NCBI GenBank assembly: GCA_040256005.1
Contig: JBDZWC010000013.1
Coordinates: forward strand, 1-27,601
DNA: 27,601 bases
Direction: 5' to 3'
Source: Deinococcaceae bacterium
GTDB taxonomy: Bacteria; Deinococcota; Deinococci; Deinococcales; Trueperaceae
Below the pieces are notes generated by a model. It did no database searches and was not told where the DNA came from. It saw only the letters and a list, made by a program, of their open reading frames with translations. Below, in pieces: positions 1 to 27,601 of this stretch. The first letter of the stretch is position 1, and every line of letters begins with the position of its first letter. Position numbers and translations under genes: made by a program.

Positions 1-257
1 CCGACGACAGAACGCACCGCGCCTGGCTGGACCGCCTGACCGAGATGCGGATACCCAACTCCGGGTGGGTGGACCGCTTCTGGTTCCACAGCATCTACTT
101 CCGGGAGCCGGGCGGGGTCCTGTTCGAGATCGCGACGGACGGCCCTGGCTTCGGCGTCGACGAGGACGCGGAGACGCTGGGTGAGAAGGTCGTCCTGCCG
201 CCCTTCCTCGAGCCGCACAGGGACCGCATCGTGGGCGGCCTCAAGCCGCTGGACTAG
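1..257 (+). CDS. Ring-cleaving dioxygenase / glyoxalase (VOC, MhqO/YkcA-like), 3' part only
   Basis: Frame is open from the window edge. C-terminal motif VDRFWFHSIYFREPGGVLFEIATDGPGF...LPPFLEP is typical of this family. Stop TAG at 255-257. Confidence 0.85.
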   Translation, partial: DDRTHRAWLDRLTEMRIPNSGWVDRFWFHSIYFREPGGVLFEIATDGPGFGVDEDAETLGEKVVLPPFLEPHRDRIVGGLKPLD

Positions 258-292
258 CCGCGGGACTAGCCGGCAAGCCGCTGGACTAGCCG
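242..292 (+). repeat. Short direct repeat spanning the stop codon
   Basis: CAAGCCGCTGGACTAGCCG at 242-260 and 274-292. The core GGACTAGCCG also occurs at 263-272. Confidence 0.8.
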
Positions 293-322
293 GCGCCGTC
301 CTATCGGCCAGCGCCTGCGGCC

Positions 323-1075
323 CTAGCCGAGCAGCTTGGCCTCGAGCTTGGCGAGCGTGTCGTCGCTGACGCCGATCCCGCCCAGGTACGGGACGGCGCC
401 CCCGTAGCGGGCATCGAGGTGATGCAGAGCCGGCTCCATGAGGTCGGGGGTGGCGCCCAGCAACCGGACGAACTCCTCGCGCGGCACGCCGTCCCTCTCC
501 GCCTGGTCGAGGAGCCTCTGCCTGAGGGGCCCGATACGGTCCTCGGTGAGTGCGAAGTCCTCCAGGACGGTGGCGCGGTCGACGCCCACTGCCTCCAGCA
601 ACAGCGCGGCCAGCAGGCCGGTCCTGTCCTTGCCGGCCGAGCAGTGGAACAACGAGGCGCCCGGGGCGTCCGCGATCAACCGGACGGCTTCTGCGAAGGC
701 CGGTCCGGCGTGGTCGAGCGCGGCCAGGTAGAAAGCGGTGATATCGAACCGGTCGGCCGGGTGCTGGCCCGCGGCGTCGATGTGCGACCAGACCTCGACG
801 TTGTGCACGTGCACGCCCGGGTTGGCGAGGAACCGGCTGGGCTCACGCTCGCACTCGCGCTTGCCGCGCAGGTCGACGACCGTGGTCAGGGGCAGCTGGG
901 AGAGAAGTGTCAGGTCGGCGTCGGTGAGGCTGGCCGGTCCGTCGGAGCGCAGCACCCTCCCGGGTTGCGTGACGCGGCCGCCGGCCGCCGGCAGCCCGCC
1001 CAGGTCCCTGGTGTTCAGCGTGCCCTCGAGGGGCAGGAACCTCGCGTCGTGTGGGCCAAGAGCAAGTGCAGACAT
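323..1075 (-). CDS. Tyrosine/lipid phosphatase family protein (PtpB/IphP-like)
   Basis: N-terminal NTRDLGG and P-loop FHCSAGKDRTG (CX5R). Start placed at ATG 1075, which has TACCAT 6 nt upstream, rather than the ORF-track start at 1165. Confidence 0.88.
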   Translation of the reverse strand: MSALALGPHDARFLPLEGTLNTRDLGGLPAAGGRVTQPGRVLRSDGPASLTDADLTLLSQLPLTTVVDLRGKRECEREPSRFLANPGVHVHNVEVWSHIDAAGQHPADRFDITAFYLAALDHAGPAFAEAVRLIADAPGASLFHCSAGKDRTGLLAALLLEAVGVDRATVLEDFALTEDRIGPLRQRLLDQAERDGVPREEFVRLLGATPDLMEPALHHLDARYGGAVPYLGGIGVSDDTLAKLEAKLLG

Positions 1076-1184
1076 CGCTCGATGGTATCCCGACGGCCTC
1101 GTTGACGCGTAGTGCCATAGAGGCGAGGTCTCGCTTCTCACATGAGAAGAGGTGCTACGGTCCACGCCACGGAGGACACCTCAA

Positions 1185-2021
1185 GTGAAATGGGAAGACC
1201 GCGGTCGCAGCCGCAACCTCGAGGACAGACGAGCCGCCGGTCCGGCCCGGATGGGCATACCGTTGGGTATCGGCGGGGTGTTGCTGGTGTACGTGATCAG
1301 CCTCGTCACCGGCATAGACCTCACGTCCATACTGGGTGGCGGGCCGTCCCAGGTGAGCACCTCGCCTCCCACCCAGGAAGAGCTGAACGCCGAGGAGGGT
1401 CAGGTGCGGTTCGTGTCGTTCGTGCTCGACGACCTGCAGGCCACCTGGTCGCAGATGGTCGAGGGTCAGTACCCCGAGGCGACGCTGGTGCTCTACCGGG
1501 ACGCCGTCGAGTCGGGTTGCGGGGTCGCCCCGGCGGCCGCCGGGCCCTTCTACTGCCCGCTCGACACCAGCGTCTACGTCGACCTGTCGTTCTACGACAC
1601 GCTGCGGCAGCGCTTCGGTGCCCCGGGCGACTTCGCGCAGGCGTACGTGCTGGCCCACGAGATCGGTCACCACATCCAGAACATTACGGGCACGCTGCCG
1701 CAGGTGCACGAGGCGCAGCAGGCCAACCCCGGCATAGCCAACCAGCTCTCGGTGGCGCTCGAGCTGCAGGCCGACTGCTACGCCGGCGTGTGGGCGGCTT
1801 CGGCGGAGGCCAGGGGCATACTCGAGCCCGGCGACGTGCAGGAGGGCCTCAACGCGGCGGCTGCGGTGGGTGACGACCGCTTGAGCGGCATGGCCGGTCG
1901 CACCGCGAACCAGGAGACGTTCACACACGGCTCCTCGGAACAGCGCATGACCTGGTTCTCGACCGGCATCCGGGGCGGCGACCCGAACGCCTGCGACACG
2001 TTCTCGGCGACCGGGTTCTGA
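1185..2021 (+). CDS. Neutral zinc metallopeptidase, YpfJ-like
   Basis: KWEDRGRSRNLEDRR N-terminus, one TM segment, GPFYCP, AHEIGHHIQ (HExxH), ELQADCYAG, FTHGSSEQR. GGAGG at 1171-1175 precedes GTG 1185. Confidence 0.9.
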   Translation: MKWEDRGRSRNLEDRRAAGPARMGIPLGIGGVLLVYVISLVTGIDLTSILGGGPSQVSTSPPTQEELNAEEGQVRFVSFVLDDLQATWSQMVEGQYPEATLVLYRDAVESGCGVAPAAAGPFYCPLDTSVYVDLSFYDTLRQRFGAPGDFAQAYVLAHEIGHHIQNITGTLPQVHEAQQANPGIANQLSVALELQADCYAGVWAASAEARGILEPGDVQEGLNAAAAVGDDRLSGMAGRTANQETFTHGSSEQRMTWFSTGIRGGDPNACDTFSATGF

Positions 2022-2024
2022 CCC

Positions 2025-2957
2025 TCAGGCTCTCGCCAGGATCTCGTCTACCAGCCTGGCGTCCTCCGCGCTCAGCTCCCGACGCCCGGCTTCTGCGTTC
2101 CTGACCACTTGAGCGGGAGAGGTGGCGCCGGCAATGACGCTGGCCACCTCGGGCTTGGCGAGCAGCCAGGCGAAGGCGAGGTCGATGAGCTCCTTGCCAC
2201 GCTCGCGGGCGAACGCCTCCAGGCGCTCGATAAGGTCGAAGTTCGCGTCGGTCAAGTGACGTTCCCAGCGCTCGTTGCCCGTGATGCGGGTGCCCTGTGG
2301 CAGGGGAGCGCCGCGCCGGTACTTGCCGGTCAAGAGCCCGCTGAAGAGCGGGAAGTAGGGCAGGAACGCCAGGCCGAGCCGGCGGCAGGTGGGGAGGACG
2401 TTCTCCTCGGCCTCACGCCTCAGGAGGCTCAGCTCGTTCTGCACGCTGACGAACCTGGGGGCGCCGGTGGCCACCGCAGCCTCGGCCTCGAGGATCTGCT
2501 CGGCGCTGAAGTTCGAGCAGCCGATCTCGCGCACCGAGCCTTCCTGGACGAGTTCGGCCAGCGCGCCCAACGTGTCGGCGATGGGCGTCTCGGGGTCCGG
2601 CCTATGCAGTTGATAGAGGTCTACGTGATCGGTCCTGAGCCGCCTGAGGCTGTCGTGCAGCGCCTGCTTGACGTAGTCGGGTCGCGCGCCCTGCTTGCCC
2701 TCTGCGACCTTGCTGCCGAACTTCGTCGCCAGCACGACCTTGTCGCGCCTGCCCTCGAGCACCCGCCCGAGGAACGTCTCGCTGTTGGTGGCGCCGTAGG
2801 TGTCAGCGGTGTCGAAGAAGTCGACACCAGCATCCAGCGCCGCGTCGACGACGGACCTGGTGGCGGACTCGTCGAGTCGGCCACCGAAGTTGTTGCAGCC
2901 CAGGCCCACCACCGAGGCGCTGAGGCTGCCGATGGGTCTCCTACGCATCTCCGGCAT
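2025..2957 (-). CDS. Aldo/keto reductase
   Basis: GLGCNNFG, FFDTADTYG, LATKFG, SLRRLRTDHVDLYQLH, IGCSNF and VIAGA motifs. Confidence 0.93.
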   Translation of the reverse strand: MPEMRRRPIGSLSASVVGLGCNNFGGRLDESATRSVVDAALDAGVDFFDTADTYGATNSETFLGRVLEGRRDKVVLATKFGSKVAEGKQGARPDYVKQALHDSLRRLRTDHVDLYQLHRPDPETPIADTLGALAELVQEGSVREIGCSNFSAEQILEAEAAVATGAPRFVSVQNELSLLRREAEENVLPTCRRLGLAFLPYFPLFSGLLTGKYRRGAPLPQGTRITGNERWERHLTDANFDLIERLEAFARERGKELIDLAFAWLLAKPEVASVIAGATSPAQVVRNAEAGRRELSAEDARLVDEILARA

Positions 2958-2999
2958 GCCCGAGCTTAGCTGCCTGTCGCGGTGAGCAGGTAGGCGAGC

Positions 3000-3019
3000 G
3001 GGCCCCTTAGAAGGGGCCC
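3000..3019 (-). terminator. Hairpin just downstream of the MerR gene (putative terminator or mRNA-stabilising stem)
   Basis: Perfect inverted repeat GGGCCCCTT-AG-AAGGGGCCC just past the stop codon, with no clear U-tract. Confidence 0.5.
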
Positions 3020-3026
3020 CCCGCGC

Positions 3027-3776
3027 TCACTTCAGGTTCCGCGCCGCGTACACCTTCATCGCGGCGGTGAGGAGACCGACGGTGGCGTCGTTGCCGATGG
3101 CAGTGGCGAACCGTCTGTCGGCCACGTACCCGTCGGCCAAGGCCTCGTAGGCCTCGCGGTCGGGGTCCCAGGCGACCCGCACCAGCGCGATGTGCTGGGC
3201 GACGGCCTCCTGGACGGCCGGGTCTTCGGGCTTGGCGCCAGACTCGGCCAGCTCCGCGAACCGCGCGTGCACTTCGCCCCAGGCCACTCCGGAGAGGAAC
3301 CTCTCGCGCTGTTCCTTGGGCAGGCGGCGGATGCGCGCGTACGAGTCGTCGACGGTCGCGTCGCCCCACTTCTCCCTGGCTTCCTGCTCGTACGGGTTCT
3401 GGATGAGCCCGTCGAACATCTCTTCTGTTGGCATGCTCACACCTTCTTCCAGGCTGGTCACGGTCTTGTCGACCGTCCTGATGAGCCGGTCCAGACGCTC
3501 CCGCTCCTTGATGAGTTGACGCCTGTGACGCCTCAGGACGTGGATTCTGTCGTCCTCCGCGCGGCTGGCCAGCACCGCGGCGATGTCTCTTAGGCTCAAT
3601 CCCAGCTCCTTGAGCAGGAGGATCTCCTGCAAGCGCGAGAGTTCGGCGTCGCCGTACAGCCGGCGTCCCCCTTCCGAGGTGGACGCGGGCGACAGCAGCC
3701 CGATCGCGTCGTAATGCCGCAGGGTCCGCGACGTCACGCCGGTCAGGCGCACGACCTCGTCTATCGACCGGATCAG
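3027..3776 (-). CDS. MerR-family regulator with TipAS-like C-terminal domain (TipA/Mta/SkgA-like)
   Basis: HTH SIDEVVRLTGVTSRTLRHYDAIGLL..RRLY, coiled coil, then YEQEAREKWG...YVADRRF. Start extended from GTG 3752 to a probable CTG at 3776 behind AAGGAG. Confidence 0.88.
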   Translation of the reverse strand: MIRSIDEVVRLTGVTSRTLRHYDAIGLLSPASTSEGGRRLYGDAELSRLQEILLLKELGLSLRDIAAVLASRAEDDRIHVLRRHRRQLIKERERLDRLIRTVDKTVTSLEEGVSMPTEEMFDGLIQNPYEQEAREKWGDATVDDSYARIRRLPKEQRERFLSGVAWGEVHARFAELAESGAKPEDPAVQEAVAQHIALVRVAWDPDREAYEALADGYVADRRFATAIGNDATVGLLTAAMKVYAARNLK

Positions 3777-3854
3777 TTCCAGCTCCTTTCCTTGGCCTTC
3801 TGATGAGTCGAGCGCCGGGAAACGACCGAGGCGCTCGCTCCAGGGCCGGGACAG

Positions 3855-3885
3855 AGGATACGAGTTGACGCTACGTCAACTGCAA
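3855..3885 (-). promoter_or_regulatory. MerR-type promoter (19-bp spacer) with palindromic operator
   Basis: Minus strand reads TTGCAG (3885-3880), 19 nt, TATCCT (3860-3855). Perfect dyad AGTTGACG-CTA-CGTCAACT at 3863-3881 fills the spacer. Confidence 0.85.
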
Positions 3886-3917
3886 GCCCCGTCGAACAGC
3901 CGCGGATAGCATGCCGC

Positions 3918-5030
3918 ATGGACCCTGCCGAGCGAGTGCTGGCCGCCGCTCGAGTGCGCAACGTGCTGTTGGGACCAAGGCGGCTGGGCTCGCCTACCGA
4001 GGTCGTCGCGCACCTCATGGCTGTCCAGGCGCAGGAGCCCGCCTTCTCCCGCTGGTCGGTCGCCCAGAGGACCCCAAAGCCGGACGAGCCGGCCATGGCG
4101 GAAGCGCTGGCGACCGCTGCGATCGTCCGGGTGCATGCTCTGAGGCCGACCTGGCACTACCTCAGGGGCGAGGACCTGCGCTGGATACAGGCGCTGACAG
4201 GGCCGCGCGTGCTGCGCTCCAGCGCCGGCTGGTACCGGAACAACGGCGTCGACGACGCGTTCCTGAATGCGGGGCGAGCCGTGGTGGAGAACGCGCTGGC
4301 GGGCGGCGGGCACCTGACCCGCGACGAGCTGAGAGCCGCCGTGGCCGCGACCGGGCTGGACGCCTCCGGGCAGCGCATGACGGCACTGATGTTCGACCTC
4401 GAGCTCAAGACGGTCGTCTGCTCGGGCCCTCTGAAGGACGGCAAGCACACGTACGCCCTCGTCGACGAACGGTTGCCGCCGGGCCAGGAGCTGGCCCCGG
4501 AGGAGGCGACCGCGCGACTGGTGAGGCGCTACCTGGCTGGTCACGCGCCGGCGACGCTCAAAGACCTCAGGTGGTGGTCCGGGCTGAAGGTCACCGACCT
4601 GCGCAGAGCGGTGGACGCGCTCGGCGATGCCGTTGCGAAGGAGACCATCGGCCGGCGCGAGTACCTGTGGCTAGGTAGCGACCCACCGGAACAGGCGGCG
4701 GAGGACGGCGTTTCCCTCGAGCTCCTGCAGGTCTTCGACGAGCTGTTCGTGGGCTACTCGGAGACACGCGACCTCCTCGATGCCGACGGCGAGTTCGGGC
4801 CCGTCCTCCAGATCGGGTTCAGCAAGATGATGCATGTGGTCGTGGATGGGGACCGATTGCTGGGGCGGTGGCGACACGACAGGCGTAAGAAGACGCTTGT
4901 GCTCACGTTCGACCTCAACCGGCCGCTGGCGACCGATGAGCAGACGTGGCTCCGGGAGGCGGCGGCAGCCTACGGAGCGTTCATGGGAGCGGGGGAGACC
5001 GAGGTGGTCCTGGCTCCCAACACGCGGTGA
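3918..5030 (+). CDS. AlkZ-like (HTH_42 winged-helix) DNA glycosylase family protein
   Basis: AVQAQ (Q-x-Q) motif, HALRPTWH, RRYLAGHAPAT..DLRWWSG, LLQVFDELFVGY. TAGCAT lies 5 nt before the ATG. Confidence 0.82.
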   Translation: MDPAERVLAAARVRNVLLGPRRLGSPTEVVAHLMAVQAQEPAFSRWSVAQRTPKPDEPAMAEALATAAIVRVHALRPTWHYLRGEDLRWIQALTGPRVLRSSAGWYRNNGVDDAFLNAGRAVVENALAGGGHLTRDELRAAVAATGLDASGQRMTALMFDLELKTVVCSGPLKDGKHTYALVDERLPPGQELAPEEATARLVRRYLAGHAPATLKDLRWWSGLKVTDLRRAVDALGDAVAKETIGRREYLWLGSDPPEQAAEDGVSLELLQVFDELFVGYSETRDLLDADGEFGPVLQIGFSKMMHVVVDGDRLLGRWRHDRRKKTLVLTFDLNRPLATDEQTWLREAAAAYGAFMGAGETEVVLAPNTR

Positions 5031-6175
5031 GCGACGAGCGCCCCGGGGATGAGGGGCAGGATCGAGACGATCATGGCCGCGTTCATGCCGATGGCCTCCT
5101 GCAGCGCCCCGATACCCAGGTAGAGCACGCCGGCGGTGCCCCAGGTCAACCCCATCATCATCCCGGAGGCGGTGGCGACCGCGTGCGGGGCCATGTCCTG
5201 GGCCGCCACGACCATGATGGGTAGCCCGCCGTTCACGAGCACACCGGACGCTGCCACCAGAGCGAAGTAGAGCACCGAGCCGGGCTGCGAGACCAGCATG
5301 AGGAAGAGAGGCGCTGAGGCCAGCAGCATCGTGCCCGTGACCAGCTGGGTGCGGGTGAAGCGCTGCTCGACGAGGCCCGCCAGTATCCCGCCCGCCGCAC
5401 CCGAGAGCGTGAACACGGTGATCGTCCAGAAGACGACAGGGTCCGTCGCGGAGAGCCCCCGCGAGTTCACGAGCCACAGAGGCGCGCCGTTGATGATCGC
5501 GGTCCACGCCATCGAGCGCAGCACGCCGGCCAGGCACAGGCGGCCGACGGGCCCCCTGAACAGGTCGATGTCGAAGACCTTGGCGCCCCGCGCCTGGGCG
5601 TCGCGCGGTTGGGGCGGCACGAGGAGGTAGACGAGCAGACCGCAGATCACGCCGGGCACCATGAGCAGTGGCGTGAACCGCAGCCAGCCCTCGATGACGA
5701 ACAGGCCGATGACGAGGGGGCCCAGGCTCATGCCGGCGGTGCCGCCCGCCGAGAACACGCCCAACGCCAGGCCTCCCTTCTGCCTGGCCGCCGAGCGCGC
5801 CAGGCTCGTGCCCGCCGGATGGAACGCGGCCGACCCGAGACCCCCGAAGAACAGCAAGGGCACCAAGAGGATGGGCGCGGGGATCACCGCCATCGAGGAG
5901 AGCACGGCCGAGCTGAGGACGACGCCGCCGGCCGCGACGACACGGCGACCGAGACGGTCTGCCACGGCCCCGAACAGCGGCTGGAGCACCGACGAGCTGA
6001 ACGACAGCGTGGCCACGAACAGCGCCAGCGTCAGCTCGCCGGCCCCGAACCTCTCCTGGAACGTGGGGAGTAGGGCGGACAGCGTGCCGGCGAAGAAGTC
6101 GTTGCAGAAGTGAGTGACGAACAGGAGAACCGCGAGGGTCGTGCCGCTCAGGTGGAAGGCGGTTCGCGGCGTCAC
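4970..6175 (-). CDS. MFS transporter, Fsr (fosmidomycin-resistance)-like
   Basis: About 12 hydrophobic segments, THFCND, QPLFGAVADRLGRR (motif A), GSAAFHP, VVAAQD. GTG 6175 has TAAGCT 7 nt upstream. Confidence 0.88.
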   Translation of the reverse strand: MTPRTAFHLSGTTLAVLLFVTHFCNDFFAGTLSALLPTFQERFGAGELTLALFVATLSFSSSVLQPLFGAVADRLGRRVVAAGGVVLSSAVLSSMAVIPAPILLVPLLFFGGLGSAAFHPAGTSLARSAARQKGGLALGVFSAGGTAGMSLGPLVIGLFVIEGWLRFTPLLMVPGVICGLLVYLLVPPQPRDAQARGAKVFDIDLFRGPVGRLCLAGVLRSMAWTAIINGAPLWLVNSRGLSATDPVVFWTITVFTLSGAAGGILAGLVEQRFTRTQLVTGTMLLASAPLFLMLVSQPGSVLYFALVAASGVLVNGGLPIMVVAAQDMAPHAVATASGMMMGLTWGTAGVLYLGIGALQEAIGMNAAMIVSILPLIPGALVAHRVLGARTTSVSPAPMNAP

Positions 6176-6298
6176 CGGGCAAAGCTTAGCCTTCACGGGC
6201 CTGGGGGCGGGTCGTGCCGGCCCTCACGGTACTCATGGGCACGCGTACCCTCGTCATGCTGCCCTCCTTAGCCTCGCTAGAAGCAGAGGAGGCACGAC

Positions 6299-6898
6299 AT
6301 GCCCACCGATGAGAGACGCCTGCACGACGCCAGGATCAACCGAGACACGTACCCAGAGAACGACCCCGCCGGGTTCGACGAGCGTAGCCGAGAGCCGCTC
6401 TCACCGAACGATACGTTGGACGACTTCGAGGACGAGCGCGCCCGTATCTACCCGGGACCGCTGGCCGGCGTAGAGCCGCTGGAGGGTCACGCGGTGGAGC
6501 CGGACGCCGAGGAGGTGTCGGTCGAGGACGCGATCATCAAGGAGCGTGCCGGGGCCGGCTGGGAGCAGGAGGGACTGCTCGACACGCATCCGGCCACGTT
6601 CGACGGCGAGCAGGGCCTGGGCGTGATGCGCGTGGTGCGCAGCGCGGATGGTGGAGCCGTCGGCATGCCCGGCACCTGGCGGCCCACGGGAGGCGCCAGG
6701 CTGAACGACCGCTACCAGGTCGGCTCCGTGTTCACCTACGTCGGTCCCCTCCATGTCGGCGACGGCGACGTCCGCGAGGTGTCGGAAGAGGTGCGGGTCA
6801 CCAGCTCCGGCCGCTACGTGACCGAGGACGGCGAGGAGTACGACATCGTCAACTTCGAAGCGCTACGCGGTCCGGCCGCGAACGAGAGCACGCGCTAG
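6299..6898 (+). CDS. Hypothetical acidic protein
   Basis: Strong GAGGAGG RBS before the ATG. The ORF fills the gap between MFS and DedA. D/E-rich N-half and beta-rich-looking C-half; no family recognised. Confidence 0.72.
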   Translation: MPTDERRLHDARINRDTYPENDPAGFDERSREPLSPNDTLDDFEDERARIYPGPLAGVEPLEGHAVEPDAEEVSVEDAIIKERAGAGWEQEGLLDTHPATFDGEQGLGVMRVVRSADGGAVGMPGTWRPTGGARLNDRYQVGSVFTYVGPLHVGDGDVREVSEEVRVTSSGRYVTEDGEEYDIVNFEALRGPAANESTR

Positions 6899-6902
6899 GC
6901 CG

Positions 6903-7544
6903 CTACTCGACCCGCGCCTCGCGCCTGCGACGGAGGCGCTGCCAGACGAACCAGCCGATCACGGCGGCACCGAGCAGTACCCATAGGACGCTCTCCAGCC
7001 GGTCGACCACGGCGAGGACGGCCTCCCAGCGCTCGCCCAGCACCCAGCCGGCCGTGACGAGGAACGCGTTCCACAGCACCGTCCCGAGGAGCGTATAGAG
7101 GCAGAAGCGAGCGAAACCCATCCGCGCCACGCCGGCGGGCAGTGAGATGAGGCTGCGCACCCCGGGCATGAACCGCCCCCAGAAGATGACCTTGGTGTCG
7201 TGCCGCTGGAAGAACCCCAAGGCCTCGTCGTAGTCCGACTCGCGGAGCAGGACGTACCTGCCGAACCGCCGGATGAAGGAGCGCACGCGGGCGTCGCCGA
7301 GGCGGCGCCCCAACCAGAAGAAGAAGGCGGTGCCGGCGAACCCGCCGACGGTGGTGAAGAGCAGCACCCCGACCACGTTCAGGCGCCCCTCCGCTACCAG
7401 GAAACCGGCGAAGGGCAGCACGAACTCGGAGGGGATGGGAGGGATCAGGTTCTCCACCAGCGAGAGCAGGGCGAGACCCGCGTACCCGAGCGTCTCGACG
7501 AGCTGGAGCATGAACGTTTTGAGCCCATCGAGGACGCCGCTCAC
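6903..7544 (-). CDS. DedA family membrane protein
   Basis: ENLIPPIPSEFVLPFAGF, GRFMPGVRSLISLPAG. Probable start GTG 7544 with TAGCGT 7 nt upstream; ATG 7511 is an alternative. Confidence 0.9.
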   Translation of the reverse strand: MSGVLDGLKTFMLQLVETLGYAGLALLSLVENLIPPIPSEFVLPFAGFLVAEGRLNVVGVLLFTTVGGFAGTAFFFWLGRRLGDARVRSFIRRFGRYVLLRESDYDEALGFFQRHDTKVIFWGRFMPGVRSLISLPAGVARMGFARFCLYTLLGTVLWNAFLVTAGWVLGERWEAVLAVVDRLESVLWVLLGAAVIGWFVWQRLRRRREARVE

Positions 7545-7596
7545 GCCGCCAACGCTACCCTGGAAACCACGCGCCGCCGCGGTACGCTGCGTGCCC

Positions 7597-8466
7597 GTGG
7601 GCGAGGCAGGGACGGCCGACAGAGGGAACCTCATCTCCCGGCGCGACTTCGTGCGCTCCGCCGGCGCTGTGGGCGTGGCCACGGTCCTGCTGACCGCGAA
7701 GGGCTTCCAGCCGCCACGCCTCTACCAGGTGACGGAGCACGTGCGACCGGTTCGTGGGCTGAGGCAGCGTACGCGCGCCGCGTTCCTGACGGACCTTCAT
7801 CTGGGCCCCTACCTGGACGCGGAGGACCTCGCCAGGTGGGTGAGCAGCGCCATAGACCTCGAGCCGGACCTGGTCCTGTTGGGTGGGGACATCGTCGACT
7901 CGCGGTACCGAGGCGACCTGACTGGGCTGGTCAGGCAGCTGTCGAGGCTGACCGCCCCGTTGGGTGTCCACGCCGTCCTCGGCAACCACGATCACAGCCG
8001 CTTCAGGCGGCTCGACCCGCTGCTCGAAGCGCTGGATGCGGCCGGGGTGAGGCTTCTGCTCAACGGCTCCGAACGCGTCAGGGAGGACCTGGTGCTCGCA
8101 GGGATCGACGACCTGCGCGTGGGGCGTCCCGATGTCCAGGCTGCCCTCGGTAGCGCCGAGGAGTTGGGTGCCGCCGGAACCGAGGGCGATCCCGCGCTGG
8201 TGTTCCTGTCGCACAACCCCGACGTGATCCCCGAGATGCCGCGCTCGCCCGACCTCCTGCTGGCCGGCCACACGCACGGCGGTCAGGTGCGGTTGCCCCT
8301 CATCGGCGCCGTCGTCACGTCTTCGCGCTACGGCAGACGCTACCTGGACGGCTGGGTCAGGGCTCCCATGCCGGCGTTCGTGTCCCGCGGGTTGGGCGTC
8401 ACCGGCGTGCCGTTCCGCTACGACTGCCCGGCGGAGCTCGTGCACCTCGTCTTGGAGCCGGCCTGA
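7597..8466 (+). CDS. Metallophosphoesterase (YkuE/YaeI-like) with twin-arginine-like N-terminus
   Basis: TDLH, GGD, GNHD, SHNPD and GHTHGGQ motifs. SRRDFV followed by a hydrophobic stretch. Start is GTG 7591 or 7597 rather than 7273, which would overlap dedA. Confidence 0.88.
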   Translation: MGEAGTADRGNLISRRDFVRSAGAVGVATVLLTAKGFQPPRLYQVTEHVRPVRGLRQRTRAAFLTDLHLGPYLDAEDLARWVSSAIDLEPDLVLLGGDIVDSRYRGDLTGLVRQLSRLTAPLGVHAVLGNHDHSRFRRLDPLLEALDAAGVRLLLNGSERVREDLVLAGIDDLRVGRPDVQAALGSAEELGAAGTEGDPALVFLSHNPDVIPEMPRSPDLLLAGHTHGGQVRLPLIGAVVTSSRYGRRYLDGWVRAPMPAFVSRGLGVTGVPFRYDCPAELVHLVLEPA

Positions 8467-8476
8467 GGTACCGACG

Positions 8477-9715
8477 TCAGCGAGTGGCGCGGCGCACCAC
8501 GTCCACCACCACGTCGGCCGCAGCGTCTATGACGGGCTCGCTGAGCGTGGGGTGTACGGGGAAGGCCAAGGAGGTCACAGCCAATTCCGCGGCGACGGGC
8601 AACGGATGCGTCGGGACCAGGCCAGCGTCCGCGAACGCTCTCTCGCGGAAGATCTCGCCGCAACTGCCCACCATGAGCGGGAAACCGGCCGCCACGACCT
8701 CTTCCTGGATACGGTCCCTGTCCCAGCCCGGGCGCATGGCCTCCGGCCTCACGTAGGCGTACAGGCGGTAGTAGGCGTGCCTGAGGCCAGGTCTCGGCTC
8801 CGGGATCCTCAAGCCGTCCAGGGCCCCGAGCCGTTCCTGCCAGCGCCGCGCGTTGCGTGTTCTGGCCGCGACCGTCTCCTCGAGGTCGCGCAGCTGGATG
8901 CGACCGATGGCAGCCTGCATCTCGGTCATGCGCCAGTTGGTGCCGAAGCCATCGTGCAGCCACCGGTAACCGGGAGGGTGCTCGGTGTTGTAGACGGTGT
9001 CGTAACCCTTGCCGTGGTCCTTGAAGGCCCAGGCCGTCTTGAACCAACCCTCGTCGTCCAGGGCGAGCAGACCGCCTTCGCCGCCCGTGGTGATGATCTT
9101 GTCCTGGCAGAAGGAGAAGGCCGCCATGTCACCCAGCGCGCCCACGGGCCGGCCGTCGACCAGGGCCCCGTGCGCCTGCGCGCAGTCCTCGATGACCAGG
9201 AACCCGCGTTCCCTGCCCAACGCGCGGATGGGCCCCACCTCGGCTGGCCAGCCGCCCAGGTGCACGACGATGACCGCCTTGGTGGCCGGCGTCAGCTCGG
9301 CCTCGACGCTCGCTGCGGTGATCGCGCCGCTGTCCCTGTCTACGTCTGCCAGCACGGGGCGCGCGCCTTGCAACACGGCCGCGCCGGCCGACGCGATGAA
9401 GGTGCGTGGCGTCGTGACCACGTCGTCGCCCGGCCCGATGCCCGCCACGCGCAGGGCCAGCTCGAGAGCGACGCTGCCGTTCATGAGCGCGATCGCGTGG
9501 GCTCGCCCCAGGTGCGCGGCGTAGTCGGCCTCGAAGGCCCGTACCAACTCGCCCGTCCACTGGTTGACGCGGCCCGAGCGCATCACGCCGGTCACGGCGC
9601 TTATCTCCTCGTCGGTGTAGCTCGGCCACGGCTCGAGGGGAAGCGCCCTTGACGTGCGGGGCCTACGTTCCTGGACTTCTGTCAGGGTTGCGGTACCGTC
9701 CGCGCTCTCAGCCAC
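8477..9715 (-). CDS. DegT/DnrJ/EryC1/StrS family PLP-dependent sugar aminotransferase
   Basis: NGSVALELAL, TFIASA, IEDCAQAHG, SFCQDKIITTGGEGG (PLP Lys), GTNWRMTEMQAAIG. GTG 9715 has TAACAT 7 nt upstream. Confidence 0.92.
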   Translation of the reverse strand: MAESADGTATLTEVQERRPRTSRALPLEPWPSYTDEEISAVTGVMRSGRVNQWTGELVRAFEADYAAHLGRAHAIALMNGSVALELALRVAGIGPGDDVVTTPRTFIASAGAAVLQGARPVLADVDRDSGAITAASVEAELTPATKAVIVVHLGGWPAEVGPIRALGRERGFLVIEDCAQAHGALVDGRPVGALGDMAAFSFCQDKIITTGGEGGLLALDDEGWFKTAWAFKDHGKGYDTVYNTEHPPGYRWLHDGFGTNWRMTEMQAAIGRIQLRDLEETVAARTRNARRWQERLGALDGLRIPEPRPGLRHAYYRLYAYVRPEAMRPGWDRDRIQEEVVAAGFPLMVGSCGEIFRERAFADAGLVPTHPLPVAAELAVTSLAFPVHPTLSEPVIDAAADVVVDVVRRATR

Positions 9716-9864
9716 GCCCTCGATGTTAGCCACGCCGGCGCAGCGGTGGGGCGAGGGCCGTCACGTCCGCGACCGGCCAGGAGTCGGCACCCGTCCCAAC
9801 CAGTCGCGGATGTGCGCACCGGGCGGCGTTCTCACTGTGTCGGGGCAGTTCGCTGGACCTCACT

Positions 9865-10095
9865 TCAGTCCTTCTTCACCCAGTCGCCGTCGCCGTTCTT
9901 CTCGTACTTCTGCTTGACGGCGCTCCACGCGACCTTGTGGGCGACCTCCTCGCGCGAGTCGTCGCCCCTGCGCTCCTCGGGCTCGTCGTACTGGTCCCAG
10001 GCGCTGTTGAACGCCTCCTTGTAGATCTCCTGGGCGTGCTTCGGCAGGTTGTCCTTGACGCTGTCGGGCAGCTCGCTCACCTTGTCGTACGGCAT
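9865..10095 (-). CDS. chaB: ChaB family protein
   Basis: MPYDKVSELPDSVKDNLPKHAQEIYKEAFNSAW...AHKVAWSAVKQKYEK. GGAGG RBS. Confidence 0.92.
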   Translation of the reverse strand: MPYDKVSELPDSVKDNLPKHAQEIYKEAFNSAWDQYDEPEERRGDDSREEVAHKVAWSAVKQKYEKNGDGDWVKKD

Positions 10096-10225
10096 GCTCT
10101 GGCCCTCCTCCCCGCGTGCCTCGTGATGCGGCCGGCAGTGCCGGTCAGGTTTCGATGGTGGCTCCGAGTCCCGTGTGAGGCGTGAATCCAGCGTGTGTGA
10201 ACCGCGTACGGTTATGTTCTCGGGC

Positions 10226-11377
10226 GTGAGCGGCGGCGGGGAAGGTTACCTGCGGGACACCGGCCCCGTGTGGGACGAGGGCGGCTCGTTCCGGCTCGGA
10301 GCCCTGGGCGCGGACACCAGGTGCGACGTGTGCGTCGTAGGCCTGGGTGGCAGCGGGCTCTCGGCGGTGCACGCCGCCTTGGCGCGGGGTCTCGACGTGG
10401 TCGGCGTCGACGCGGGGGAGGTCGCTTCGGGCGCCGCGGGGCGCAACGGCGGCTTCCTGCTCGCGGGCTGTGCCGCGTTCCATCACGACGCGGTCGCGGC
10501 GCTGGGTCGCGAGCGTGCCGCCGCCCTGTATCGCCTGACCTTGGCCGAGGTGGAGGCGATGGCCCGGGATACCCCCGACCATGCCCGGCGGGTGGGCTCG
10601 CTGCGGATCGCCGACTCCGCGGAGGAGCTCGAGGACTGTCGGTCGCAACTCGCGGCCATGCGTGCGGACGAGCTGGACGTCGAAAGCTACGCCGGGCCCG
10701 AGGGCGACGGGCTGCTGTTCCCCCACGACTGCGTTCTCGATCCGTTGGCCCGCTGCCGTGAGCTGGCCAGGCGGGCCGTCGCCGGTGGCGCACGCCTCTC
10801 CGCTCGCACCAAGGCGCTCACCGTCGCCGCCGACGAGGTCCTCACGGACCGAGGGCGCATCGCTTGCGGGGTCGTGATCGTCGCCGTGGACGGCGGGTTG
10901 GAGGCGCTCCTGCCGGAGTTGCGCGCCCTCGTACGAACCGCCAGGCTCCAGATGGTGGCGACGGCGCCGACCGATGAGGTCGCTCTGCCGCGACCCGTGT
11001 ACCGCCGCTACGGCTACGAGTACTACCAGCAGCTGCCGAGCGGCCGGATCACCGTTGGCGGGTTCCGAGACCGCGCGGGCGACGGTGAGTGGACGCTCGA
11101 CGCCTCGCCGCACGCTGCGGTCCAGGACCGACTGGAGGCCTACCTGCGCGAGGTCATAGGTGTCAGCGCACCGGTCACTCACCGGTGGGCCGCGAGGGTC
11201 GGCTTCACGCGAGGGGTCCTGCCGGTCTTCGCCCGCGTACGGGGAGGGGTGGTCGCGATCGGTGGTTACAACGGCACGGGGAACGTCGTGGGGTCGATAC
11301 TCGGGAGAGAGGCCGCGGCGGCTGCTGTCGGAGACGCTGCTGCCCTCTCGGGCCTCTTCGACGTCACAGAGCTCTAG
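10226..11377 (+). CDS. FAD-dependent oxidoreductase (DAO / amino-acid oxidase family)
   Basis: DVCVVGLGGSG (GxGxxG), GAAGRNGG, GGYNGTG. Start is GTG 10226 (TATGTT 7 nt upstream) or ATG 10214. Confidence 0.87.
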   Translation: MSGGGEGYLRDTGPVWDEGGSFRLGALGADTRCDVCVVGLGGSGLSAVHAALARGLDVVGVDAGEVASGAAGRNGGFLLAGCAAFHHDAVAALGRERAAALYRLTLAEVEAMARDTPDHARRVGSLRIADSAEELEDCRSQLAAMRADELDVESYAGPEGDGLLFPHDCVLDPLARCRELARRAVAGGARLSARTKALTVAADEVLTDRGRIACGVVIVAVDGGLEALLPELRALVRTARLQMVATAPTDEVALPRPVYRRYGYEYYQQLPSGRITVGGFRDRAGDGEWTLDASPHAAVQDRLEAYLREVIGVSAPVTHRWAARVGFTRGVLPVFARVRGGVVAIGGYNGTGNVVGSILGREAAAAAVGDAAALSGLFDVTEL

Positions 11378-11381
11378 CGGC

Positions 11382-12152
11382 TCAGTCCCTATCGCCCCAC
11401 ACCGGATCGGCCCACAGCGGCTCGCGAGCCAGCCTGCGTTCGCCATCCCGCCAGTTCGGCAGGTAGCGCTCAACGGTCAGCCAGAAGCGGCGGCTATGGT
11501 CTGGAACGATCAAGTGGGCCAGCTCGTGCACCACGACGTACGTCAGGCACTCGTGCGGTCTCGTGACGAGCGCCAGGTTCAGGTAGACCTTCCCGGCCCT
11601 TACGTGGCACGTTCCCCAGCGTGAACGCATGCGGCGCACATGCACCGTGGGCGTACGCACCCCCATCGTCAGGGCCCAGCGCTGCGCCTCCGCGGCGAAG
11701 GCCTCCTTGGCGATCTGCCGCAGCCGCGCCTCGAGGGCCTTGCGGCGCTCCGCGACGCCGGCGTGGGCCGGTACGACGAGGGTCAGCTCGGGCGTGGCGA
11801 GGTCCGCATCCGGCCGATCAGGCCGGGTCCCGTTGGCGTCGAGCGGGACCACCGCGAACCGCAGCGTATGGGGCGTCCCGAGGACCGACACCCTCTCGCC
11901 GGAGAGGTAAGCCAGGCGCCGCCTGAGCGGGACGGCGGCGAACCGGGCGCGGTGCCTCTCGATCCAGCCGATGCGTTCCCGCACGGCTGCTGCGACCAGC
12001 CCGTCAGGCATCCTGACGGGCGCGCTGACACGCACCTGGCCGTCGGGCGGGTACACCTTCAGGTTGACGTGCTTCACGCGCTTCCTCACGACCTCGACGG
12101 TGATCCCGTCGACGTCGAGCTGGAAGGCGCGGGCGGGTTCTCTGGGACTCAC
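11382..12152 (-). CDS. M48/SprT-like zinc metallopeptidase (DUF45/YgjP-like)
   Basis: VRVSAP, MRSRWGTC, YVVVHELAHL (HExxH), HSRRFW. TATCTT lies 6 nt before the GTG. Confidence 0.88.
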   Translation of the reverse strand: MSPREPARAFQLDVDGITVEVVRKRVKHVNLKVYPPDGQVRVSAPVRMPDGLVAAAVRERIGWIERHRARFAAVPLRRRLAYLSGERVSVLGTPHTLRFAVVPLDANGTRPDRPDADLATPELTLVVPAHAGVAERRKALEARLRQIAKEAFAAEAQRWALTMGVRTPTVHVRRMRSRWGTCHVRAGKVYLNLALVTRPHECLTYVVVHELAHLIVPDHSRRFWLTVERYLPNWRDGERRLAREPLWADPVWGDRD

Positions 12153-12184
12153 CCGGAGAAGATAACTGCTATCCTTGGCGGCCG

Positions 12185-12667
12185 ATGAAGCCGTCCAACG
12201 AGGCCACCTCCGCCGTGACCGTCACGGAGTCTCATCCCGTGGGCGATCACGTGCCGCCGCTGGGCAGGGGACGCGGGTTCGCGCTCGCGCATCGACTGTT
12301 GCCTCGCCCTGAGGCGGGCCCGCTGACGACCTTCTGGCGCGTCGTCGTGAAGGCAGGCCACAGCCTCGCGGTGCTGGCCATGGCCTCCGCCTCGCTCTAC
12401 CTGGTGTACTGCGCACTGACCGGCACCAGGAACGTCTTCACGGTGCTCTCGCTGGCCATGATCGGGGTCGAGGCGCTGGTGTACGCCTCTTTCGGTCGCG
12501 CCTGCCCGCTCACGATCCTGGCGCGCAACCTCGGCGACGAGGGCGGCCACGACTACCTGTTCGAGTGGCTGTTGGGCCGCGAGCGCATCCACTACGTCGC
12601 TCGGGCGCTGGCGCTCCTGGCTGTCCTGGGTGTGGCTTCGATACTGTTAGCAGCGCTGCTTAGCTAG
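12185..12667 (+). CDS. Hypothetical membrane protein with CPLT motif (DUF2784-like, tentative)
   Basis: Three hydrophobic helices, VKAGH and ACPLT motifs. Divergent from the M48 gene. Confidence 0.65.
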   Translation: MKPSNEATSAVTVTESHPVGDHVPPLGRGRGFALAHRLLPRPEAGPLTTFWRVVVKAGHSLAVLAMASASLYLVYCALTGTRNVFTVLSLAMIGVEALVYASFGRACPLTILARNLGDEGGHDYLFEWLLGRERIHYVARALALLAVLGVASILLAALLS

Positions 12668-12831
12668 TCCCTAGAGTCATTCGGTCCCATCTCTCCGCGG
12701 CGGGATCCAGCCACGAGGCTGGGCGTCGTGCCGCCCTGGCTGACGCCTCTCGTGGCGTCAGGACTGGGGTCACAGGATCGACGTATGGCCAATTGACCCG
12801 CAGGTTCGCTGTTGCCGAAGCCATTAGCAAA

Positions 12832-12861
12832 CTTGACATGGAGGCGCTCAGGTTTCATAAT
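12832..12861 (+). promoter_or_regulatory. Sigma70-type promoter of hsp20 overlapped by a HAIR-like inverted repeat
   Basis: TTGACA (12833-12838), 17 nt, CATAAT (12856-12861). CTTGACA-N7-GCTCAGG resembles the HspR operator CTTGAGT-N7-ACTCAAG. Confidence 0.75.
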
Positions 12862-12948
12862 GAAGTCAACGGTTCGGGGCGCCGTTCGCGGAGCTTGACT
12901 CCGGCCGGTACCCCGGGCAAGTGAGACCAGACCCAGGGAGGTGAAGAG

Positions 12949-13449
12949 ATGACACTGACAAGGTTCAGCAGGCCGCGCTCCTTGCGCTGGGCACCCAACT
13001 CGTCCTTCGGTGACCTCTTCCAGGAGGTCGAACAGCTGTTCCAGCCGCTCAGCGAGTTGAGCCGTGGCAGCGTGGGCGTCTACCAGCCCATCGACCTGTA
13101 CGAGACCGACGACGCCGTGGTGCTGCAGATGGCCGTACCGGGTGTCCGCACCGAGGACCTCGACATCAGCATCGAAGGCAGGCAGGTCACGATCCGCGGT
13201 GCGCTGCGTGAGGACGATGCCGACGGCCGGCGCTACTGGCTCCGGGGCATGCTGCGTGGCGATTTCAGCCGCACCGTGACGGTGCCGAGCGGTATCGACG
13301 CCGACGCCATCGAAGCCTCGGTGGAGCAGGGCGTCCTGACGCTCAAGATGCCCAAGGCGCCCGAGGCGATGGCCAGGAAGATCGCCGTCAACGGCGCCGC
13401 CACCGCCGAGCCCGTGCGCACCATCGAGACCGAGCAGGCGGCGGCGTAA
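12949..13449 (+). CDS. Hsp20 / alpha-crystallin small heat-shock protein
   Basis: PIDLYET..AVPGV..DLDISIEG, GDFSRTVTVP, IEASVEQGVLTLKMPK, RKIAV. GGGAGG RBS. Confidence 0.95.
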   Translation: MTLTRFSRPRSLRWAPNSSFGDLFQEVEQLFQPLSELSRGSVGVYQPIDLYETDDAVVLQMAVPGVRTEDLDISIEGRQVTIRGALREDDADGRRYWLRGMLRGDFSRTVTVPSGIDADAIEASVEQGVLTLKMPKAPEAMARKIAVNGAATAEPVRTIETEQAAA

Positions 13450-13483
13450 ACCACCGTCCGTCGCGACCACCGGGCCGCGACCG

Positions 13484-13531
13484 GCAGGCAGCCTCGACCC
13501 CCCGACCGGAGCCGAGGCTGCCTGCGCATTT
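13484..13531 (+). terminator. Putative terminator stem-loop after hsp20
   Basis: 13-bp perfect stem GCAGGCAGCCTCG (13484-13496) / CGAGGCTGCCTGC (13513-13525), followed by GCATTT. Confidence 0.6.
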
Positions 13532-13638
13532 AAGGGAAGTTCGCCTAGGTTCGCTTTGGTACTACCCGAGGTACCCACCGCACCGTCGCACATCGCGTTA
13601 CAATCTGAAACCAGGAGTGGGGGCGACGGGAGACAAGC

Positions 13639-14049
13639 ATGGCGCTTACAGAAGTACTGGTACTCATCCCCGAGGAGCGGGTGGCCGAGTTCTACCGTCT
13701 TGTCGGCAACTGGATGGGCGGAGAATCGGTCGAGCAAGAGGACGCCGCTTCTCGTCGTGGACGGCGTCGGCGTCGCCCTGAAGGGCTCAAGCTGGCCAGC
13801 TCCAGCCGCTACGCCCCGCTGCACGATCACCTGAAGGGCGTCGCCAAGGACAAGAAGACCTACGAGCTCAGCTTCGACGAGATCGCGACGATAATGGGCG
13901 CCAAGTTACCGCAGTCGGCCTACGACCACAGGGCGTGGTGGGCGAACACGGAGTCACACTCCCAGGCGTTGGCATGGATTTCCGCCGGCTGGAAGGTGGA
14001 CAAGGTCGACCTGGAAGGCCAGCTCATCCACCTGGTCAGGCAGCGCTAA
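13639..14049 (+). CDS. Conserved hypothetical protein (DUF7662-like domain, tentative)
   Basis: YAPLHDHL..LSFDEI..LPQSAY..AWWAN..AWISAGW signature after an Arg-rich linker. TACAAT at 13599-13604 upstream. Confidence 0.75.
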   Translation: MALTEVLVLIPEERVAEFYRLVGNWMGGESVEQEDAASRRGRRRRRPEGLKLASSSRYAPLHDHLKGVAKDKKTYELSFDEIATIMGAKLPQSAYDHRAWWANTESHSQALAWISAGWKVDKVDLEGQLIHLVRQR

Positions 14050-14062
14050 CCGGGCTTCATAG

Positions 14063-14626
14063 CTAGGCCAGCGACTGGGGGCGCCTCAGCCGCTCGAGGT
14101 GCTGCTTGCGGAACTTGGCGACCTTGGGCGCGATGACGGCCATGCAGTACGGCTGGTTAGGGTTCCTGGCGAAGTAGTCGTCGTGGTACCCCTCGGCAGG
14201 GTAGAAGTCGTTGGCCGTCTCGATCTGGGTCACCAGCGGGGCGTCGAAGACGCCCAGGTTCTGGACCCGGTCGATGGCCGCGCGCGCCCTGCGCTCCTGG
14301 TCCTCGTCCAAGGGGAAGATCGCCGAGCGGTACTGCGTGCCCACGTCGTGACCCTGCCGGTTCAGCGTGGTCGGATCATGGATGCTGAAGAAGACGTCGA
14401 GCAGGTCATCGTAGGTGATGACCTCGGGGTCGTACTCGATCTTTACGGCCTCGGCGTGGCCGGTGGCGCCGGTGCAGACCTGCTCGTACGTGGGGTTGGG
14501 CCTGTTCCCGCCGATGTAACCGGACTTGACGCTGCTCACCCCGTCGAGCTCGACGAACACCGCTTCCAGGCACCAGAAGCAGCCGCCCGCGAGGATGGCT
14601 GTCTCGGTTCTGCGTTGACCTTCCAC
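14063..14626 (-). CDS. msrA: Peptide-methionine (S)-S-oxide reductase
   Basis: [50 protein letters not shown] before the GTG. Confidence 0.96.
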
Positions 14627-14684
14627 TTTGGACCTCCGTCCACACTACCCAACGCTACATGGTAGGACCGCCGGGAGACCGTTC

Positions 14685-16268
14685 TCAGGTTCCCCACGAC
14701 CGAACCAGCTCGAGGAGCAGACGTACCCCGTAGCCGCTGGCGCCGGGCTGCAGGTAGTGACGCGGCCCCGCCTTGTCGACGAGTTCCAGGCCCGCCATGT
14801 CTATGTGGGCCCACGGGTAGTTCACGAACCGCTCGAGGAACACCGCCGCCGTACCCACCCCGCCGCGCGCTCCGCCGGAGTTCTTCATGTCGGCCACTTG
14901 GCTCTCGATCGTCTTGCGGTACTCGTCGAAGAGAGGCATGCGCCAGACGCGCTCGCCGGTCGAACCGCTGGCGGCCTCGACACGCGCTGCCAGCGCGTCA
15001 TCGTTCGCGAAGAGTGAGGCGCTGACGCCGGCTCCCAGCGCCACGATGCTCGAGCCCGTCAGCGTGGCGATGTCGACTACCGCTGTCGGCTCGAAGGTCG
15101 CCGCGTACGACAGGGCGTCGGCCAGGGCGAGCCTGCCCTCGGCGTCCGTGCTGATGACCTCGATGCTGGTGCCGCCTCTGGCCACCAACACGTCCGACGG
15201 ACGGTACGCCTCGGCGTCGGCCATGTTCTCCACGCAGGGGCATAGACCGACGACCCGAACGGGCAGGTCGAGCTCCGCCACGGCGGCCATGGTGCCGATC
15301 ACCGCGGCAGCGCCCGCCATGTCACCCTTCATTGGCACCATGCCGTCCCGCGTCTTGAGGGAGAAGCCGCCAGTGTCGAAGGTGACGCCCTTGCCGACGA
15401 GCACGATCGTGGGTGCCCCGCTCGCCGCGGCCCCGTGCTCCATGACGATGAACCGCAGCGGGTTCACGGAGCCCTTCGCTACGGCCAGGAGCGCGCCCAT
15501 GCCCTGGGCGGCCGCCCAGTCCTGGTCCTCCGCGCTTACGGTCAGGTTCGAGCCCGCCAGCGTCCGCGCCGTCTCGGCCAGGAACTCCGGCGTCGCCACG
15601 TTGGCAGGCGTGTTGACGAGGTCGCGGGCCAGGTAGGCACCGCGTAGGGCGGCACGCGCCCACCGCGCCGCTTCCTCGAACGGCGGGAGCTTGCCTGCGT
15701 CGGACTCCAGCAGCGTCACCGTAGCGACCTTGCGCCTGCTCTCGCCGGCGGAGCTCTTCCAGCCGCGGAAGTCATACGAAGCCAGCCCGGCGCCCTCGAG
15801 GGTGGCTCTGGCGGCGTCGAGCGGCGCTAGCCCCCCGATCCCCGCGCCGTGCGCGATGGTGGCGACGTCCCTGGCGCCCAGGTCGTTCGCCCGCCTTAAG
15901 GCGGCGGCGGAGGCTCGCCTGGCCCCCTCGGCGTCGAACCCCTCTCGGCTCCCGAGGCCGACGACGATCACCCGCTTGGCCGCCAGCCGGCCGCGCGACC
16001 ACAGCACCGTCACATGGCCGGCCCTGCCGGTGACGTCACCCGCCGCGATCAGCTCGCTCAGCTCGCCGCCCATGGCCCTGTCGACGGCGCCGGTCGCGCC
16101 GCCCGGCGCGGCGACGCCCTCGAACAGGTTGACGACGACCGCGTCCCCGCTCCACTGGGTGATGTCGCCGGGCACGACCTCCAGCACCGGTGGCGTGCTC
16201 GCCTCCGCGGGCCGCGTGGCGACGCGCCCGTAGGCGCTGCCCGTCAACTTTCCCTCATCGGTGTTCAT
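14685..16268 (-). CDS. pepA: Leucyl aminopeptidase (M17)
   Basis: ARDLVNTPAN, VGKGVTFDTGG, MKGDMAGAA, STDAEGRLALAD, ATLTG, WAHIDMAG. TAGCAT lies 6 nt before the ATG. Confidence 0.95.
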   Translation of the reverse strand: MNTDEGKLTGSAYGRVATRPAEASTPPVLEVVPGDITQWSGDAVVVNLFEGVAAPGGATGAVDRAMGGELSELIAAGDVTGRAGHVTVLWSRGRLAAKRVIVVGLGSREGFDAEGARRASAAALRRANDLGARDVATIAHGAGIGGLAPLDAARATLEGAGLASYDFRGWKSSAGESRRKVATVTLLESDAGKLPPFEEAARWARAALRGAYLARDLVNTPANVATPEFLAETARTLAGSNLTVSAEDQDWAAAQGMGALLAVAKGSVNPLRFIVMEHGAAASGAPTIVLVGKGVTFDTGGFSLKTRDGMVPMKGDMAGAAAVIGTMAAVAELDLPVRVVGLCPCVENMADAEAYRPSDVLVARGGTSIEVISTDAEGRLALADALSYAATFEPTAVVDIATLTGSSIVALGAGVSASLFANDDALAARVEAASGSTGERVWRMPLFDEYRKTIESQVADMKNSGGARGGVGTAAVFLERFVNYPWAHIDMAGLELVDKAGPRHYLQPGASGYGVRLLLELVRSWGT

Positions 16269-16311
16269 GGGCCGATGCTAACCACCCGGTGCCTACCTTG
16301 GCCTCGGTCCG

Positions 16312-16629
16312 CTAGTTCTTGACGCTGCCCTGGCCGCCGCCCACCAGGTCAGCCGCCCACACGGGCCCGGGGGGCCGTTTCGAGACGCCGCCCGCGACGG
16401 TCTGGGCCAGGGCCTGGAACACCTGGTAGAGCGACTCCGGGTCCTCCGAGTCGTACAGCACGTACTCGACCCCACCCGTCGACACGGCGACGAGCTCGTA
16501 GAGGTCCGGCTCCACCGCGCCCGCCTCCAGCTGCGCCGGGTCCACGTCGTCGGGATAGACCTCGATCACCTCGAGGCTCTCAACGACGTCTAGGTTCACG
16601 AGTCGATCGTCGAGCGTCCATACCCACAT
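16312..16629 (-). CDS. Hypothetical protein
   Basis: 105-aa acidic ORF with GGGAG RBS and GC3-rich codons that fills the gap. No family recognised. Confidence 0.7.
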   Translation of the reverse strand: MWVWTLDDRLVNLDVVESLEVIEVYPDDVDPAQLEAGAVEPDLYELVAVSTGGVEYVLYDSEDPESLYQVFQALAQTVAGGVSKRPPGPVWAADLVGGGQGSVKN

Positions 16630-16688
16630 GGCTTTGCTCCCTCACCGGGGCGGGATGCGACCCGCCCGGAGGTCACAGATGATACCCG

Positions 16689-17483
16689 TCAGGACCTGCG
16701 GTCGAGCCTGTCGCGCATGCCGTCGGCCACGAACTGGAATGAGAGCGACGCGGCGGCCAGGAAGATACCCGGGCCCACGGCCGCCCACGGCTGCCGGGTG
16801 AGGAACGACCTGGACTCCTGCAGGACGTTGCCCCAGCTGGGGGTGGGCAGCGGGACGCCGAGACCGAGGTAGGACAGGGAGGCCTCGACGAGTAGGAACG
16901 TGGCTGCCGTGCTGGCCCCCTGGACGAGGATGCTGCCGATGAAGTTAGGGAGGGCGTGGCGCATCATCTGCCGTGGCCGCGAGGCGCCCAACGCGAACGC
17001 CGCCATGACGTACTCCGACCTCAGCTCGCTCCGGGCGTAGGAGCGCGCCAACCTGAAGTAGACGGGCGAGCCGGCCAACCCCATCGCCAGCACGGTCTGC
17101 GCCGCGCCGCCGCCCAGGATCGCCACCACCAGTAGGACCAGCAGGAAGCCAGGGAACGCCAACAGGGCATCGAACAACCGAGACAGACCGGTGTCGACGG
17201 CGCCACCCAAGCTGGCCGCGACGGACCCGAGCGTGCCGCCGAGCAGGATCGTGAGGGCCGTCGCCGACAGCGCGATGGAGAGCGACACGCGACCTCCGGC
17301 CAGGGCGCGCGACAGGACGTCGCGACCCAACCGATCGGTGCCGAGTGGGTGCTCGGCGCTGATACCCGCGTAGGTGGCTCGGTAGTTCGGCTCAAGCGGG
17401 TCCACGGGCCTGATCATGGGGGTGAACACGGTACCCAAGAGCACGATCACGAACAGGACCGCCCCGAACCGCACCCTGCCCAT
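16689..17483 (-). CDS. Peptide/nickel ABC transporter permease (DppC/OppC-like)
   Basis: HPLGTDRLGRDVLSR, EYVMAAFALGAS, EASLSYLGLG, PSWG. ATG overlaps the upstream stop codon (TGATG). Confidence 0.93.
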   Translation of the reverse strand: MGRVRFGAVLFVIVLLGTVFTPMIRPVDPLEPNYRATYAGISAEHPLGTDRLGRDVLSRALAGGRVSLSIALSATALTILLGGTLGSVAASLGGAVDTGLSRLFDALLAFPGFLLVLLVVAILGGGAAQTVLAMGLAGSPVYFRLARSYARSELRSEYVMAAFALGASRPRQMMRHALPNFIGSILVQGASTAATFLLVEASLSYLGLGVPLPTPSWGNVLQESRSFLTRQPWAAVGPGIFLAAASLSFQFVADGMRDRLDRRS

Positions 17484-18421
17484 CAAGCCGTCCTCAGGCG
17501 CGGGTCGGCGGCGGCCTGGAGCAGGTCCGCCAGCCAGTTCACGCCGATGTAGACGACGACAGCCAGCACCGTGATGCCCTGCACGACCGGGTAGTCGCGC
17601 GCCGAGATGCCGCCCAGGATCGTGGCTCCCAGCCCGGGCAGCCCGAAGACCTGCTCCACCACGATCGTGCCGGTCAGCAGACCGCCGAGCTCCAGGGCCA
17701 GCAGCGGCAACACGCCCGGCAGAGCGTTCGAGGCGATGTGACGCGTGATGCCCCTGGGCGACAGGCCCTTGCTGCGGGCGGTGCGCACGTAGTCGGAGGT
17801 CCTCTGCTCCAGCACCTGAGCGCGCGTGAGCCTGGCCACCTGCGCCGACCGCGGCAGTGCCAGCGTCAGCGCCGGTAGCAGGAGGTGCCAGGCCGCCTGC
17901 CAGCTGAGCCCGGTCGGCGGCAGGCCCAGTACCGGGAACCAGCCCAGGTTCACCGCGAACAGCAGTATCAGCAGGAAACCGAACCAGAACTCCGGCAGGG
18001 CCAGTGCGGCGGTAGCGAAAAGGGTCGTGAAGCGGTCCATGGGCCCGCCTGGTGCCAGCCCTGCCAGCAGCCCCAGACCGATGCCGATGACGAGAGACAG
18101 CACGAACGCAAGCCCGGCCAGCGCGAGGGTCACCGGCAGCCGGTCGAGGAGCACCGCGGTGACCGGGCGGCGCTCGCGCAGCGAGTCCCCCAGGTCGCCC
18201 TGCACCACGCCAGAGATGAAGTCCTTGTACTGGACGGCGAGCGAGCCGGCCAGGCCGAGGCGCTCGCGGATCGCAGCGATCTGCTCCGAGCTCGTGTCCA
18301 TGCCGCCCAGGATCGTGGCAGCGTCGCCGGGCAGCGCCCTCATGCCCAGGAAGACGAGCGTGAGGACGACCCAGAGCGTCACCAGGAAGCTGAAGATCTG
18401 CCCAACGAGATAGCGGGTCAC
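17483..18421 (-). CDS. Peptide/nickel ABC transporter permease (DppB/OppB-like)
   Basis: LPGD, GDLGDS, HLLLPALTL, DYVRTARSKG, VEQVFGLPGLG, RDYPVVQG. Confidence 0.93.
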   Translation of the reverse strand: MTRYLVGQIFSFLVTLWVVLTLVFLGMRALPGDAATILGGMDTSSEQIAAIRERLGLAGSLAVQYKDFISGVVQGDLGDSLRERRPVTAVLLDRLPVTLALAGLAFVLSLVIGIGLGLLAGLAPGGPMDRFTTLFATAALALPEFWFGFLLILLFAVNLGWFPVLGLPPTGLSWQAAWHLLLPALTLALPRSAQVARLTRAQVLEQRTSDYVRTARSKGLSPRGITRHIASNALPGVLPLLALELGGLLTGTIVVEQVFGLPGLGATILGGISARDYPVVQGITVLAVVVYIGVNWLADLLQAAADPRLRTA

Positions 18422-18444
18422 GTCGCCTCTACAAGATAGGAGAA

Positions 18445-18474
18445 GTCCCGGGCCCGGCTGACCGGACCCGGGAC
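18445..18474 (-). terminator. Intercistronic stem-loop between the binding-protein gene and the permeases
   Basis: Minus strand GTCCCGGGTCCGG-TCAG-CCGGGCCCGGGAC followed by TTCT. Confidence 0.55.
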
Positions 18475-18498
18475 GCCACTTACCGTCCTAGCCGGACT

Positions 18499-20010
18499 TC
18501 ACTCGAAGTGCGCCGTCCTGAAGTCGAACGAGTCCAGCATCGGCGTGATCCAGAACCCCTCGAGGTTCGCCTTGCGGGCGTGGACGCGGTCGGGCGTGCC
18601 GATGTAGATGAACGGCGCGCCGTCATGCATGCGCTGCAGGACGTTCCCGTAGATCTGGCGCCTGGCGTCAAGGTCGGTCTCCTGCGAGCCAGCCTCGAGC
18701 CACATGGCCATCTCCGGATCGTCGAAGCCCGGGTAGTTGCTGGCCTCCGTGCCGTACCCGTCCAGACGGCCGGTGGGGTCGAGCTTGCCGGTGTGCCCGA
18801 TGACCGTGATGTCGTAGTCGTGGGCTCCGCCGTAGACGTCAGAGAGCCACACGCCCCACTCGACGATGCGTATCTCGGCGTTCACGCCCACGTCGCGGAG
18901 GTAGTCCTGGATCATCTGCCCGGCTTGGATGTGGTTCTCGTACGGCTGTGGCAGCGCCATGTCGAGCGTCAGGTCGGAAGCCCCCGCCTCGGCCAGGAGT
19001 TCCTGCGCCTGCTCCGGGTCGTAAGCGTAGGGCTGCACCGAGTCGGGCATCCACGGGCTGCCCGCCTCCATGAACGTGCCGATGGGGGTGCCGCCGCCGT
19101 AGGCGACGTCCAGCACGGTCTGGCTGTCGACGGCGTAGTTGAAGGCCTGCCTCACGCGCGGGTCGGAGAGGGCGTCGCGCCGTGTGTTTATTGCGGCGAC
19201 GAGGGCCAGGCCGGACGGGTCGCGCACCAACGCTAGGTCGGCGTTCGATTCGATTGTCTCCTGGTCAGCGGCCGCGACGGTGTCTATGACGTCGAACTCG
19301 CCGGTGAGGAGCCCCTGGAGCTGGACGGCGCTGTCGGGAACGAAGCGGATGACCACCTGGTCGACCTGCGGCGCGCCCTGGTAGTAGTCGGCGAAGGCGT
19401 CGAGCGTGACGGCGTTGTCGCGCTGCCACTCGACGAAGGTGAACGGCCCCGTGCCCACGGGCTGGTTGCCGAAGTCGTGGCCAGACTCGATCTTCTCGGA
19501 AGGCAACATCGCGCCCCAGCCGGAGGCCAGGGAGGCGAGCAGGGCGGGCGCGGGCTGGCTGAGGGAGACGACGACGGTGCTGTCATCAGTGGCCTCGACG
19601 CCGGTGATGGCCGCGAACTCGGAGAGCTTCGGAGAGGCCGTCGCCGGGTCGAGCATGCGCTGCAGCGTGGCCACGACGTCCTGCGCGTCGAACGGCGTGC
19701 CGTCGTGGAACGTGGCCTCGGCCAGGTGGAACGTGTACGAGAGCGAGTCTTCGCCCACCTCGTACGACTCGGCCAGCGCAGGGACGATGTTCCCGTCCCT
19801 GTCCACCTCCACCAGCGTGTCGTAGATGGACTTAGAGACCTGGAACGCCGCGGTCGCCGAGGTCACCTGAGGATCCAGGGTGTCCGGCTGGGCGGCCATC
19901 GCCATGGTTATGGTCTGCGCCGTCGCGGTGCCCAGGAGCATGCCTGTCAGGGCAGCCGCCAGTGCGAAGGCGATAGACCGACGTGAGAGGGACCGCTTGG
20001 TCTGTTCCAT
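18499..20010 (-). CDS. Peptide ABC transporter substrate-binding protein (family 5, DppA-like)
   Basis: Signal peptide ending ATAQ, TLDP, IYDTLV, PALAESY, FHDGTPFDAQDV, PVGTGPF. GGAGG before ATG 20010. Confidence 0.93.
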   Translation of the reverse strand: MEQTKRSLSRRSIAFALAAALTGMLLGTATAQTITMAMAAQPDTLDPQVTSATAAFQVSKSIYDTLVEVDRDGNIVPALAESYEVGEDSLSYTFHLAEATFHDGTPFDAQDVVATLQRMLDPATASPKLSEFAAITGVEATDDSTVVVSLSQPAPALLASLASGWGAMLPSEKIESGHDFGNQPVGTGPFTFVEWQRDNAVTLDAFADYYQGAPQVDQVVIRFVPDSAVQLQGLLTGEFDVIDTVAAADQETIESNADLALVRDPSGLALVAAINTRRDALSDPRVRQAFNYAVDSQTVLDVAYGGGTPIGTFMEAGSPWMPDSVQPYAYDPEQAQELLAEAGASDLTLDMALPQPYENHIQAGQMIQDYLRDVGVNAEIRIVEWGVWLSDVYGGAHDYDITVIGHTGKLDPTGRLDGYGTEASNYPGFDDPEMAMWLEAGSQETDLDARRQIYGNVLQRMHDGAPFIYIGTPDRVHARKANLEGFWITPMLDSFDFRTAHFE

Positions 20011-20122
20011 CCTGTTCCTCCATGTCGGGAGTGCAGAGCCGATACGCCATGTTACGCGCGGCAGCGTTCCCTGCGCCATAACCCGAGTAAGAAGGCCGTA
20101 ACCCTTCGTTGGCTAACTTCCC

Positions 20123-22096
20123 ATGGAGATGAGAGACCGGCTACGCAGCATCGCGCCGTTGATCGCCTGGGCTGGCTACGTCCTCGGGCATCCGTACCTC
20201 GAGATGACGCTCGGCCAGTACGCGGGCATGGTGGCGTTGCTGCCGGTCGCAGCGAGCGCCTGGGTGTGGGGCATCGCCGGCGGCGCGATCATGGGACTGG
20301 TCGGCTTCGCCGGGGTGCGGTTCCTGCAGTCGGACCTGACCTTCTACCAGTGGCTGGTCACCTACACCTTCCACGGCTCTCAGACCTACGAGCTACTCGC
20401 CTTCGTGGGCACCGGCGTCTGCATGGCGTTCATCAGGCGCTTCCGCGACGCGATCGCGCAGGAGCGCCTGGCTGCCCGGCGGGCGCAGGTCGACCCGCTC
20501 ACGGGCGCGCTCACGCGCGGCGCCTTCGAGGAGCGGCTGACCACCGCGATCGAGAAGGTGACGGCCTTGCCCGACGACGGGCTCGCGCTGCTGTTCGTCG
20601 ACCTCGACCGCTTCAAGTTCGTCAACGACACCTACGGTCACGAGACCGGCGACAAGCTCCTGCGCGAGGTAGGACGGATCCTGCGCGACAGCGTGCGCGG
20701 GTTGGACCTGGTGGGCCGTGTCGGCGGTGACGAGTTCACCGTTGCCCTCCTCGGCGTGAAGGAGGAGAAGGCGGCCGCCTCGGTCGCTCGCAGCCTCGTG
20801 CGGGAGCTCAACGCGCCCATCCGCATAGACGGACGCGACCTGCAGGTGTCGGCGTCCATCGGCATCGCCATGGCGCCGCGCGACGGCCAGTCCCCCGAGA
20901 CGCTGCTCAAGAGCGCGGACGCCGCGATGTACGAGGTCAAGGAGGGCGGTAAGAACTCCTACTACTTCTCCACCGTCGAGGTCCGCACGCGCCTGAGTCG
21001 TCGCCTGGAGCTGGAACGCCAGCTCCGGCAGGCGTTGCACGACAACGAGTTCGAGGTCGTCTACCAGCCGCAGGTGCGTCTATCGGACAACAGTTTGATT
21101 GGGTTCGAGGCCCTACTGAGGTGGCACAGCAGCGAGCTCGGCATCGTGTCGCCCGGCGAGTTCATCCCGGTCGCCGAGGAAGCGGGCCTGATAACCCCCA
21201 TAGGCCACTGGCTGGTGCGCGACGTCGCCATGCAGCTGCGCGACTGGCTGAAGGCGGGCTACGACCCCGTGAAGCTGGCCCTCAACGTCTCCACGATGCA
21301 GTTCCACCAGAAGTCGTTCATCGACACCGTCAAGGGCGCGCTCAACGACTCCGGCATCCCGCCCGAGCTGCTGGAGATCGAGGTCACGGAGAGCGTCCTC
21401 GTACGCGACTACGACCTGGCGCTGCGCACCCTGCTGCGGCTGGAGCGGCTGGGGGTCCCCACGGCGCTCGACGACTTCGGCACCGGCTACTCGTCTCTCG
21501 CCTACCTGCAAAGGCTCCCCATCAAGACGCTCAAGATCGACCGCTCGTTCGTGCAGGGCCTGGCGCCCCAGGTCGTCGATCAGGCCGTCAACGTCACGAA
21601 CCCCAAGCGGGCCCTGAGCACCGACGCCGGCCTGAGGCGCCACACCGGCATGCACGCCGGCGCCTGGACCGAGATCGCCGCGAACCTCTACGACGGGGGC
21701 AACGTCCCGGCCAGCACCTTCCCGATCGTCGAGGCCATCTGCGCGATGGCCCACAAGTTGGGCAAGCACGTGGTGGCCGAGGGCATCGAGACGGCCTACC
21801 AGCGCGACTTCCTGCGCCGTCTGGGCGTCGACTACGCGCAGGGCTACTTCTTCGCCCGGCCCATGCCGGCCTCGGAGGCCGAGAAGGTGCTGCGTCGCAT
21901 CACCGAGGACGCGGCGCGCGAGCGCAAGCTGCGCGAGCGCAACTCAGCTCGCCCGCCGGAGCAGCCCGCCGCCCAGCAGCTACACCTCGATACGGACGTT
22001 CTGCCCCAGCTCGAGCCCTCGCCGGAGCCCGCCGCCTACACGGGCTTCGACGACCTCATGCTGCTGGGCGACGAGACCAACCACACGCTCAACTAG
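20123..22096 (+). CDS. Membrane-anchored GGDEF-EAL c-di-GMP cyclase/phosphodiesterase
   Basis: N-terminal TM region, DPLTG, DLDRFKFVNDTYGH, RGLD I-site plus GGDEF, then YQPQ, EAL, EVTES, DDFGTGYSS, KIDRSF, AEGIE, QGYFF. Confidence 0.94.
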   Translation: MEMRDRLRSIAPLIAWAGYVLGHPYLEMTLGQYAGMVALLPVAASAWVWGIAGGAIMGLVGFAGVRFLQSDLTFYQWLVTYTFHGSQTYELLAFVGTGVCMAFIRRFRDAIAQERLAARRAQVDPLTGALTRGAFEERLTTAIEKVTALPDDGLALLFVDLDRFKFVNDTYGHETGDKLLREVGRILRDSVRGLDLVGRVGGDEFTVALLGVKEEKAAASVARSLVRELNAPIRIDGRDLQVSASIGIAMAPRDGQSPETLLKSADAAMYEVKEGGKNSYYFSTVEVRTRLSRRLELERQLRQALHDNEFEVVYQPQVRLSDNSLIGFEALLRWHSSELGIVSPGEFIPVAEEAGLITPIGHWLVRDVAMQLRDWLKAGYDPVKLALNVSTMQFHQKSFIDTVKGALNDSGIPPELLEIEVTESVLVRDYDLALRTLLRLERLGVPTALDDFGTGYSSLAYLQRLPIKTLKIDRSFVQGLAPQVVDQAVNVTNPKRALSTDAGLRRHTGMHAGAWTEIAANLYDGGNVPASTFPIVEAICAMAHKLGKHVVAEGIETAYQRDFLRRLGVDYAQGYFFARPMPASEAEKVLRRITEDAARERKLRERNSARPPEQPAAQQLHLDTDVLPQLEPSPEPAAYTGFDDLMLLGDETNHTLN

Positions 22097-22149
22097 ACGT
22101 CGGCGCGCCGTCGGGAGGCGGGCGCAGGGGACCGGTCAGCCGCCAGCGC

Positions 22150-24174
22150 TCACTGCCTGGGCGGAGCGGCCGGACCCATTGTTCGGCTGAGCATGGCGGC
22201 GGCGACCTGTTCGCTGAGGGTCGGTCCCCACTTGGCGTCCTCGTTGATCGCCACCGAGTAGAGGGTCTGGCCCGTGAGCTGGTGGTTCGGTCCGAAGGCG
22301 AGGGTGCCTTTGGCGGTCCGAAGCGGCGTCCCGCTCGCGAAGACGTCGGCCAGGGCCCGTGGTGCGTCGGTCCTCGCCTTCTCCGCCGCCCGCCGGACCA
22401 ACATCAGGGCCTCGTACGTGGTCCAGGCGGTCGGGTCCGCTGGCTGACCGAACCGTGAGGTGAACCGCCTGTTGAAGTCGCCGGCGCGGCCGTCGGACAG
22501 CGTCGTCTCCCAGGCCAGCACCCGCGGTGCATCGAAGGCGACGCCGTACTCTGCGCTGGCGGCGAGGAAGTTCCGGGTCTGGGCCGCATCGAAGGGGTAG
22601 GGGCTGAGGAAGGCCTGGCCACCGCGGTCCCGGTAGCCGCCCATGAACACGAGCTGCTCGGTGGGCGGCAGGAGCACCATGACCGCGTTGGCACCCGACT
22701 CGGCCAGCCGCCGGAAGGCGCCCTCGAAAGTGGGGTCTCCGCTGGCGACGGCCATGCCGTCGACGACCCTCTCCCCGAGGTCGAACAGGGTGTTGACGGC
22801 GGCGCGCCCCAGCTCCTCGCCGGCAGGCTCGTCGAGGTGCACCACGAACCAGTCCAGAGGCTGGTCGCCGGCCCGTTCCCGGACGGCGCGGGTCATGGCC
22901 GTCACGTACGCCTCGGGCGACGGCGCCACGTGGAAGACGTTCCAGCGCGCCTCGCCTCGCGCCGCCGCGGGATCGCTGGAGCCGACGTCCAGGAACAGCA
23001 CGCCGTGCTGCGTGGCCACCTCCGCCAGGGCGTCGGACTGGCCCTTCCCGACGCCGCCGACCAGTACGTCCACGCCGTCCGCCAGGACCAGGCGCTCAGC
23101 AGCGCGCCTGGCGGCCTCCGGGCTGGGCGAGGTCGCGTAGTGGAAGACGAGCGCGACGTCCGTAGACGCTTCCTGGGAATCGATCAGGCCCTCCGCGATC
23201 TGGGCACCACGCAGCGCGGCGATGCCGGTGAGGTCGTTGATCGCCGCGAAGTACGTCCTGCCGCCCGTGGGCACCGGCAGCACGATGCCGACGTCCACGA
23301 CGGTGCCGACCTGAGGCCGGATCACGTCACCCGCGAACGGTTTCGGGGCTTCCAGGACCGGCACGGAGTACTCCGCCAGGATCGCCTGGACCTCGTCCCA
23401 ACGCGCGACCAGAGCCCGGTTCAGGAGAGCCTGGAGGGAGCTGTCCTCGCGCCTTACCGCCATGGTCATGGGCTGGACCTGGAAGGTGCTGGGCGGCTCG
23501 AACTGCGGCTCGATGGGCTTCACGACCAGGTCGGCTGAGGCCCTGTCCGCCCAATAGGCGGTACCTGGTCCCCACCCGAACCCGACGTCGATGTCGCCGG
23601 CGGCCACGGCCTTCACGAGCACGCTCAGGCGGTCATCGGAGCCGGCCGTGCCGCCGTAGAGACGAGTGATGTTGGCCAGCAGTCCGCGGCTCGAGAGCGC
23701 GACGTGCGGCGGGGTGCCGGCACCGTGGATGCCGAGCCTGAGCGAGCGGAGCTTGGGATCGTCGAGCGAGTCGATAGCGAGGCCGGAGTCGGCCCTGTAC
23801 ACCATCACGTAGGGGCTCGTGTAGTAGCTCAGGGTGTTGAGGCCCTTCTCGAACCCGTCCGGTATGCCCAGGATGACGTCGCAGAGGCCCTCGGCGAAGT
23901 GGAGGTTGACGAGGTCCTCGGTGAAGTTCACCCATTCGTAGGTGACCCTGGCCCCCATCTCCTCGGCGAGCGTTTCTATGATCCGGTTCTCGTAGCCGGC
24001 TTGGTCGGTGTCGGAGAACGGCAGGGACTGGGGTGGGGCGCAGGCTCGCAGCTCCCACTGCTCCGTCGCGGGCTGCGCCGTCGCGACGGTGAGGGTCAGG
24101 GCCAGCGCCGACAGCGCTGCGGATAGGAGGGTCGCCGGGCGGCCCCGCTGCGGTTCACTGCTTGGGACGTGCAT
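22150..24174 (-). CDS. MxaJ/XoxJ-like periplasmic binding domain fused to a type-I (LivK/LutA-like) binding domain
   Basis: Signal peptide ending ATAQ. LRAC..LPFS..GYENRI, CDVILG, WGP, VRRED, ILAEYSVP give the MxaJ/XoxJ pattern. A further domain of roughly 370 aa has VGIVLP, AAERLV..GVDVLVGG, FNRRF. Start ATG 24174 with GGAG RBS. Confidence 0.8.
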   Translation of the reverse strand: MHVPSSEPQRGRPATLLSAALSALALTLTVATAQPATEQWELRACAPPQSLPFSDTDQAGYENRIIETLAEEMGARVTYEWVNFTEDLVNLHFAEGLCDVILGIPDGFEKGLNTLSYYTSPYVMVYRADSGLAIDSLDDPKLRSLRLGIHGAGTPPHVALSSRGLLANITRLYGGTAGSDDRLSVLVKAVAAGDIDVGFGWGPGTAYWADRASADLVVKPIEPQFEPPSTFQVQPMTMAVRREDSSLQALLNRALVARWDEVQAILAEYSVPVLEAPKPFAGDVIRPQVGTVVDVGIVLPVPTGGRTYFAAINDLTGIAALRGAQIAEGLIDSQEASTDVALVFHYATSPSPEAARRAAERLVLADGVDVLVGGVGKGQSDALAEVATQHGVLFLDVGSSDPAAARGEARWNVFHVAPSPEAYVTAMTRAVRERAGDQPLDWFVVHLDEPAGEELGRAAVNTLFDLGERVVDGMAVASGDPTFEGAFRRLAESGANAVMVLLPPTEQLVFMGGYRDRGGQAFLSPYPFDAAQTRNFLAASAEYGVAFDAPRVLAWETTLSDGRAGDFNRRFTSRFGQPADPTAWTTYEALMLVRRAAEKARTDAPRALADVFASGTPLRTAKGTLAFGPNHQLTGQTLYSVAINEDAKWGPTLSEQVAAAMLSRTMGPAAPPRQ

Positions 24175-24209
24175 CGTTGCTCCAGTCGATAGAGAGCTAC
24201 ACAAGATTT

Positions 24210-24241
24210 CGTGCGGAGGGCTGGTGACAGCCCTCCGCACG
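24210..24241. terminator. Strong intercistronic hairpin after the PQQ dehydrogenase gene
   Basis: Perfect 14-bp stem CGTGCGGAGGGCTG-GTGA-CAGCCCTCCGCACG. No U-tract on the coding (minus) strand. Confidence 0.65.
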
Positions 24242-24278
24242 TTTGAGGGCCCTTTGGCCCGGGGTTCGGGTCCCGAGC

Positions 24279-26072
24279 TCAGGGGAGCCCGAAGACGTAC
24301 AGCGTGGTCCCGGCGCGCCGGTAGCGGCCGGCGTTGTCTGCGGCCGTGTCCTGACCGACCTGTGGGTCGCTCGGGGCCTTCGAGGTGACGACCGCGATGT
24401 ACTGGCGGCCATCGGGCCCGTTGAAGGCGATGGGCGAACCGCGGAAGTCGCCGCCGGTGCGGAAGCTCCAGACGACCTCGCCGTTGCGGGCATCGACGGC
24501 GCGGAACAGGCCGGAGTCGGTGCCGCCGAAGATCAGGTTGCCGCCGGTGACCATGACCGGCTTGTTGTCAGAGCCGACGGCGGACTTCAGGCCCCAGACC
24601 TTCTCGTTCTTGACGGGGTCCCAAGCCTGCAGCTCGCCGGACCAGCCGCCCGGGCCGGTGTGCGTGTCCGTGAACCTCATCAGGACGTAGCTCTCGCCGG
24701 GGGTGTACTCGCCTTCCTGGCCAGTGAACGTGGCGCAGCGGTTCTCGGCCTGGAAGTAGAGCAGGCCGGTCACCGGCGAGAAGGCGTCGTTGTACCAGTT
24801 GTTGCCGGCGATGAACGGGCACACGGCTTCCGGGGTCGGCGTGTCGGTGTAGACGACCGTGTCCGGGTTGAAATCGACGAGGCCGGTCTCGGGGTCCACG
24901 CCGTTGTTCCAGGTGACCGTCGTGTACGGCTTCGGATCGTTGAGGATCTCGCCGGTGAGGCGATCGAACACGTAGAACATGCCGTTGCGGGCGGCCTTGA
25001 CGATGACGTGGCGCAGCTCTCCGTCGATGACGATGTCAGCGAGGGGGTTCTGGCCGGGCTCGTCGAAGTCCCAGGCGTCCTGGGGCGTGGTCTGGTAGGC
25101 CCAGACCATCTCGCCGGTCGTGGCGTCACGCGCGATGATCGACGCGCAGTACTTGGTGGGGTACTCCTCGAAGCCCGGCGCCGTCGCGGGATCGCGGCGG
25201 TAGTCCGGGTTCCACGGCGCGCAGTTCGCGGTGCCGTAGTAGAAGAGGTTCGACATGGGGTCGTACGTGAAGTAGCCCCAGGCCGTGCCGCCACCCAGGC
25301 GCCAGGAGTCGCCGTACCAGGTGCTCACACCGGGGTCTTCGACCTGGTCGGCCGCGTAGAACGGGTTCCAGCGGTCGCCGATGCCCATCTCGTCGTTCGG
25401 GCCGGTGTTGTAGAACTTCCACTTCTGTTCGCCGGTGTTGAGGTCGAAGGCCGCGACCCAACCGCGGATCCCGCGCTCGCCACCTTCGTTGCCGATGATG
25501 ATGTTGTCACCGACGACGAGCGGGGCGTTGGTCGTGGTCTCGGTGATGCTCAGGTCGACGACTGAATCGTTGTGCCAGACCTCTTCGCCGGTGTCCGCGT
25601 CAAGAGCGAAGAGCTGGCCGTCGAGGGTGTTGAAGATGATCTTGCCCTCGGCATAGGTCAGGCCACGCGACTGAGCGCCGCAGCACGCCGTGGCCTGCTC
25701 GAGACCCGGCATCTCGGGCCGGAAGGACCACTTGAGGACGCCGGGGTTGACCAGGTCGATCGCGTAGACGGTGTTGGGCTTGGGCGTGAGGATGTACATC
25801 GTGTCGCCGACCACGATGGGCGGTGCCTCGAGCGAGTCGGTGACGCCCAGCTGGAACGTCCACTGCACCTGCAGGTTCCGCACGTTGTACGTGTTGATCC
25901 TGTCGAGGGGGCTGAAGTTCGTTCCCTGGTAGTTGACGTTGGCCATCGGGACCTGTCCCGGGTCCTGCTGGATCCGCAATAGGTCTTGGTTGGCCATGGC
26001 GGTGCCCAGCAGGGCGACTGTGACAGTGCCGAGCAAGACGTTGCGCCATGTGCGACGTGAGCGTGGTTGCAT
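24279..26072 (-). CDS. Periplasmic PQQ-dependent methanol/ethanol-family dehydrogenase, predicted lanthanide-dependent (XoxF/PedH-like)
   Basis: Signal peptide, FSPLDRIN..NV, E in SLEAPP, vicinal CC (ACCG..RG), GGERGIRG, GGGTAWG, GTAN.APWN, WDFD, RNG, Trp docking repeats, C-terminal GRQYIAV..LYVFGLP. Confidence 0.92.
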   Translation of the reverse strand: MQPRSRRTWRNVLLGTVTVALLGTAMANQDLLRIQQDPGQVPMANVNYQGTNFSPLDRINTYNVRNLQVQWTFQLGVTDSLEAPPIVVGDTMYILTPKPNTVYAIDLVNPGVLKWSFRPEMPGLEQATACCGAQSRGLTYAEGKIIFNTLDGQLFALDADTGEEVWHNDSVVDLSITETTTNAPLVVGDNIIIGNEGGERGIRGWVAAFDLNTGEQKWKFYNTGPNDEMGIGDRWNPFYAADQVEDPGVSTWYGDSWRLGGGTAWGYFTYDPMSNLFYYGTANCAPWNPDYRRDPATAPGFEEYPTKYCASIIARDATTGEMVWAYQTTPQDAWDFDEPGQNPLADIVIDGELRHVIVKAARNGMFYVFDRLTGEILNDPKPYTTVTWNNGVDPETGLVDFNPDTVVYTDTPTPEAVCPFIAGNNWYNDAFSPVTGLLYFQAENRCATFTGQEGEYTPGESYVLMRFTDTHTGPGGWSGELQAWDPVKNEKVWGLKSAVGSDNKPVMVTGGNLIFGGTDSGLFRAVDARNGEVVWSFRTGGDFRGSPIAFNGPDGRQYIAVVTSKAPSDPQVGQDTAADNAGRYRRAGTTLYVFGLP

Positions 26073-26157
26073 CGTGGTTCGATCCCTACCTTTCCGAATA
26101 GACGACCTGCAAATGCATGGCGGCTCGGACTAGTCGCCACTCCCGATCCCCCGGGAC

Positions 26158-26928
26158 TCAGCGCGCTGCGGCTACCTCCTCTGCGAGAACCGCGCCGAAC
26201 TCATTTCCCCAGGAGTTGCGGACGAAGGTGATGACCGCCGAGATCTGGTCGTCCGAGAGGACGTCCTTGAACGGCGGCATGCCGTGCTCGATGAACCCGT
26301 TCAGCACGCGCCCCACCACGTAGTCCTCGTCTGCGAGCGCGGTGTTGCCGGCGAAGCGAGGTCCGATCAGGCCCTGGCCCTCGGCGCCGTGACAGACGGC
26401 GCAGTTGGAAGAGAAGACTTGATGCCCCGCCTCCATGACCGCCGCCATCTGCTCCTCGGGAAGAGTGACGACGTCAGCCGCCACCTCTTCGGTGATCGCT
26501 TGACCGGCGGGTGAGACCAGGTAGAACTGGTCCCCGAGGCGCTGGCCCCTAGTTTGGCCGGCCTCCGCGTCGCGCCTGAAGGTGTAGAGCGGGTGGCCGC
26601 CGTAGGTGACCTGAACGGTGCCGTCCGGACGCTCGACCGTGCCTACGAGCGCGGCGTCGAGCCTGTCCCCGACGCTGGGTTCGCTGCCGGCGTCCACGGT
26701 CAAGGGTGGCCAGTTGTTGGTGCAAGCGTCGACGCATGCGCTGGCGCCCTCTTCGTCGAGGACGTAGAGGTAGAGGCTGTTGCCGTTGGCGTCGACGAGA
26801 TGGTCGCCCCACCTCTCGTCATGGGCGAGGCCGAGCGTCGCGGCCGCGGCTTGGGCTAGGACGTACCCCGCCACCAGTGCTGTGAGGGCGGCCGCGAGGG
26901 CGAGGGTTCGAGACGATGCGGTCTTCAA
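26158..26928 (-). CDS. Secreted COG4315 (Lipoprotein_15 repeat) domain fused to class I cytochrome c
   Basis: Signal peptide, LVDANGNSLY..D..SACVDAC..NWPP..RPDG..QVTYGGHPLY.F..D, then CAVCH, GP, GMPPF (axial Met), FVRNSWGN. TTG start with GGAG RBS. Confidence 0.86.
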   Translation of the reverse strand: MKTASSRTLALAAALTALVAGYVLAQAAAATLGLAHDERWGDHLVDANGNSLYLYVLDEEGASACVDACTNNWPPLTVDAGSEPSVGDRLDAALVGTVERPDGTVQVTYGGHPLYTFRRDAEAGQTRGQRLGDQFYLVSPAGQAITEEVAADVVTLPEEQMAAVMEAGHQVFSSNCAVCHGAEGQGLIGPRFAGNTALADEDYVVGRVLNGFIEHGMPPFKDVLSDDQISAVITFVRNSWGNEFGAVLAEEVAAAR

Positions 26929-26999
26929 GTTGTCTCCGCCTTTCGAGTAGGCGCGCTGAGGTGTTAGGCGGACGCAGTCGACGTTGATTGACTACGCTC

Positions 27000-27019
27000 G
27001 AGTGGCCTTCAGGCCACTC
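27000..27019. promoter_or_regulatory. Perfect inverted repeat upstream of the cytochrome/PQQ-dehydrogenase operon
   Basis: GAGTGGCCT-TC-AGGCCACTC, about 70 nt upstream of TTG 26928. Confidence 0.45.
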
Positions 27020-27542
27020 ATCTCGGCGGCTGTCGTGCTTGACGGGTTCCTCCGATCGTGCCGATCGCGGAGCCCGGAGCAGCGACGGCCGAATCGTATA
27101 TCGGGACGTTTGTCCCAGGCAACCCGAAAAGGACCTAACTGACCTGGAGATGCGCAGCATATATCCGAGACCGCGTCCATGCGCGACATACGGGAGCCGT
27201 GGTCTTGTCGATCCGGCCCCGGATATGCCTCTTTGACAGGCATACCGAGGTGGGTCAGACGACCCAAGGGGCAGGCTGCCGGCGCTGGGAAATCGGACCT
27301 CGGCACGCTCGACACCTCGCTGGGAGGGCTACTGGGGTATGCCCAGCTCCCCACTACCCCGGCACGACGTGCTAATATCCTTCTTTGCGCGCTTCCCGGG
27401 GCAGGGCCCGCTGGGCCACGGCACACGCTAAGTCCCCCGCTGAGTGAGCGCCGAGATCGGGTCCGGGTGTGCCGGGCCTGGGGACCAAGCAGTCGCGCCG
27501 CCTCGGTGGAGGGCGGTCGCTTTCACGTGCAGAGGAGAACAG

Positions 27543-27601
27543 GTGGCGAAGACCAGCGAGACCAGGCTCGAAGAGGCCTCCGTAGCAGCGGCTGCCGCCG
27601 A
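27543..27601 (+). CDS. 5' end of a divergent gene, truncated by the window edge
   Basis: GAGGAG RBS, then GTG 27543 and an open frame (VAKTSETRLEEASVAAAAA..) to the edge. Confidence 0.5.
   Translation, partial: MAKTSETRLEEASVAAAAA

Follow-up and report, generated by a model that had tools for sequence, protein, structure and literature searches.

A putative lanthanide-type PQQ dehydrogenase cassette with two fused accessory proteins in a Trueperaceae genome

The window, i.e. the whole 27,601-nucleotide stretch that was analysed (contig JBDZWC010000013.1 of assembly GCA_040256005.1), carries at 22150–26928 three co-oriented open reading frames on the minus strand, which fill this segment with intergenic gaps of 85 and 104 nt. 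In gene order, they encode a Lipoprotein_15–cytochrome c fusion, a PQQ dehydrogenase, and a fusion of a XoxJ-like domain with a PedA1/LutA-like domain. A hydrophobic signal-like stretch was seen by eye at the N-terminus of all three proteins, as expected from the original prediction of three secreted products, and domain searches confirmed both of the accessory-protein fusions it had described. At the cassette, where this was checked, there is no space between the genes for mxaI, which agrees with its claimed absence. The proposed Deinococcota-like host was also supported: of ten query proteins, seven unrelated ones were matched to 90% clusters, and five of these clusters have named members labelled 'Trueperaceae bacterium', while two are nameless; the other three queries were absent from the collection. 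The genome assembly (250 contigs, 96.8% complete) contains four paralogous cassettes, the one in the window included. The GC3 of the cassette genes is 0.84, 0.92, and 0.90, compared to a median of 0.89 for the long high-GC3 open reading frames of the genome, and the three-gene set is co-conserved with synteny kept across the family, as had been anticipated. The genome-like GC3 and the conserved synteny rule out a recent foreign insertion or chance open reading frames.

The cytochrome gene (26158–26928, 256 aa) has a TTG start after GGAG and encodes the signal-like stretch, two Lipoprotein_15 repeats, and a class I cytochrome c. The repeat domain covers 26488–26847 (about residues 28–147; Pfam PF03640, E 2.6e-22) and matched only PF03640 clusters in the Atlas (score 0.87); no lipobox cysteine was seen in the protein. 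The heme c attachment motif CAVCH was read from the sequence at 26389–26403 (residues 176–180), and C65/C69, the CxxCH motif, and M217 are invariant in all 40 aligned sequences. The cytochrome had been proposed to be XoxG/MxaG, but it shows no special kinship with these proteins. An identity as XoxG was ruled out by a TIGR03872 score of 32.7 bits (cut-off 147.8), lower than for cbb3/c6-type models, and by the lack of any XoxG/MxaG chain among its 41 PDB matches. Judged from these comparisons, the XoxG place in the cassette is taken by a class I cytochrome c from a different lineage. The fusion is likely the electron acceptor of the dehydrogenase.

The central gene (24279–26072) encodes a PQQ-dependent beta-propeller dehydrogenase of 597 aa, as assigned by profile, tree, and model, which scored 487.9 bits against TIGR03075, the PQQ methanol/ethanol-family dehydrogenase model (cut-off 480). 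Its structural model has a pLDDT of 86, with a poorly modelled tail (pLDDT 43–66), and the best fold match is XoxF2 (4MAE; TM 0.87, 37% identity). The vicinal pair Cys130–Cys131 (25680–25685) aligns to the CC of 4MAE; in alcohol-oxidising quinoproteins, such a pair forms a disulfide ring over PQQ. The predicted lanthanide-type WDFD motif was found at residues 334–337, with Asp335-Phe-Asp337 (25062–25070) aligned to Asp299/Asp301 of XoxF2, and E199, N283, D335, and D337 align to the metal ligands of 4MAE. D335, D337, N283, R362, and CC are present in all 121 aligned dehydrogenases and E199 in 118, while the Ca-type D-x-A/S/T variant occurs in none of the 121. The DFD in place of D-x-A, together with the lack of room for mxaI, sets the enzyme apart from the Ca-dependent MxaFI type. 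The PQQ propeller fold and the vicinal Cys-Cys, with no fused heme domain, are those of a type I lanthanide-type enzyme, and the second Asp of DxD is the lanthanide signature, with residue roles as given in PMC8546591.

Beyond these ligands, the pocket loops differ from those in all 10 reference rows, with CCG for CCD, NC for NP, and DxD-EP where the references show DxD/A/S-[GE]-[VIN]-N. The enzyme lacks the W-S/G-G motif as well as the GGW tail loop, the latter of which presumably has a role in the methanol pocket of methanol dehydrogenases; no paper was found on this role or on the presumed pocket residues Trp540 and Leu556. The enzyme has an additional conserved pair, Cys284/Cys309, and R583 and R586 are invariant among the aligned dehydrogenases. 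Arg occupies position 200 in 95 of the 121 sequences, compared to Phe, Leu, Met, or Tyr in the references. The genome encodes three in-clade paralogues with 56–59% identity, two of which have Tyr at this position.

In our trees, the enzyme belongs to its own clade (support 100/99), which is sister to the methanol dehydrogenases XoxF1/3/4/5 plus MxaF (support 96/94; 86/82 without the Calidithermus rows, and unresolved in one FastTree). The trees held no true XoxF2 row, and XoxF2 was compared by bit score and stand-ins; against 4MAE, the window enzyme scored 404 bits, compared to 561 for an XoxF1 representative and 540 for an XoxF4 representative. The AU test rejected grouping with XoxF5 (p 0.00014) and XoxF1 (p 0.016) and disfavoured, without rejecting, grouping with XoxF3 (p 0.053); XoxF4 and MxaF were placed in another group, apart from the window enzyme. 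Identity to XoxF/MxaF references is 34–43%, compared to 42–55% between different XoxF/MxaF clades. The trees place the enzyme outside XoxF1, XoxF4, XoxF5, and MxaF, and together with the pocket motifs they speak against the identity as XoxF that had been proposed. Membership in ExaF/PedH (type 2b) is rejected by a distant branch and 28–35% identity, and the sorbose dehydrogenase row is also far from the window enzyme. No clade member was found among solved structures or in the literature searched, and the clade may already be among the numbered PQQ-ADH types or the 'unclassified' sequences of earlier classifications.

The third gene (22150–24174, 674 aa) starts at ATG 24174 after GGAG. Its XoxJ/MxaJ-like domain (23353–24054, residues 41–274) matches 6ONP (E 6.6e-32) and 9ISM chain B (E 4.5e-25) and scores 196.7 bits against TIGR03871, below the cut-off of 212; the structural matches bear out the XoxJ/MxaJ-like protein predicted next to the dehydrogenase. 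By analogy to MxaJ, which acts as a chaperone (PMC12276312, which describes the maturation of XoxF as still unresolved), this domain is likely a PQQ-loading chaperone. The window protein differs from MxaJ/XoxJ by an additional C-domain of roughly 390 residues, in which the LivJ-fold, PedA1/LutA-like part covers 22237–23292 (about residues 295–646; TIGR03863, E 9e-10) and which also matches Peripla_BP_6 (E 4.3e-29). Within the genome, and fusions aside, this domain matches the PedA1-like protein best (E 5e-19; next best 0.07). In a near-length search, 49 proteins matched at E ≤ 1e-40, the only taxon-named one being from Trueperaceae.

The operon had been thought to be self-contained, which did not hold for its cofactor: pqqB, pqqC, pqqD, and pqqE were not found in the genome, which makes an import of PQQ likely. 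None of the 12 genomes of the genus yielded pqqC, compared to 5 of the 128 genomes of the family, which serve as a positive control. A PqqT-like ABC system is encoded beside cassette 3, and the PqqT homologue on contig C29 matches PqqT of Methylorubrum extorquens AM1 (9B1U; PMC11331073) with E 4.4e-22 over residues 38–214 only. By the register of this alignment, it appears to keep the PQQ-contacting T41 and K142, with Asn143 replaced by Ser. PedA1A2BC-like transporter genes beside cassette 4 score below their NCBIfam cut-offs (140 of 414, 224 of 287, 223 of 302, and 117 of 241 bits). A strong match to the enzyme is present in 24 genomes of the family, and PqqT-like and PedA1-like proteins each occur in 23 of these; among the remaining 104 genomes, they occur in 28 and 13, respectively. 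As the co-occurring genomes are kin, the counts are not independent.

The same kit is held as one island by three cultured hot-spring species, Calidithermus timidus, C. roseus, and C. chliarophilus, where the PedA1A2BC-like transporter is directly adjacent and pqqC was not found; the C. timidus homologue of the window enzyme is WP_211209158.1. In two of the three species, the fusion partner of XoxJ is closely homologous to the binding protein of the transporter, which accounts for the XoxJ fusion in the window.

The genome was searched for seven C1/C2 markers, namely Mch, Hps, FtfL, glutathione-dependent formaldehyde dehydrogenase, formate dehydrogenase, isocitrate lyase, and RuBisCO, and none of these scored over cut-off. 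Isocitrate lyase was dismissed as its matches are fragments at two contig ends, of which the piece on C160 scans as methylisocitrate lyase; the isocitrate-lyase-like piece on C150 adjoins methylcitrate synthase. Cytochrome c oxidase subunits I and II score over their cut-offs, with the oxidase encoded on C43, and CcmC/CcmF-like genes are present. No terminator-like site was seen on the coding strand across the cassette, and a promoter scan of both strands found nothing. RNA-library contigs from 4 of 13 listed runs were compared with the window, and contigs from two studies span the cytochrome–enzyme gap (X8, 25794–26205, 3 differences; X10, 25912–26210, 16 differences); none among the pieces listed bridges the enzyme–J gap. 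Near-identical RNA-library pieces also lie over flanking genes, and DNA carry-over could account for these contigs.

Among known systems, XoxF2 of Methylacidiphilum fumariolicum SolV (4MAE/6FKW) and XoxF1–5 share with the window enzyme the propeller fold, the Cys-Cys, the Glu/Asn/Asp/Asp set, and the clustering with a cytochrome c and a XoxJ-like protein without mxaI in the cassette. The window differs from them in the low identity and separate clade of its enzyme, the remodelled pocket loops, the additional Cys284/Cys309 pair, and a cytochrome that does not resemble XoxG; in addition, neither pqq genes nor the C1 markers searched for were found in its host. The highest reference identity (43%) is to xoxF3, whose clusters (Mesorhizobium, Bradyrhizobium, and Methylocystis plasmids; Acidobacteria, PMC10875860) likewise contain enzyme, J, and cytochrome; 16 of 38 xoxF3 hosts make PQQ and many lack its synthesis. 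However, xoxF3 clusters carry cox/ctaG genes beside the enzyme, which the window cassette does not, and the window has fused partners and different motifs. The best functional analogue is Pseudomonas putida KT2440 with PedH/PedF/PedG and PedA1A2BC (ExaF-type, PQQ-ADH type 2b), a non-methylotroph with a lanthanide alcohol dehydrogenase, a cytochrome, a J-like protein, and an ABC system; in contrast to KT2440, the J protein of the window carries a fused PedA1-like domain, and the searches for pqq genes found none. Lanthanide-motif PQQ enzymes are already known to be widespread outside Proteobacteria, with occurrences in 14 of 33 phyla of ocean genomes, so that the host by itself is no more than a mild surprise.

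We favour, with a probability of about 55%, the reading that the cassette encodes a PQQ dehydrogenase, predicted to be periplasmic, which likely uses a lanthanide and likely oxidises multi-carbon alcohols or aldehydes instead of serving growth on methanol; its metal and substrate are assigned from motif and context. PQQ would be scavenged by the PqqT-like system and Ln3+ handled by the PedA1A2BC-like system. As MxaJ does, the XoxJ domain may keep the apo-enzyme open for PQQ loading, and the fused PedA1-like domain may aid maturation, possibly via metal delivery. Electrons would pass from PQQ through the Cys-Cys ring to the cytochrome c fusion, from which the cytochrome c oxidase would receive them for respiratory energy, and the products would go to aldehyde dehydrogenases, those of C3 substrates also to the methylcitrate cycle.

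Every top structural and sequence match is a methanol dehydrogenase, the clade is sister to these enzymes, the cassette has a XoxJ-type partner, and some homologues are automatically labelled 'lanthanide-dependent methanol dehydrogenase' by JGI, all of which would fit an XoxF-like lanthanide enzyme that prefers methanol or formaldehyde and serves to gain additional energy or to detoxify, with no assimilation of C1 units. We consider this unlikely, since identity to XoxF/MxaF is only 34–43%, compared to 42–55% between their own clades, the GGW tail loop is lost, no formaldehyde or formate disposal marker scored over cut-off, and the three in-clade paralogues suggest substrate diversification. 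The basic residues at the entrance, i.e. the frequent Arg at position 200 and the invariant R583 and R586, would fit polar or charged substrates such as polyols, sugar derivatives, or hydroxy acids, and an ocean preprint reports many putative lanthanide sugar dehydrogenases. Such a specificity seems a rather poor prospect, as the vicinal Cys-Cys is kept, the enzyme groups with alcohol dehydrogenases, the tail is poorly modelled, and two paralogues have Tyr at position 200.

That the enzyme uses Ca2+ or mixed metals and merely retains the second Asp is improbable. According to 10.64898/2026.07.14.738520, motif-only calls can fail, and proteins with both Asp residues can come out as predicted binders of Ca, but the canonical set of two Asp, one Glu, and one Asn is nearly invariant here, and the PedA1A2BC-like transporter co-occurs with the enzyme and is directly adjacent in Calidithermus. 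According to PMC12997753, P. putida requires PedA1A2BC for PedH-dependent growth.

A tentative and more far-reaching extension of the favoured multi-carbon reading, to which we give only slight credence, is that the clade represents the nearest extant sister group to the methanol dehydrogenases as a whole and acts on a non-C1 substrate, and that the XoxJ–PedA1 fusion is a one-protein loader, whose XoxJ half would open the apo-enzyme for PQQ while its PedA1/LutA half passes the lanthanide. If true, this would show how lanthanide enzymes obtain their metal, and would do so in a thermophilic system from Deinococcota with import of both cofactors. The fusion ties PQQ loading to a putative lanthanide transporter, and since the enzyme lineage is sister to the methanol dehydrogenases, its substrate and metal are informative on the origin of methanol oxidation and of lanthanide use. 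With the kit in cultured Calidithermus species in which pqqC was not found, these questions can be tested in culture, and these organisms may yield heat-stable lanthanide proteins.

The trio of cytochrome, dehydrogenase and J (XoxJ/MxaJ-like) genes is real and conserved. Open reading frames and domain matches bear out the three co-oriented genes and both fusions of the original prediction: on the minus strand lie a Lipoprotein_15–cytochrome c fusion (26158-26928), a PQQ dehydrogenase (24279-26072; the enzyme) and, at 22150-24174, a protein that combines a XoxJ-like part with a LivJ-fold domain. The intergenic gaps are 85 and 104 nt, and GGAG lies just 5′ of the start codons of the cytochrome fusion and the J fusion. 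The 3′ end of the operon meets head-on a convergent gene for a membrane-anchored GGDEF-EAL protein (window 20123-22096), a homologue of which is also present on a Trueperaceae contig bearing the trio. The predicted Deinococcota host is supported by a look-up of ten unrelated proteins, of which seven were matched and five fall in clusters named Trueperaceae.

The predicted co-conservation was also upheld when we compared 80 loci kept from 205 enzyme relatives, namely the 20 best named loci and 60 others. The titles of the 20 best name Trueperaceae, Deinococcaceae or Deinococcota (13), uncultured bacterium (six) and Bacillota (one). A cytochrome lies directly upstream of the enzyme in all 20 and carries Lipoprotein_15 in 19, the remaining one being cut at a contig end, and J is present in 17/17 with sequence available (16 fused, one split). 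Among the other 60 kept loci, Lipoprotein_15 occurs in none and cytochrome c in six; one of them, from Devosiaceae (L068), encodes the cytochrome, the enzyme, J and the LivJ-fold protein as separate genes. A record titled Bacillota (L031) has the full fused trio, is 70% identical and nests among Trueperaceae, which may reflect transfer or mis-binning. Matches to the enzyme at E ≤ 1e-120 occur in 24 of the 128 family genomes, one of them with a XoxF-like enzyme outside the clade described below; PqqT-like and PedA1-like proteins each occur in 23 of these 24 and pqqC in two, and because the genomes are kin we attach no statistic to this co-occurrence. In the phylum sample, 24/301 genomes match: our own, 19/102 others of the same family and 4/62 of another family, with 0/136 in three more.

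Alignment to 4MAE, the XoxF2 methanol dehydrogenase, shows that all four metal-binding residues and the Cys-Cys pair are conserved in the enzyme. D335 and D337 are invariant in 121/121 aligned sequences (the query and 120 listed of 586 matches), and the Ca-type variant is found in none; by the D-x-D criterion as applied in PMC11996626, the metal is predicted to be a lanthanide. The AlphaFold model (pLDDT 86) has 4MAE as its best structural match, at 37% identity. Compared with all ten reference rows, its clade differs at CCG, at Asn-Cys (with a second invariant cysteine, Cys309) and in the residues following D-x-D, and it lacks both the W-S/G-G motif and the GGW tail loop. We take this loop to carry the Trp and Leu of the methanol pocket, for which a literature search found no confirmation. 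The substrate would probably be a multi-carbon alcohol or an aldehyde.

The XoxF-like identity originally proposed for the enzyme was not supported. A FastTree of 111 rows, for which 76 of the 92 best representatives had full coverage and were retained, places the enzymes of Trueperaceae, Calidithermus, Acidobacteria, Bauldia and Devosiaceae in a separate clade, as do two IQ-TREE runs of 35 and 27 chosen rows, made without a mixture model. The references came from annotated plasmids and from representatives identified as XoxF1 and XoxF4, with XoxF3 labelled by cox linkage and MxaF by D-x-A. In IQ-TREE the clade is sister to the methanol dehydrogenases with support of 86/82, rising to 96/94 once Calidithermus rows were added, and one smaller FastTree did not resolve the base. 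AU tests reject joining the clade to XoxF5 or XoxF1 and do not reject joining it to XoxF3 (p 0.053); with true XoxF2 not among the tree rows, the separate clade and the altered pocket motifs argue against XoxF membership. The cassette is predicted to be functionally like a PedH/XoxF module, but with an enzyme probably outside XoxF. A Trueperaceae genome with pqqC encodes a XoxF-like enzyme (L008, G023:C46; WDYDGVNE, 646 bits to 4MAE) that falls inside the methanol dehydrogenase radiation and is possibly a true methanol dehydrogenase. Bauldia (L071-L098) and Vicinamibacterales (L044-L103) have several in-clade paralogues per genome, mostly without J or cytochrome neighbours, with up to three together at one Bauldia locus (L093).

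Five PQQ dehydrogenases are encoded in the genome, distributed over four cassettes that share both fusions. The contig extends beyond the window, and a second cassette (J fusion, cytochrome fusion, enzyme; G000:C109:28834-33628, plus strand, L021) lies just beyond it, divergent from the first across rpoD, which starts near window 27179-27601; the other two are on contig C29. Three of the five enzymes are in-clade (56-59% mutual identity). The two distant ones flank a J fusion (G000:C29:17478-23253, L022) and have D-x-D without Cys-Cys, with Asp and Gln at the Glu and Asn positions; they are a putative further type.

The pqqABCDE check suggested with the original prediction gave a negative answer for pqqB, C, D and E: profile models for pqqC and pqqE matched nothing in the genome, nor did PqqB, PqqD and PqqE of relatives as tblastn queries, while the same pqqC search found 5/128 family genomes above cut-off (0/12 in the genus itself). 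Cassette 3 is directly preceded by genes for an ABC system; its binding protein matches 9B1U, named as PqqT (PMC11331073), and PQQ scavenging is described as widespread (PMC12124388). Directly upstream of cassette 4 are pedA1-, pedA2-, pedB- and pedC-like genes, all below cut-offs, resembling the Pseudomonas putida PedA1A2BC system described as a lanthanide transporter (PMC12997753). Between them sits a gene for an acidic, helical secreted protein of 367 aa (G000:C29:38255-39358) with no NCBIfam match, its position kept in 3/4 Thermaceae-type islands.

Electrons would pass through the cytochrome fusion to a respiratory chain, for which cytochrome c oxidase subunits I and II are above cut-offs and Ccm-like genes are present. 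At G000:C32:915-3371, a QrcA/ActA-like cytochrome with five hemes precedes a long ORF that runs into the contig end, an arrangement resembling the beginning of an alternative complex III operon. Methylcitrate synthase and eleven Aldedh matches are present, and none of seven C1/C2 markers sought in the genome was above cut-off. A stand-alone Lipoprotein_15 protein without cytochrome (G000:C51:8108-8812) adjoins a sugar ABC permease pair.

The extra domains would have roles in this system, and a fused XoxG-XoxJ in Methylacidiphilum fumariolicum is reportedly a precedent for accessory-protein fusions. In the four other-family genomes, the enzyme sequences coincide exactly with those of proteins recorded under the names Calidithermus timidus, C. 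roseus, C. chliarophilus and Meiothermus sp. All four genomes have a single island of PqqT-like ABC genes, cytochrome fusion(s), enzyme and J, followed by pedA2-, acidic- and pedB-like genes in 3/4 retrieved stretches and a pedC-like gene in 2/4; pqqC, sought with a positive control, was found in 0/4. The C. timidus J forms one protein with the binding component of the neighbouring transporter; that component shares 50% identity with our genome's PedA1-like protein and 33% with the window's C-domain. C. roseus likewise has a fused J, and C. chliarophilus and Meiothermus sp. carry J and pedA1 side by side as two genes. A fusion of this kind between J and binding protein, with subsequent divergence, is therefore the likely origin of the window's C-domain. 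Judged by the entries listed (40 of 148 for Meiothermus/Calidithermus), the accessible literature on lanthanides or PQQ in Trueperaceae, Deinococcota, Deinococcus-Thermus/Truepera and Meiothermus/Calidithermus shows no description of such a system, and ‘Deinococc’ is absent from the main texts searched for it. The cultured relatives make the predicted system testable.
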